Virus record (IMG/VR): IMGVR_UViG_3300010885_055091
Location: 1-64,000 of that record
Strand: one strand, 5' to 3'
Length of the DNA stretch: 64,000 nt
Source of the DNA: an uncultured virus (IMG/VR IMGVR_UViG_3300010885_055091)
Taxonomy: Duplodnaviria > Heunggongvirae > Uroviricota > Caudoviricetes
Under the pieces are notes generated by a model. That model searched no databases, was not told the origin of the DNA, and was given only the letters and a program-made list of their open reading frames with translations. The first letter of the stretch is position 1, and every line of letters starts with the position of its first letter. Of this stretch, positions 1 to 64,000 are shown piece after piece. Made by a program: the position numbers and the translations under genes.

Positions 1-1983
<1,983 letters not shown>

Positions 1984-2023
1984 TTATTAAGAATCTCTTA
2001 TTGTTTGTACTGTATTTTAAAAT

Positions 2024-2317
2024 ATGAAAACAAGTAAACTCTCTAGTTTGTTTGAATTTGGATTAATATTTGAGATCAATAGGCAGGTTTTGCATCCCTT
2101 GGGATATTCACTAGCATTTAAAAAGGGGGACGAGGAAGAACCTGACTCATTAGTTCTTCTAAAAACAGATGATGAGGAAGGCTGTTTATTTCCAGAATCC
2201 AATTTTATGGATGGTGCTTCTAGGTTTTCCATGTTCATGAGAAACCATGGAGAGGAAGCAATTAAAAACCGCGTTCAAAAATTAGGGTTTATTAGACAGA
2301 CTAGGTCTGATCAGTGA
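2024..2317 (+). CDS. Conserved phage hypothetical protein
   Basis: 97-aa ORF; GLIFEINRQVLHPLGYSL resembles a motif seen in small phage hypothetical proteins. Confidence 0.75.
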   Translation: MKTSKLSSLFEFGLIFEINRQVLHPLGYSLAFKKGDEEEPDSLVLLKTDDEEGCLFPESNFMDGASRFSMFMRNHGEEAIKNRVQKLGFIRQTRSDQ

Positions 2318-2487
2318 TATCTATATTTTTACTACTGGTAATTTCAGTAGGAATTATCGCTTTATTAAGTCGGATTAGTAGTCATTCGCCTCAAAGTCAT
2401 GACCTACATACTAATAAGCTCAGGCGTTTTTATTTAAACACTGCTATAGATAATGAAAGATTCTCGCGTCGTGATGAGTATCGTTAA
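2314..2487 (+). CDS. Small single-pass membrane protein (57 aa)
   Basis: GTGA start/stop overlap with the upstream gene; MISIFLLLVISVGIIALLSR... hydrophobic N-terminus; TAA at 2485-2487. Not listed in the ORF track. Confidence 0.55.
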   Translation: MISIFLLLVISVGIIALLSRISSHSPQSHDLHTNKLRRFYLNTAIDNERFSRRDEYR

Positions 2488-2612
2488 TTTTTTGTCGTCT
2501 TTATCTGATTCAGAATGAGATGATTTACCTCGTCCAATAGAGCAAAAAATCATCACACCACTCAGACACATAACATTATTTAAACTGTTAGTGACGGGAG
2601 AAAGAAGAAATT

Positions 2613-3086
2613 ATGAGCAGCATTTCTCGTATATCAAGTTTGATCCAGCAACTTGCTTCGACCGATCCTAAAAATCCTGAGGTTGAGGTCATTACAAATA
2701 TGCTGGTTACCGAACTCGGTTCAGGTCATACAGCTTCTGATTCGATGAATCCGGACGTGCTTCTTGGGCAAATCAAGAAACTGCACACTGCGGCAGTAGT
2801 TCCTGCTGCAAATTATGCTAAGATAGCAAATATTACTGCGGGATTAGCCCGTCTTGTCGAAATTTCTCGACGTCCTCAAAATTCGAAAATGCGTCCTCGC
2901 GTTGCCCAGATCGTGTCAAGATTGGCTGGGATATTCTCGGAGTGTGATACTGCCGATGAGTTATCGTCACATTCTCTTCTAGAGATTGAAGAAGCAGTCC
3001 ATAAGTTATATAGTAATGGCACACTGAATAAGCCCAGCACATATAACTTTCAGACCCGTGGTAAGGGACATCACGGCGAGTCTTGA
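2613..3086 (+). CDS. Hypothetical protein (helical)
   Basis: 157-aa ORF with purine-rich leader (gggagaaagaagaa). Confidence 0.75.
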   Translation: MSSISRISSLIQQLASTDPKNPEVEVITNMLVTELGSGHTASDSMNPDVLLGQIKKLHTAAVVPAANYAKIANITAGLARLVEISRRPQNSKMRPRVAQIVSRLAGIFSECDTADELSSHSLLEIEEAVHKLYSNGTLNKPSTYNFQTRGKGHHGES

Positions 3087-3092
3087 GGTATT

Positions 3093-3689
<597 letters not shown>

Positions 3690-3992
3690 CTACTCTCTAG
3701 CTCTTTTAGTTCTTTGGCTTCTATAGATTCGTAGTCTGGCGCAGTTAGCACAAAGTAGTACGCATTTCGATGCCTCTGATATTATCGTGGATTTCGATTT
3801 AATCAGCATTTTTGAAATATTGTGTTGTGCGGCGTTTTCTCTAACGAAGTCCATTTGACAATGATGAAATCCTTCGCCGCAATCTTTACATGGGTTTGAT
3901 TTTAATATATTCAACAATTCCCTAGCTTCAAATTTTCGTCTTGCATTTTGTTGCTTTCTATGGATTTTTATGCTATCTAAAGAATGATTCAT
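3690..3992 (-). CDS. HNH-like zinc-binding protein, catalytic His apparently lost
   Basis: CKDCG...QMDFVRE...KCVLLCANCARLR follows the phage HNH pattern CxxCG..DFDH..KCxLLCANCHR but lacks both histidines. Confidence 0.65.
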   Translation of the reverse strand: MNHSLDSIKIHRKQQNARRKFEARELLNILKSNPCKDCGEGFHHCQMDFVRENAAQHNISKMLIKSKSTIISEASKCVLLCANCARLRIYRSQRTKRARE

Positions 3993-4053
3993 ATTTTATA
4001 ATTAATAAATACATTAACAGATTAATAACTAGTAGTAATTAGAGGATTTAAAA

Positions 4054-4740
4054 ATGGCAAGACCTAATGACACTTATCTGTACACAGTAGGTAGTAGTCC
4101 TAATACAAGAGTAGCTATTTCTCAAAAGAATAGAGTATTTAGTAAGCCTTACAGTGGCCAGAGTCCCGGCCTTTTTAAACAAGTAGGGGTTCTTGCCACT
4201 TTCGACTACACGGAATCCCGATCAATTGATCCGGTTCGAGGGGTAGGTTTTGGGGATAAAATCGCTGAGTTAGTGCCGGGTGTTACCGACCCAATGGGCA
4301 TGACCCTGAACCGCACCCTTTTATATACCGCTGGGATTGTTCAGGAACTAGGATATAAGGGTGGTGTTGATGGTATTGTTCGTTCATTACGCCAGCATAA
4401 ATGGCCATTTGATATACAATCCGAACTTGTATTTTCAGAGTTAGTAAACAAGGCTGACAATAATCAGTTTGGGGGTGGGCAAAATGAAATTGGCGGTCCA
4501 GGTGGAGGGTTCTCCTTAATAACTTATTTTAAGGGATGCTGGCTAGAACAATATTCAGTAAGCTTCCCTAGTGATTCTGCAATCGTAATGGAAGATGCCT
4601 CTGCTAAGGTCACGGACGTTACGGACGGAACCACACAATACCAGCCAGGCGATCCTAACTCTTACGGCGAATCTCTCGAATCTGGAAACAACCCATTCTT
4701 ACAGTCGGGTTCAGGTTCTTTACTCTACGGTCCATTTTAG
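4054..4740 (+). CDS. Putative tail tube protein
   Basis: 228 aa, strong SD (agagga); RGVGFGDKIAELVPG, WPFDI and ITYFKGCWLEQYSVSF..AIVMEDA resemble the myovirus tube fold; lies upstream of the tape measure; followed by a terminator. Confidence 0.7.
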   Translation: MARPNDTYLYTVGSSPNTRVAISQKNRVFSKPYSGQSPGLFKQVGVLATFDYTESRSIDPVRGVGFGDKIAELVPGVTDPMGMTLNRTLLYTAGIVQELGYKGGVDGIVRSLRQHKWPFDIQSELVFSELVNKADNNQFGGGQNEIGGPGGGFSLITYFKGCWLEQYSVSFPSDSAIVMEDASAKVTDVTDGTTQYQPGDPNSYGESLESGNNPFLQSGSGSLLYGPF

Positions 4741-4748
4741 TCACCGTA

Positions 4749-4796
4749 ACAACAAAGGCCAATGGGTTTTATACCTGTTGGCCTTTGTTGTGTTTG
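4749..4796 (+). terminator. Intrinsic terminator-like hairpin after the tube gene
   Basis: 14-bp perfect arms acaacaaaggccaa (4749-4762) / ttggcctttgttgt (4778-4791), extendable with G-U pairs, followed by gttt. Confidence 0.75.
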
Positions 4797-4811
4797 GTAT
4801 AGTAATGTGTT

Positions 4812-5720
4812 ATGGAAGATTTTATACTAGAGTTAGAGAATAATCTATCGAACGTCGGTGCTAAAAAACTGTGGAAGAGACAAGTAGGAGCCACTTTATT
4901 GTGGTTGGCTCCTATTACTTTATCCGGTCAGGAAAGAGTAAATGAAGTATTGTCGAATTCTGACTCACTTGGTATGAATGTAGTAAATGAAACTAAACGA
5001 GTGACTCTCGCATATGCCATGGTCGGTATAAATGACTTGGACTTAAGAGAATACCGAGATAGCACCCCCAGATTTCCTCATAAAGGTAAAGATGGTAAAA
5101 CATTCAAGGTATCCTTGGATAAATATTTATACTTTAAGATGCAGGATTGGAGTTCTCAATTCATAGATGATGCCTTTAGTATTTACGCTGATTTATTGGA
5201 GACTGATCAGAAGGAAAATCTAAAGGGTATAAAATTCGAGAATGCTTTGTCGCCCACTGATGAACTTCTCGAACTCGAAAGACGATCTTCGGAGATTCGT
5301 CAACAGTTGAATATGCCCTTATTGGTAGAACCACCAAACCTTGAAGCTAAGGAATATAAATTAACTGACCAAAAAGCAGCGATACTAAAGGAAACTGATT
5401 CAAAGCCTGTTGTTGAATTAGATTTCGATCCCTTTGCTCGTGTAGTGTCTAATCTGGCGTCACCCGCAGAAGAAAAAGCAGACACTGCGGTCAAGGCGGA
5501 GGGCGCTCCTGATATGAGTGTGACCTCTCCGGCCCAGAATTTCACCGCCACCCCGAAGGGAGCTCCAATGATAGATGTGGAGCTCATCTCTCCCTTTGCT
5601 TCGCAAAGCAACACGAATTCGGACGTTATAGATAAACCGTCCGAAAAATTGACCTCGGCTCCTATAATTGACCCTCAAGTAATAAATGTCAATCCACGCT
5701 TTTCACCTCCATTGAGGTAA
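4812..5720 (+). CDS. Putative tail assembly chaperone / hypothetical protein
   Basis: 302-aa ORF between tube and tape measure; call is positional only. Confidence 0.5.
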   Translation: MEDFILELENNLSNVGAKKLWKRQVGATLLWLAPITLSGQERVNEVLSNSDSLGMNVVNETKRVTLAYAMVGINDLDLREYRDSTPRFPHKGKDGKTFKVSLDKYLYFKMQDWSSQFIDDAFSIYADLLETDQKENLKGIKFENALSPTDELLELERRSSEIRQQLNMPLLVEPPNLEAKEYKLTDQKAAILKETDSKPVVELDFDPFARVVSNLASPAEEKADTAVKAEGAPDMSVTSPAQNFTATPKGAPMIDVELISPFASQSNTNSDVIDKPSEKLTSAPIIDPQVINVNPRFSPPLR

Positions 5721-5723
5721 AAA

Positions 5724-6860
5724 TTGGAAGATGCGCGCCAAAAGAAGAATAGTGGGCGCATAGAAGTAAGCGTCCCTAAAAATTATTCTCCAATCGATGA
5801 TTCTGTTTGGGAAGATGCAGAATCATATATATTTCAAGGATTCCTAACTAGTCACGCAGTTATTCAGAATCAATTTTTTGTTTTTAAAACTCTGAATCAT
5901 CTGGAAATGCGCCAGATAGAATTCATGCGGCCTTCTACTAATTCGGATTTAGAACGCAGAAATTTCTTTAGAGCAGCATTTATTGCCCAAAGTATATTCA
6001 TAGTAAATGGAAATAATTCTTTAGTAGATCGAGAGAAGAGCATTACAAAGTTAGTAAAAGTGATTTCTAAGTTAGGTTCCGCACATCAGGAAAAAATATT
6101 CGAAAATCTTAAGTCACTAAATGAACGAGCTTCTCGTGCTTTTCCTCTTATAGAAATATACTCATTTGAAAACAGGTCAAGATTCAAGTGGCTCCAGCAT
6201 GGCGGCACCCCCATCAATAGTGTCAATAATACTGGAATCTCAGGGACGGATTCTTTGGGACTGAATTGGGCGCAGTCTATGTGGACTGCTCTAAATAAAA
6301 TATATGATAGAAAAGATCAAGATGAAAAAGATTGGCAAAATGCGAAGTTTATAGGCGGTTGCTTCGCGGGTAAGGGCATAAGGGCCTTAGATGATAAAGA
6401 TAGGATGAGAGCCGAGAGGGAAAAAAAGGAAAAAGAAGAATTAAAATTAAAGGTATTAAGACAATACTTAAATCGTTCGACCAAGAAATTAGAATCGCCA
6501 GTTGAGACCGTTATACTTCCAGACGGAAGACAGGCGGAAGTAATTAATAGATTTAGAGCTGACAGTGCTGAAGATTTGGCTCGTCAGCTTTCATCTGCTT
6601 TGAACAATGAAAAAGACTCTCACGATTTAGCGGTAGAAACTCATTTTAGGAATGTAAATGGTCGAAGTCTTGAAATCCATAACGAGAGACAAAATCTTAT
6701 CAATATATCGAGCCATAAACCACTGAATGAAAACTCAGGGTCATCTGTTTTAACGAGAAGTGAAGCTGAAGAAAGAGTCAAAAGACTCAAAGATTTATTA
6801 ATCAGTCCGGAACAACATATTATTCCGGAAATTAAGAATTCAAGTTCTGATACACGGTGA
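5724..6860 (+). CDS. Putative tail assembly protein / hypothetical protein
   Basis: 378-aa ORF, TTG start preceded by GAGGT; directly upstream of the tape measure gene. Confidence 0.5.
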   Translation: MEDARQKKNSGRIEVSVPKNYSPIDDSVWEDAESYIFQGFLTSHAVIQNQFFVFKTLNHLEMRQIEFMRPSTNSDLERRNFFRAAFIAQSIFIVNGNNSLVDREKSITKLVKVISKLGSAHQEKIFENLKSLNERASRAFPLIEIYSFENRSRFKWLQHGGTPINSVNNTGISGTDSLGLNWAQSMWTALNKIYDRKDQDEKDWQNAKFIGGCFAGKGIRALDDKDRMRAEREKKEKEELKLKVLRQYLNRSTKKLESPVETVILPDGRQAEVINRFRADSAEDLARQLSSALNNEKDSHDLAVETHFRNVNGRSLEIHNERQNLINISSHKPLNENSGSSVLTRSEAEERVKRLKDLLISPEQHIIPEIKNSSSDTR

Positions 6861-6867
6861 AATTACG

Positions 6868-9800
6868 ATGGCCGACCGTGAATTAAATATCAATATACCT
6901 GTATCTCCTACTTTAGATAGAAAGGCAGTTACAGATTTACGCCGGGACTTAAGCCAAATGATGAATTCTATCGAGAAGATAGATAATAATATAGGGGGAA
7001 AAACCATCAAATCAGCTGCGGCCACAGCAAAACAATTAAAAGATATCGCTAAAAGCGCTGCGCAGTTTACAAGTGCCTTATCGAGAGGTACATCAGACGC
7101 TTTCAAGGAATTTGATAAATTATCTAAAGAAATAAATCAAAAACGGAACGAGGCTAAAAAGTATGCGGAAGAGTTATCAACGTTAGGTGATGATAGTCCT
7201 GCAAAAGCCCAGTTGGAAACTAAACTAGCCGAGACAGAAGCTAAACTAGATGATTTAACGAAATCGGGAAGTGCTTTGATGAAGGGGAATCAAAAGTACT
7301 TAAAAGTTGTAAAACTATTAAGCAAGGAACAGGAAAAACAGTTAAAAAAGGCTAAATCAATGGCTTCTTACGGTAAGGGTGATCTTGCCAAAGGAGTATT
7401 CGGAAGCTTAAAAAGAGGTGGTCCCGGTGCTGTTGCGGGGGTAGCAGAAGCACTAGGTGAGGGTATGTTATCGAGTCGTTCTCGAAAAGCTTTAGCTGCA
7501 AAGCGAGAAGAAAAGCGCCTCACCAAATTATCAAGGAGACAATTAAAAGCAGGAGACGTAGCTGGGTCCGAATCATCATCATTGGCTGCTGCCTCTTCCG
7601 GTGCTCAAGCAGCTAAATTACTAGCTAGTTTAGGCCCCATGGCGCTTGCAATAGCCGGGACCGTAGCTGCTGTAGGAGGTCTTGCCTATGGATTGGTCAA
7701 GGCTAGTCAGTATATATCGGGTCTCAATAAATCACTGGTTGAAAATATTCCAACCGTAGCTGATTCTACTTATTCTACTAGTAATTATACTAAAGCGTTG
7801 GACGAAATGCGGACCTCGTTGCTTGAAAATGAAGAAACTATTAATATGTTAGGAGGTACTCTAGAACAGTCAGCAAAGGGTGCCAATGCCTTCAGCACTG
7901 GTGTTGGTGGCTTTGTGCGAGGATATAATTTAATCGAGCAAATGGATGGGGGGATGAAGGCTTTTCAGACAAATTTAATCGTATATGGGAAAAGTTTAGG
8001 AATGACTACTGAGGAAGTAGGAACCCGAATAGCTTCATTTTATACTGATTATGGTTACGGTGCTAAATCTGCAAATGATATGTTCGTGGCATTAATAGAT
8101 AATGCTCGTGCTGCTAATATGCCGGTTAATAAATTCATGAACATATTTGACGAAACTATTCCTGGGCTCAGTTTATATACGAATAGGATGGAAGAACTTA
8201 CCAATATCATGAGAATGCTTAGTAAAACTATGAGTCCGGACCAAGTTCGTCAATTCATGCAAGCCCTTGGGCGTGGGTTTAAGGGCAAAGGTCCCATGGA
8301 TAGACTCCATGATGTCTTAATAGCTGGCCAAGAAAAGTCAGGAGAATTTAAAATGTCCGGCATACTTAAAGAAGATTTCGCTGGAAAAATGACAGACCTT
8401 ACAAGGGATATGGGTGATGAGTTATCCGTAAGTCTTCGCCGAGCCTTTGCTTCAGGTAACGAAACAGAATTCTTACGAGCCATCAAAAAAGCAGAAACAA
8501 ACCCAACAATACCACCTGCAAAATTGGGTGCGTTAAAGGATACATTTTATGCTGAAAAGATGAGACAAAAGGGAGACCCCCTGAGTTTAGCTACGGCTGC
8601 AAAAGCAGGTAGTACTGTGTCATTAGTCAAAAGTATACAAGCTAAGGGTCAAAATATATTTGGTGATAAATTCGATCGATTTCAAGGAATTTCGGAAATT
8701 GCAGGCCAGAAAATCGGAATTAGCAGTGAGGAACAGGAGGCTTATAATAGTATGATTGCGGCGATAAAAGAAAACATGGTAGCCATCCATGATAATGGTA
8801 CGACACAATCTCGTGCGCTTGATAAAGCGTTAGCTGAACAAGTAGGTAGAAGGCTAGGAAAAAACCCCCTCGATCTTACTCTCCAAGAATTCCAGACTGC
8901 TACACAAGATGATATGTTAAAGGCGTTATCATATCATCAAGAGAACTTAAATAAAATGGATGATGATAAAGACATACAAAAACTTATACGTGATAAAACT
9001 ACCTCTATAGATGAGAAAATAACTCAGGTTATAGCCAGACTTCTTCATAAAATATCCGAAACTGTGATGAATATATATGATAAAATAAGCAGTTGGTTTA
9101 CTTCGTCTACAGCCGTCGATAAAAGTGAAAAACGTTATATTCCTAAATTAGAATCATATAGAGAACAGTATATGGCTCTAGATGATAAAGATGTAAAAAA
9201 TAAAGGAATGATATCGAAATCAGAATATAGTGGTGTGTATAGACGTGCCATTGAACTAGCGGGCACGGATTTAGGCAGAGATAAATTAGGAAATTCGCAA
9301 GTAGTAATGCAAAAGGCAGTTGAAGAAACGTTTGATACCAATATTTTGAAGAATTTAGATGCAGACCAATTGCGTTCTGTCGGCATAAGTCCCGATCAAT
9401 TTATAAAGGGGACTTTTACCCAACAAGAAGATGGTAGTCTTAAAAAAGAAGAATTAAATCTCCTTGATGTAATGAAGAGAGGAGAATTCGGATATCTTAG
9501 TCCCAGAGAATTTTTAGCTCTAGCTGAAATACCAGGCATGAAACTTGGTCGCGGTGCCTCCAGTAGAGGAACACATAATTATGACATGCCCGTGGAGAAG
9601 ATAAAGCCTAAAGCAGAAGCTGATGATACAATAAGAGATGTAGAAGCTCATAAAGCGAAATTCGCGGAAGGCGGGTTTGGGATGGCTTCGGGAGCTAATA
9701 GCTCGTCGTTTGGTGCCAATGCGATGTCGAGTTTTATGAAGGTGTTTCAAAGCGTTGGCAGTGTTTTTGGTGGTTCGCCTGTTGGCACAGGCTCAACAAC

Positions 9801-10341
9801 CGCAGAAAGTCCTGTTGCAAAAACCGCCGAATCTACAGCTGATACAGCTGATACCCTAAATAAGGGAGTCGTAAATGAAATAGGTAATGTGGCTGAACTA
9901 GTGGGCAAGAATGCAAATGCATTTTTTGCGTCAATGAAGGAAGCGGTCCGAGGAGGCGTTGAAGTGCCTTTATATGACCATGCTTTATTTTTAGCCAAGA
10001 TCCAAGCCGACCCTGATTATGCTAAACTTGGGACTGCTAAAAATTTACCTCCCCAGGGACTTCATGTGCTTTCAGGTTTTTTCAAAAATGATGGAGAAAC
10101 TTTTGATGATGCATTCTCCAGAACATTTAATAATACGCCGCAATTTGCTGATGGTGGAGTGATGCCACACACGGGTTTGGCTTTGCTTCATGCTGGAGAA
10201 ATTGTGACCAACCCGGCGAAGGGTCAAAGTACTGGTCCCGCTTCCGTAGTGATTAACTTACCATTTATGTCGAATGCTACTCCCGGACAAGTTGCTCGGG
10301 CTGTGGCTGGAGAAATGTACCGAATTTTCAATATTAAGTGA
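6868..10341 (+). CDS. Tape measure protein
   Basis: 1157 aa, Ala/Lys-rich helical/coiled-coil, hydrophobic segment LGPMALAIAGTVAAVGGLAYGLV, C-terminal FADGGVMPHTGLALLHAGEIV motif typical of TMP ends; position after tube. Confidence 0.8.
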   Translation: MADRELNINIPVSPTLDRKAVTDLRRDLSQMMNSIEKIDNNIGGKTIKSAAATAKQLKDIAKSAAQFTSALSRGTSDAFKEFDKLSKEINQKRNEAKKYAEELSTLGDDSPAKAQLETKLAETEAKLDDLTKSGSALMKGNQKYLKVVKLLSKEQEKQLKKAKSMASYGKGDLAKGVFGSLKRGGPGAVAGVAEALGEGMLSSRSRKALAAKREEKRLTKLSRRQLKAGDVAGSESSSLAAASSGAQAAKLLASLGPMALAIAGTVAAVGGLAYGLVKASQYISGLNKSLVENIPTVADSTYSTSNYTKALDEMRTSLLENEETINMLGGTLEQSAKGANAFSTGVGGFVRGYNLIEQMDGGMKAFQTNLIVYGKSLGMTTEEVGTRIASFYTDYGYGAKSANDMFVALIDNARAANMPVNKFMNIFDETIPGLSLYTNRMEELTNIMRMLSKTMSPDQVRQFMQALGRGFKGKGPMDRLHDVLIAGQEKSGEFKMSGILKEDFAGKMTDLTRDMGDELSVSLRRAFASGNETEFLRAIKKAETNPTIPPAKLGALKDTFYAEKMRQKGDPLSLATAAKAGSTVSLVKSIQAKGQNIFGDKFDRFQGISEIAGQKIGISSEEQEAYNSMIAAIKENMVAIHDNGTTQSRALDKALAEQVGRRLGKNPLDLTLQEFQTATQDDMLKALSYHQENLNKMDDDKDIQKLIRDKTTSIDEKITQVIARLLHKISETVMNIYDKISSWFTSSTAVDKSEKRYIPKLESYREQYMALDDKDVKNKGMISKSEYSGVYRRAIELAGTDLGRDKLGNSQVVMQKAVEETFDTNILKNLDADQLRSVGISPDQFIKGTFTQQEDGSLKKEELNLLDVMKRGEFGYLSPREFLALAEIPGMKLGRGASSRGTHNYDMPVEKIKPKAEADDTIRDVEAHKAKFAEGGFGMASGANSSSFGANAMSSFMKVFQSVGSVFGGSPVGTGSTTAESPVAKTAESTADTADTLNKGVVNEIGNVAELVGKNANAFFASMKEAVRGGVEVPLYDHALFLAKIQADPDYAKLGTAKNLPPQGLHVLSGFFKNDGETFDDAFSRTFNNTPQFADGGVMPHTGLALLHAGEIVTNPAKGQSTGPASVVINLPFMSNATPGQVARAVAGEMYRIFNIK

Positions 10342-10946
10342 ACATGCCTGGACCATCCATAAAATACCCCAGATACTCGGGCGGACTATTACCACAGGAT
10401 TACCAAGGAGGTAAACCTATACTATTTACTGTAGCTCAATTTGGCGGCACAGACCCCATGTATGACGTAGCCCTCGCATTGTATGTGAACCCTAGTGAAC
10501 TATCTGAAACTTATACGAAATCCAAAAATGTGGTGATGACTTATGGGGGGTTTGTCGAATGGGTGTGGCCCGATGAAATATCGAGCGTTTCTGCTAGTGG
10601 TTCTACAGGAGGTTTCATAAGTCCCTCGCAAGGATACACTGCAGCTTCTTCTAAACAGGTGGGAGCTTTCGGGGCATTGACGGGGAGAAGAGGAACACTA
10701 GCATATGAACGGTTTACTGATTTATTGGAATTATTTAGGTCTAATGGAATGGTGTATGATTCAGATGGTACTCCCGTTGTGCGTTCGACTGTTTTAATGA
10801 TTTGGGATAAAGGTGTATATAATGGACACTTCAGCACCTTTAGTATAAATGAGGATGATGTTAATCCCTTCACCTTAAATCTGTCCTGGGAATTTAAAAT
10901 AGAGAGCGTTGTTTATAAAATATTAGGGAACCCTAGAGAAAGATGA
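10338..10946 (+). CDS. Putative tail tube initiator / baseplate tube-like protein
   Basis: LYVNPSELSETYTK...TYGGFVE...YNGHFSTFSINEDDVNPFTLNLSWEF; directly after the TMP with GTGA overlap. Confidence 0.6.
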   Translation: MNMPGPSIKYPRYSGGLLPQDYQGGKPILFTVAQFGGTDPMYDVALALYVNPSELSETYTKSKNVVMTYGGFVEWVWPDEISSVSASGSTGGFISPSQGYTAASSKQVGAFGALTGRRGTLAYERFTDLLELFRSNGMVYDSDGTPVVRSTVLMIWDKGVYNGHFSTFSINEDDVNPFTLNLSWEFKIESVVYKILGNPRER

Positions 10947-12661
10947 CTAATCAAAGCAATCAGAGCGGTGGTTTTAATATTTCTCAGTTATATACTCAGA
11001 ATACATATTTTAATATTACTGGTTTTCTTGATAATTTAAATAAGAACAGTGTTATAGCTCATGAAGCGGTGAATGAATCATTTTATTCAATAGTATCAAC
11101 AAATAGACATGCTTCAGACCGTCCTTTTATCATAGGATTCATCCCCCCAGATTTCAATATAAACTTTATTCCTTATATATCAAAATTAGGGAAAAAAGTA
11201 GCAGCTACCACCTCCAAAGGTGTACAAATAAAACAGCCTAATGCTAAAACAGGCCAAAATACAATACTTACACAGCAGGAAATTTCGGCACAAGTAGCAG
11301 TAGCATCTAAAGGATTCAAGTTTAGTTTACTTAAACAGTGGACCGATGAAGATTTTGACTCCATTGTAGGTGAATTGGCTGGAAAGGTGCCACAAATGGA
11401 CCCTGTTGATTTATGGTGGGGAATAGCTGCCGAGTCTGCGTTTAATCCTAATGCAGTTAATTGGGGGGGAGATAAGACTAAGCAGACACCTAGTGCTGCT
11501 GGCTTAATCCAATTTAACCCTGGTGGGCCTATTCAAAAAAAAGAAGACGCTGGAAAAGCGTTGGGGCCAGGAGAAATTATGACTTATGATGATTGGTTAA
11601 CCATTAAGGATAAATCTGTTTCTGAACAGGCCCCCTATATAGCTGACTATTTCGCAATAAAGGCAAAGGCCAAGAAGAAGGGGAGCAGCGATTCCCTTTA
11701 TCCTTTTCAAGATCCATGGAACGTATACGCAGCCGTTAACGGTGGTTCTTATGATGCGACTTCTCCTGACGAGCAAATAATTTATCCTGCTGGATCGGCT
11801 GCGGCTAATGGGAATAAGGCATATCAAGATGATGATGGTAATGTGACGGTCGGACAGGTAAAGGATACTGTAGGTACTCTCTATCCTCGTTCCGGGGCAG
11901 GTTGGGATTATTGGAAACAAAACGTTAGAGCTGCTCAGGAAAGGTTAAAATCCGGACCACCTACTCGTGATTTCGTAGACTCTAGAACTCCTGGTGCTCA
12001 GGGGTTAGGAGTGGCTGGCGGAATTATGACGAGTATAAATATAATAGATAAACCTGAAGATCCTTATGCAGCGTACGGTAGAAACTTGTTGGTAGATGAC
12101 GGCAGGAAAAAGTATACAGATGCCGTAGTAAGAGAATTAAATCAACAAGTGGAGCGGGTCTCTGCCACTCCTTCATTATTATTATACATAAATCCAACTT
12201 CCTTTAACAGATCTCATCAGCATACCATAGATTATGCAGGTGGTTGGAGAGGTAATATTATAAGTATGTGGCTAGAACAGCCCATACAAATTCAAGGATC
12301 CGGAACTACTTCTGGTCAATATGTGGTTGATTCTCTCGGAAACGGCGGAATTACTAATACGAATAGAATATATAGTTTATCATATGCAAATCTTCAGTCA
12401 ATGCTAATGATGTATCAAAATAATGGTTGGATATATTCAGGAGAATTATACAATGCATCTAACAAGGGAGTTCCCGTTATTGGGATGTCGATTTTTATAT
12501 ATTATGATGGTCACATTTACATTGGTTCCTTCGATTCATTTAAAATCAGTGATAATGCTTTAAAGCCTTTTAGCTTAGACTATGATTTTACTTTTACGGT
12601 AAGATATGATGTAGCTTTGTTGGATTCTGTAGGAGAAGCTAACGCTCAAGGAATTCCGTAA
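10943..12661 (+). CDS. Baseplate protein with lytic transglycosylase (SLT/lysozyme-like) domain and C-terminal tube-initiator-like domain
   Basis: IAAESAFNPNAVN...SAAGLIQF (catalytic Glu-Ser and GLxQ motifs); C-terminus LYINPTSFNRSHQH...YIGSFDSFKISDNALKPFSLDYDFTF parallels 10338..10946. Confidence 0.7.
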   Translation: MTNQSNQSGGFNISQLYTQNTYFNITGFLDNLNKNSVIAHEAVNESFYSIVSTNRHASDRPFIIGFIPPDFNINFIPYISKLGKKVAATTSKGVQIKQPNAKTGQNTILTQQEISAQVAVASKGFKFSLLKQWTDEDFDSIVGELAGKVPQMDPVDLWWGIAAESAFNPNAVNWGGDKTKQTPSAAGLIQFNPGGPIQKKEDAGKALGPGEIMTYDDWLTIKDKSVSEQAPYIADYFAIKAKAKKKGSSDSLYPFQDPWNVYAAVNGGSYDATSPDEQIIYPAGSAAANGNKAYQDDDGNVTVGQVKDTVGTLYPRSGAGWDYWKQNVRAAQERLKSGPPTRDFVDSRTPGAQGLGVAGGIMTSINIIDKPEDPYAAYGRNLLVDDGRKKYTDAVVRELNQQVERVSATPSLLLYINPTSFNRSHQHTIDYAGGWRGNIISMWLEQPIQIQGSGTTSGQYVVDSLGNGGITNTNRIYSLSYANLQSMLMMYQNNGWIYSGELYNASNKGVPVIGMSIFIYYDGHIYIGSFDSFKISDNALKPFSLDYDFTFTVRYDVALLDSVGEANAQGIP

Positions 12662-12662
12662 T

Positions 12663-15600
12663 ATGACAAGAGTTTCTGGCTGGAGTGGAACGCATGTAAA
12701 TAACAGTAGACCTTATGTCACTATATCGGCTGATGCTTATGTAGCGATTCAAGGCGAAACCACAATTTTAGGATGCGGCGAGTGTCGCCGAGTTATAAAT
12801 TTTAACGAGTATATGACAGGATTGTCTGTAGATACTTCTACTGATAATCCTCCGGGAAATGCTTCCATAAATTTTACTGTTCCTGATACTGCAATTAATG
12901 ATTGGTATGCAGAAGATAACTTAGTTTTACTTCCTATGATGGAGGTAGAAATATATGCAAAGGGGTATTTTCTAATAGGGGGTGTCCCTCAATATTATAA
13001 GATATTCTGGGGTTTAATTACTAACATATCAAAATCTTGGTCCAATGGTGTTACGACAGTTAGCCTTTCCTGTCGTGACATTTTATATTGGTGGGAAAAA
13101 ACCAGTACGACCATTAATCCGGCATTTCTCGATCCAGTAGGAAATAGCACGGGCGGTAATTTCGTTCTGTGGGGTAATAATTTTGCTGGAGCTCACCCAT
13201 TTGCTGTCATAATTGCTTTAGCCCGTGAGTCGATGGGTGACTGGTCATTCACTGCGGGCTCACTGAACGAAAATTTCATTCCTGAGCAAGGCGCTGAACG
13301 TGAGTATAATAATGATATGATCGGTGGAATCATGTTATACTGGCAGGCTAAATTTGCCAACATGTGGTCTAGCTTAGTCATATATGGAACCACTGGAGCA
13401 GTTTATCCGACTTGGGGAGACGGATTGGCGGTCTCTAATCCACTTAAATTAGCTGCTGCTATATTTGAACAGGAAGCGAATCTAAGAGGAAGTGATGAGA
13501 CTAACACAGTAATAAAATATGATCCATCCGAGATAGCAGCATATAAGAAGGATATAGGTAAAGTGGCTCAATTCGGGTTTTTCCAGCCCGAAATTCAGAC
13601 GAAATTATCTATCGCTAAACAGGCTGCTGAGCAAATAGGATACGAATTTTATTGTGATACAACAGGAGATATAATTTGTAAGCCCCCCTTCTTCAACTTA
13701 AATGTTTTACCTAATAAGCCAGTATCTTGGATCCAAGATATTGACCTAATCGATGAACAGTTTCAGGATTCAGAAGGCGAAATAATAACTCACATTGTAG
13801 CCAGTGGTCATGCATTCGGGGGTGTTACTGATTGGGGTATAAACGACGAGTTTACTACTCCAAGAACCGGTGCTTTCGATTATCACCTATTGCGAAAATA
13901 TGGGTATAGACGTCATGATTTTCAAGTAGAATGGGCTGGTTCTATGCGAAGAATGTATTACTACATTCTTGACTTTATGGACAGACTTAATGCGCGGCGC
14001 ATGAACGGAAGCGTTACTATCCCGATGAGACCCGAACTTCGAATGGGGTTTCCGGTTTACATTCCACGGCATGATGCCTTTTATTATATCAATGCAATCC
14101 AGCACAGTTTTAGCATCGGGTCACAAGCTACCACTACTCTTACATTGATGGCAAAGAGAAGTAAGTTCCTGGCTCCAAAAAATATAGGGAAAATTGAAAG
14201 ATTTGGGCAAGCTACTGCCTCGGTTTCAGCTCAGAATAGTGCTCCCGTTCAAGATCCGCTTAATACCCCTGCTAATCAGCAACGGAAGCAAAATGCTATC
14301 ACTTATAAAATTTCCTTTCCTGATGTAGGGGGTAATACCGGAGCTTCAACCGATGGGGCGAAGCCCATAATTATGAGGCACCCTAAGACGGGCAAACTCC
14401 TTGGTTATCCTAGAGTAGTAATGGTCCTAAGAAGGACATACAATAATCAGGAATTGCTTGACTTGCTAACCAAGACACCTGGAAATAAAAAACAGCAGCA
14501 GAACAAGAAAGGCAAAGGCAAAAACGCTAAACCTACCACAGGGTTATCGGGCAGTATTTATCAATCTTCCAGAGATCAAGCATGGCAATTATTGAATGAT
14601 AAAGATAAAACTGACTTAATTTCAAGAATAAAACAAAACAGGTATGAAACAAGCGCTGCTAATGAAGGTGCATTTGATTATGCGGAAGATGTTGATGGAC
14701 AGTTTAAAGAATTTCAATTAATAAAGATTACCTCCATTACCTGGAGTGATACATTGTCTGGTGGTCAAAAAGAACAATTCTCTGCAAGTAATGACCAGGC
14801 ATCAAAGGTAAAATATCAAGGAGAAGAGAAGAAGATCGAAGGAGAAATTAAAACTATCCAGAAAGAAATTGATAAGCTTAATATCACCCTTACCAAAAAA
14901 ATAAACGAAAAAATAAAAGAACTCGCAGTAGTTGCAAAGGAATCTGGTATACCGAATGCCGGGGTTACTATAAAGAAGAAAACTAAACCGAATGGGACCA
15001 TATCCTGGGAGATAGTCATCATACCAAGCGTTTCTAGTCTGGAAATTCGAGACTTAGGGGCAAAGACTCCTGTCAATCTAGATGAAGAAAAAGTTAAGGC
15101 ATTTGAAGATTCAGTTAAGAAGAACTCTGCTTTTTCAGAATTAGGGACCGAGATTAATGATACCGGTAAGCAAATAAACGATCTTATTCTGAAGAAGAAA
15201 GAACTAGAACTGGATAAAAATAAATATAAATTCGCGGCTGGTCGTGTGTTGAATGATCCTTCCGTATTGGTAAGACCAGTTTCTGATGAATTTGGTTATG
15301 AAGTGGTTGGGCATTTTAGATATGGGCGCGGGGCTTATATGGATAGAGGTAGAGTCACATTTGCCTCAGACGCTTCGGCCAATCAGATTAACATCCAATT
15401 TGCAGCAACGGGCTCTCTGCTTACAGAGAGCGTATCTGTTCCTCAACAAAGCACAGTAGACTTTTCCAAAGCATTTGAAAAAATGCGTCCAGATGATTGG
15501 GCGACAGCAGCCAGTAGTAGAAGTGGTGGTACTGATACCCCTAGTGACTTCTTGATGACTAGTGAAAATACGTATGTAGCGGACATAAACCAAAATATTG

Positions 15601-16487
15601 GTAAGAGTGTTTTTATTGAGGTGGATTCTATCCGCAAATCACGATTGTTATCCGACCTGAAACCATCGGTGGACTTGGAAAACTTCAGCACAGCCTTTGA
15701 TAATTGTGCTTGTGGGGTGGGTCGCACTAACTGGATATCAGTATTACCTTCTAATATAATAAGGGATGTTTTAAGAAGTTCGGGATCTCTACCCGTGCAA
15801 TTTGTGGAGGCGGGAAGAAACGTATCCAGTGCTTTAGGGGTTACCAAAGAAGAAAAAATTGAGGTGATATCCGGAGAAGTATCCATGGGCAACTTCTGGG
15901 TAGCATTGAATAAATATTTATCTGAAAAATTTAATAGAGAAATTGATTCCAATGTTCGTAGAGAAAGAATATATAGTGGTGAAAGTCAGACGCGAGTAAG
16001 TGAGAATTATGCTGATTTCGCTGGTAATCGAAATCTATTTGATTTACCGGGTGGAGGGTCTTTGTTCGATAGGGCAGCCAATGGGGACCAAGACGCTATT
16101 GGTGCTCTTCAGAATGAAGCAAATCAGCTATTCGGACTCAATTCCCAGGGAATATCAAATGTCTCATCGAATTTCAACCAATTAGGTGATGAAATATCTT
16201 CTTATTATAATAAAAATAAAGACCGAGTAGAAGCAGCTGTTGGTGCTACGGCAGACTATTATAAGAATATAGGAAAGGCGTACGGGCTTGAAGGAACTTT
16301 AGAAGAACAGTTAGCTATACAAAATTATTGGGAGAACTTAGAGCAGGGATTCGGGGCTTCGAGTGTTCCCTCTTATCCTCCAGGAACCCCACCGCAGTTC
16401 GCATCAATACTGAATCCTGGACAATATGCTAGCGGTTCAGTAAGGCCTGATAATGTAGCTCTTAAAGGTCCGCCTCCCAATACTTAA
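12663..16487 (+). CDS. Baseplate hub protein (gp27/gpD-like) with large C-terminal extension
   Basis: KIFWGLITNIS..VSLSCRD, YEFYCDTTGDIICKPPF, GSVTIPMRPELRMGFPVY..YYINAIQHSF..TTTLTL are hub-like motifs; synteny. Confidence 0.7.
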   Translation: MTRVSGWSGTHVNNSRPYVTISADAYVAIQGETTILGCGECRRVINFNEYMTGLSVDTSTDNPPGNASINFTVPDTAINDWYAEDNLVLLPMMEVEIYAKGYFLIGGVPQYYKIFWGLITNISKSWSNGVTTVSLSCRDILYWWEKTSTTINPAFLDPVGNSTGGNFVLWGNNFAGAHPFAVIIALARESMGDWSFTAGSLNENFIPEQGAEREYNNDMIGGIMLYWQAKFANMWSSLVIYGTTGAVYPTWGDGLAVSNPLKLAAAIFEQEANLRGSDETNTVIKYDPSEIAAYKKDIGKVAQFGFFQPEIQTKLSIAKQAAEQIGYEFYCDTTGDIICKPPFFNLNVLPNKPVSWIQDIDLIDEQFQDSEGEIITHIVASGHAFGGVTDWGINDEFTTPRTGAFDYHLLRKYGYRRHDFQVEWAGSMRRMYYYILDFMDRLNARRMNGSVTIPMRPELRMGFPVYIPRHDAFYYINAIQHSFSIGSQATTTLTLMAKRSKFLAPKNIGKIERFGQATASVSAQNSAPVQDPLNTPANQQRKQNAITYKISFPDVGGNTGASTDGAKPIIMRHPKTGKLLGYPRVVMVLRRTYNNQELLDLLTKTPGNKKQQQNKKGKGKNAKPTTGLSGSIYQSSRDQAWQLLNDKDKTDLISRIKQNRYETSAANEGAFDYAEDVDGQFKEFQLIKITSITWSDTLSGGQKEQFSASNDQASKVKYQGEEKKIEGEIKTIQKEIDKLNITLTKKINEKIKELAVVAKESGIPNAGVTIKKKTKPNGTISWEIVIIPSVSSLEIRDLGAKTPVNLDEEKVKAFEDSVKKNSAFSELGTEINDTGKQINDLILKKKELELDKNKYKFAAGRVLNDPSVLVRPVSDEFGYEVVGHFRYGRGAYMDRGRVTFASDASANQINIQFAATGSLLTESVSVPQQSTVDFSKAFEKMRPDDWATAASSRSGGTDTPSDFLMTSENTYVADINQNIGKSVFIEVDSIRKSRLLSDLKPSVDLENFSTAFDNCACGVGRTNWISVLPSNIIRDVLRSSGSLPVQFVEAGRNVSSALGVTKEEKIEVISGEVSMGNFWVALNKYLSEKFNREIDSNVRRERIYSGESQTRVSENYADFAGNRNLFDLPGGGSLFDRAANGDQDAIGALQNEANQLFGLNSQGISNVSSNFNQLGDEISSYYNKNKDRVEAAVGATADYYKNIGKAYGLEGTLEEQLAIQNYWENLEQGFGASSVPSYPPGTPPQFASILNPGQYASGSVRPDNVALKGPPPNT

Positions 16488-16864
16488 GACTTTAAAATCT
16501 TTAGAAAATTCCCGTTACAGTATTTAGAATTTAAGACATATAAAATTATTTGTTCCAGAGTCCTATTTGGAGGACTCAGTAGTATATAGGTATCCACTTC
16601 TTTCGTAGAAACGTCCACTAAGTGCTTTATTTTCTTAATGTCAAATCTCATTGACATGTTATATCCATTTTCCGGATCACCATCTAATACAATTCCACTT
16701 CGTTCATTCGCATTGATAAATGATATTAATTTTGAATCGTTAGTTTCGAAATTTAAAGATATCTCGTGAGATTCCATTGGCTGGATTGTAAAATCTATTT
16801 CCCACTTTGCCTCATCTATTAAATTTCCTGAGAGGGTAGTTATTTGTAATATGGTTTTCATCAT
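16484..16864 (-). CDS. Hypothetical protein
   Basis: 126-aa ORF exactly filling the gap between hub and spike; aggga upstream of the ATG on the - strand. Confidence 0.65.
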   Translation of the reverse strand: MMKTILQITTLSGNLIDEAKWEIDFTIQPMESHEISLNFETNDSKLISFINANERSGIVLDGDPENGYNMSMRFDIKKIKHLVDVSTKEVDTYILLSPPNRTLEQIILYVLNSKYCNGNFLKILKS

Positions 16865-16896
16865 TGATTCCCTATAAATAGTACCGTATAAGAAAT

Positions 16897-19104
16897 ATGG
16901 AAGAAAAATTTTACCCTTTATTGCTTAAACCAGGAACTCCTGGTGGTATATATCAGTTATCTTTATCTCACCCGGATGCAAAAAAATATTTATGGGTAGG
17001 ATACATTATTCACGTAGATGTTGAGACGATGGTGTGCTCAGTAGGGTTTAATACTTCACCTGATGAGAAACTAGATATACCACTGCCTGCAATGGGAGGT
17101 GGTGGTCCTCGTTCTTTCAGTGGAACCATTCCTGAAAAGGGGGCGACCGTTATATGTGGTTGGAAGCCGATGGGTCCTGGGAGTAATAGTCATTTCCCAT
17201 TCATCCTCTCCATACTTTCTGCCGGTGTTTATAATTCTAGGGATTATGCTCCGTTTCTTCCTGCACCCCCGGAGCAAATAGATGAGGTCTTATCTCTAAG
17301 ACCGGATTTAGAATTTGACCCAAAACTACAGACCAATACTGTTAGATTAAAATTAAGGAAAGCATATTCTGGAGATTTCTTAGCGTCTGCAAGTTCGGGT
17401 TCTGACATTTTATTAGATAGAAATGTGGTAATTACTAACCGTTCCGGAAATGAGTTCATCCTAAGAGATTCTGATCAGACTGCTGTGCTTCAAACAATCA
17501 ATGAATTTACAGCGAATGCAGCTGGATACTATAGAAGAGGACTAATAAAGAGAAACGCTTTTTCATTTTTATCAGATTATTTTCCATTAAACGAACAGAC
17601 CAATGGTACAAATCCTTTCGATATTGAAGAGGGGGAACTATTCAAGCAGAAAATTCCGGTTACGAGCCCTGTATATGACATTTTATTTCAATATGGACTA
17701 ATAGATGAAGATGGAGTAAGAACCTTTAGTTTTACGGAGGGAATGTTAGAATACCCGTATATTGTAACCAGTGATGGCAGAAGAATTAATTATGTGTATC
17801 CTGGATCTGCAGAGTCCGGATACAATAATGTTGAAGAAGCGTATATAGAGGATAGAAGAGAGTTAAGACATGTTTCGGACGGCGTAATGCCGGTGACTGA
17901 TGAAGGTGACGGATTTTTCTCTGATGAATCGAAAAGAGAAGTCTTCATAGAAGATGTTCACGGGACTGTCGTAGGGAATAACTTTGTCACAAATGAAGGC
18001 AGGGCATTATATAAAAAGGTACTGAAGATGCAGTTGTTCTCCGATTCTGATCAGGGAGAACTTTGCAACTATCCTACTTTTGAGTCTATAGATAATGCTA
18101 CAGACTTAGGTGTCCTAGATTCTCACGCTTTAGCCCGTCTGTATCGGATTCAGTCTCCCACTACAAATAATCAGTGGGTCTTTGGTATTAATAAAGAGGG
18201 TCGAACATTCCTTCATATTCCAGCCTCACAGACCGGTTTACCTGATGATAAAGGAAAATCTCTAGATCTAAATATCATGGGTCTGGTTAAAGGAATTATA
18301 GGAAAAGATCCTAATACTGGACTAAGTCTCGATCTCCGATTAAAGGGCGGGATGAACTTCGAACTTGGTACCTCAAGTGCTTCAGGGAACAATTTTAATT
18401 TTACCGGGCCAATTACCGTGAACTATTTGGGAGGGACCTCCGTTGATGATTCCCCGACTGTGAGTCATATCGTAGATGGAAGTACTTCAAGAGTCATTTC
18501 TGGATCAGATTTTAAATATACCAAGGGCACAAATGTTAGAGTTTCGGGGGGCTTGGATGCTACTGAAGCAGATGGGGTGAGTGTCGTGGCGAGTTCTGGT
18601 GGTTATAAGTTGTCTTCAGGTGGAGAACACGGCGTAACCGTATTGGGGGCCTCGAATGAGTACTATGCCCAAGATAAATCATCCAAATTCGCTCTTGGTA
18701 AACGAAATTTGACATTAGCTGGTGTAGATTCAAGCACAGTCTTGACTGGCAATGCGAGTAGAACGGTAGTTGCTGGTAATATAACTGATAGTGTAGTTAC
18801 TGGTAATATAACGAAATCTACGGTATTGGGTAATATTATACTTGCTACTGCGGCAGGTGCTATCGGTATAACCAATGGATTGGGTGCCTTAGCATTGGCA
18901 GCTTCTGCTGGGCCTATCTCTCTATCATCCACCACTGCTGTTACATTAACGGGCTTAGTAACAGCCATAACCAGCCCAGTTACAAGCATTGGGATAGCTA
19001 AGGTAGGTGTGGCTGTTGCTGGTATTCCAGGTCCAAATGCTCCGCACTTGGACTATCTGACAGGAATTCCAATCTTGGGTATTCCTACGATTGCGGTGGG
19101 TTAA
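16897..19104 (+). CDS. Baseplate central spike (gp5/gpV-like: OB fold plus beta-helix repeats)
   Basis: N-terminal GYIIHVDVETMVCSV..GTIPEKGATVICGW; C-terminal ~9-aa repeats VLTGNASRT VVAGNITDS VVTGNITKS; His near the tip (PHLDYLTG). Confidence 0.7.
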   Translation: MEEKFYPLLLKPGTPGGIYQLSLSHPDAKKYLWVGYIIHVDVETMVCSVGFNTSPDEKLDIPLPAMGGGGPRSFSGTIPEKGATVICGWKPMGPGSNSHFPFILSILSAGVYNSRDYAPFLPAPPEQIDEVLSLRPDLEFDPKLQTNTVRLKLRKAYSGDFLASASSGSDILLDRNVVITNRSGNEFILRDSDQTAVLQTINEFTANAAGYYRRGLIKRNAFSFLSDYFPLNEQTNGTNPFDIEEGELFKQKIPVTSPVYDILFQYGLIDEDGVRTFSFTEGMLEYPYIVTSDGRRINYVYPGSAESGYNNVEEAYIEDRRELRHVSDGVMPVTDEGDGFFSDESKREVFIEDVHGTVVGNNFVTNEGRALYKKVLKMQLFSDSDQGELCNYPTFESIDNATDLGVLDSHALARLYRIQSPTTNNQWVFGINKEGRTFLHIPASQTGLPDDKGKSLDLNIMGLVKGIIGKDPNTGLSLDLRLKGGMNFELGTSSASGNNFNFTGPITVNYLGGTSVDDSPTVSHIVDGSTSRVISGSDFKYTKGTNVRVSGGLDATEADGVSVVASSGGYKLSSGGEHGVTVLGASNEYYAQDKSSKFALGKRNLTLAGVDSSTVLTGNASRTVVAGNITDSVVTGNITKSTVLGNIILATAAGAIGITNGLGALALAASAGPISLSSTTAVTLTGLVTAITSPVTSIGIAKVGVAVAGIPGPNAPHLDYLTGIPILGIPTIAVG

Positions 19105-19685
19105 TGCCTTCTTTGGAGAGAATATTTCCTGCTATCAGTGGGGCCTTAAATGGGGCGGGCTGTGTAGGTGCTTCTAGTTATCAGTTATCTAGTGCAATAT
19201 CGAATGGTTTGTTTGGTTTTCTTAATACATCAGTCACAGTTTTTACTATAGACTCTGGTACTGCGGGTGTAGGCAAAGGAACGTTGGGTGTTGTAATTTA
19301 CTTGCCTGCCTTATTGACACCCACATTATTATCCAATGCTAAGGGTGCTTTAATAAATGGATCCATAAGCGAAAGTATGTTAGTAGGCTTAAGCCTAAGT
19401 ATATGTGGAGTGGTTTCCTCTGCAATTCCTATGACTGTTCATCCAATTGTCGGAGTGGGAACGGGCGTAGGAAGACTGCTTATTAAAGAACCAGGAACGG
19501 GAATCGGAATATTTTTACAGTCATTTGCAGCGGCGGGTCTAATTAGCCCGATGGCAATTTCCTTATCAAATGTCATTAGTAACTCATTAAACGCTACTAT
19601 ATCGACTGCTTCCGTGTTGGTTCAAATAGCAGGGCCTCCATCACCCGTCCCTGCTAGTGGTGTTGGAACGGGTGTACTTATCTAA
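19104..19685 (+). CDS. Gly/Ser-rich virion protein next to the spike
   Basis: 193 aa, TAATG coupling to the spike gene, internal repeats ending GVGxG. Confidence 0.6.
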   Translation: MPSLERIFPAISGALNGAGCVGASSYQLSSAISNGLFGFLNTSVTVFTIDSGTAGVGKGTLGVVIYLPALLTPTLLSNAKGALINGSISESMLVGLSLSICGVVSSAIPMTVHPIVGVGTGVGRLLIKEPGTGIGIFLQSFAAAGLISPMAISLSNVISNSLNATISTASVLVQIAGPPSPVPASGVGTGVLI

Positions 19686-19699
19686 GGGTATTGTGTTTC

Positions 19700-22600
19700 A
19701 TGTCATTTGATACTTCAGGAGCTGTGCTTGAGGGAGTGAGACTTTCTCAAAGCGTAAATACTCTTGTGCTACCGCCAAGAACCTTGGTACAGCCTCAGGA
19801 TACCCATGATTTTAACAAGATTTCTCAAAGAGCTGAATATTGTATATTTGTAACTGGTCAGTCAAAAGATGCAGATGGTATTTATATTAATGATCCGAAT
19901 TTGAAGTTTAGATGGACTCGTAATGATTCAATATTTAGATTTTCTTACGATAACGTAAGTCGTAGATGGTTTCCAGCTCCCGGTAGTTCTCCCACAAGGC
20001 TAGGAGTGATTTCTAATGAAAATAGACTAACTGCTCCAATTCCAGTAGATAATGGAGTATCGAATTACCAAGTATATGTAAGTGTTCCGAGAGTATACGA
20101 ATTTCAATATGTTTTGGTGCTAAGTTTCTCTAATCCGCCTCCTGGAACGGTAGAAATAAATAGAGAGACTGGTGAGTTAAACTTTAGTGAACAAGACATA
20201 TCAAACCCAGACCTTGCAAATCAAATAGTTTATATCAGTCGCCAGAGCTTCTTTAATCGAGCCAGATTTAATGGAAATATCATAACCATTAATTCAGATG
20301 GGTCCTACGAGGCCTTTCTGAATCCAATCCCTACTTCTGGAGAATACCCTCTTTTAAGAATTGGTTATACTGAATATTTAGTATCCATTTCATATCCAAA
20401 TGAATCTTCGATGCCCGTCCCCACTTCTTCTGGGATCATAAATTATGCTTTAGACACTGGGAGGGCATTTATTTATGATTCCGAAGCTAATTCAGGCGAA
20501 ACCATATTTTATGATGGTGTAATCAACGGAGAAACTTCCGCAAATCAATATCAACTTGCTGTTATTCCCGACACTTCACCGTTCTTACCCTTGTCAATAT
20601 ATATAGGGCAGTCTACAGATTTCATTAATTTAGATGATACTACACGTTTCTTATTCTGGGGATCTAGAAGCGAAAAGGATTATTACTTAAACGTGTCAGT
20701 AGTAGATGAAAATCCTACGTTTACGGATTCAGGGACCATCGAAATCAATAAAGTAAACGGAAATGTTTACATGAATTCCTATGATTGTGACCGTCTTAAG
20801 GGGTCATTTCTTCGTTATCTTGATAGCTATCTTGAGATTGAAAATGGTATAACTTTTCAAATATTTAGAAGTGGTGCCAATGAAACGGGATTTGTAAACA
20901 GCTATGATTTTTTCGAATATTATAAAATAACGAATTCTGTTATGTCTGATAACATCAGCGGGTCTCCATTTCTTTTTTTACCGAGCCGTCCGATAGATGA
21001 TTCTTACCTGTCGTATCGAGTCACTGATGCCCCAGGAAGTAGCGGTACGTTTAGTGGAAGTCTTAAGAAAGCAGAAAATCCTGAAGATTTAGGTCTAGGT
21101 TATAAGGTAGACTTTAGTACTAAGACTCTTTCTTTCTCTAAAAGGGTAGAAGAGAATAAGACTGTAGGAGTTACTACCAATATTTTAAAATTAAAATATG
21201 CCGCTTTAATACCTGGTGGATTCGAAATAAAGAAGAACAATGAACCGCTAGATTCTTCTGACTATTCTTTAGATATCGGTGCCGGTTTAGTCACTTTTTT
21301 AGAATCTGTAGGAGAAAATGACGAATTAAATGCTTTTGATGTTCTAGGTCATGCCCAAGGAGATACTTTCACATCATTTAGTTTTCAGTTTAATGCTCTT
21401 TATGTTAATAAATATATTTTGGTATCGATTGGGGAGAATGTTGGTTTTTATCGCATAAAAGATTTCATAAATGGTAATACAATTAGAGTTGAGGGGCTGT
21501 TCCCTAAAGACGAAAATGTTACCGTTGATATAAAGTCCACAAAAGAGATCATATGTGATAGGGTCTGGACCTCCATTAATCCAAGAATGAAATTGTTCAC
21601 TCTGGAGAAGAAAAATCCAGATACAGGCGAATATGAATATCATGACCAATCTAATTATTCCATAATACCTGAATTGGGTCAAATAACCCTAAATGAAACA
21701 CCTGACCCCAATGATGTCTTCAGAGCTAATTATTTATGGATAAATTCTCCCATAGAAGGAATCAATAGAAATGTTTCTGAACTTAACGTAAAGGTCACTA
21801 AAGAAGAAAAAATCGAAATTCTTGCCAGCAAAATACGTTTAGAAAAAGCTAGTTATGTAAAAGGTAAAAACTACGTTAGTATAAACCAAGACAATAAATC
21901 AATAGTCCCATTAAAGGGATTCAGAGTAATCGCAGACGGTATAACTGTTCCTGCAAGTCAGATTCGGTTTATCAACAATAACTCAATATTCTTAGGTATT
22001 ATTTTAGAAAATCAAGAGATATATGTTGATTATTGGATAGAAGAAAATACTGGGGGTTCTAGAGTATTTACTCTCATAAATACTCCTATTGATATAGATA
22101 TTCCTGAATTTATTCCCGACAATGATAATAAAATACTAGTGATAAATGAGGATTTTACAGGAATCATAAAACCTGGGAGTGCCATATGTGTTCAAGACAC
22201 TAATATATACATCGTTGAAGCTAGCGTATATGACTCGTTAAAAGACACTACGTCGATTGTGTTCGAATCTCCTATCCAAGTAAGTTACAAAGGCATATTT
22301 AAAACTTGCGACCCCGTATCATTAAACCAAGTTACACAAGCATCGAAAACATGTCCTAAGGGATCCAATTCAGTCATAATCTCCGGATCAGTAGACGTTA
22401 AAGAAAATTACCTTATTAAAATAAACGACTTTCCCTTCATAGTTATAACATCTTCTTATGACATTAAAAAGGACGTTACTTCTATATCATTTAAATCTGT
22501 CCTTCCTGTAAATGCTATCATCCCATCTATTTTTATAAGTTTAGGACCGGTTGTCGATCCTAAACCCGATTTTTCTACACGTAAGTCAGCGGTTTTCCCT

Positions 22601-25000
22601 AGTCCATTTACGTTGCTAAGAGGCGGGGTAAACCCTCGTGTTTTAAGTAATGAGATCGACTACATCATTACTGATGGCGGATCAATAACCCTGAGAAATA
22701 ACCTGGAATATGGGCAAACATTAGAATGTTCATATGTTGCTCGTCAGTACATTCCATCCGACACACGATTCGAGTTTAATTATTCCTATGCGATTGCTCC
22801 TGACGAAAGCAGCAATGGCCTTTTAGGCCAGGCTTTATTATCGAATTATAATTTATACTCCCCTGATTCATTTTTCTTTAGAGCCGAAACATTCAAGTCA
22901 TATATACCCGAGTTAGCTGATGCTTTATCTACTCCGACCACTTCTACCACTTCCGGGCCAGTATTCAGTAATTTTGGATCTATACGTAATAAGGACTTCG
23001 GCATTCCATCATTATACTTTGATGAGACAAGATACCAAAACCTGGATACTGTAACTAAACGGTTATTACTATTCTATAATAATTTCACAAATTATTATGA
23101 AGACCTTCTATCAAATTATGACGGTCGTGTAGTGGGAGGTACAGACGGTAAATTCAAGTATAATCTTACTTCCCAGCAAGTACAAAAATACTCAGATATC
23201 AATAATGATATAGATGACAGTGTTTTATTGTATCACGAATTTGGGCTAATTAGTTTTATTCCTCCGGAAATTGGGATTTATCCTGTATATGGATTCATGT
23301 GGGAGTCTAATAAGTACTCTCGATTGTTCAGCACAGTTATAAATAAAAACTTTGTAGTCAATGACAAGGCGCCGCCCGACCTTATTGAAAACCTATTTTC
23401 CATCATGGGAAATGTAGGCGTAAAAAATATAGAATCCATGAGCGTAATAAGGTATGCTCTAGCTATTGAGTCATTTAAAAGAATTAATTTCAATACTGTT
23501 AGAATAGAAAAGAATGGTGACCCCAAAACACTTACGCCGCCATTTAAAGTAGGACAACCAGTTTTTATTTATGAAAATAATGGTACCATATTAAATCAAA
23601 GTGACCCTATTTACATATCTAAAATAGAACAAGACCCTAATGGATTTTATCTTGTTTCTTTTTTAAACATTCCAATACCAATCAATATCCCCCTATATGG
23701 CGGAATGGCCAAAAACGGTAAAGCCATTGATAATCAAGGAGAAAACGTAATATACTTCGATAACATCGATGTCTATACTGATTTTAGCACGGGGGAACTG
23801 ACAAATATCACGATTGAAGTTCCATTCGTAAATCCATTGGAATTTCAGAGGGCATTCGTCGCGAATTCCGTTTTAAATACGACGGTTACTTACAATAATA
23901 ATAGAACATCTCCTCAGAGGATTCCAGTATTAAAAGGGTCTATTTACAACGATGATGGTCTACCAAGTAATCCTCCACTAAGAAGAGACAGCGAAATTCT
24001 ACTATTACAAGATGAACTTGAATTCTGGGCAAGCGTTTTAATTCATGGCGGTAAGGTGGGTCCTACAGGTCCAGGGTCTTTGGATATAATATTTGATAGT
24101 AATTTAAATGTGAATGTCGGAGATGTGGTCGTCTTTTTAAATGGTCCGAACCTAGGACAAGAAAGGCTAGTAATACAAATAATAGACCCCAGCAGGTTTA
24201 GGGTTAACTCGGCTTTTGCTAATTCTACTGTATCTCAAAGCATAATAGAAAAGGTGAGTGTTGTAATACAGCACAAAAGTATACTCTCGAAAGAATTAGA
24301 TATAATAAAAAACAATGCTGATGTAAAAGCAGTCGCTCCAGCTTTGATCGGTTTGGTAAACTCAGAAATAACGTGCCTAGACTCGATCATTAACGAAATG
24401 GGGGAGACTGTCTATGAAGGAAGTGGTTTGACAACGTTAAACACTATCACGGACACCAGCAAAATATTTGAAAACTTAGAAAACTCATATGTTTGGGTAA
24501 CCGAAGGAAGTAATTATGGTTTATATCAGATAGATTCGTTTTTGAATGATACTGTTACTATTATCACGGAAAAACCATTTTATGCTTTCACCCAGCCTAT
24601 TGTTACAAAATATAAAGTCATTAAGCTGTTCGGTTGGTTATCTACCTTGGGTCCTGAATTCTTAGCTCCGTGTTACAAATCGACTAATAAATTCTATGAG
24701 GAGACTAAGGAATGGTACGAAACCAATAGTTGGGGCGACATAACGGAAAGAGTAAACAATGTATCCAAAAGACAACTAGAGCTATTCGAAAATCTCGATA
24801 GAATTTCTCAGATAATGAATTCAGGGGATTCATTATATAACCGGAGGTACTTATGGATTCAACAGAGAACGGATCGTCTGGACGGGTGGATTCCTCTTCG
24901 GAATCAAGCGATAAACAAGAGAATAGCGGACACGGCCAAGCTGGTGAACAATCAAGTGAGGATATCAACAGTCAATGCTCTGAGAAGTCTGGGTCAGTAA
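19700..25000 (+). CDS. Very large virion structural protein (baseplate-associated)
   Basis: ~1766-aa ORF (track start TTG 19691; ATG 19700 more plausible); beta-rich with repeated DY..D...G.I/V.F/L modules. Confidence 0.75.
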   Translation: MSFDTSGAVLEGVRLSQSVNTLVLPPRTLVQPQDTHDFNKISQRAEYCIFVTGQSKDADGIYINDPNLKFRWTRNDSIFRFSYDNVSRRWFPAPGSSPTRLGVISNENRLTAPIPVDNGVSNYQVYVSVPRVYEFQYVLVLSFSNPPPGTVEINRETGELNFSEQDISNPDLANQIVYISRQSFFNRARFNGNIITINSDGSYEAFLNPIPTSGEYPLLRIGYTEYLVSISYPNESSMPVPTSSGIINYALDTGRAFIYDSEANSGETIFYDGVINGETSANQYQLAVIPDTSPFLPLSIYIGQSTDFINLDDTTRFLFWGSRSEKDYYLNVSVVDENPTFTDSGTIEINKVNGNVYMNSYDCDRLKGSFLRYLDSYLEIENGITFQIFRSGANETGFVNSYDFFEYYKITNSVMSDNISGSPFLFLPSRPIDDSYLSYRVTDAPGSSGTFSGSLKKAENPEDLGLGYKVDFSTKTLSFSKRVEENKTVGVTTNILKLKYAALIPGGFEIKKNNEPLDSSDYSLDIGAGLVTFLESVGENDELNAFDVLGHAQGDTFTSFSFQFNALYVNKYILVSIGENVGFYRIKDFINGNTIRVEGLFPKDENVTVDIKSTKEIICDRVWTSINPRMKLFTLEKKNPDTGEYEYHDQSNYSIIPELGQITLNETPDPNDVFRANYLWINSPIEGINRNVSELNVKVTKEEKIEILASKIRLEKASYVKGKNYVSINQDNKSIVPLKGFRVIADGITVPASQIRFINNNSIFLGIILENQEIYVDYWIEENTGGSRVFTLINTPIDIDIPEFIPDNDNKILVINEDFTGIIKPGSAICVQDTNIYIVEASVYDSLKDTTSIVFESPIQVSYKGIFKTCDPVSLNQVTQASKTCPKGSNSVIISGSVDVKENYLIKINDFPFIVITSSYDIKKDVTSISFKSVLPVNAIIPSIFISLGPVVDPKPDFSTRKSAVFPSPFTLLRGGVNPRVLSNEIDYIITDGGSITLRNNLEYGQTLECSYVARQYIPSDTRFEFNYSYAIAPDESSNGLLGQALLSNYNLYSPDSFFFRAETFKSYIPELADALSTPTTSTTSGPVFSNFGSIRNKDFGIPSLYFDETRYQNLDTVTKRLLLFYNNFTNYYEDLLSNYDGRVVGGTDGKFKYNLTSQQVQKYSDINNDIDDSVLLYHEFGLISFIPPEIGIYPVYGFMWESNKYSRLFSTVINKNFVVNDKAPPDLIENLFSIMGNVGVKNIESMSVIRYALAIESFKRINFNTVRIEKNGDPKTLTPPFKVGQPVFIYENNGTILNQSDPIYISKIEQDPNGFYLVSFLNIPIPINIPLYGGMAKNGKAIDNQGENVIYFDNIDVYTDFSTGELTNITIEVPFVNPLEFQRAFVANSVLNTTVTYNNNRTSPQRIPVLKGSIYNDDGLPSNPPLRRDSEILLLQDELEFWASVLIHGGKVGPTGPGSLDIIFDSNLNVNVGDVVVFLNGPNLGQERLVIQIIDPSRFRVNSAFANSTVSQSIIEKVSVVIQHKSILSKELDIIKNNADVKAVAPALIGLVNSEITCLDSIINEMGETVYEGSGLTTLNTITDTSKIFENLENSYVWVTEGSNYGLYQIDSFLNDTVTIITEKPFYAFTQPIVTKYKVIKLFGWLSTLGPEFLAPCYKSTNKFYEETKEWYETNSWGDITERVNNVSKRQLELFENLDRISQIMNSGDSLYNRRYLWIQQRTDRLDGWIPLRNQAINKRIADTAKLVNNQVRISTVNALRSLGQ

Positions 25001-25149
25001 AATGGCAAAATAACGTTCAGGCAAATTTTAGAAATGTCACGGCTCCACTTGAATATATTAAAACCCTTTTGGAAGTGGCTATTCAAATGCATAAGAAAGA
25101 ACTAATGGGTATGCAGGAGAAAACTAAACAATATAAGAATAATGGATAA
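24853..25149 (+). CDS. Small protein overlapping the 3' end of the upstream gene by 148 nt
   Basis: GGAGGT at 24843-24848 before ATG 24853; C-terminal half fills the 25001-25154 gap and reads as an amphipathic helix. Confidence 0.6.
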   Translation: MDSTENGSSGRVDSSSESSDKQENSGHGQAGEQSSEDINSQCSEKSGSVKWQNNVQANFRNVTAPLEYIKTLLEVAIQMHKKELMGMQEKTKQYKNNG

Positions 25150-25154
25150 TTACG

Positions 25155-27542
25155 ATGAGCGAAAATAATGCAGAATGGGAAAAAGTAAACCTTAAACTTC
25201 TCCCACTTGATGCTTTAAAACCCCCACTTGTAGTTGCCTTAGTAGCTTTACAATTTGTCGAGTCATTATTAGAAATCGCTCTCTTAGTAATTAAAGCGGT
25301 GGGTCTTTTTCTCATTAATCCGCTTGTAGCACTAATAGCACTTATTCTTGCCGCTGTCAGATTGATCATAAACCAGCTTAGAGCCACAGGATTCTCGTTT
25401 TTACTGATAATCCCAGATTTTCAAAGGGGAGACGTAGCAGGAATCTTAAACTCAGTATCTGGCGGATTTAGCGGTTTTGAACGAAAAATAGTTTATAAAA
25501 TGAGGGATAAATCAGATCTATATAGACCTGCTTATCCGGAAGGCAGCGTCGTAGCATGTGTCATCGGGTTTTTTAGTGTATCTAACGCTTATCAGTTATA
25601 CTTGATCATAAAAAAGATCCTAGATATGTTCTTCGGGGCTGCTCCATTTACTTCTTTAGTTCCGTCTCCGGTCAACCTCAAGGTAAATCTTACTGCTGAT
25701 TCAAATGATCCTTACTCTGCTATTTTAGATGTTAGAGACAGTGCTTTAAGGTTAGCTAACACAATTAAAAAAATAAGCAAAGATCAATTACGACCTTCTT
25801 TAATGTTGTCTTGGTCCATGTCTTCAAATCCTGGAGGGTCAAATGCTCCCGGATTCATGAATTCATTGGTTAGTGCATATTTAGCATTCCGCTTACCTGG
25901 ATTCATTATTGAAAGGAGTGAATTGCCAAAAGGGAAAGAAGTTAAAATACAAATAGAAACAGACATAAATGGTACTCTCATTGAAGATATTCAAAAAGAG
26001 TATGGGATCCCAACCAACCCTACTTTTAAACTATTGAGAGAACCAGATGGTAGTACCTCATATAGACTTTTTGAAAAGCGAACATTCTTTGATACAGGGG
26101 ATGTAGGAAGCAACATACTTGATACTTTCTCTAATACATATAGATATCTAGATAAAAACGTCGATTATGGAAAGACTTACTACTACAGAGTAAGAGCTGT
26201 TTTTGGGGACCCGTCAGATTATTGCGAGGCTAGTGAAGATGCTATTAGAGAGGAAAATTCTGAATTCGTAGAAGTAAAAAATAACATACCGAGAATAAAT
26301 TATTCAGGAAATGGCGATGATGTGATTGTAGGCTCTTATAGCCGAGTAGTATCAAGCACTGTTCCTCAAAACATAGACGGATGGGATCCTTATACAGATA
26401 TTTTTAACGCCACGATGGCGGGATTTTTGTTAAATTTCGAAATTCCTGCTATTCCTGCCTCGGATGATGCATTTAAACGAAGACAGACCACTGGGTGGGG
26501 GACTCTTGATTACGTAGGTTCGCAATTAGCAATTTATAAGTTACTGAAAAATGACTCTAATAAGTTCAAGAACTTTCTTCCAGTAATAATGGTAGTAAGA
26601 AAATTATTGAATCTTGTTATTAATAGTATTCTTTCCAATGCAAATCTAAGCGCAGATTTACAGACACAGTATGAATTAGTCAGGGATGATGTAGAAAGAT
26701 TACTTGGTAATCCCAAATCTATTCAAGGATTCGATCCAATAGGGATTACTTGGACATTTCCTAAATACAAAAAGAATCCCTTTAGTAATACAATAACACC
26801 ATCTTCTCTAGCGACTATTGATTCATATCTATCTAAAGAGTTATCATATAAAAAGGGTCAAAGGAATCTAAACGGACCTTATCCAGTAGGCCCCTGGTCT
26901 ACCAAAACTAATGATATAACTTATACTTCATTCGATGATAACAAGCGAGCAATACTAGGAGAATTATTAAGCTCGGTCTATTCATGTCTTACTGTGACAA
27001 CTGGTTATCTTAGGTGGTACGGGGTCACTCTAGGTGAGCTTTTTGGCCCTCTGATGCGCTTCTTAATGGCTCTTAACCAATTCATTAATTCCATTCTAAA
27101 AGCCTTAAGAGGAGCCCTCCAAGAAGCAGAAAAGATTATTCGTAATATAATGGATAAGATCAGGAGATTAGAAGAATTAGTGAAAGCTATCATAGCGTTA
27201 ATCAATTTATTGAACTTAGATTTTACCCTTGGTATATTGGCATATGGCACTACAGGCGGAGGAGTAGAATCTTTAATCACTAGGATCACCACTGCTGAGA
27301 ATAAGCCAATAACTAGTCCCAGTGATTTACACTCTGGATTCGTTTTAACTGCTGGAACAGTAGGAAAGGGAGCCATTGATGCGATAAACGCCATATTGAC
27401 CATAATTGGCGTAGGTGCCATTGATACTGGCGAGGGTGAACCCACTGATTCACCCTCGGATCTTCAGGGGGCGAATCAGGTCATTATCCCTCAAATACCG
27501 GGCGTTACTATTCCTAAACCTTCTGGAAATCAAGGTAGCTGA
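25155..27542 (+). CDS. Virion protein with hydrophobic helical termini and FN3-like segment
   Basis: 795 aa; long hydrophobic N-terminal helices; YLDKNVDYGKTYYYRVRAV FN3-like motif; C-terminal heptad helix. Confidence 0.65.
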   Translation: MSENNAEWEKVNLKLLPLDALKPPLVVALVALQFVESLLEIALLVIKAVGLFLINPLVALIALILAAVRLIINQLRATGFSFLLIIPDFQRGDVAGILNSVSGGFSGFERKIVYKMRDKSDLYRPAYPEGSVVACVIGFFSVSNAYQLYLIIKKILDMFFGAAPFTSLVPSPVNLKVNLTADSNDPYSAILDVRDSALRLANTIKKISKDQLRPSLMLSWSMSSNPGGSNAPGFMNSLVSAYLAFRLPGFIIERSELPKGKEVKIQIETDINGTLIEDIQKEYGIPTNPTFKLLREPDGSTSYRLFEKRTFFDTGDVGSNILDTFSNTYRYLDKNVDYGKTYYYRVRAVFGDPSDYCEASEDAIREENSEFVEVKNNIPRINYSGNGDDVIVGSYSRVVSSTVPQNIDGWDPYTDIFNATMAGFLLNFEIPAIPASDDAFKRRQTTGWGTLDYVGSQLAIYKLLKNDSNKFKNFLPVIMVVRKLLNLVINSILSNANLSADLQTQYELVRDDVERLLGNPKSIQGFDPIGITWTFPKYKKNPFSNTITPSSLATIDSYLSKELSYKKGQRNLNGPYPVGPWSTKTNDITYTSFDDNKRAILGELLSSVYSCLTVTTGYLRWYGVTLGELFGPLMRFLMALNQFINSILKALRGALQEAEKIIRNIMDKIRRLEELVKAIIALINLLNLDFTLGILAYGTTGGGVESLITRITTAENKPITSPSDLHSGFVLTAGTVGKGAIDAINAILTIIGVGAIDTGEGEPTDSPSDLQGANQVIIPQIPGVTIPKPSGNQGS

Positions 27543-27552
27543 GTGAATAATC

Positions 27553-28326
27553 ATGGCATTTAATTTTTATGGAGTTTTCACCACCGGTCAATTTGACAAA
27601 TTCTATTATTTTTCAAAAATACAAGAGCAGGACCTAAAGAATAGAGTAGCTTATTTAGAAAAAAGACTGTCTCAGGTTGGAACAATAGAAACCAATTATG
27701 ATCCTGTAACCAATTATCCTGTTCAGTATGAGCCTGATATTCCTTATTCTTACCTTTATAAGTTATTCGTGGCCTACAAGGCCTTAGGGGGAAATCCTGA
27801 AGAAGATTTTTTGATTCGTAAAAGAGATTTGCCTGTATTCCTGAAACCAGGCGAAGATTTAACTAACGACATATACGATTTAACAGGCGGCGATTCCAAA
27901 GAATTTAGTAATGGAAGGTTTAACCGAATGGGAAATATTCGTGCTGATAGGCCAATGGGTATTCAGACAGAAAGAATGAAGCATTGGCAGCTTGAGGTGA
28001 TAAAATACAAAAGAGAATATCTGGAATATAAAATCAAAAGGGCTTTAGATCTTAGTGATGAAATATCTGAAGAATTAAAATTATTAAAATTAATGGTAGA
28101 TGAAAATGAACCTAGTCGTAGTTTAGACGGGATAGTTTCAGAAGTATCAAATCTGGCGTTTTCTAGAGGGGCCATGTTCGTCATTCAAGATATGAATGAT
28201 ATTTGGGGTCTTAAGATAGGACCAATTACCGATGTCATGAATCAACAAGATCTTGAGAATTACCAAGCATTTGGGGAAAGATTGCCTGGTGGTTCTACTG
28301 ATCAGACCCTTACTACGGATATCTAG
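27553..28326 (+). CDS. Hypothetical virion-module protein
   Basis: 257-aa ORF within the operon; coiled-coil-like segments. Confidence 0.7.
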   Translation: MAFNFYGVFTTGQFDKFYYFSKIQEQDLKNRVAYLEKRLSQVGTIETNYDPVTNYPVQYEPDIPYSYLYKLFVAYKALGGNPEEDFLIRKRDLPVFLKPGEDLTNDIYDLTGGDSKEFSNGRFNRMGNIRADRPMGIQTERMKHWQLEVIKYKREYLEYKIKRALDLSDEISEELKLLKLMVDENEPSRSLDGIVSEVSNLAFSRGAMFVIQDMNDIWGLKIGPITDVMNQQDLENYQAFGERLPGGSTDQTLTTDI

Positions 28327-28359
28327 TTTTAGACTTCCTAATGCATTTTAATTTTAGAT

Positions 28360-29544
28360 ATGAGTTATGATTTTTATATAGACAAGGTATGTCCTCATAC
28401 CATTGTAGATGAATTGGGAGTCTTAAGTGACTTCGATGCGGCTTTGCCGTCGAAGATATCATTCCCACTTTCTAGACCGCCATCAAATTTTTCAGTAAAA
28501 ATAAACGTGGATGGTGTTGATATTCCACCATCAGGGCTCTATACTAAGGCTGTAGCCATATTCAATAAGGTAGATCCTTATCGAATAATCTCCAATGTTA
28601 ATGACCTAATATTATTCCGTATGAATAATGAACCTGTTAGGACTATTCAGCTTCCTGCTGGGAATGCAGTTTCTGCGAAGACTTTAGCTAAGTTCTTGAG
28701 CCGAATTATTCCTGACCTGAACATAGAAGCTGAAAATGGGAAAGTAGTATTTAGTTCTCAGTCACCATACAATGGTATTTTATTTAGTTTCCCGGACCCT
28801 AGGTGGACTGATAAGGTGTCCGCCCTCATAAGTACTTCTAGAATAATGGCTGCTTACAAGACTTTGGGACTTAATCCAGGAAAGTGCGGTATTGGTAGAA
28901 AAATATTTAGTGGGTATTCGGTAAAACTTAATCAATATACATTCGTAGAACAGTATATTGTAGAATTTGATGATCCAGTCTACAATAGTAAACCAGTAGT
29001 ATTTGTTACATATCAGACTATTGCCCCATATTGCCCCAGATGCCTAGGTAGCCGAGTTGAATATGACTATTCAATATACAATGGTTCGTATAATACGGTC
29101 CGTAATACTGATTTACTAATTCAAGAATTCAGCAAGTTTCTATTTACCATTAAGGGGACGCACTGGAAGTGGCCATGGATAGGGTCTAATCTATCTAGTA
29201 GAATAGGAGCTAAGGGAAATACTGGGCTTGGGTTAGCTTCTACGTTTGTTCAGATGGATATAGAGAATGCATTTTCAGTATATCAGAACATAAAGAAGCA
29301 GCAATTGTTGAACTTCCCCGGACAAAATGTTACAGATGCGGAATATCCGATTAGTCTCATGGATACGAAAGTCGAAAATAAGAATGACCCGACCATATTC
29401 TACGCTAATTTTACCGTCATGAGTAAATCTACAGAGCCTGTTCAGATAACCAGACAGTTATCTGAACCTGACATATATCAAATTACGACCAGTCCCGGAG
29501 CTGTTTTACAACAAGCGGCAAGAGGATTTCAGCAGGTATTATGA
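28360..29544 (+). CDS. Baseplate wedge protein with gp25-like C-terminal domain
   Basis: CPRC motif then TVRNTDLLIQEFSKFLFTIKGTHWKWPWIGSNL, resembling gp25/gpW; immediately before the baseplate J-like gene. Confidence 0.65.
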   Translation: MSYDFYIDKVCPHTIVDELGVLSDFDAALPSKISFPLSRPPSNFSVKINVDGVDIPPSGLYTKAVAIFNKVDPYRIISNVNDLILFRMNNEPVRTIQLPAGNAVSAKTLAKFLSRIIPDLNIEAENGKVVFSSQSPYNGILFSFPDPRWTDKVSALISTSRIMAAYKTLGLNPGKCGIGRKIFSGYSVKLNQYTFVEQYIVEFDDPVYNSKPVVFVTYQTIAPYCPRCLGSRVEYDYSIYNGSYNTVRNTDLLIQEFSKFLFTIKGTHWKWPWIGSNLSSRIGAKGNTGLGLASTFVQMDIENAFSVYQNIKKQQLLNFPGQNVTDAEYPISLMDTKVENKNDPTIFYANFTVMSKSTEPVQITRQLSEPDIYQITTSPGAVLQQAARGFQQVL

Positions 29545-29573
29545 GATGAGGTGTTAATTGATTAAGGAAATAA

Positions 29574-32500
29574 ATGGCCACTGCACCCAGACTTAACTAT
29601 TTCGATAATTCGGGTACGACTGTTAATTTGGTGGTATATACTAATACTTCTAGTATATACTTAACTGGCGCTCTGGACGCAGATACTGTCGATGTTCAAA
29701 TTAGTATCAATGGCAGTGGGTTCATATCCGATCCTACGCTCATAGGACTAAATTTACCTAATTTTTCTGTTCCGAATTTGAATAGCTTTCCTGCTGGACT
29801 ACAGTTAGAAGCAGGTCTTAATACCATAGAGTTAAGAGCAGTCGACATATCAGGTAGTGTTAGCCCAGTCACTATAGCGAGTATAACAGTATCCACAGAG
29901 TACAACGTAACACTCATAGAAGCTTCGCCAACAGGCGTTGTGATGAATAGATTTAGTGATTATGTCGAGATAGGATGGACTCTTGCTCAAGATATTGGAT
30001 TTTATACTCCGACTCCCATATCTGGATATAATGTATATGCTAGTACAGGCCCAGGAGGCACTGGTTCAGGATACTTGAGACTTAATACCCAACTCATTCC
30101 AGTAGATAATCCCTCTGAATACACGGAGTCTGAAATCGATACTAGAGAGGTATCCTACGATTTTCCGTTTTCGGAACAAGATGTGGCTCAAAGTCTTTCC
30201 ATAAAATTTGATAAGGTTTCATCCAGCGATTATCAATTTAGAGAGAGATTGTATGAAAATGTTTACCCCCTGTTACTTTCCCCTAACTACAGAGTAAAAC
30301 TAACCTTTTCTCGTTTAGAACAGACTAGAAGGTTTAAGTTCCGACATAATAGAAATGATGATTTATCCTCTGGAGTTCTGAATAACGACACATTCGGGTT
30401 CATCCTCCCTTATATTCCTATTTATTATGTCGTTACGGCAGTTTATGTAGATAATGAAAGAAACACGATGGTTGAGAGCAGATATTCAGAGGAATTAGTG
30501 GGGTCCCCGCTTCCAATGGATATAAATGTCCGGGGACTTAGGATTAGAGACCAATCCGTCGTAGCGCAGGAGTATATTAAAACTCTTCAGTCTGTGGCTC
30601 CTGAACTGTCTTTAATACCCGGATCAACCATTAGAGAAGTTCATATTGAACCATTTTCTAATGAAATCCAAAAGTCGTACTTTTTGATGGACTTTGTTAA
30701 TAGAGCAAAATCTTTTCCCGCCCTACTAGCCATTGATGACCCGTCAAATTCTAACTTTAGCATTCCTGTGGCTAACTCGCAGTATAAGTCGAACCTGAAA
30801 ACTGCGTTATCAGTTCCTACAGATACCACAGTACAAGAACTCATAAACAATGCCTTCGATTCTCTTGCTAAAAATTTCGGGGTAATTCGTAAGGGTCGTA
30901 CATTAGCTTCTGTAAATCAAACATTCTATACCACAACCAAACCTTTAAGAGATCTATATGTAAATCAGGGAACAGTCGTTAGGTCCGGTACTAATCCGGG
31001 AGTTCCACGGTTTATGGCTAACGGCCAGGTTGTTTTACCTGCCGCAAGTGCATCTAGATATTATAATTATGATAAGAAAAGATATGAAATAAAAGTACCT
31101 ATGATTGCCGAAACAGCTGGTGCTTCAGGCAACGTGCCTGCCGGGAGCTTAGATTCTATTGTCTCTGGATCTTTTGGACTACTTACAATAAATGAAGAAG
31201 CAGCTTTTGGTGGTACCGAAAGCCAGAGTAATTTAGAATTAGCCACAGAATCATCGCGTGTTCTTGTTTCTTTGGATACGGGTACTGCTGGTGGATATGA
31301 AAAACTAGCCGCCAGTATCCCCGGTGTCCAGGATTATGTTTTGGTAAGTTCAGGTGATGAATATATGATGCGGGATTGGGATCCCGTAAGAATGAAGCAC
31401 GTCGGTGGAAAAGCAGATATATATGTTAAGGGAACTATAGAAAGAACCATTAATGAGACGTTTGCTTTTGAATTTAATATAGCTAGAAATGTTAGATTTG
31501 ATGTAATAGATCCCATAAATTTAGTATTTCGTGCTAGAGATTCAAGGTTATCTGTAGATAACCCTATTCAGGAAGTGTTATTCAATCCTTCTCAAGATTT
31601 AGGACTATTTAACTTTAGCAATTTTCCAACATCTGCCTATGACTTGATAGGGGTAGAAATAGTAGATTTTAGGACCATTAGATTAAGCCTTTTGGTTCCT
31701 CAACCAGACACTGCTCTCGATGATTTTATAACGGGTAGCTATAGATATCGCAACAACAATAAATTCACACCATCAGTCCAGCCGGTCATATCTGTATCAT
31801 CTGTTGTAGGAGAAATAAGTGGTATCATAAGTCCGGGTAATGGATATCTATTATATAAAACCCAAGACCCACTAATAGATGGCGAAAGTAGTCTAGCCAA
31901 TGACTACGTAGAAATAAAACAAGTAGATAATGTGCCTTCTGGTGATGTAATAATCGTAAATGATGAGACACATGTACTAATCGGCCAAATTGAAGAGGGG
32001 TTACTTAACATTGGCATAAACCTGTCTACCATTTTGGTGCTTTCCGAAGATAGAACTACCATCTTCAATGGTCCAGACACTGAAGACCCTGATTATTCCT
32101 TAATGTCAGGCACATCGACAACTGCCATCAGGATAGTAAGAACTATCGATTCTAATATTCCTGACGGTTCGGTTGTATCCGTGGATTATGAACATGATGA
32201 AAATTTCGAGGTTACGTACACGGTAAATGACCTTCTGACACGTCTGCAACTTGAAGTAAATAGAATGAAGCACATCACCGCTGATGTGGTAGCCAAGCAA
32301 GCTATTGCAAATCCACTAGACATACAAGCAACTATTCAATTGCGTCCCGGATATGAACAAAGCACTGTAAATAATAACATTAGGACTGGTTATTCTAATC
32401 TAATATTATCTAGGGAAATAGGCGAGCCCATTCACGTTTCTGACATTACGGCTGTCATTGATAACTCTGATGGTGTAGACTTCGTAGTTCAGCCGTTTGC

Positions 32501-33026
32501 AAAATTGACTCTCCAGAATGGGGCGCAAAGAGTAAGAGACAGTATACCGAGTTTTAATAATTTTATTCCCTCATTGTCTCGTGGAACTAATGCAGTATAT
32601 ATCTTAACAGATTCGTTCCCATTTGCTACAGTAGATAGTGGTGGTCCGGAGAACGTACATAAAGACGTATTTAAAGATAACATTGCTATGGCAACTTCAC
32701 CTACCTTAAATAGGATAGGTGATATAGTAAATCAGGCATATATTATTGGGGATGATGGTGCTGTTATAGCTGGATACTCTGATGATTTAACTATTCTTAA
32801 CTCTGGGTATACTGCAAATCAAATTGACAATGTTAGAATGGAACTAACTGCTAATAAAGTAGTGGTGTCTTTGGACTATGGGGTTACACCAGCTGACACT
32901 CCCGACTCACATTCATTTAGTGTTAGTTATTTTGTCTACAATGACTCTGGAGTTAAGGATATTATTACTTCAAGTGTTGAATACTTAAACCCAGGAAATT
33001 TAACGCTTACGTTTAGAAAGGCCTAA
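29574..33026 (+). CDS. Baseplate J / gp6-like wedge protein
   Basis: GSTIREVHIEP, FDSLAKNFGVIR, AETAGASGNVPAGSL..NEEAAFGGTESQSNLEL, IGEPIHVSDITAVIDNSDGVDFV are baseplate-J hallmarks. Confidence 0.85.
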   Translation: MATAPRLNYFDNSGTTVNLVVYTNTSSIYLTGALDADTVDVQISINGSGFISDPTLIGLNLPNFSVPNLNSFPAGLQLEAGLNTIELRAVDISGSVSPVTIASITVSTEYNVTLIEASPTGVVMNRFSDYVEIGWTLAQDIGFYTPTPISGYNVYASTGPGGTGSGYLRLNTQLIPVDNPSEYTESEIDTREVSYDFPFSEQDVAQSLSIKFDKVSSSDYQFRERLYENVYPLLLSPNYRVKLTFSRLEQTRRFKFRHNRNDDLSSGVLNNDTFGFILPYIPIYYVVTAVYVDNERNTMVESRYSEELVGSPLPMDINVRGLRIRDQSVVAQEYIKTLQSVAPELSLIPGSTIREVHIEPFSNEIQKSYFLMDFVNRAKSFPALLAIDDPSNSNFSIPVANSQYKSNLKTALSVPTDTTVQELINNAFDSLAKNFGVIRKGRTLASVNQTFYTTTKPLRDLYVNQGTVVRSGTNPGVPRFMANGQVVLPAASASRYYNYDKKRYEIKVPMIAETAGASGNVPAGSLDSIVSGSFGLLTINEEAAFGGTESQSNLELATESSRVLVSLDTGTAGGYEKLAASIPGVQDYVLVSSGDEYMMRDWDPVRMKHVGGKADIYVKGTIERTINETFAFEFNIARNVRFDVIDPINLVFRARDSRLSVDNPIQEVLFNPSQDLGLFNFSNFPTSAYDLIGVEIVDFRTIRLSLLVPQPDTALDDFITGSYRYRNNNKFTPSVQPVISVSSVVGEISGIISPGNGYLLYKTQDPLIDGESSLANDYVEIKQVDNVPSGDVIIVNDETHVLIGQIEEGLLNIGINLSTILVLSEDRTTIFNGPDTEDPDYSLMSGTSTTAIRIVRTIDSNIPDGSVVSVDYEHDENFEVTYTVNDLLTRLQLEVNRMKHITADVVAKQAIANPLDIQATIQLRPGYEQSTVNNNIRTGYSNLILSREIGEPIHVSDITAVIDNSDGVDFVVQPFAKLTLQNGAQRVRDSIPSFNNFIPSLSRGTNAVYILTDSFPFATVDSGGPENVHKDVFKDNIAMATSPTLNRIGDIVNQAYIIGDDGAVIAGYSDDLTILNSGYTANQIDNVRMELTANKVVVSLDYGVTPADTPDSHSFSVSYFVYNDSGVKDIITSSVEYLNPGNLTLTFRKA

Positions 33027-33027
33027 A

Positions 33028-33846
33028 ATGGCTATAGTAAGAGCAAATCCTAATGCTTATGAAAGTGGAGAAGTATATTTAAATGCTTTACAGGATGAGA
33101 CATCAAAAAACTTCACACTTTTATTGGGGCTCCTTAGTTCATACTGGAAGTCAAACTCGGATGGTCCATTTTATGCAAGATCGCTTAAAGCTATAGCAAT
33201 TGCTTTAGCTCAAGTAAGACTAAATCTGGATCAGATATTCAATGATACTGAGTATGCTTTAACTCGTGGCGAGTTCCTAAACCAGGTAGTAAAATCCTTG
33301 GTATTTCCGGAAGGACAATCATTGGAGCTGTCTTATTCAGATGTTGAATTTAGAGAGCTTTATGTAGAACTAATTAAAATATACTTTAAGGGAAGCATTC
33401 CAGAATCCATCGAAAAAGCCGTAGAACTGGTTACTGGAAAGGATGTAATCCTTCATATTAATTATGAAGATGCTCGCAAGCCAGGTTCGGGATTAGATAT
33501 ATCAGACCAATTTGGATTTTCTGTGGATATTGCCCTTAATAGTCCTTCTGAAATCAACACAATACTCGCAGATCGAAATATTCGAGTGCTATTGCACATC
33601 ATAAGACCAGCCCACACTTTATATACCGTAAGATATATCTTGAATGACGAATATTTGGGAAATAATGCCTTGCCGTATATAGGTCCTAGGAAACCCAAGA
33701 AAATAATGGATAGTCAGGAATTTAGTATTTTTAACTACAAGTATGAAGATTATAGGAAATTTGCTTTAGGGGTATATGGTGTAGATGAAAATGGGTTTAA
33801 AAAGTCATACTCCATTCTCGGGGAAGATCATAGTTCTTCTTTTTGA
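33028..33846 (+). CDS. Baseplate wedge protein (P2 gpI-like)
   Basis: SDVEFRE..KGSIPESIEKAVEL..IRPAHT; follows the J-like gene. Confidence 0.65.
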   Translation: MAIVRANPNAYESGEVYLNALQDETSKNFTLLLGLLSSYWKSNSDGPFYARSLKAIAIALAQVRLNLDQIFNDTEYALTRGEFLNQVVKSLVFPEGQSLELSYSDVEFRELYVELIKIYFKGSIPESIEKAVELVTGKDVILHINYEDARKPGSGLDISDQFGFSVDIALNSPSEINTILADRNIRVLLHIIRPAHTLYTVRYILNDEYLGNNALPYIGPRKPKKIMDSQEFSIFNYKYEDYRKFALGVYGVDENGFKKSYSILGEDHSSSF

Positions 33847-33860
33847 ATTTTCATTCAGTA

Positions 33861-33900
33861 TAGGTATAAAAATGGGATTTACTTCTCATTTTTATACCTA
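33861..33900. terminator. Intergenic hairpin (probable terminator)
   Basis: taggtataaaaatg (33861-33874) / catttttataccta (33887-33900) perfect 14-bp arms. Confidence 0.65.
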
Positions 33901-33921
33901 ACCCAAATAAGATATCAGTAA

Positions 33922-36237
33922 ATGACTATCATCGTAGACTATATAGTCACAGTTCTATCGGATAAAACTATCCGAGTCCTATTTCAAGAAGAAGTAAACC
34001 CGAGTAACGCTTTAACAATATCTAACTATGCTTTTTCTGTATTGCCTGGTACCAGTTATCTGCCTTCTCTAGTGGAGGCAAAATCCTTTAATACTGATAA
34101 TAGACAGTACGAACTCATATTTTCGGAATCATTCACTCACACTTCTGTTTATTCTGTTCAGATATCTGGGGTTTCTACTCCAAACGGCGATGGTGTTGTC
34201 ACTCCTTCTGCCCATAACTGGACTGCCAACGTTCCGGCAGGAGCAGTACCGCTCTTATGCATATTCTCTATTTTGGGGCACTGTGACCTAGTGTTTGATA
34301 GAGAGGTAGGACAATACTCTTCCGGGGCTTCTGGAAGCATAACTAATGGCGTTGACCCTAGCGACTCTTTAATACTTGTTCCTTGGAACTCTAGCATACC
34401 ATTAAATAACGTTAGATTTCAAATTCCTGCGACTGTAGATTCTGGTGATGAGTGGTATGTCTCATTTATTGATATACTTGATATTAGCCAAAATCAATCA
34501 TTAGGAACGATTAAATTAAGCGTTCCGGACACCATCCCGAAGCCCCTCACTTATTCGGAAGCCACCACCATCCGTACTACTAACTCATTCTTAACAAATT
34601 ATAACTACTATTTCGGATTCAATAATATAAGATTATTTTTTAATTTTGCGACAAATGCTAGCGTTTATGACACTACGAATTACAATATTTATCAAATTGA
34701 AACTCATCTAAGCCCCGACAATTACCACTTCGTGACTGAGCCCGATTGTACAAATTTGGTAGAATTTTGTGACTTATTAAATGACATAAAATTACAATAT
34801 AATAAACATCTTCTAGCTCCTGGCGTCCATTTGATCAGGGACCCTTCTCAATTAGTAGTGACTCAGAATGCTATGGACATGGAATCTGCTTATCTATTGA
34901 TATTAGATCTATATGAGAAGTATAGAGGTCATGCTGAATCAGAATCTTTACATAATTCTAAAGATGGAATAAACTTGCCGAATGATGGGTTACCGATTAA
35001 GGCAGCCACAGTCCTGTACGATTATGCTAATTCTCTTAAGGCTTCCTTTAATTCTCACTTAACTATAGAATATTTGGTCCCATTTGTTTCTTACCCATTT
35101 TTGGGCGCTATTTCGTCCGATTTTAGTAGTTTTCCGGGCAATCCGTTAAATTCTATTAGTTCTTGGAGTGCAGACCTTAGAGTCAAATCTCGTTCTCCTC
35201 GTACTCAATACAGAATAGAGTGCACTGTTTCATCTGAAGATGGTAGTAGCACTACTGATCTTTTAACAGGTACTTCACTAGTGAAGTCAGCTTCATCAGA
35301 AGCTTCTCTAATTAGTCATACTTTTTTAAATACGGATTCTGTTGTTATTACGAGTGATCATGAATTTTTTAATTTCGAAAATCAATATGAATATAAGAAC
35401 GAAGGAAAAGCTTTAGAGTATGAAGAATCTGAAGAATATTCATCTATCCAATCTCTCTTATGGGCTTTGCAAGAGGCTTGGATTCAATATGATTCACATA
35501 GAACAAATCAGTCTCATTACTTTCTGGATACCATTAATTTCGTTTCAGGTTCGGATATTCCTACTATCGATACAATAGTAGATTCAGTTAATAAGTTAAG
35601 AGATAAATATTTAAATCATAAAATTGGTGCCAAGTGGCACAATATTCCGGACGATTCTTATTTTAAAGCTGCTTACGCTACTGATATTCATTCAGCTATT
35701 AAGCTATTGTCTAAAATAAGATCTTCTATGAATCATCATACTAATAATGGAGTTTTACATAACGGGTCGAGCCAAGAGTGGATTTCTGCTCCTTTATTTG
35801 ATTCTATCGTGTTTAGGACGGGATATCAGAAAATAGATGCTGATTTGACTTTAGAGTTTCCAGCTGTTGTAAAGGTGGTTTATTTGGGAGCACCCTCCAA
35901 CATCTTCTTTGAACAAAGATTTTCTTATACTTTTAAGGGTGTAGGTTTTAACCCTCACATTTCGGATGTGGTGCCTATTCCAGCAGTAAGCTGGTATAGG
36001 CAAAATAGTGGATATTCCTCGGATAACTTGCAAGTTTTCTTTTCTAAGAAAATGGAGGAACTTTCCTTAGATAATGTGTCAATACTACCGGTCACTCCAG
36101 GGGATTCTATTTACATAAATAGAAGAATGTGGATTTCCGAAAACGTAATAGAATTGGGTATTGCAGGCATGTCAGCAGCCCTTTATACTTTGAACATCAG
36201 TGGGATTTCAGATAAAGCGGGGAACCAGGTCTCGTAA
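33922..36237 (+). CDS. Virion protein with Ig-like ends and six His-helix repeats
   Basis: 771 aa; IRVLFQEEV..SNY and LQVFFSKKM..YTLNISGISDKAGN Ig-like segments; repeats such as LNDIKLQYNKHLLAPGVHLIRD. Confidence 0.7.
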   Translation: MTIIVDYIVTVLSDKTIRVLFQEEVNPSNALTISNYAFSVLPGTSYLPSLVEAKSFNTDNRQYELIFSESFTHTSVYSVQISGVSTPNGDGVVTPSAHNWTANVPAGAVPLLCIFSILGHCDLVFDREVGQYSSGASGSITNGVDPSDSLILVPWNSSIPLNNVRFQIPATVDSGDEWYVSFIDILDISQNQSLGTIKLSVPDTIPKPLTYSEATTIRTTNSFLTNYNYYFGFNNIRLFFNFATNASVYDTTNYNIYQIETHLSPDNYHFVTEPDCTNLVEFCDLLNDIKLQYNKHLLAPGVHLIRDPSQLVVTQNAMDMESAYLLILDLYEKYRGHAESESLHNSKDGINLPNDGLPIKAATVLYDYANSLKASFNSHLTIEYLVPFVSYPFLGAISSDFSSFPGNPLNSISSWSADLRVKSRSPRTQYRIECTVSSEDGSSTTDLLTGTSLVKSASSEASLISHTFLNTDSVVITSDHEFFNFENQYEYKNEGKALEYEESEEYSSIQSLLWALQEAWIQYDSHRTNQSHYFLDTINFVSGSDIPTIDTIVDSVNKLRDKYLNHKIGAKWHNIPDDSYFKAAYATDIHSAIKLLSKIRSSMNHHTNNGVLHNGSSQEWISAPLFDSIVFRTGYQKIDADLTLEFPAVVKVVYLGAPSNIFFEQRFSYTFKGVGFNPHISDVVPIPAVSWYRQNSGYSSDNLQVFFSKKMEELSLDNVSILPVTPGDSIYINRRMWISENVIELGIAGMSAALYTLNISGISDKAGNQVS

Positions 36238-39200
36238 TGGCATCACTAAATTTTTCTGGTTTTAGTTCCGTCAAGGATAGGACTGTATTTACTAACAAAG
36301 GCCCCATAGTAAAATCCCCACTTACTGTTTTATCAGGTCCTAATCTATATATTAATTCTCCAAATGAAATAAATATCCCCACAGGGAATTTTGATGCTTC
36401 ATATGTGAACAAAAATGTTCAGATTATTGGAAGTCCGCTTTCTAGAAATGATGGTACGTACCGAATAGTTGCTGTTAGAGCTTATAATATACTAAAGTTA
36501 GATGCTAATTTTGACTATGCGGATTCGGATAAGATCGAACAAGACATAGTAAAATTAGCTAATGACATTAGATTTAAATTCAATGCGCACTTGCTTAATA
36601 CTGACTCTCATGGAGAAAAGGACCTCGTAAATTCGGTTACTACCCCTCCTGCTGTTAGTTTATCGAATGCAATAGTTTTACTTAATGAAATTAAGACAAA
36701 AATAAGTATCCATTCTCTATTAAGCGACAATCCGTTATTCATTCACAAGTTCGCTGATCCCGATTCTAGTTTATTCACTGTTGATGCATTTGATCTTGAT
36801 AGTACCTTTCTTTTGGTTAATGCTTTAAGAAAGCGATACGAAGCTCACAGACAAGACATAGGAATTCATCTAAAAGATGACTTCGCGAATAGGTTGGCCA
36901 TAAACTCTGCCAAAGCTTACGTAGGTTCAGGATCAATGATCGGCCCATTTAATTGGGAAATCCAAGATCCCCGATATGGGGTAGTCGCGGATGATCCTTC
37001 TGACGTAAGTGTGTTGGTTAATGGTAATCCCGCTGATGTGGATTATGTGTTCGGGTTGCTTGGTGCCGTGGTCTTAACAGATAAACCAAATCACGGAGAT
37101 TCTGTATTAGTAGATTATAAATATTTAAAAAATCCCCCTACCCAATTCGAAAGACTAAATAGCTTCGAATTTGTTTTGAATCAAGAGGGTAATAACGGAT
37201 ACTCCGGTGTTCCAGGACACCTTTACAGACAGAGATCTTACCTGATTAATCCTGGTGATCCTAGACTAATAAAATCGCCTTTTTCCCCAAGGAAGATAAA
37301 TTATAAATATAAGGCATATGAAAATAAATATACAGCTAAGCTTAATGACCCGAGTTCATTGCTTTTAAATAGTCCTACTAACCGAATAATGTATTCGGTA
37401 TTTAATGAATCGGTATTTGAGTATATAATTAGATATGATCCGGTGGTTCTTCCTAATAATGCGATTGACCCTTGGGTGTTTTATGGAGAAGGTGTTACAA
37501 GATTAACTGTCGAGTATCCAACGCTCATAATAGAAGATACTACGAGGAATTATTCTAGTAATCCGGGTCCCCCTTTTTATTCACATTCACTAGACTTAAG
37601 ATACCCAAGCTTCATATCAGCGGCTTACAGATTTTATGCAGATTATGGATCTAATCTTACTTTAGATGGAGAATTCAACGGAGTAGGATTCGGTTTTACT
37701 GATGGTCAAAAAGCGGTAATCGTAGGTGGTTTACTGTCTGACGCAAATAACCTGTCGTCCGCCATATTTCTTTGTAATGACATAAAGAATAAGTATTCTT
37801 CTCATATTGATTCTGCTATATTTCACCGACCAAAGGATAATGAAAACATAGTACTAATTGTTGATGCATATGACTTAGATAGCTTGCTAAGACTGACGAA
37901 TCATTTAGTTTCCATTTACAATAGTCACATTGTACTAGGGTCTAATTATATTCACAAGAATTCTGATTTTTCGAATTCTGTAACCTCGACAGAGGTCAAT
38001 CAGTTAGAAGAAGCAATACTAAGACTCAATGAATTAAAAAGCAAGTTTAATACTCACAGAAGTTTCGTACCCGTACATTATAACAATGATAACATCAACA
38101 TTGTAGATAAAGTAAAACAAGTAGGTGTATTCAAGAATGAGGGATTTCTCGAAGAAGCGTCTGCTTGGCAGTCTTTTGCGTATAATTGGACTGTTGAGAC
38201 TACGTACCGCCTCTACATTACCCCAGATGGAAATGCTAGTATCTTTCTGAGTGGTGATGTTAATCCTAGAACATCAGTGGATTATTCAGAATTACCAAAT
38301 GCTTCCGATTTAGACCTGCAATTTGACCCTGTCTACCAAACATTTTTTGGCGCGTTGGGTGATGCCAGCTCTAGCAAGAGTTATTGGAGGTTCAGTAGAA
38401 TTGATGTACTACCAATAAATTCACTGCAAATACTGAAAAACAAACAGGTAAGCTATACATTTGATACGCTTCCTGAATACACTATGAATCCGTGGATTAC
38501 TGTCGGTCAAGGCGGGACTGAATATTTACTTCCCGTTGATAAACTTCAGTTAGATTCAACGTCTTTTATAAGTAACGCCGATGCTGAATCTACAGGAAAA
38601 GTCACAGGCGAATATAGAGGGTATCTTCGGATCGAACCCTCGTTAACAGACCGGAACGTCATTACTGTAGATTTTTCTTTATTCAGCCCATTTTATAGCT
38701 TCGGTGTAGATAATCGATCTTTAGGAGTTCATATAGGAGATGGTACTTTTGCTACGCAATTGTGCTTCTTACAGGCTAATCCTAGTCCCGCTCATATAAG
38801 AGGATTGGTGTATGAAGGAGCCTTTTCGATTTCTACGGGAGACACAGCCGTTTTCTCTGTGGATAACGGCCATATTATAGTGGTTACAAGCCCAAATAAT
38901 ATAATTACTGTTAATGACTTAGTAGTTTTAATTAATTCCCAGAGTGGCTTAAATATCGCTTCCGTTTACCAAAATCCATATACATTGCAAGAAACTATTC
39001 AATTTACCAGTATTAACACTGGTTCTGGTAGCAATCTAAGAATTATAAGTGGTCCTATATTCGATAAACTCGGAATTCCAGTAGGAATCTTTATATTTGG
39101 GAGTGATACTCAGCCTGAGTATAAATTTGGTTATACTGGTTTAAGTATTCCGAACTTTGACGATCCAACTTGGTTAACTTCCGGATCTCAAAAGTCAGAG

Positions 39201-42200
39201 ATGTTAGAAAGAACACTAGTAATTACTGACAATAGTGTAATAGATTTTAGGTCTTACACTCAGTCGAATCCTCTAGTCGTAAATCCGGTCATAATACCAA
39301 ATGAAAACTGGAAAGTAGATTTTAGATTTAAACTAACTTCATTTGAGTCTGGCAACACTATTGTTACTCCTGGTAATTATAAATTTTGTGGTGCTCTAGT
39401 TAATTTAGATGAAGGACCTAATGGAAAGAATTTAGAATTACACCTGTCGATAAGTCCAATAGATGAAAAGTATGCTGTAATTTATTCATTCAATAATCTA
39501 ACCAATACATTAGAGGAAGTGGCGGCTTTCGGATTCAACTGGGGTGACAATAAAAATCACTCATATAGTATTTATACCGATAAGGTGAACGATAATTTAT
39601 CTTTCTTTATAGATGGTGCGTATTTCGGTTCCTTCACATATTCAGGATTAAAAAATGGGTCTTATGGTCCCTCTTTAACATTTGGTTCTGGAGGGTCCCT
39701 TCTAAACAATGGGGATCTTGCTTCAGCAAAGTCCACTACTGAATGGAATTCTTTGTGCGTAATCCATGATTCTACTGTAGGCAACTCATATCTTCAATCT
39801 CAAAGATTCATGGGGTTGTACCGTGGAGGTCCTATCGATAGACTTTCTTCTTATTATCTTTCTCAGGTAGACTGGAAACAACCGCATTCCTATAGAATAT
39901 TACGAGATCCTATTAGTGGGGTAAGTGTTTATCTAGATAATTCGGCAGCTCCTGTCATTTCTGCTTCTTTTGACGTGTTAACTCTCCCTTTGAGCGTTTT
40001 GGATTTTCTTTCTGGAATAGTCCCAAGCGGAAATTTTATCGCATTTGGTTCTTTTAATCAGCAAGAAATATCCAGGTCTATATGGCTTGATGACATTAAA
40101 TACTCTATTGGAAAATTAAACGATACGAATGGGTTCGTCCCCCCTCACCAAGTTTTAAACCAGTCAAACTTGGTGAGTTCCTATGAGCATTTGAAACTAA
40201 AATCCGTTCATTCTCACCATGGATTTAGTTCGTACTCTGAGGGCACTCCTACAGATGACCTCTTAGCAAGCGATGATGTACAAGGGCTAATTACTTTAGG
40301 GGAGGGAATTCCCTTAATAACACAATCACAAAATATTCCGAATTTGGGTGGTCTTGTTACAGACGTTACGCCCTCTGATTCCATAGCCGCTGCAAGCTTC
40401 ATATTCCAAAATGGTCAGGTATCGAATTTTTCTGATGACCTTGTAAATGTCGCTGACATTGATGCAGTTTTAAGTCCCCTGCAGTCATTAAATAACTTAA
40501 TAAGTGAAACCAATATATTAAGACTAAAATATTTAGATCACATTTCTAAAACTAATTTCGGAGTGTTTGTAATTCACCAGAATGCTGACTTGGTTAATGA
40601 TGTAGTTAGCGGTCCAGTAGCACCTGGAGATTTGTCTGGCCTCATTAATTGTCTTAAGGATTTACGTGATGAATATAACTCGCATAGAATAGAAGCAACT
40701 GTTCATTACAACGATGATACCTTTCACGAAGTCGTTTTTGCTGATCCCACTGATTTAGAATCTTGCATTAACTCACATAACTTATTATCAGAAACGTTAA
40801 ATCTTCACATAAAAAGCTACTTGCCACATAGGTTAAGCGGAGAAAGTTCTGACAAGGTTCCTTACATACTAGCATCCCTAAATTTATTTAGGGATTTATT
40901 TCACTCCCATATGACCAATGAAAATGGGAACTTTGTGCACAAAGATATGGGAGTCGATTCTCCTGATACGAATAATGCTAATTTCTTAGTTACTGAGTAT
41001 GTAAATGATATTAGTCAGGCATTCCCTCAGATAAAAGCATTGATTGAAGTTTTTAACTTTCATCTGTCCAATAAGACACCACACGATAATATTTTTGATA
41101 TTACAAATACGATTTCTTTACCGTATCCTAATGGTATTGATGACCTGTACAACCAAATAATCATTCTGACTACGAAATTTAATGATCACTTATCAAACAC
41201 TGGTGGTGCGTATCATGACGGAAATGATATATATAACATCTTCGCTGCAAACGCGAATATAGAATATTTAGTAAGATACCTTTACAGTGCAAGAGACCTA
41301 CTGAACATTCATGTTAATGATTCTTCACTACATAACTTCTTAGATGACGATAATCAGTACTTAAATGAACTGAATTTTCTAATAAATGGTCCTAAAACCA
41401 CATGTAACCCTTCCGATTATTGTACATTTGCGAATGAACTAAAAGAAAAATTCATAAACCACTTTAAGTCGAGTACACACTTGACTGTAGACTTCTTAAA
41501 CGTTGATTTCTTAGAAGCTCAACCAAACGCCGTAAATCTTAATACAGCCATGGATCTGGTTACTTCTTGTTTGATTTCGATAAATCAACATAACCAGTCT
41601 TTGGTGAACGAGTTACAAGCGCATAATGGAATAGATGATGTGAATGAAGGCTTTACATCTATTAGTTATAACCCGTTAAGCTTAGTCTTTATGTACGTGA
41701 GTCAGGTTTGCGAGTTATTTAATCAACATATTGATTATAAAGAGTCTCACGTTAAAACTACTAGCTCGATACAATTCGGGAGCGGTCTTTCATTACAGGA
41801 TAGCGTCGATAATTTAAATATACTTAAGTCTTCTTACAATGACCATTTATTGAGTCCCGGAATCCATGTTAGGAACGATACGGCAAACGCCATAACTTCG
41901 CCTGATGCGTCCGATTTAGGTTCTCTCATAGTGTTATTAAACGAGACTGTAACCAAATATAATCAACATAGAATTCGACCTGGTGTTCATTCTAGTACTG
42001 CTATCATAAAACTCTCATCTCCTCCAAATTCCTTATATGATGGTTTGAAGATATGGACTATCGATTCAGGGACTCCGAATTTGATTTCGTCATTTTCTGA
42101 TGATGAAACATATAAAATACATGGGTTAAGTAACAGTAAAACACTAAAATTGAATTATTCCGGAGTAAACCTTCCAGAGAATATTTCAATTTGCAGTGTC

Positions 42201-42905
42201 AACACTGGCCCATTTCCTCTTATTCATAACACTTATTTATTAGTGTATTTGAATTATGCTAATGAACCAGTAAGGGTGATCTTTACATCCAGTGAAACAA
42301 CAGGCCAGGAAGTAGTAGATAAAATAAATAATACTTCGGGAATACCCCTAAATTTCGCTAGTTTATCTACTGATCAAAGAATAACTCTCACTAACCCCAC
42401 ATCTGGGGCCGGAACGTCTTTATCTGTTGATGGAACTACTCTTGACGTTCTGGGATTTAGAAATTCTCAGCCAATACCTTGGGCTCTATACGCTGATGAT
42501 TCCACCTCCGTATCAGTTGGTGTTGTGTCTTCTACCCCGGATTATTTATCATATACTACAACAGGTACAGGCACCAAGACTGCTTATGTGAATTCAAATG
42601 GGTTGACTGACTCGGTATCCCTTGGTTTCTCAATAAAATATAAGATAAAACTTAATACTTGGTCTTACGATGCTAATGGAGAGACCGGAATCTTCATAGG
42701 GTGTTCAGGTAAATCGGGTCCTGGATTCACAGTAGGTTTGGGATTTGGGGAGTTTTTTGGGAATAAGACAGTATATATGAAAGATATGAATTCCGGAAAG
42801 ATTTTAGCTTCAAAGGTATTCAATTGGGCGGATGGGGTGTTTCATGAATACATCATCGAAAGATCAATGCTTGATGATTCCATCATGTTTAAAATAAAAT
42901 ACTGA
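36237..42905 (+). CDS. Giant virion protein with LamG/ConA-like beta domains and 18 His-helix repeats
   Basis: 2222 aa; repeated W....H.Y.I strands (FNWGDNKNHSYSI, VDWKQPHSYRI, FNWADGVFHEYII); repeated N.L...Y/FN.H....H...D helices. Confidence 0.75.
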   Translation: MASLNFSGFSSVKDRTVFTNKGPIVKSPLTVLSGPNLYINSPNEINIPTGNFDASYVNKNVQIIGSPLSRNDGTYRIVAVRAYNILKLDANFDYADSDKIEQDIVKLANDIRFKFNAHLLNTDSHGEKDLVNSVTTPPAVSLSNAIVLLNEIKTKISIHSLLSDNPLFIHKFADPDSSLFTVDAFDLDSTFLLVNALRKRYEAHRQDIGIHLKDDFANRLAINSAKAYVGSGSMIGPFNWEIQDPRYGVVADDPSDVSVLVNGNPADVDYVFGLLGAVVLTDKPNHGDSVLVDYKYLKNPPTQFERLNSFEFVLNQEGNNGYSGVPGHLYRQRSYLINPGDPRLIKSPFSPRKINYKYKAYENKYTAKLNDPSSLLLNSPTNRIMYSVFNESVFEYIIRYDPVVLPNNAIDPWVFYGEGVTRLTVEYPTLIIEDTTRNYSSNPGPPFYSHSLDLRYPSFISAAYRFYADYGSNLTLDGEFNGVGFGFTDGQKAVIVGGLLSDANNLSSAIFLCNDIKNKYSSHIDSAIFHRPKDNENIVLIVDAYDLDSLLRLTNHLVSIYNSHIVLGSNYIHKNSDFSNSVTSTEVNQLEEAILRLNELKSKFNTHRSFVPVHYNNDNINIVDKVKQVGVFKNEGFLEEASAWQSFAYNWTVETTYRLYITPDGNASIFLSGDVNPRTSVDYSELPNASDLDLQFDPVYQTFFGALGDASSSKSYWRFSRIDVLPINSLQILKNKQVSYTFDTLPEYTMNPWITVGQGGTEYLLPVDKLQLDSTSFISNADAESTGKVTGEYRGYLRIEPSLTDRNVITVDFSLFSPFYSFGVDNRSLGVHIGDGTFATQLCFLQANPSPAHIRGLVYEGAFSISTGDTAVFSVDNGHIIVVTSPNNIITVNDLVVLINSQSGLNIASVYQNPYTLQETIQFTSINTGSGSNLRIISGPIFDKLGIPVGIFIFGSDTQPEYKFGYTGLSIPNFDDPTWLTSGSQKSEMLERTLVITDNSVIDFRSYTQSNPLVVNPVIIPNENWKVDFRFKLTSFESGNTIVTPGNYKFCGALVNLDEGPNGKNLELHLSISPIDEKYAVIYSFNNLTNTLEEVAAFGFNWGDNKNHSYSIYTDKVNDNLSFFIDGAYFGSFTYSGLKNGSYGPSLTFGSGGSLLNNGDLASAKSTTEWNSLCVIHDSTVGNSYLQSQRFMGLYRGGPIDRLSSYYLSQVDWKQPHSYRILRDPISGVSVYLDNSAAPVISASFDVLTLPLSVLDFLSGIVPSGNFIAFGSFNQQEISRSIWLDDIKYSIGKLNDTNGFVPPHQVLNQSNLVSSYEHLKLKSVHSHHGFSSYSEGTPTDDLLASDDVQGLITLGEGIPLITQSQNIPNLGGLVTDVTPSDSIAAASFIFQNGQVSNFSDDLVNVADIDAVLSPLQSLNNLISETNILRLKYLDHISKTNFGVFVIHQNADLVNDVVSGPVAPGDLSGLINCLKDLRDEYNSHRIEATVHYNDDTFHEVVFADPTDLESCINSHNLLSETLNLHIKSYLPHRLSGESSDKVPYILASLNLFRDLFHSHMTNENGNFVHKDMGVDSPDTNNANFLVTEYVNDISQAFPQIKALIEVFNFHLSNKTPHDNIFDITNTISLPYPNGIDDLYNQIIILTTKFNDHLSNTGGAYHDGNDIYNIFAANANIEYLVRYLYSARDLLNIHVNDSSLHNFLDDDNQYLNELNFLINGPKTTCNPSDYCTFANELKEKFINHFKSSTHLTVDFLNVDFLEAQPNAVNLNTAMDLVTSCLISINQHNQSLVNELQAHNGIDDVNEGFTSISYNPLSLVFMYVSQVCELFNQHIDYKESHVKTTSSIQFGSGLSLQDSVDNLNILKSSYNDHLLSPGIHVRNDTANAITSPDASDLGSLIVLLNETVTKYNQHRIRPGVHSSTAIIKLSSPPNSLYDGLKIWTIDSGTPNLISSFSDDETYKIHGLSNSKTLKLNYSGVNLPENISICSVNTGPFPLIHNTYLLVYLNYANEPVRVIFTSSETTGQEVVDKINNTSGIPLNFASLSTDQRITLTNPTSGAGTSLSVDGTTLDVLGFRNSQPIPWALYADDSTSVSVGVVSSTPDYLSYTTTGTGTKTAYVNSNGLTDSVSLGFSIKYKIKLNTWSYDANGETGIFIGCSGKSGPGFTVGLGFGEFFGNKTVYMKDMNSGKILASKVFNWADGVFHEYIIERSMLDDSIMFKIKY

Positions 42906-42939
42906 AGACAATAAAATACTTATGGTAAAATAAACTATA

Positions 42940-43338
42940 ATGGGTAATTCTTTATATAACTACTCAAAGGAACTACTACTAAGCGGTTCTTTAGATTTAT
43001 TAACGGATGATATAAAGGCAATCTTAGTAGACAATACTTACGTACCGAACACGAGTACGGATCAATATGTAGACCCCGTTTTAGGTTTTGCCATAACTAC
43101 TGGAATTTCGCTGTTGAATAAATCAATCTCTGCTGGGACTTTTTCCGCAGACCCTATCACTTTTAGTGCTGTTATGGGAAACATTTACTTTATTATCATT
43201 TATCGAGATACGGGCGACCCGACTACAAGTCCACTGATTTGCTTATTCGATTCGGTACCAGGATTTCCAGTTAATGCTACTGGTGATGATTACACAATCA
43301 ATTGGAACTCTGGCTCTAATCAATTGTTCAGCGTGTAA
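42940..43338 (+). CDS. Small phage minor tail protein
   Basis: LDLLTDDIKAILVD..IIYRDTG..TTSPLI..G.PV..G.D.TI.W matches a widespread small tail protein pattern. Confidence 0.7.
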   Translation: MGNSLYNYSKELLLSGSLDLLTDDIKAILVDNTYVPNTSTDQYVDPVLGFAITTGISLLNKSISAGTFSADPITFSAVMGNIYFIIIYRDTGDPTTSPLICLFDSVPGFPVNATGDDYTINWNSGSNQLFSV

Positions 43339-43799
43339 TGGCAAATATTAATTTAAATCCTCCAAAAATCACATCGGAAGAATCCATATACCTAGCGGAA
43401 TTCTTTGGGTCTACTCCTATTATGGGCGGGTCCGTTCCCATTAATCAGCTTTCTGGCGAATTAAAAGACCCTATCTTAGGGAATTCAGAAGGCAATATAT
43501 TCTTCTCCCCATCTTTTAATACCCCGAACACTAACAATTCTATCTATGTCGAAAGTATAGAGGAAATTTGTGATGCAGGAGACTCTTACGTTGGTTTAAC
43601 CAAGACTCCCCCCATTAATTCCAGACCTTTCGTGTTTGGGCCATACGTATCATCTGGAAGGATATATCCACCAGATTTCTCAGTAGATTACGTACCGAGT
43701 TTTAATAATGTATTTGATTTCATGGGAACTCGCGAAAATAATGCCAAGGGTGTGTTCGTTGATTTAATGACTATGGAAGAAACTATCATCTTCTATTGA
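43338..43799 (+). CDS. Hypothetical protein
   Basis: 153-aa ORF, TAATG coupling. Confidence 0.65.
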   Translation: MANINLNPPKITSEESIYLAEFFGSTPIMGGSVPINQLSGELKDPILGNSEGNIFFSPSFNTPNTNNSIYVESIEEICDAGDSYVGLTKTPPINSRPFVFGPYVSSGRIYPPDFSVDYVPSFNNVFDFMGTRENNAKGVFVDLMTMEETIIFY

Positions 43800-43823
43800 G
43801 CGTAGAGTAACTGGGAGCATAAA

Positions 43824-44471
43824 ATGCCAAAAGAGATATTCAATAAAATGGGTTTTAATAACACTGCCACCATGAGTAGCACGATGGTAGAGTCCCTTTT
43901 TGGTATTAGCGGCGAGATTTTTTGGGAGTTAATAGATTCAAGGACAGGTGAGACCACCAAGGGTCATATCAAAAACATAGTCACACTAGATGCAGGAATC
44001 CTGGTGGCTAGACTAATGAAATCTACGGCTACCCCAAATGTGTCCGAGCCGAAATTCGGAGTATATGCTTTAGCAGTAGGAACCGGTGATGTTGGCTGGA
44101 ATCAAATGAACCCACCTCCTGCTAATGTTTACCAGCGTTCTCTATATAATGAAATTGCTCGGAAAACCGTTGCTTCATCCTCATTTATAGACTCGGCAGG
44201 AGCTATTAGTGGTGTTCCTTCGCACGTAGTAGACTTTAATATTACTTTCGCAGATAATGAGGCAGTCGGACCTCTTACTGAGATGGGATTACTGGGGGGA
44301 GATATTAATACTAATATGTCTATCCGCAATCCGGTTATGCCTCCGAATGGGTCATATGATCCCACAGCGGATGTTACTGGGAAAGATACCCTTTGCAATT
44401 ATGTTACCTTCCCAGTATTAAACAAGCCACCGAGCAGTACTTTAAGCTGGACTTGGCGCTTAACTTTTTAG
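43824..44471 (+). CDS. Tail collar / fibre-attachment protein
   Basis: KNIVTLDAG..YALAVGTG..LYNEIARK..EAVGPLTEMGL pattern of tail-collar fibre N-terminal domains. Confidence 0.65.
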   Translation: MPKEIFNKMGFNNTATMSSTMVESLFGISGEIFWELIDSRTGETTKGHIKNIVTLDAGILVARLMKSTATPNVSEPKFGVYALAVGTGDVGWNQMNPPPANVYQRSLYNEIARKTVASSSFIDSAGAISGVPSHVVDFNITFADNEAVGPLTEMGLLGGDINTNMSIRNPVMPPNGSYDPTADVTGKDTLCNYVTFPVLNKPPSSTLSWTWRLTF

Positions 44472-44487
44472 TGTATATTTAATATGT
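44456..44487 (+). repeat. Repeat A copy 1 (32-bp perfect direct repeat)
   Basis: gcgcttaactttttagtgtatatttaatatgt, identical to 46399-46430. Confidence 0.95.
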
Positions 44488-46384
44488 GAGAAAAGACATT
44501 TCCGGATTATTAGTTCATATAGATTTAGATGCGACAGAATTAAAATTTGGCGTCTTAAAAGACAATCAGTCAAGATGTGTCGTGTCTTGCCATGGGTGTC
44601 TAGAGACTCATGACTCTAAGATAATACTCTTAAAGAGTCATATTTCAAAAAGGGAATTTTATTACTGTAGTAGCTGTTTAGGCAAAATGTCTTGGACAGA
44701 GGAAAAGAAGAAGAAAATTAAAGATTACTGGTCAGTCCCTGAAAATATATTGAAGGAGCATGAAATTAGAAAGGATAAATGGAAAAACGGAAAATATAGG
44801 TCTCAGATGGAAAATATTATCCAAGAAAGGTCTGCGACTCCAGCATTCAAGAATAAAATGTCCGTTTTATCTTTAAAGAAGTGGGAGGACCCTTCTTACC
44901 ACTTAAATATCTCTGACCAGATTAAAAATAAGTGGGAAGACCCGGAATATCGTAATAAGCAGGAAGCTTATAAAACAGATGAGTGGAAGTCTGAGCATTC
45001 AAAAACGCAGACGTTACTTTGGACTGATGAAAGCTATAAACAGAACATATCACGTAAAATATCGGAAGCATGGAATGATGACGAATATAGGAATAATCAA
45101 GTAATTAAGCAGACACAGGTTTGGCTGAATCCTGATCATAAAGAAAAACAGTCACGCATGATGAAAGAAAAATGGAAAGATCCTTCTTTCAGAGCGAAAT
45201 ATGAAAATCTTTGGAAGTCTAAGTCATGGCGGAAAAACCTTTCCGACACTTTAAAGAAAATATGTAGTAATCCAGAATATAAAGCAAAATTAAGTGAAAC
45301 CTCGAAATCTAGATGGGGAAATCCAGAATATAGAGAAAAAGTATCAAAAGGGGTTAGTCGGGCGTGGGATGACCCCGATTACAGGCAAAATAAGGCAGAA
45401 AGTGCTAAGGCTTTTTGGGATAACGAAGATAATCGGCAAAAATTTGCATTAATTAGAGCTGCTCAATCTGGACGTCGTTCTAATATTGAAAAAATAGTAA
45501 GCGAAATTTTAAAGGGATTAAATATTAATTTTGAAGAACAAAAAGCTCTTGGTGTTTATGTTTTTGATTTTTATCTCAATGAATATGATTTATATATAGA
45601 ATGCCAGGGGGAATATTGGCATTCTTTGCCTGGTAGAAAAGAAAGAGATGCCGCAAAGTATACTTATCTTGAGAAGGCAGCTCCCAAGTCCAGAATTTTA
45701 TATCTATATGAACATGAATTTATAAATCCCAATACTATATTATCTAAATTAATGAATGCCACGATACCACAAAACATGCCAGGTAATGACTTTATTGAAA
45801 GCTTCAGATTTCAGGATCTGCTTATTAAGACAGTAGAAAGAGAGGAAGGAGCAAGTTTTTTAAATGCTTTTCACTATGCGGCGAATGGTAGGGCCGGGAA
45901 AAGTATTTATGGAGTCTATTTGGGTAGTGTGTTGATTGCTGTAGCGAAGTTTTCTTCCGTAATACGCCAAGAATCAGCTTCGTCATTAGGACTTCATCCG
46001 AAGAATGTTTGTGAATTGGATAGATTCTGCATTCATCCTAGATATCATAAACGAAATTTCGCTAGTTGGGTTTTGTCTAGAGTGACTAAAATGGTATTAA
46101 GTGACACTAGAATAAATTATATAATATCATTTGCAGATAGTACCTATGGACATAATGGAACCATCTATAAAGCAGCCAATTGGGGGTACGTAAGTAATGT
46201 TAAGGCTGATTATTATTATGTGAATGAAGAAGGGTTTATCCTCCACAAGAAAACTCTTTATAATAGAGCAGTGAAGATGAAATGTACCGAAAAACAATAT
46301 GCTGAAACACATAATTACATGAAATGCTGGGGCCGAGAAAAGTTCAAATTCATATACCCACGAATAGTAAAGACACTCTCCTAA
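44486..46384 (+). CDS. Fusion protein: Zn ribbon + Trp helical repeats + Vsr/DUF559-like endonuclease + Mom-like GNAT domain
   Basis: CHGC/CSSC; about a dozen W.DP.Y-type repeats; EQKALGVYVFDFYL..IECQGEYWHSL..ERD..K; FLNAFHY..ELDRFC..NFAS..ISFADSTYGHNGTIYKAANW. Confidence 0.75.
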   Translation: MRKDISGLLVHIDLDATELKFGVLKDNQSRCVVSCHGCLETHDSKIILLKSHISKREFYYCSSCLGKMSWTEEKKKKIKDYWSVPENILKEHEIRKDKWKNGKYRSQMENIIQERSATPAFKNKMSVLSLKKWEDPSYHLNISDQIKNKWEDPEYRNKQEAYKTDEWKSEHSKTQTLLWTDESYKQNISRKISEAWNDDEYRNNQVIKQTQVWLNPDHKEKQSRMMKEKWKDPSFRAKYENLWKSKSWRKNLSDTLKKICSNPEYKAKLSETSKSRWGNPEYREKVSKGVSRAWDDPDYRQNKAESAKAFWDNEDNRQKFALIRAAQSGRRSNIEKIVSEILKGLNINFEEQKALGVYVFDFYLNEYDLYIECQGEYWHSLPGRKERDAAKYTYLEKAAPKSRILYLYEHEFINPNTILSKLMNATIPQNMPGNDFIESFRFQDLLIKTVEREEGASFLNAFHYAANGRAGKSIYGVYLGSVLIAVAKFSSVIRQESASSLGLHPKNVCELDRFCIHPRYHKRNFASWVLSRVTKMVLSDTRINYIISFADSTYGHNGTIYKAANWGYVSNVKADYYYVNEEGFILHKKTLYNRAVKMKCTEKQYAETHNYMKCWGREKFKFIYPRIVKTLS

Positions 46385-46398
46385 CCAAAATATATATA
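46312..46398 (+). repeat. Repeat B copy 1 (3' end of the nuclease/Mom gene)
   Basis: 87 nt aligning to 47174-47259 with 6 substitutions and 1 indel. Confidence 0.9.
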
Positions 46399-46430
46399 GC
46401 GCTTAACTTTTTAGTGTATATTTAATATGT
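46399..46430 (+). repeat. Repeat A copy 2
   Basis: Identical to 44456-44487; supplies the ATG of 46427..46897. Confidence 0.95.
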
Positions 46431-46897
46431 TTGAATTGACTGAATCAAGGTGGTGGTATTATCATGATTCTACGGCACATTTCACATTTGATGGTATTTT
46501 CGACGGGGAATCCTTCGTATTTGTAGTTCCAGTCAAATATAGTTTTTCTACAGAGGAAGATTCATATGGACTGATCCTTAACGTTCTTATCCCTGATGAG
46601 TCAGAATGTACCACTGGTGGCACTCTCAAATTAGATGGTGTTGAGGTCCCCAGAAGTGATGAACGTCATAAGAGATTCTTGAAGGAAAAAGACCTCAGCA
46701 ACAAGCAGATCGGATGGTCTGCTTTATCTGATCAACTCCTTGAGTTCGTTACCGCTAATGTGGAGGCGTTGAACGAGAGATTAAGGGATGAGCGGGCCGA
46801 TGACGAAGCTTATTGTGTGGAGCAGTGCCTCAAAGATCGCGCGCCGACCGATGACCTCCTCGCGCGCTTGAAGAAGCCCGATTCATTGTCGAACTAG
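46427..46897 (+). CDS. Hypothetical acidic protein (accessory cassette)
   Basis: 156-aa ORF starting inside repeat A copy 2. Confidence 0.7.
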   Translation: MFELTESRWWYYHDSTAHFTFDGIFDGESFVFVVPVKYSFSTEEDSYGLILNVLIPDESECTTGGTLKLDGVEVPRSDERHKRFLKEKDLSNKQIGWSALSDQLLEFVTANVEALNERLRDERADDEAYCVEQCLKDRAPTDDLLARLKKPDSLSN

Positions 46898-47136
46898 ATC
46901 AATTGTGGATCCAAATGAGCGATCTTTGGAATTCATCTATTGCTCTATCATGATTTACATTTCTGCTAAAAAATTGAATGAAGGTACGTGAAGAGTTTTT
47001 CAGATATTGATTCATGAAGCTTGACGCTTGAACGGAGCGAAGCTAAACTTGCCGAAGCAAACCTGAACGAGCTGCCGTGGTTATTTTAGAGACGTTTAAA
47101 GATATAACGAGTTTTAGGAAGCTCTTTAAATTTACA

Positions 47137-47169
47137 AGACCATGAAGAGCCACATGGTCTGCTTCTTTC
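47137..47169 (+). terminator. Possible terminator hairpin
   Basis: agaccatg / catggtct 8-bp arms, 8-nt loop, followed by gcttctttc. Confidence 0.35.
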
Positions 47170-47173
47170 AGCC

Positions 47174-47259
47174 TAATTACAAGAAATGCTGGGCCGAGAG
47201 AAGTCCAAATTCGTATATCCACGAATAGTAAAGACACTCTCCTAACCAAAGTATATATA
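47174..47259 (+). repeat. Repeat B copy 2 (degenerate, non-coding)
   Basis: Shares the identical core ccacgaatagtaaagacactctcctaaccaaa with copy 1. Confidence 0.9.
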
Positions 47260-47327
47260 TTTTTAACCTATTTCAGGTGTAAAGTATGTAGGCTCTGATT
47301 TTTAAACAGAGTGGAAAAAGAGGAAAT

Positions 47328-47621
47328 ATGACTAAAAAAGAACTGATTTCATCACTTGCTGCTTCAGCTGAACTGACTCACAACGATATTGCTAAGGTGC
47401 TCAAAGGCCTTACTGATGTTTGTCTGGATGAATTGAAGACGAACAAGTCTTTCGTTCTTAACGATATGGTTCGACTCCGTTTAGTGGATAAGCCCGCTCT
47501 TCCGGCGCGTCAAATGAAGAGTCCTGCTACTGGTCAGATGATCAGTGTCCCGGCGAAGCCAGCAAGCAAGAAGCTCAAGGTGACTGTTGCAAAGCAGCTC
47601 CGAGATCTTGTTAAGGGCTGA
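47328..47621 (+). CDS. hup: HU/IHF family (DNABII) DNA-binding protein
   Basis: MTKKELISSLA...PARQMKSPATGQMISVPAKPASKKLKVTVAKQLRDLV; SD gagga. Confidence 0.9.
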   Translation: MTKKELISSLAASAELTHNDIAKVLKGLTDVCLDELKTNKSFVLNDMVRLRLVDKPALPARQMKSPATGQMISVPAKPASKKLKVTVAKQLRDLVKG

Positions 47622-47655
47622 TTTCTGCCCGATAAACCTTCTTTGGCCTGGATGA

Positions 47656-50217
47656 ATGATGGGCGGTTATGAGAATTTAGGGCCAATCATAAGCCAAAAC
47701 CCCCAGGCGGTAACGCCTGGGGGCGGTAGTTATTCAGCTGATGAGAGATCATATGATTCCGTAGTATTCCAGCAGAATCATCCGCCAATGGACTGGGAGA
47801 TGAATCTCATCCAGTCTGTGGTCGGCAATGCTGGTCTTAGAAATCTAGCTTCTAAATTATTCAGCAGTACGTTCATATCCGGAAACGTATTAGAATCAAA
47901 TGCTCCAGGAGCATTTTACGAATTTTTACCAGCAGTAGCTGGTAATGAAAACATTATTAGATTTTCGGCTTGTGATTTATTAGTAAACGGTTGGGCTCTT
48001 CGTTTAGAATATTCAAATACTGATGTCGATGGTAAGAACTTAGTTCAATTAACTGCTCCACCATTAACCGGTATTAGGCAGGATCTTCTAATATTAGAAG
48101 TATGGAGAGCACTGCTTTCTCCTCTCCCTTCTGTAGATAACAAGAGTCTGGGTGGCTTGATACTACGAAATGGTAATGCCAATGCTCCTGATACAGTAAA
48201 CTTATCGGATGACCTAATAGACCCGAATTATCTAGCAGAGACATCTAGAAGAGTTCAGATTCAGTATAGGATTCGCATCATAGAATCGGTAGACATTCTT
48301 TCCTATCCTGACGGCTTGGGCGATCCATCAATTACTGCACATACGGTTCCATATCTTGGCGGTTCTGATGTAAATGGAAATGATTTGCCTGCGTACGTCT
48401 ACACTGCCGTAGCTGGAGACTCAGGATTATGGCGTTCCGGGGCTGGAGACGCTGCTTCAGCCACTGATATAGGGTCAGTCGATGGCTATATATGTTCATT
48501 ACCATTGTGTGTCGTAGTCAGACGTAATTCCGACACTTGGGACAAAACCACAAATCTCAATGGTGGGGTATTAATCGGTGGAGTCAGTCCTCGACCAGAC
48601 GGTTTATTTTCTGATCAGATAGCCTCGGGGGACCTAATAGATCTGAGAAAATATACTGCCTGGAATGCACAAGAATTCAAGAATGATGCTGTCGATGCAT
48701 TAATGCAGAATTCCTTGTCCACCCAATATGAAGAATCTGCCTTGGGAACTGGCGGAAACACCTTCCTGATGAAGGATCCGATAGGTACTTCTTCACATAT
48801 TTGGGATGCGGATGGTGTTAGAACCTCATATTCAGATAAACCAGTGGTTCATCCAATTGCGTTGTCATTTACTATTCCAATGGCAACCAATACACTGACT
48901 TGTGATCTCACTATAAATGTTGATTTGCCATGGGCTTCAGGTATCAATATACTGGCAAATGCTCCTGCAGGAACCAATTTACTTAGCATTAGTAAATGCT
49001 TCATAAATGATGGCGTAGGAAACATTTATGATGCTTTTGATTCTTCCGTAGCCTATCACATATTAAACATAGTTTATTCTATTTCGGGAACGGAAATCGA
49101 TACAGCCACCATAGAATTTAACCAAAATATTCCTGTCGGGACTGTTTTTTTAGAAGCTTTGGTAGAATATCCACCAAATGTGGGCCTTTCTAGAAATGTC
49201 ATCTCAATAGATAAGGTCTGGGTTCCTAATAATTTTGATGCTTGGGTAGATACCTCGGAATTCACTGCCACATCAGATGCGGATCGTAGTAGCATAAATA
49301 CTTCTTTTAATATTGATTTAGTAAATAGACAGGTTACGTTCGCTTATCCCTCGAATCTCATAAGCGATACGTTTTATAACCACACTCTCTCTCAATTCAT
49401 GATCCCCGACTGTGTCGATGCAAGCAGCGTTGTGATTACAGGTAAAGCAGTGGTTGGGATTGAATATAATGCTGGTTGCACAGTCATAGAGTTTAATCCC
49501 CCTGAAATGGCTCTTGGTGTTGGACTAGCTGTCGATTATGTGGCTTATCGTCCACCAGTCCCATTAGGAATGGTGCCTTATGACTCTATCGATGTTTTTT
49601 ATCAAACTCGATCGATTCAATCGATACCAGTTCCAGTAGGAATGTATTCCCCATCATTTTATCGGCGTACAGATATTGAAAGAGTGTTCTTCATATCTTC
49701 CGGGTCTGGATCCTACGATTCAGCAGAATATGATGCTTCTACGCAATTAGCGATACCAAGACTTCCAATAGTCGATTATTCCGACAGTTTATTCTCTGGA
49801 TACCATGAGTCTTCTGTCGTAACAAACGGTAATGATAATGGGATCAGTGAAGTCTTAGTGACTGAGAAATCCTATTTGGCTTCTGACGGCTTTTATCTTT
49901 CTACCGCAGGTGGAACTACACAAGATGCTGATGGTAGGAATTACTGGCCTTACTCGCCCAATATAATATTAAAAGCATTTAATGCTACTGATTTCAACAT
50001 AAGCACTCGTCGTAAATTAGCTAGTGATTTCGTCTTGGAGCTTAAGGAAGATTTCCCATCACTTGGAAGGAAAGGAAGTCTTTATCTGGCTATGGCTACG
50101 GGTTATTCATATAACTCTCGCATAAATAAAATACATACTTCAGATTCAGTAGAACTTGACGGAGTTTCCCTCTTCAGATTAAGGGGAAACCCACTTTATT
50201 ATCGGAGGTCCTCTTGA
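47656..50217 (+). CDS. Tail fibre proximal/connector-like protein (DUF4815-like N-terminus), paralogue 1
   Basis: YDSVVFQQNHPPMDWEMNLIQ, LEVWR, RVQIQYRIR, RPDGLFSDQI shared with 50927..55558. Confidence 0.65.
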   Translation: MMGGYENLGPIISQNPQAVTPGGGSYSADERSYDSVVFQQNHPPMDWEMNLIQSVVGNAGLRNLASKLFSSTFISGNVLESNAPGAFYEFLPAVAGNENIIRFSACDLLVNGWALRLEYSNTDVDGKNLVQLTAPPLTGIRQDLLILEVWRALLSPLPSVDNKSLGGLILRNGNANAPDTVNLSDDLIDPNYLAETSRRVQIQYRIRIIESVDILSYPDGLGDPSITAHTVPYLGGSDVNGNDLPAYVYTAVAGDSGLWRSGAGDAASATDIGSVDGYICSLPLCVVVRRNSDTWDKTTNLNGGVLIGGVSPRPDGLFSDQIASGDLIDLRKYTAWNAQEFKNDAVDALMQNSLSTQYEESALGTGGNTFLMKDPIGTSSHIWDADGVRTSYSDKPVVHPIALSFTIPMATNTLTCDLTINVDLPWASGINILANAPAGTNLLSISKCFINDGVGNIYDAFDSSVAYHILNIVYSISGTEIDTATIEFNQNIPVGTVFLEALVEYPPNVGLSRNVISIDKVWVPNNFDAWVDTSEFTATSDADRSSINTSFNIDLVNRQVTFAYPSNLISDTFYNHTLSQFMIPDCVDASSVVITGKAVVGIEYNAGCTVIEFNPPEMALGVGLAVDYVAYRPPVPLGMVPYDSIDVFYQTRSIQSIPVPVGMYSPSFYRRTDIERVFFISSGSGSYDSAEYDASTQLAIPRLPIVDYSDSLFSGYHESSVVTNGNDNGISEVLVTEKSYLASDGFYLSTAGGTTQDADGRNYWPYSPNIILKAFNATDFNISTRRKLASDFVLELKEDFPSLGRKGSLYLAMATGYSYNSRINKIHTSDSVELDGVSLFRLRGNPLYYRRSS

Positions 50218-50864
50218 AATTTTTAGTCGATAAATTCACGGGCTCCATTTCTGGGGCTTATTCCGATATTGATAATAAACCCGTATCTGGAGCAATGATA
50301 ATTAGTGTTCCTTCCGACTTTAAATTCAATATAGATCCTACTATAGATAGTCCTACTTTATCTGATTTGTTGACCCAAAAATATGCCAACATTTCTGATA
50401 AAGTCAGCGGCATTTTTCCATACACCAATACGGTAAATCAGGAATTCATTGACCCTTCTGCAATATTGAACACTGCATATTCTAACTTATATTCCATAGG
50501 ACCAAATAGACGGACCGTCCTAAAGCCTACAGGTATCCTATCTGTAGGAACTGCTGGCTCAGGTTATAGCTTTGCTAATATACCGACCGATTTTTATTGT
50601 GAGTATAATGTTTACGAAATAACTGCTGATTCTAACGGTAATGCGTGGGGTCCACCAGTCTACAGGGTTAACACATCTTTTGATCCTATTATGGATGTTG
50701 AATTTCGCTTGCTGGACAATACGGGCGCAGATTTACAAACTCTTGTGTCTGGCTATAATCAGGCTAGTGTCGGTATGTACACGGGGGATTTTTTGGTGGG
50801 AATCGAAAATCTCAGTACACGCACTTTTGTATTATCAGATTTTTGTTTGTATTGGAAAGAGTAA
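50214..50864 (+). CDS. Hypothetical virion protein
   Basis: 216 aa; TTGA overlap and GGAGG upstream. Confidence 0.7.
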   Translation: MKFLVDKFTGSISGAYSDIDNKPVSGAMIISVPSDFKFNIDPTIDSPTLSDLLTQKYANISDKVSGIFPYTNTVNQEFIDPSAILNTAYSNLYSIGPNRRTVLKPTGILSVGTAGSGYSFANIPTDFYCEYNVYEITADSNGNAWGPPVYRVNTSFDPIMDVEFRLLDNTGADLQTLVSGYNQASVGMYTGDFLVGIENLSTRTFVLSDFCLYWKE

Positions 50865-50926
50865 AGTACACTTAAGGTCGCATCATTCCTAGATGCATAC
50901 CCTTATGATGACGGAGACTATTTGAA

Positions 50927-53900
50927 ATGCCCATTAATCCACTCGGAGCCGGAGTAAGCAGATACATTAATGATAGAGACCGGCAGTATGCTGCTGTAGT
51001 TTTTCAGGTTGGTAAGCCACCCCTGGATTCTGAATTAAATTTAATATCTCTCATTGATTTAGAGTCCAAAGCTGAGGAAGCACGCAGCCGCGTGGCATCC
51101 GGCTGGCTGATGAATGAAATAAACCCTTATGCTGATTTCTTAACCCGGCCAGAATTTTCGAATCAGTTTTATTTCGGTAATAACTTCGCTGGAGAGTCCC
51201 GCAATATCACTTGGGCCATAGTAAATGGATGGCCCATACCTGTAGCAGGTACCAAAACGGGCGCTCCTCCATTAGCTGCTAATAATGTCGACTATTGGAA
51301 TCGAATTACCCTAAACCCTCCATCCACTTCTACTGGCGGCAATAGAGCAGAATTTGCTTTTCTAGAAGTTTGGCTTCAGCGTGTTGATGTAGACCCAGCA
51401 GCACCAGCGATTGCTCCTGGAAAACCGCTACGTGGTTATATATATAAATTTGGCAATGTAGAGGGTGGATTTTCCCCACTGCCAGATGAATTGGTAGACC
51501 CCGACATTAATTTTGAGACCACCAAGCGTGTTCAAATACAATACAGAATCCGCGTTGTTGCTGATATTAATTTAGTATCCAATCCCGAGGGATTCGATCC
51601 TACATTAGTGTTTGCTCAGGGTAGCCTTTCAGGCCCGTCAGTCGTTCCATTCTCCAATATGCGAGAAGCCTTAGGCGACCCAGGATTGTGGCGTGCTGGA
51701 ACCGGCGACCCAACTACTTTCGGAACTGCAGATGGGTTCGTATATGCTATACCGATTTGTGGTGTTTTTAGAAGAAATGCTGCGGGATTCAGCGACGTCG
51801 GTAACTTAGCTGGTTCATTTAATAGAAATTCAAAGGCTTTAACGCGGGTGAATGCACTCACATTTACCGCTCCCATCGCCTTGCAAGCTAGTTTATCCTC
51901 TTTCGCTACTAGCTTTTCCATAGCCAGCATATCCGGAACTCCTCTAGATACCTTGACCTCATTTGGTGAGGCATACTTTAGAATAGATGATGAGATAGTA
52001 AGAGTCACCAGCGTAATTCAGATATCAGCCATAAATTATACAATCAATATTGAAAGAGGGCAACTTAATACAATAGCACGCTCACATTTATTCGGGACCG
52101 AGTTATTTATATATACTGTTCGGCCAGACGGGTTGTTTGCGGATCAGGTGTCCAATACTGATATTTTAGACTTGCGTCACTCAATAGCTGATAAATTTGA
52201 TTATGATAGCATACTTCAATCTAACGTCGTAGAATTACTCAAAGGAAACCTACGAAGTACCTGGAAGAGGTACGGCACAACCAACACTGCTGGTCCAGTA
52301 ATCCTATATGGTGATAGAATCACAGATTCTTCAATATTTACGGGCGGTCTTACTAGACTAGATGCTCCAGATGGTAATCGCAGAGCATACTCAGATGCCT
52401 CTGTAATGCAAAAATTCGTATTACCCGTCACAGTTCCTAGCAATTCCCTCACACTAGGGAATAATATCCAGACCACTGTCAGTCCATATACTGGGACAGT
52501 AGTATGGTCCGGATCAGCTCCCGCTCACCCAACTGGTAGCCGACTTAACGGTACTTACCCAACTTGGTGGAACGGCGACCAAATCACGGTAAACATACTT
52601 CCATTCCAAAATGGTGTTTCGATTGCTGATGCAAATCAGATAAGATTTATTACCCCATCAGAATTATCGGATTCTATCCTCGTTAGATTCGAGGGAATGA
52701 CATCTGATCCTAACGGGGGTGATCCACTAGAATTACCCCCAACCGCTCCAACAGCTTCGGACCCTTATTTAAACATCCCGATTTCTGGTCAAAGAATACT
52801 TAGAAACGGACAAGGAATCAGTGTAGTCGTTGATGGTTCCGGTAATCTAGTGATTACTTTAGCTAGCGGCGCTATCGATTCTGAATTCCAAGAATTCGTA
52901 GATGCTATTCAGGGAGAAACCGATCCAGGTCGAGTATCTCAGTACAAGATGTATGTGGAGTTTACTGTTCTATATGGAACTGGTCGTGGTCTATCTCACC
53001 GACCCGACTGGATCCATATGGTCCAGTATAGAGGAACCCCGACTAACGTAACAAAGACTCTACGTCGTAGTGGTCTTTCTACACTGTCGCCAATGGTACC
53101 TACCTACATAGGCGATTCTCCATTAGTTCAGACCGGAAACGATCGTAATTTAGCCAAAACGTCGGAGGTCATGTTTGATCCCGGCTCTAAAACTGTTTAC
53201 GTCGCTCCATACAGAATGCTGACCATTCCTCCTCTGGTTGCCAGGAATGGTGCTCTACTAAATTGGTATAATGGTGGAGCGAACACCCAAGGCTCAATGC
53301 CGCAATTAGACCAGGATGGCGTGAATACCGTTCATCCTGTTGTTGATCCCCTTACACTCTTCTTCACGGGGTCTGTTACTAAGTATGTCGAATTACCATT
53401 CCAGTACTTACCAAAACCAGGATTTCATTATGTTCCAATAGTTCCGATTACTGATTTGGTATATTCATCAGGTATCAATTTCCTAATGAAGTCGAGCCAG
53501 GGAGTTGTAGGAAATACTCCGGACTATAACCGAAATTATGTCTCCTACCCAGCCAATACCCCCGGTTACTATATAGTGACACCGGAAGTAGGAGAAGTGT
53601 ATGGAAATAGCAACGGTAATAAATCCATATACGGTGAAAAGATAACGATAGAAAAGGTAACAGGTAGAGAGGGACAGGCTTTTAAGGGAATCAAATTTCC
53701 ACCCTTCTTAGGACCGGCAAGAATTACTGGCATTTATCTCAGAAGTGGTCTTGATGTCTCTCCCGCTTCCACTCCCTTTAATAATGACCGAATATTTATT
53801 GGTGGGATAGGGACAGACGTCAATCTTCTGCGAGACAGCTTCGACGGACCAACGTTCCTCTTGGACGTTGATACGAACGGGGATCTATACTTTGTATTAA

Positions 53901-55558
53901 ATGCCGAGGTTATAGACTTCAAGAGAGCTCCTGCAGGAACCACTTTTGATAACGCACAATTCCTGGTCGAATGCACTTTGTTTTCTTATGACCGAGGATT
54001 CCTCCAGACAAATGGTCGCATTCTTTGCGCTAGAACGCTAGGATCATCTGTAGCTCAGACTATTCCGGGATGGGACGGTTATTTATCTACGAACTTTAGC
54101 GTTTCCACGTTAGGTTTAATAGTCCCTGCTCCTTTGAGTGATATCGCGAGTAACAACGAGGTAACTCTATACTACTCTCGGTCTCCATATCAGGGAGACC
54201 CATTCGGCACCCAGACAGCGTATTCCGATGATCCTTATAGACTCGGACCTCTGACTACTGGAGAGGCTTTAACTCTTCATAATAGTCCTCTTGGTCCTGT
54301 TCAAACACTAACTCTTCCCAATAAGGGGAATTTCGAAATATTAAGCTCTGTACGATTCGTGACTAGTCTTGGAACTGGTCGACTTTCGGGAGCGAATCCA
54401 ATACCACTGCTTCTTCCCAGCGAGTCACCACTAAATCCTCCTGACTACGCAGGAACTCTAGTGGACCAGACTAGAGAATATTCATTAAATCGAGTCGGCT
54501 ATGACGACTGGTTTACTTCGAAATGGCCGTCAGATCCATCCTCATTATCCACTAGGCCCCCTACGGTTCCGGGGGCTATTTCAGAACGTTTCGATAATGA
54601 TATACATCCGGAATTTGCAGGGTGTGTTTCTAATTTACCTCTTGGTGCTTATTTTAGAGATAAGGACTTCGTAGGTAAAACTCTTTATCAAATGCGAACA
54701 GCAAGTAATATCGGCGGAAATCCCGTTGGTACACTCACCTTCACCAATTATGAAGCGTCAATGGTTAAGGGCGTTGACGGTAGGTCTACCTGGCAAGGTC
54801 GAGATTATCTTTGCGGTAATAGTAGTAGTACATCAGGGTTCGGCACAGAATCATTAGCAAGAGTTGATGGAACCTATAATCTAGGTGATACCAAGGTCTT
54901 TAAGACCACTCGTGGCGGGGCTGCTTATTCCACCACTGGTCCTTGGCCTGGTGGAATACTAACTGGTTCATTCATCAAGACAAGACCAAATTCCGATGTT
55001 GGTGCAGTCTTACTTTGCAATGCCTATCTCGTAAGATCTCATCCTGAACAGTCACAGGGTGTAGAACTTCATCCCGGCAATGAACTACAAATGATACTGG
55101 TAACGCAGGCCGTTCCGGCTTATTTGCGGGACAATGAAATAGTTCATTCAGCTAGCGGAATCAGTGAGGGATATACTGCAGTAGAAAGATATAGGTTATT
55201 GGGGAAGCCTTTAGAAAAGCGGAGAGGCAGACTACCTAATGACGTTTTGCCAGCAGGCAAGCCCTTGTACGGAAATAATACTTCGTTGCTGTTCGGTTCA
55301 GCTGATCCACCATTGGTGGCTGCAATACAAGAATCGATAGCTGTACTGGTTGACCTTCAAACAGTATTTGATTTATCGAAGAAGCCTGCAGACCCCTCCA
55401 CAGTACAGATGTTCGTAAATGGAGTTAAACTCCAATACGGAATAGATTATACCGTGGGTGGCGTTGATGATAAGGTCGTTACATATAGTCCTAGCCCTCC
55501 CGTTAGACCGGAATTATTAACCACTGATCTTGTGGAATTCTGGTATTTGGCTATCTAG
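50927..55558 (+). CDS. Tail fibre proximal/connector-like protein (DUF4815-like N-terminus), paralogue 2
   Basis: YAAVVFQVGKPPLDSELNL, LEVWL, RVQIQYRIR, RPDGLFADQV; C-terminal QTVFDL..MFVNGVKLQYGIDYTV module. Confidence 0.7.
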   Translation: MPINPLGAGVSRYINDRDRQYAAVVFQVGKPPLDSELNLISLIDLESKAEEARSRVASGWLMNEINPYADFLTRPEFSNQFYFGNNFAGESRNITWAIVNGWPIPVAGTKTGAPPLAANNVDYWNRITLNPPSTSTGGNRAEFAFLEVWLQRVDVDPAAPAIAPGKPLRGYIYKFGNVEGGFSPLPDELVDPDINFETTKRVQIQYRIRVVADINLVSNPEGFDPTLVFAQGSLSGPSVVPFSNMREALGDPGLWRAGTGDPTTFGTADGFVYAIPICGVFRRNAAGFSDVGNLAGSFNRNSKALTRVNALTFTAPIALQASLSSFATSFSIASISGTPLDTLTSFGEAYFRIDDEIVRVTSVIQISAINYTINIERGQLNTIARSHLFGTELFIYTVRPDGLFADQVSNTDILDLRHSIADKFDYDSILQSNVVELLKGNLRSTWKRYGTTNTAGPVILYGDRITDSSIFTGGLTRLDAPDGNRRAYSDASVMQKFVLPVTVPSNSLTLGNNIQTTVSPYTGTVVWSGSAPAHPTGSRLNGTYPTWWNGDQITVNILPFQNGVSIADANQIRFITPSELSDSILVRFEGMTSDPNGGDPLELPPTAPTASDPYLNIPISGQRILRNGQGISVVVDGSGNLVITLASGAIDSEFQEFVDAIQGETDPGRVSQYKMYVEFTVLYGTGRGLSHRPDWIHMVQYRGTPTNVTKTLRRSGLSTLSPMVPTYIGDSPLVQTGNDRNLAKTSEVMFDPGSKTVYVAPYRMLTIPPLVARNGALLNWYNGGANTQGSMPQLDQDGVNTVHPVVDPLTLFFTGSVTKYVELPFQYLPKPGFHYVPIVPITDLVYSSGINFLMKSSQGVVGNTPDYNRNYVSYPANTPGYYIVTPEVGEVYGNSNGNKSIYGEKITIEKVTGREGQAFKGIKFPPFLGPARITGIYLRSGLDVSPASTPFNNDRIFIGGIGTDVNLLRDSFDGPTFLLDVDTNGDLYFVLNAEVIDFKRAPAGTTFDNAQFLVECTLFSYDRGFLQTNGRILCARTLGSSVAQTIPGWDGYLSTNFSVSTLGLIVPAPLSDIASNNEVTLYYSRSPYQGDPFGTQTAYSDDPYRLGPLTTGEALTLHNSPLGPVQTLTLPNKGNFEILSSVRFVTSLGTGRLSGANPIPLLLPSESPLNPPDYAGTLVDQTREYSLNRVGYDDWFTSKWPSDPSSLSTRPPTVPGAISERFDNDIHPEFAGCVSNLPLGAYFRDKDFVGKTLYQMRTASNIGGNPVGTLTFTNYEASMVKGVDGRSTWQGRDYLCGNSSSTSGFGTESLARVDGTYNLGDTKVFKTTRGGAAYSTTGPWPGGILTGSFIKTRPNSDVGAVLLCNAYLVRSHPEQSQGVELHPGNELQMILVTQAVPAYLRDNEIVHSASGISEGYTAVERYRLLGKPLEKRRGRLPNDVLPAGKPLYGNNTSLLFGSADPPLVAAIQESIAVLVDLQTVFDLSKKPADPSTVQMFVNGVKLQYGIDYTVGGVDDKVVTYSPSPPVRPELLTTDLVEFWYLAI

Positions 55559-55575
55559 TCGTCAGGCTTCTTTTG

Positions 55576-55620
55576 AGCTATCAATAGTGGTTATCTGACC
55601 ACTATTGATAGCTTATATTT
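55576..55620 (+). terminator. Intrinsic terminator-like hairpin
   Basis: 16-bp perfect arms agctatcaatagtggt (55576-55591) / accactattgatagct (55598-55613), then tatattt. Confidence 0.75.
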
Positions 55621-55628
55621 AGAGTTTA

Positions 55629-55720
55629 ATGGGGTTTAAAACTAAATGACTCGTCCTCGTTCGCAACAGATCAACGATCCCGTTACACGTTATTCGAAGA
55701 TCCCCTTACATGATAACCCC
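55629..55720 (+). repeat. 92-nt near-identical 5' region of spike paralogue 1
   Basis: Matches 60643-60734 with 2 mismatches; 72 nt perfect. Confidence 0.95.
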
Positions 55721-58700
55721 ATATCAGGGTCAAGCTCTACCCTGATAACGGGGTCTGCTTATAATGACTTCTTAGATAAGTCCATATTAAAATTCACAGG
55801 AGGCGTTGAGGTACCGTGCCCAGCAGTTCTTATAGCTTCTTTGGCGGATCCTTATTTACTAGTTGCGGGAAACTCATTTAAGGTCTCTGTTAATTTAAAT
55901 CAAGCTGTAGAAATTAAAATCACTGCTGCACAATTGGTGGTTCTTGGTGCCAGTAGTTTCGCTACCGTAGACAGGGTAATCACCCTGATAAATAGCACAT
56001 TATCTTCGGTAAATATAACTTGGGCAAACGTAGCTGATGTTACTGACTCCGGTTATTTAAGATTAACAAGTCCGACTTCGGGTTCCTCATCATCTATTTC
56101 AATATCAGGGCTTCCAGCCACATTACAAAAATTAGGTTTCGGGAACGTAGCCACATCCATATCCTACGGTAAGGATGTTTCACGGGGAATAGTTACCGTT
56201 GAACCGGATTCGTTCGGTGGGTACGCTCAAGCAGTATGGGAAGACGGTAGCCCATTAAACGCCATATCGAATACCTTTTATTTCAACAATTCATCAGCTT
56301 ACGGTTTATCGCAGAAAGTACCGACTGGACAACCTGTATATGGTAGAATTTCCGAAACCACGGCTCCTTCGTTAGAAATAAACTGGTATAGCAAATGTGA
56401 AGGATCAAACCCAGTAGTTTCCAAAAACCCATCATTCAGTTCGTTGGGTGCTGGCGAAACTTTAGTATTTTCCTCATATGATTTATATGGCAACTCCAGC
56501 AATAGCTTTACGGCTACATTTAGTGCTGGACCAACTTCTCTACAAGATGTTATAAACGTAATAAATAATGCGTGGAACAGCATAACTGGTGGTCTTCAAG
56601 GCAGAGTTATAAGTCGAGTAACTTCCCCTTATTTCGTTGTTGGATCGTTATATTTTAAATTAAATAATAACGCGACCATTACCGCAAATTTTGATGGAAC
56701 AGAAAAAACTGCCACTTTAATAATAGCCAGAATCAACACTGCTGTCGCTGCGGCCATGCAGTCGTCCCAAGGAGAAGCTTATGTGATAGGCTCCGACTCT
56801 TTTGGTATTAGATCTAAAACTGGTTTCGGGGAATCAAGTTCAGTAGAAATATTAGGATTTAGTAGTTCTGATACCGAGAGGTGTCTTGGATGTCCTGTCG
56901 GTATATATAAAGGGTGGGAATTCTGTAAAGCCCGTGGTTCAAATATACAGTTATCTGCGGCTTCCCCGACTTCTTATTACATAATTGGTGCGGGTTCTAC
57001 AGCTCTAACCTTTTTAGGTTTATCTCATTACAGCACGGGCGTCAAGACCTCAATATTAAACAGATATATTAGAACAGAATTTCCTTCATATGATTCAACT
57101 ATCGTACCTTTAAATTTCGCGGTCACTCTTTTAACACCAGAATATCTAGAGGCTGGAGATGTTCCTGATGACATCTTCACTAAGGAACGATTTACAGATT
57201 TAGTATCCTCTAATGCCTATAAATATCCGTTAGCCTCAAGCAACACAAATGCAGCACGAGCAGGACAACAAGCCAGATATGGCCTAGACGGTTATATTCA
57301 AGCTGCAACTCTGCCTTATGAATTAGGAAGCGTTAAAGCGGGAAATGTTTATTTTCCATTAAATGGTGCTGTTTTATCTTTTCAATATACACTAAATTCG
57401 CAAGACTTAATATTCGAGGGCTTCCATCCTTTAAACCCTTCAATTCGTCTTTATATTCACGATGACCAGACTGGTAGACCTGCTTGGTGTACATCAGTCA
57501 ATGCTGTAAAGACGAATGTAAACGCATACACCCCAGATTTACCGGCTGAAGCCTCTTCAATCGTAGACCTTAGCGAAGAGGGGATTAGTATTAGCTTCCG
57601 AGATGCAAACAGTGCTACTCCGTATGTTCCAGAAAATGACTTTTCTTTCGCTCCATCAAGTTCTCCATCATTTGTAAAGGAGTTGTCCTTTTCTAAAAAT
57701 ACTTTCATTAATTTTAAACTTGGATCTGCAGCAATTAGTGATAAAAATATTTCAGATAATACTACAATAAATTTTTATAAGTTCACAAGTCCTGCTGGGA
57801 GCAACCAAGGAGACTCCGCTTTAAGACTTAACAGCAGGATAGTGGAAGACAAGACAATATTTCAGTCTATTAATGGACGCATTGAAATTTCATGTGGCGA
57901 CGGCATCAGTACCTTTGGAGATTTTAACGGGATTGACGCTATATGGAAAATATGTTCCATACTTTCGGTCCTACCAGCTTCGGATACACGACCAGTCTTC
58001 ATCGCATTAAAGTCCGGTACTTACCATAATGATAATGCAAAACCTTTAGTATTTTCGAATAGAAATGTTACAATCATAGGAGAGGGTGACGTAAACATAA
58101 TTACACCTTCCCCATCAGATGACGGTACCATTACCTTTAATGGTACCGTAGACCCATCTTCAATTTCAAATCATATAAAATTAGAAAATATTAGGATATT
58201 TGCTAATATTTTTAGAGCAATAGAATGTGAGAATGTTACCATAGAATTAATAAACTGTTATATTGAAGGCTTGGGATTGTCTATCAGGGCAACGAGCACA
58301 TCGGGTTCCTCCACATATTCCAATGGTGCTGCAGCCTACGTCAGGCAATGCACCATCGCTCATTCAAGTGTTAAAGATACCAATAGTTTAGTATACCTTA
58401 AATCATTAAATGATGACTCTCCTCCTGTCGTGTTCGACTCTTGTGTTTTTGACTGTAGCAACTGTATTGATTTTACCGTTCTTTTGGTAGAAGGACTATC
58501 AAAGAGAAATTCATATGAGGAGGTCTCGTTTAAAAATTCATCCTTTAAATTAGGAAAATATACGACACCAACAGTCGCATCAGTTCCTCCTTACACTCTT
58601 CCGAATTTAAATCATGATAACGGGTTATTAGCTCTACATCCCGCTAATGATGGTAGGACTGCAGAAGGTCTTATAATCGAATCAGTAATTTTTGAAGACT

Positions 58701-60631
58701 GCAGTATAGAAAACGCAGTGCAAGACTCCATTATTCTGCAGTTATGTAGTGCTAGTGTTTCTCAATATGCTGCTGAATTTGCATCACCAAACAATTGGGG
58801 TCAGGTTAACAACCTCACCTTCAGTCGATGTAATTTTAACGTTTTATTCGGTGAAGAAACCCCGTATTCAACTATCGCAAAGTTCATAGTGGGGCAAGGA
58901 GTTCTCAATACAGTTCTAGATTCTTGTAATTTATATCTTAAAACACAAAATGCAGTATTGGGGATGTCCGGTCAGTTACCCGACTGGTTTAAGTTTGTGA
59001 ATCCTTCTGGTTATCGTGATATTGATTTAAACGCCACGAGTCTAATTTCTTTCAGCACGATGTTTGCCTTTGGTGGTAATAATACCAGAGTCATAAACAC
59101 GAATTTTAATGATATATTTAGTAAATTCGGATTAACTGGAGTGTCCACCGTTATTTATGGTCTTTCTCTCGATTCTTTCATTGTAGAAAATTGCAGGATC
59201 TTAGGAACTGATGAACAAAGCGGTAATGGGGTTGAAGATTCTACCAATATTTTCATAATAAATGAAGACCCATCTTCCCCATCATTTCTATCCAGAAGGG
59301 CCGTATCTATTTCAGGTTTAGACATAGTAGGAAAAAATCTCACGAACGGGTACGAATGGAATAAAGAGTATGGATCAATTTGCAGTTTCATAGGGAATAA
59401 TTTTAATATCGATAAATGTAGGATTGAAGGATGGACTAATACTCTTAGTCCTGTTTTGAAAAGTCGCACATATGGAATAAAGTTCAACGGTCATAATTAT
59501 AAAATACTTAATTGTACAATTGCAGATACACAATGGGGTATATATAACATAAGCTTCGAGTATACCCCATTATTTGCTGAATGGGGAAATTATGTGATTT
59601 CGAACAATACGATAAGAGTGGGTGATTACCAACCAGCAGCTGAACTGTCTTCTGGAATATACTTAACTAATAGCGGTTTCGCACCCACGTCGGATCCTAT
59701 CATTATCAGTAACAATAACGTCAGTACAGGATACTGCACAGATATAATAGATGCTGCCATAGACTGCATGATAACCCCAGAAGATGCTAGTATATTAGAT
59801 GATTCGCCTCTACTACACATACACGACAACACCATTAAAATAAGTACCGATTTAAAAAACGCAATATCTATTTTACCATCCGCTTTGGAAACAAGTCCTG
59901 GAGACATTCACAATCCCAAAGCAATAGTGTATGGTAATACCGGACAAAAAATACAAGACTTGTCGATACTTACACCATTTTGTTATTTAGCGAATTATAC
60001 TGCCGGTACTGGATATACGGCGATAAATCATAATAACGTACTACCAGGCAGTTTAATAGGTGCAGAAACCGATACTAGCATAGTAGAATTTTTTCCAAAG
60101 CGCACATCCACTCCACTTAGTACTTATATTAATCCAGTTAGGTCGAGCAATCCAATTCATGTAGTTAATCTTCCCGATATTTGGAAACTGAACTTGAATA
60201 TTAGTCTTACCGTAGAACATCAGGGTATAAACGGTCTGTGGACAGCCCCTCCCGTTTTTTATATCATGACTACTAGAATAGTCTATTCGTATGACAATAT
60301 AACTTACATAGACCTCCCTGATTCAGAAGTGAGTTCTTCGTACTTTGAGGTTACGTCAATCATAGATCCTGGAATAGTTGATACATATATTTCTCCATTA
60401 ACTCTGACTGGAGAGTTACCAAATGTCTCAACTTTCCATGATGGAGTTTTTTTTGATGTAGAAGCCGCTTTCTTAATACTCCCTCCGATCTCGCCTCTTG
60501 CGCCTTCTCCAATTCCATCTAATGCTTTTAACTTGGAGTTAAGGTGGTCAGCATCCGTTAAAACTCCCAAAAAAGATTATTTAGACGGTGCCATCATGTT
60601 AAACAACACTCTTCGACTAAAAACAGTCTGA
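55646..60631 (+). CDS. Tail fibre/spike with right-handed beta-helix (pectin-lyase-like) region, paralogue 1
   Basis: 1661 aa; ISCGDG..GDFNG..IALKSGTY..VTIIGEG lead-in followed by I.NC.I, ISNNTI, IHDNTI repeats. Confidence 0.75.
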   Translation: MTRPRSQQINDPVTRYSKIPLHDNPISGSSSTLITGSAYNDFLDKSILKFTGGVEVPCPAVLIASLADPYLLVAGNSFKVSVNLNQAVEIKITAAQLVVLGASSFATVDRVITLINSTLSSVNITWANVADVTDSGYLRLTSPTSGSSSSISISGLPATLQKLGFGNVATSISYGKDVSRGIVTVEPDSFGGYAQAVWEDGSPLNAISNTFYFNNSSAYGLSQKVPTGQPVYGRISETTAPSLEINWYSKCEGSNPVVSKNPSFSSLGAGETLVFSSYDLYGNSSNSFTATFSAGPTSLQDVINVINNAWNSITGGLQGRVISRVTSPYFVVGSLYFKLNNNATITANFDGTEKTATLIIARINTAVAAAMQSSQGEAYVIGSDSFGIRSKTGFGESSSVEILGFSSSDTERCLGCPVGIYKGWEFCKARGSNIQLSAASPTSYYIIGAGSTALTFLGLSHYSTGVKTSILNRYIRTEFPSYDSTIVPLNFAVTLLTPEYLEAGDVPDDIFTKERFTDLVSSNAYKYPLASSNTNAARAGQQARYGLDGYIQAATLPYELGSVKAGNVYFPLNGAVLSFQYTLNSQDLIFEGFHPLNPSIRLYIHDDQTGRPAWCTSVNAVKTNVNAYTPDLPAEASSIVDLSEEGISISFRDANSATPYVPENDFSFAPSSSPSFVKELSFSKNTFINFKLGSAAISDKNISDNTTINFYKFTSPAGSNQGDSALRLNSRIVEDKTIFQSINGRIEISCGDGISTFGDFNGIDAIWKICSILSVLPASDTRPVFIALKSGTYHNDNAKPLVFSNRNVTIIGEGDVNIITPSPSDDGTITFNGTVDPSSISNHIKLENIRIFANIFRAIECENVTIELINCYIEGLGLSIRATSTSGSSTYSNGAAAYVRQCTIAHSSVKDTNSLVYLKSLNDDSPPVVFDSCVFDCSNCIDFTVLLVEGLSKRNSYEEVSFKNSSFKLGKYTTPTVASVPPYTLPNLNHDNGLLALHPANDGRTAEGLIIESVIFEDCSIENAVQDSIILQLCSASVSQYAAEFASPNNWGQVNNLTFSRCNFNVLFGEETPYSTIAKFIVGQGVLNTVLDSCNLYLKTQNAVLGMSGQLPDWFKFVNPSGYRDIDLNATSLISFSTMFAFGGNNTRVINTNFNDIFSKFGLTGVSTVIYGLSLDSFIVENCRILGTDEQSGNGVEDSTNIFIINEDPSSPSFLSRRAVSISGLDIVGKNLTNGYEWNKEYGSICSFIGNNFNIDKCRIEGWTNTLSPVLKSRTYGIKFNGHNYKILNCTIADTQWGIYNISFEYTPLFAEWGNYVISNNTIRVGDYQPAAELSSGIYLTNSGFAPTSDPIIISNNNVSTGYCTDIIDAAIDCMITPEDASILDDSPLLHIHDNTIKISTDLKNAISILPSALETSPGDIHNPKAIVYGNTGQKIQDLSILTPFCYLANYTAGTGYTAINHNNVLPGSLIGAETDTSIVEFFPKRTSTPLSTYINPVRSSNPIHVVNLPDIWKLNLNISLTVEHQGINGLWTAPPVFYIMTTRIVYSYDNITYIDLPDSEVSSSYFEVTSIIDPGIVDTYISPLTLTGELPNVSTFHDGVFFDVEAAFLILPPISPLAPSPIPSNAFNLELRWSASVKTPKKDYLDGAIMLNNTLRLKTV

Positions 60632-60642
60632 TTGCATTTTCT

Positions 60643-60734
60643 ATGGGGTATAAAACTAAATGACTCGTCCTCGTTCGCAACAGATCAACGATCCCGTTAC
60701 ACGTTATTCGAAGATCCCCTTATATGATAACCCC
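60643..60734 (+). repeat. 92-nt near-identical 5' region of spike paralogue 2
   Basis: Matches 55629-55720. Confidence 0.95.
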
Positions 60735-63700
60735 GCATCAGGAAGCTTTTCTGCGATTATATCTGGAGCCCAATACACCAGCTCCATAAACGAGTCTGCT
60801 ACTAAATTAACGAATGGTGTAGAAGATCCTTGTCCGGCCAGTATCGTTGGTTCAGCTACGGATCCTTTCTTTTTGGCTATTGGAAATAAATTTCTAGTAT
60901 CCATTGATAACGCTATCCCGGTAGAAATAACGGTAACTGCAACCGAAATAGTGAATTTAACCGGTGTTGGAGATTTCACTACAGCCCATAGACTGGCGAA
61001 ACTTGTAAACGATACTCTGTTAGTTGAAAATCCTGATTGGTATGCTGTAGCGAGCCGAACTCCGGAGGGTTTTCTAAAATTAGCGTCACCTACGTTTGGT
61101 TCAGACTCTAGAGTAGAAATATCTGGAAACAATGCAATACTGACGGCTATCGGCTTTCCGATGGCAAATCCTCGGGTAAGCCTTGGCCGGGATATCACAA
61201 GAGGAATTGTTACCCAAAGCCCAGATAGGAAAGGCGGCTATCTCGATTTAGCTTGGGAGGATGGGAGACATGTAACTGCCATCAATAATGTTTATTATAC
61301 TAATGCTGATGCAGACAAACCATTTGTACAATCCATACCGACAGGTCAACCAATATTTGGTCGGTTATCGAAAACCGATTTACCGTCCTTAAACATTGAT
61401 TGGTATTCAAAGTGTGAAGGTTCAGACCCACTTCGCTCAGCATTTTCCGATTTCTCTTTATTGGGCGGTGGTGAGGACATAGAAATCTCCTACACCGACA
61501 TTTACGGAAACACCAATTGCCAGTTTACCACTATATTTAGTACTACTCCTACTACTTTTCAGGATGTAGCTGATGAGATAAATAACTCCTGGAATGTGGT
61601 TTCCAGGGGCCTAAGAGCCACAGTCATATCTGTGGTAGTGGCTCCATATATAGTATTCACTAATTTGACGTTAAAACTGAATGGTAATGCTCAAATAGTA
61701 GTTACATTAAATGGAACTCAAAAGACTGTCAGTCAAATAATCACTCACATAAACAACGAAATTGCTGCCGCTGGACAAGCGGCGCAAGGTGAGGCTTTCA
61801 ACGCTGGCGGTGGAAGATTTGGGATTCGGTCTTTATCTGCGGCTGTCGGTGAAACATCTACCATAGAAATAATCAGTACTAGTGATTTCGATGGGGAAAG
61901 AACCCTAGGACTTCCCATTGGTCTATATAAGGGCTGGGAACTGTGTAGAGTCGTTGGTGCAGAAATACAAATAGACCCGCCATCACCATCCGTTATATAT
62001 GAAATATCGGCTGGAGGTACGGCCATTCTTCCGTTAGGTCTTACTTCTTATCCAGTTAGTCCTATTAAGACTACTATTGTCAACAGATTCATAAAGTCAG
62101 AGTTTCCTTATTACGATTCGAAAGTACCTAGCACTAATGCTATTTCTATACTAATTCCGGAATTAATGGAAGCCGGAGATATTCCGGATAATATTTTTAC
62201 TAAAGAACGTTTTGCTGATCTTGTATCACCTAATTCTTATAAATACCCCCTTGCTGTAGATAACACGAATGCTGCTAGATTCGGGCAACAAGCCCGTTAT
62301 GGCCTAGACGGTTATATTCAACCTGAGACTCTTCCCTATGACCTAGGAAGCGTAAAGGTAGGGAAGTTCATATTTAATATAAATAGCGCTTCTTTATTGA
62401 TGTTCGAATATACAAAAAATGGTCAGGATCTATTCATAGAGGCTTTTAATGCAGGAAATCCTTCAGTACGTCATTATGTAATTGACGATCAAGCTGAAAA
62501 TCCTGGTTATTTAATAACTGTAAATGTAGAGAAAACCGCAGCGAACACTTACACACCAGATGTAGACCCTGACCCTTCCACCATCCTAGAACTTTCGGAT
62601 AGATTCTTGGGTTATAGCATCAGGAATATTAATTCTGGAGCTTATACACTAGGTGTCCATGACTTTACACTGTTAGGAGACATAACCTCTGACTCTAGAA
62701 CTCTTCAATTCGGATTAGCGACTTTATTATACTGGAAAACAGGTCCGGCAAATATTTTTGATGAAAACATATTTAATACCCCGGGCGCAGATATAGTTAA
62801 GTTTACTAGTCCCTTAGCAGATAATGAAGGTGACAGTGCGATCCGCCTCGCAGATAAGATTACCTCTAATAGTACGATATTTTCAATACTTAATGCTAGA
62901 TTAGAAGTCACATGTGGTGATGGAATAAATTCATATGGAGATTTCAACGGTTCTGACGCCATTTTTAAAGCTTGGCAGTATTTACATAATGATCCCGCAG
63001 ATGAAAGACCTGTCGTAATCAAGATTAAAGAAGGCACATATACTAATGCTGTTACTCTGACATTCACACGCAGTGTGACTATTGAAGGAATAGCTAAGGA
63101 TAAAGTATCCATAAATCGCACTACTCCAGGGGCTACTTTAAGATTCTTTAATACTCCAACGAACGCAAAGACTGACGTTATCTTAAGAAACCTATCCATT
63201 CTTAGTAACGAAAATTTTTGCATTTATAGTCGCGCAAATTTACTGGTAGAAAACTGCTATCTAAATAATATAGCTATATTCGGTAATCAAGAAAATGTAA
63301 TGTCCTCCTACTTAGCTCGATTCAGTAATTGTGAAATAGGTGCTTCCTCCGGTCTAAATATTCATCACAATATACATTTAATTTACGAAAATGACCCTTT
63401 ACTACCTGAAAAGATTCCGCTTCCTCCAGTAGTATTCGATAACTGTCTGATAAATAATAGTGATACCATTGATATAGGACTACTTAGAATTGACGGATCG
63501 TTTGACTATTCTGAGTTTTCAGGTGTTTATTTTGATAAATGCGTAATACGACTTGGAACCTATAGTAATGTTATTGCGCCTGACGGCATAAATACGAAAG
63601 GATTTAGAACTGAATATAATACTGGCCTAGTCGAACTACATCCCAAAACAGACGTCAGGACTGGTCCAGGGTTAGTAATTCATGAACTCAGATATGATAA

Positions 63701-64000
63701 GTGCCGTATAGAAGCATTAGATCAAAAATCTTTGATAATACAACTTACTGGGGATATAACCAGTAAAGAGCATGCAGATTATGCATCTCCTTCTGATTGG
63801 GGTAAAATTGAAAATTTGACATTTGATGGTACTGAAGTATATGCTCAACTTCAAGATGCACTTGAAAAAAGACTAGCCTATTTCTCTATTGGAGCAGGTG
63901 TAAAGAGTTTAAATATACTAAATACTAATTTTTATCCTTTGACTGTGGGGGACTTGGGATCTGTAGCTTATGTTCCAGAATGGTGGGTTTTTACCAATCC
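60660..64000 (+). CDS. Tail fibre/spike with beta-helix region, paralogue 2 (3' truncated by window)
   Basis: ATG 60660: MTRPRSQQINDPVTRYSKIPLYDNP...; segments I translated stay colinear with paralogue 1 (WYSKCEGS, QQARYGLDGYIQ, TCGDG..GDFNG, IKEGTY) and the same frame reads ..YVPEWWVFTN at the edge. Absent from the track, consistent with no stop in the window. Confidence 0.85.
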   Translation, partial: MTRPRSQQINDPVTRYSKIPLYDNPASGSFSAIISGAQYTSSINESATKLTNGVEDPCPASIVGSATDPFFLAIGNKFLVSIDNAIPVEITVTATEIVNLTGVGDFTTAHRLAKLVNDTLLVENPDWYAVASRTPEGFLKLASPTFGSDSRVEISGNNAILTAIGFPMANPRVSLGRDITRGIVTQSPDRKGGYLDLAWEDGRHVTAINNVYYTNADADKPFVQSIPTGQPIFGRLSKTDLPSLNIDWYSKCEGSDPLRSAFSDFSLLGGGEDIEISYTDIYGNTNCQFTTIFSTTPTTFQDVADEINNSWNVVSRGLRATVISVVVAPYIVFTNLTLKLNGNAQIVVTLNGTQKTVSQIITHINNEIAAAGQAAQGEAFNAGGGRFGIRSLSAAVGETSTIEIISTSDFDGERTLGLPIGLYKGWELCRVVGAEIQIDPPSPSVIYEISAGGTAILPLGLTSYPVSPIKTTIVNRFIKSEFPYYDSKVPSTNAISILIPELMEAGDIPDNIFTKERFADLVSPNSYKYPLAVDNTNAARFGQQARYGLDGYIQPETLPYDLGSVKVGKFIFNINSASLLMFEYTKNGQDLFIEAFNAGNPSVRHYVIDDQAENPGYLITVNVEKTAANTYTPDVDPDPSTILELSDRFLGYSIRNINSGAYTLGVHDFTLLGDITSDSRTLQFGLATLLYWKTGPANIFDENIFNTPGADIVKFTSPLADNEGDSAIRLADKITSNSTIFSILNARLEVTCGDGINSYGDFNGSDAIFKAWQYLHNDPADERPVVIKIKEGTYTNAVTLTFTRSVTIEGIAKDKVSINRTTPGATLRFFNTPTNAKTDVILRNLSILSNENFCIYSRANLLVENCYLNNIAIFGNQENVMSSYLARFSNCEIGASSGLNIHHNIHLIYENDPLLPEKIPLPPVVFDNCLINNSDTIDIGLLRIDGSFDYSEFSGVYFDKCVIRLGTYSNVIAPDGINTKGFRTEYNTGLVELHPKTDVRTGPGLVIHELRYDKCRIEALDQKSLIIQLTGDITSKEHADYASPSDWGKIENLTFDGTEVYAQLQDALEKRLAYFSIGAGVKSLNILNTNFYPLTVGDLGSVAYVPEWWVFTN

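Follow-up and report, generated by a model that had tools for sequence, protein, structure and literature searches.

What might a single polypeptide that joins an endonuclease to a Mom-like DNA-modification domain do among the tail genes of a phage? The window (the whole stretch of 64,000 nucleotides that was analysed, from the uncultured virus IMG/VR IMGVR_UViG_3300010885_055091) carries such an open reading frame at 44486..46384 on the plus strand. It encodes 632 amino acids, begins with a GTG start codon that overlaps an ATG-TGA mini-frame, and has no internal stops. The computed order of its parts from N- to C-terminus is a zinc ribbon, 15 Trp-led helices, a Vsr-like nuclease and a Mom-family GNAT domain. 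The single uninterrupted polypeptide proposed by an earlier sequence-only reading, with all four features close to where that reading had placed them, was thus recovered. We consider it fairly likely that this is a homing endonuclease gene of the Hef type (EDxHD/Vsr-like), free-standing and inserted between two conserved tail-module genes of a freshwater jumbo phage.

The Vsr-like (EDxHD-type) nuclease comprises residues ~330-430 (45473..45775, plus strand) and was assigned from its match to PDB entry 3r3p, residue mapping and conservation. A single-sequence Pfam search placed DUF559 just below the cut-off (20.2 versus 20.6 bits) and gave weak matches to MTES_1575 and Vsr, while a family profile matched the catalytic domain of I-Bth0305I (3r3p) with an E-value of 1.2e-11. 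Structural comparison of the nuclease model by VIA-align gave Z 13.7 for 3r3p_B, with 95 of 98 residues aligned at an rmsd of 2.7, and Z 11.9 for Vsr (1cw0_A). The active site of I-Bth0305I is formed by E170, D196, E206/N208, H213 and D222 (Taylor et al. 2011, PMC3239194); these residues map to E335, D361, E372/Q374, H379 and D388 of the ORF. With this fold and all five EDxHD positions present, the Vsr/DUF559-type nuclease suspected from the sequence is confirmed. Where Vsr has F62, the EDxHD motif has an acidic residue, E372 in the ORF. Among 195 two-domain relatives D361 is found in 195, E372 in 188, H379 in 191 and D388 in 194, and the position of E335 is occupied by Glu in 73 and by Gln in 101. 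Judged by sequence and structure model, the nuclease is a member of the EDxHD/Vsr-like homing endonuclease (I-Bth0305I) family, the Vsr-like family in which the Hef-type phage homing endonucleases were also placed (Taylor et al. 2011, PMC3239194).

Residues ~441-632 (45806..46381, plus strand) form a Mom-family GNAT domain with an HTH-like insertion, identified by Pfam PF25680, by the structure of Mu Mom (8bv8) and by residue mapping. The PF25680 match (E 1.1e-25, 90.9 bits versus a cut-off of 27.1) runs over residues 445-625 and profile positions 2-184 of 202, and PHROG 1384 matches at 2e-27. In the per-domain Foldseek check, Mu Mom was the top match (E 2e-11), and 8bv8_B also ranked first by VIA-align (Z 17.0, 166 residues aligned), with generic GNATs reaching at most 14.2. 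The Mom-like character of the C-terminus therefore holds, and the outcome that would have spoken against it, a domain that is not Mom-like, was not borne out. Mu residues H58, Y59, R111, S124, D149 and Y159 are retained as H463, Y464, R513, S527, D551 and Y561, and the spacing from Y159 to the C-terminus equals that in Mu Mom. The HTH-like insertion of Mu Mom (residues ~175-209) is essential for activity (Silva et al. 2026, PMC13219725), and at its site the model has two helices between strands (model residues 274-283 and 288-294).

Two Mu residues are not retained. R151, which is essential in Mu Mom (Silva et al. 2026, PMC13219725), corresponds to T553 in the ORF and is Thr in 176 of the 195 relatives, and W48, which is required for the Mom dimer, is Glu. 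These replacements would fit a homing endonuclease whose Mom-like domain no longer modifies DNA and instead helps the nuclease to bind DNA, to flip bases or to dimerise. So would the two-domain model, in which a pTM of 0.82 suggests that the nuclease and Mom halves may be packed as one unit, and the persistence, in 420 phage records, of the family to which classical Hef-like proteins with a degraded Mom belong. However, four stand-alone Mom-like phage proteins also lack Arg at the R151 position (Gly, Thr or Asn instead), so that R151 is a Mu feature and not a family-wide one. Moreover, the residues common to stand-alone Mom-like enzymes are nearly invariant among the 195 relatives in the clade of the ORF: H463 in 194, Y464 in 195, R513 in 192, S527 in 179 (plus 13 with Thr), D551 in 195 and Y561 in 193. 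Conservation at this level is difficult to account for unless the domain catalyses a reaction or binds a substrate, and we regard a non-modifying Mom domain as unlikely. Since both active sites are nearly invariant in the fused relatives, the nuclease and Mom domains are probably both enzymes. For the Mom domain taken singly, these alignments make us lean towards catalytic activity.

The N-terminal part of the protein begins with a four-Cys zinc ribbon at residues ~28-66 (44567..44683, plus strand), recognized from Cys conservation and from strands in the model. Its motifs are CHGC (C35, C38) and CSSC (C61, C64); an alignment of 31 homologues shows no variation at C61 and C64 and at least 90% conservation at C35 and C38, in agreement with the zinc ribbon noted earlier, and the modelled strands lie at residues 30-34 and 41-45. 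The ribbon is followed at residues ~70-328 (44693..45469, plus strand) by a repeat array of 15 Trp-led helical units, ~17 amino acids in length, defined by periodicity, a table of units and the model. Self-comparison of residues 66-330 against 200 shuffles gave a peak at offset 17 (z 11.6), with further signals at offsets 34 (z 9.0) and 51 (z 5.2). The units span residues 82-327, 13 of them with 17 amino acids, one with 12 and one with 13; they share the consensus W-x-D/N-P-E-Y-R-x-K-x-S-x-x-x-K, and in the structure model each forms one helix (pLDDT 93). The sequence-only reading had thus recognized the repeats and their length correctly, and its count of about a dozen was slightly low.

It is plausible, from its sequence features, that the array is a reader of the DNA target. 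It is basic (pI 9.5), and like repeats are present on a GIY-YIG endonuclease of the same phage and elsewhere on GIY-YIG and HNH proteins. Searching the ESM Atlas with residues 66-330 gave DUF7487 clusters (0.85 and 0.77), which serve as leads only, and structural neighbours in viral NUMOD3, GIY-YIG, HNH and intein-endonuclease clusters, all with TM below 0.5. No Pfam NUMOD family matched the ORF at E-values up to 1. Foldseek comparison of the N-terminal model with the PDB gave no match at E <=0.001 and thus no solved analogue of the array; the best VIA-align hit (Z 5.2) covered the zinc-ribbon part only, while the structures that matched the repeats were long coiled coils, at rmsd values of tens of angstroms. 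No fold was assigned to the array on this basis. The Pfam GerD core (PF17898) scored 36.8 bits (cut-off 29.5) on repeat units at 224-272 only, and the GerD structure 4o8w gave E 0.59 and rmsd 15 by Foldseek; in our reading, these matches reflect the DP-x-Y/F motif of the repeats. A TALE-like code of one repeat for one base was considered and not adopted: the units are too degenerate to suggest one, their common frame being only W-x-D/N-P-E-Y-R, and no one position stands out as hypervariable.

The first of the two functional readings offered earlier, the other being a homing element, was cut-and-protect, and a corresponding model, in which Mom protects and the nuclease attacks, was proposed for the Mom-REase fusions of jumbo phages (Iyer et al. 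2021, PMC7824862). Applied to the ORF, it would describe a single-chain weapon resembling a restriction-modification system: Mom would modify adenines throughout the phage genome, and the nuclease would degrade unmodified DNA of the host or of a superinfecting phage. Within the protein, solely the conservation described above speaks for it, the Mom catalytic residues being as well conserved as those of the nuclease in the 195 relatives. Against it, the closest match of the nuclease is a proven homing endonuclease, and a putative DNA-binding array of 260 residues points to long, rare targets, not to frequent restriction sites.

Relatives of the ORF are numerous. Megablast against 50,697 phage records gave zero matches, and tblastn matched 134 of these records, none at 80% query coverage; at least 540 viral-contig stretches encode relatives. 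The profile phrog_559, which represents the classical Hef-like proteins of cultured phages, matches over its full length (E 9.8e-19), with residues 54-608 of the ORF aligned to positions 43-574 of the 607 in the profile. The label of PHROG 559, 'HNH endonuclease', is at odds with the Vsr-like fold. An NCBIfam search of the ORF gave nothing useful, and PADLOC gave a weak Vsr match only (E 2.1e-5).

The gene lies in a variable site bordered on the left by a conserved tail-module gene of 215 amino acids (PHROG 5417; 43824..44471, plus strand) and on the right by a conserved gene of 853 amino acids (47656..50217, plus strand). We compared six related phages in which the variable site lies between the 215-aa gene and the 853-aa gene in the same order. 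In four of the six (the window, L008, L010 and L012) a homologue directly follows the 215-aa gene. In L005 the two conserved genes are separated by one base (C) and there is no homologue; L006 has unrelated ORFs at the site. Some of these phages thus have the gene and others lack it, at one exact junction of conserved tail genes. Identity among the four syntenic homologues is only 42-43%, as compared to 35-36% for the flanking 853-aa gene. Because they are no more diverged than this flank, the site may have passed on the gene by long vertical inheritance instead of having received it by recent homing. In a wider set of 42 related loci, 167 neighbour proteins fell into 121 clusters, 96 of them singletons.

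Other traces of mobility were found in the same phage. The GC content of the ORF is 35.1%, versus 41-47% in its four neighbours. A 257-kb contig, which belongs to the same phage as judged by a single mismatch over 12.6 kb, carries two paralogues of the ORF with different N-termini. One of these is broken, with an in-frame stop and changed nuclease residues, and has an intact Mom signature. A second Hef/Mom gene has left a decayed 3' remnant 0.8 kb downstream of the ORF (47063..47259, plus strand), identified by tblastn and by a direct repeat of ~88 bp. In its left copy (46312..46398) that repeat takes in the final 73 nt of the ORF and another 14 nt. The remnant closes with 88 bp (47174-47259) that match the end of the intact ORF at 93-95% identity; before 47174 its similarity is weak and confined to the protein level, with stops and a 1-nt indel; the tblastn match covers 18 amino acids at 83% identity (E 4.8e-6), with weaker matches to family members (E 0.001-0.02). 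The ORF is also bracketed by a perfect direct repeat of 32 bp. Its left copy (44456..44487) is made up of the final 16 nt of the 215-aa gene, a 12-nt spacer and ATGT; its right copy (46399..46430) begins 15 nt past the stop codon of the ORF, with 14 nt between, and provides the start codon of a 156-aa ORF. Flanking direct repeats of this type were not found around the homologues in L008, L010, L012 and L024.

In the only DNA run that contains the phage, possibly the source sample, read depth was even across the locus, at 17.2 on the gene and 14.8 and 15.3 on its flanks; a gene-less joint was not found in this run, which is uninformative on polymorphism of the ORF. A lake RNA run gave reads only at 47321-47600 (an HU-like gene) and none on the ORF, and is likewise uninformative on its expression. 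A sigma-70 promoter scan performed no better than chance (17 sites versus 14.4 +/- 3.4 in shuffled sequences).

The retention of the gene at the same site in four of the six phages, with ~42% identity, and the broken-nuclease paralogue, in which Mom looks as if kept for its own sake, could both be accommodated by the restriction-modification-like weapon. The paralogues with differing N-termini, the remnant, the low GC content and the presence or absence at one junction are nevertheless the habits of selfish homing genes, and L005 is a related phage that has no such gene; we therefore consider the weapon rather improbable. The conserved position could also indicate a domesticated gene of benefit to the phage, with anti-restriction of the Mom type against nucleases of the host as its main job and the nuclease and repeats as leftover or regulatory parts, in line with the protection of DNA against restriction by Mu Mom (Silva et al. 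2026, PMC13219725). Yet conservation is equally high in the active sites of nuclease and Mom, the same phage has two further copies, one relative does without the gene and has no replacement, and stand-alone Mom genes of ~200 amino acids suffice for anti-restriction in other phages, which makes domestication very unlikely.

Of the two functions offered by the sequence-only reading, the homing element is accordingly the one that fits best, because of the EDxHD nuclease, the presence or absence at an exact site, the paralogues, the broken copy and the decayed remnant, and cut-and-protect is less favoured. On these genomic grounds a homing-type identity of the ORF is likely. As a homing endonuclease, the protein would bind a long DNA site through its basic N-terminal array and zinc ribbon, and its Vsr-like domain would nick or cut the gene-less allele in a co-infecting relative; repair of the cut allele would then copy the gene in. 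By analogy with Mu Mom, the Mom domain would transfer glycine from Gly-tRNA to the N6 of adenine. Its most likely job would be to place this mark on its own genome or its own target site, which would then be spared by the nuclease, although such self-immunity is a tentative assignment that we hold to be possible and not probable. In a more specific and doubtful form of this proposal, one array would guide both enzymes to the same long site: the glycine-derived N6 adduct fed by Gly-tRNA would sit on an adenine of the own target, the own copy would be spared, and only the unmarked allele of a co-infecting phage would be cut. The paralogue with a broken nuclease and an intact Mom would then be an 'antidote-only' copy. 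If true, this would represent an immunity of a homing element that is epigenetic and not sequence-based, and a natural addressable enzyme that hypermodifies adenine in DNA.

The clade of the ORF offers a test case for these proposals, since it keeps every residue common to working Mom enzymes, unlike the Hef-like genes of cultured phages. The mechanism of Mom, the transfer of glycine from Gly-tRNA, was first established in 2026 (Silva et al. 2026, PMC13219725), and experiment could now settle what the Mom part does in these selfish genes, which are very common. If Mom is site-directed, the combination of Trp-repeat array and Mom would be an interesting module for targeted modification of DNA.

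Among characterized enzymes, I-Bth0305I shares with the ORF the nuclease fold, the five active-site positions and a DNA-binding region (putative in the ORF) N-terminal to the nuclease. I-Bth0305I is encoded in an intron; the protein uses two NUMOD2/HTH motifs and stops at residue 266, after the nuclease (Taylor et al. 2011, PMC3239194), whereas the ORF is free-standing, has a zinc ribbon and 15 Trp-led repeats, and continues after the nuclease with a Mom domain of 190 residues. Related in architecture are the Hef-like proteins, which we compared in Campylobacter phage CP30A, Acinetobacter phage Kimel (orf185), Dickeya phages (F-LimIII/VII/VIII/X) and Tenacibaculum phage PTm5. Kimel orf185 is annotated as 'nuclease/acetyltransferase'. 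The order of parts is the same as in the ORF, with an N-terminal Zn/DNA-binding part, a Vsr-like nuclease and a Mom-like C-terminus. Similar to the ORF, the Hef-like genes of cultured phages are free-standing and adjoin genes for capsid, tail or baseplate, and one genome may hold several of them. Identity in the shared half is only 23-27%. The Mom domain of classical Hef-like proteins is degraded, Y59 being replaced by Leu or Ile and the N121 and GH positions being lost, as seen in CP30A, Kimel 185, F-LimVII, Synechococcus phage B23 gp281 and PTm5 ORF-301, whereas the ORF retains the full signature; the CP30A protein scores 24.5 bits with Pfam Mom, under the cut-off. Because these proteins have lost Mom signature residues, a catalytic Mom is not required for persistence of the Hef class. 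For the Hef of phage U5, the only one studied experimentally, the Mom-like domain rests on annotation chains.

Mu Mom (PDB 8BV8) is similar to the C-terminal domain in its GNAT fold with HTH-like insertion and in the six key residues. This domain forms the C-terminal end of a 632-aa nuclease, whereas Mu Mom, annotated with 241 amino acids, stands alone as a dimer and is accompanied by the Com regulator; R151 is replaced by Thr and W48 by Glu in the ORF, and sequence identity is ~18-22%. The cut-and-protect logic of a target reader, a nuclease and a DNA-modifying domain in one polypeptide is that of the single-chain Type IIC/IIG restriction-modification enzymes. These use a SAM-dependent methyltransferase and short recognition sites, whereas the ORF combines a GNAT/Mom domain with a long array of repeats. 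A close published description is that of Mom fused to REase-fold nucleases in jumbo phages (Iyer et al. 2021, PMC7824862, section 3.4.7), which agrees with the ORF in the combination of a Mom GNAT with a REase-fold endoDNase, in the jumbo-phage host and in the logic of protection and attack. That section, one paragraph with a figure, contains no link to Hef or EDxHD proteins, no Trp-repeat array and no locus footprints. The caution of the sequence-only reading that nuclease-GNAT fusions may already be catalogued was hence correct: the fusion architecture is already published and widespread. Given that the fusion was described in 2021 and the nuclease family in 2011, the ORF adds a member to a known kind and not a new kind.

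The ORF at 44486-46384 (+; GTG start, 632 codons without interruption) encodes a single polypeptide in which a sequence-only reading had recognised a zinc ribbon, Trp repeats, a Vsr-type nuclease and a Mom-like GNAT domain, and all four were found. The zinc ribbon is formed by a CHGC and a CSSC pair; across 31 homologues C61 and C64 never vary, while conservation of C35 and C38 is at least 90%. The repeat array (residues ~70-328, pI 9.5) has its self-similarity maximum at an offset of 17 (z 11.6 versus shuffles) and comprises 15 units, 13 of 17 aa and one each of 12 and 13 aa, in the frame W-x-D/N-P-E-Y-R-x-K-x-S-x-x-x-K. An AlphaFold2 model based on 31 sequences predicts each unit to be one helix (pLDDT 93.2), and its pTM of 0.45 is consistent with an elongated shape. 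In a homologue from a related phage, two neighbouring 51-nt units (L010:5501-5602) share 80% DNA identity; recent duplication of units seems to be how the repeat array expands. Similar helical repeats (W/x-D/R-P-E-Y-R), followed by a C-terminal zinc ribbon, occur in a 349-aa GIY-YIG endonuclease on the minus strand of the same record, outside the window (G000:C1 ~98988-100037, L002:1333-2382; Pfam E 6.1e-9, with a weak NCBIfam match to group I intron endonucleases). Thus one repeat module is found on two nuclease classes in a single phage. The repeat part of the ORF also matches GIY-YIG, HNH and NUMOD3 proteins, more weakly.

The domain-by-domain structure comparison proposed in the sequence-only reading linked the nuclease to 3R3P and Vsr and the C-terminal domain to Mu Mom (8BV8); for the repeat array the PDB search returned no similar structure. 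As a single sequence the nuclease matches Pfam just below threshold (DUF559, 20.2 bits versus 20.6); a 59-sequence family profile matches the catalytic domain of the homing endonuclease I-Bth0305I (3R3P) with E 1.2e-11. The model of nuclease plus Mom (residues 315-632; pLDDT 92.3, pTM 0.82) aligns to 3R3P over 95 of 98 residues (Z 13.7) and to Vsr with Z 11.9. The active site of I-Bth0305I described by Taylor et al. 2011 (PMC3239194), consisting of E170, D196, H213, D222 and one conserved acidic residue, corresponds in the profile alignment to E335, D361, H379, D388 and E372. An HMM built on residues 315-632 matched 199 of the 212 collected proteins, and 195 of the alignments covered both domains. 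Among these 195, D361 is conserved in all, E372 in 188 (D in the other 7), H379 in 191, D388 in 194 and K391 in 193.

The C-terminal domain scores 90.9 bits on Pfam PF25680 (Mom; cut-off 27.1), and Mu Mom was the top structural match in both programs (E 2e-11; Z 17.0, versus at most 14.2 for ordinary GNATs). The functional residues of Mu Mom given by Silva et al. 2026 (PMC13219725) include H58, Y59, R111, S124, D149 and Y159, which align with H463, Y464, R513, S527, D551 and Y561. Mu R151 corresponds to T553; an arginine at this position is also absent from four aligned stand-alone Mom-like proteins of Listeria, Halogranum and Enterococcus phages and from a Campylobacter Hef. The tail past Y561 is as long as that of Mu Mom, and the model places two helices where Mu Mom has an HTH-like insertion, which the same authors describe as essential. 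In the same 195 relatives, conservation is 194 for H463, 195 for Y464, 192 for R513, 190 for N524, 179 for S527 (plus 13 T), 195 for D551, 189 for H556 and 193 for Y561. These counts indicate that the nuclease and Mom active sites are both under selection, and the near-invariance of the active-site residues is the main argument for regarding the Mom domain as an enzyme in this clade. Activity of the domain is accordingly somewhat favoured by the alignments. The alternative, that Mom is a non-catalytic module for DNA handling, we consider improbable given this near-invariance. Five Hef-like proteins from cultured phages (CP30A, Kimel 185, F-LimVII, Synechococcus B23 gp281 and PTm5 ORF-301) were added to the HMM alignment, and all keep H58 and R111, have L or I for Y59 and lack N121 and the GH positions; the CP30A protein reaches a Pfam Mom score of only 24.5 bits. 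Classical Hef-like proteins thus carry a degraded Mom, in contrast to the canonical Mom of the ORF's clade.

The gene adds a new member to a kind that is already known and is very common. A word-indexed search gave 74 proteins, 58 of them with the Mom Pfam domain and many from contigs of 190-380 kb; JGI labels them 'very-short-patch-repair endonuclease' or 'GNAT superfamily N-acetyltransferase'. An exhaustive profile search with a limit of E ≤1e-3 yielded 37,274 proteins, of which 699 reached E ≤1e-30; the best 150 of the 37,274 (E ≤1.3e-126) all cover nuclease and Mom. At least 540 stretches encoding relatives were present among 607 listed IMG/VR candidates, and PHROG 559 gives a full-length match to the protein. 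In cultured phages, the nuclease-plus-Mom half matches 'Hef-like homing endonuclease' genes, found at 4-8 places per genome in Campylobacter phages. One of these as query matched 420 phage records, including a 'putative nuclease/acetyltransferase protein' of Acinetobacter phages and F-LimVII of Dickeya phage LIMEstone1. The Hef-like genes of Acinetobacter phage Kimel, Dickeya phage LIMEstone1 and Tenacibaculum phage PTm5 directly adjoin the gene for the major capsid protein; in Synechococcus phage B23 one gene stands between the two. Hef-type phage homing endonucleases were placed in the Vsr-like family by Taylor et al. 2011 (PMC3239194), and hef of phage U5 was described as an nrdB-cleaving endonuclease by Edgell et al. 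2010. The suspicion that nuclease-GNAT fusions were already catalogued proved right, as Mom fused to REase-fold nucleases in jumbo phages appears in Iyer et al. 2021 (PMC7824862), who proposed that momylation shields the phage and that the target of the nuclease is DNA of the host or of rivals. A full-text literature search found 'Mom-like' or 'momylation' together with homing endonucleases only in a 2015 essay, with one mention each, and fusions go unmentioned in Silva et al. 2026 (PMC13219725). Because no other co-mention appeared, the Mom and homing-endonuclease strands seem not yet to have been joined within the literature searched. The value of the present gene is moderate, mainly as a clean test case for the role of the Mom half.

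The parent record, of which the window forms the first 64 kb, measures 126,943 bp at 30% completeness (CheckV), so this is a jumbo phage, and the ORF region recurs on a 257-kb contig of another record with 1 mismatch in 12.6 kb. Around it, very large virion genes form a block that runs in one direction, and PHROG matches there are to baseplate wedge, tail and tail-fibre proteins; ORFs in the window (1-64000) reach 2222, 1769, 1661, 1543, 1274, 1157 and 1150 aa, among others. PHROG matches (E up to 1e-5) were absent for 24 of the 32 window ORFs scanned, which leaves the virion module poorly charted. A collagen-like tail-fibre gene fragment (1-1971, minus strand, opposite to the block) has many PHROG tail-fibre matches, down to E 2.6e-99, and lies in DNA of 50% GC versus ~38-40% elsewhere.

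In six related phages the genes of 2222, 153 and 215 aa are followed by a variable site and then by the 853-aa gene. An ORF homologue occupies the site in the window and in L008, L010 and L012 (42-43% identity), starting 14-19 nt past the 215-aa gene (14 nt in the window); in L005 a single base (C) separates the stop of the 215-aa homologue from the start of the 853-aa homologue, and L006 has three unrelated ORFs. The interval from the endonuclease gene to the 853-aa gene differs in content in every case. The ORF has 35.1% GC and its four neighbours 43.1, 45.2, 46.6 and 41.4%. For 42 loci hand-picked from 76 (full 5-kb upstream flank required, evident duplicates and short contigs left out), the 167 nearest neighbour proteins fall into 121 clusters, 96 of them singletons. 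Together with the paralogues described below, these features speak for a mobile gene. Against recent homing, the ORF homologues at the syntenic loci (42-43% identity) are no more diverged than the flanking 853-aa gene (35-36%) and less alike than the 215-aa gene (64-69%), so the gene may have resided at the site for long by vertical descent. The one DNA run containing the phage, maybe from the source sample, showed equal depth on gene and flanks and no gene-less joint.

Repeat footprints, which the sequence-only reading had not described, mark the locus. A perfect 32-bp direct repeat flanks the ORF (44456-44487 and 46399-46430), made up of the 215-aa gene's final 16 nt, then 12 nt of spacer, then ATGT. 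Relatives share this 3' end of the gene, which makes the right-hand copy the duplicated piece. The left-hand ATG runs straight into a TGA, and the endonuclease ORF uses the overlapping GTG as its start; the right-hand ATG opens a 156-aa ORF (46427-46897, +; 45% GC) with no Pfam or PHROG match and no counterpart in the five related loci compared. The final 73 nt of the endonuclease ORF and the following 14 nt recur at 47174-47259 (93-95% identity, one 1-nt indel), preceded, back to ~47063, by a weak family-protein alignment interrupted by stops (in tblastn the last 18 residues give E 4.8e-6 and longer stretches E 0.001-0.02). Still within the variable site lies a gene for an HU/IHF-type DNA-binding protein (47328-47621, +; Pfam Bac_DNA_binding E 1.2e-13); two 151-nt lake metatranscriptome contigs span 47321-47600 at ≥99% identity, which may be DNA carry-over. 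The order is therefore 215-aa gene, its 3' end and spacer, intact endonuclease gene, duplicated 3' end and spacer, 156-aa ORF, decayed 3' remnant of a second endonuclease gene, HU-like gene and 853-aa gene. The simplest reading, which we infer, is a tandem fusion of two alternative alleles of one site: an allele carrying the gene, and an allele whose older copy had been largely replaced. Homing genes pass through cycles of invasion, decay and re-invasion, and the tandem-allele reading would be in line with such a cycle. Comparable flanking repeats were not found around the homologues of L008, L010, L012 and L024.

The same phage carries two paralogues ~190 kb away. One is intact (476 aa; L024:4947-6377, ~242.4-243.9 kb of the 257-kb contig; 42% identity, Mom Pfam E 1e-23), with a zinc ribbon, few repeats and a neighbourhood unlike that of the ORF. 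The other (L052:4446-5948, ~230.4-231.9 kb) has a multi-zinc-ribbon N-terminus without Trp repeats, and its nuclease domain is interrupted by a stop in frame and has D in place of E372 and Y in place of H379; every Mom motif is intact, and the Mom part could still be expressed from a 280-aa ORF.

The sequence-only observation is thus confirmed and its interpretation supported in part. Of the two roles it offered, that of a homing-type selfish endonuclease is the probable one. A long target site would be selected by the basic repeat array together with the zinc ribbon and cut by the Vsr-like domain, and Mom might, tentatively, confer self-immunity by marking the element's own target; beyond the presence of domains and residues, every step is one that we infer. 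The broader cut-and-protect weapon, resembling a restriction-modification system as in Iyer et al. 2021 (PMC7824862), is an unlikely reading. The likeness to I-Bth0305I, a dimeric enzyme whose cuts have 2-nt 5' overhangs according to Taylor et al. 2011 (PMC3239194), is one of nuclease fold and active-site residues. With Mu Mom the ORF has six functional residues in common, and differs from it in the replacement of R151 by T553.
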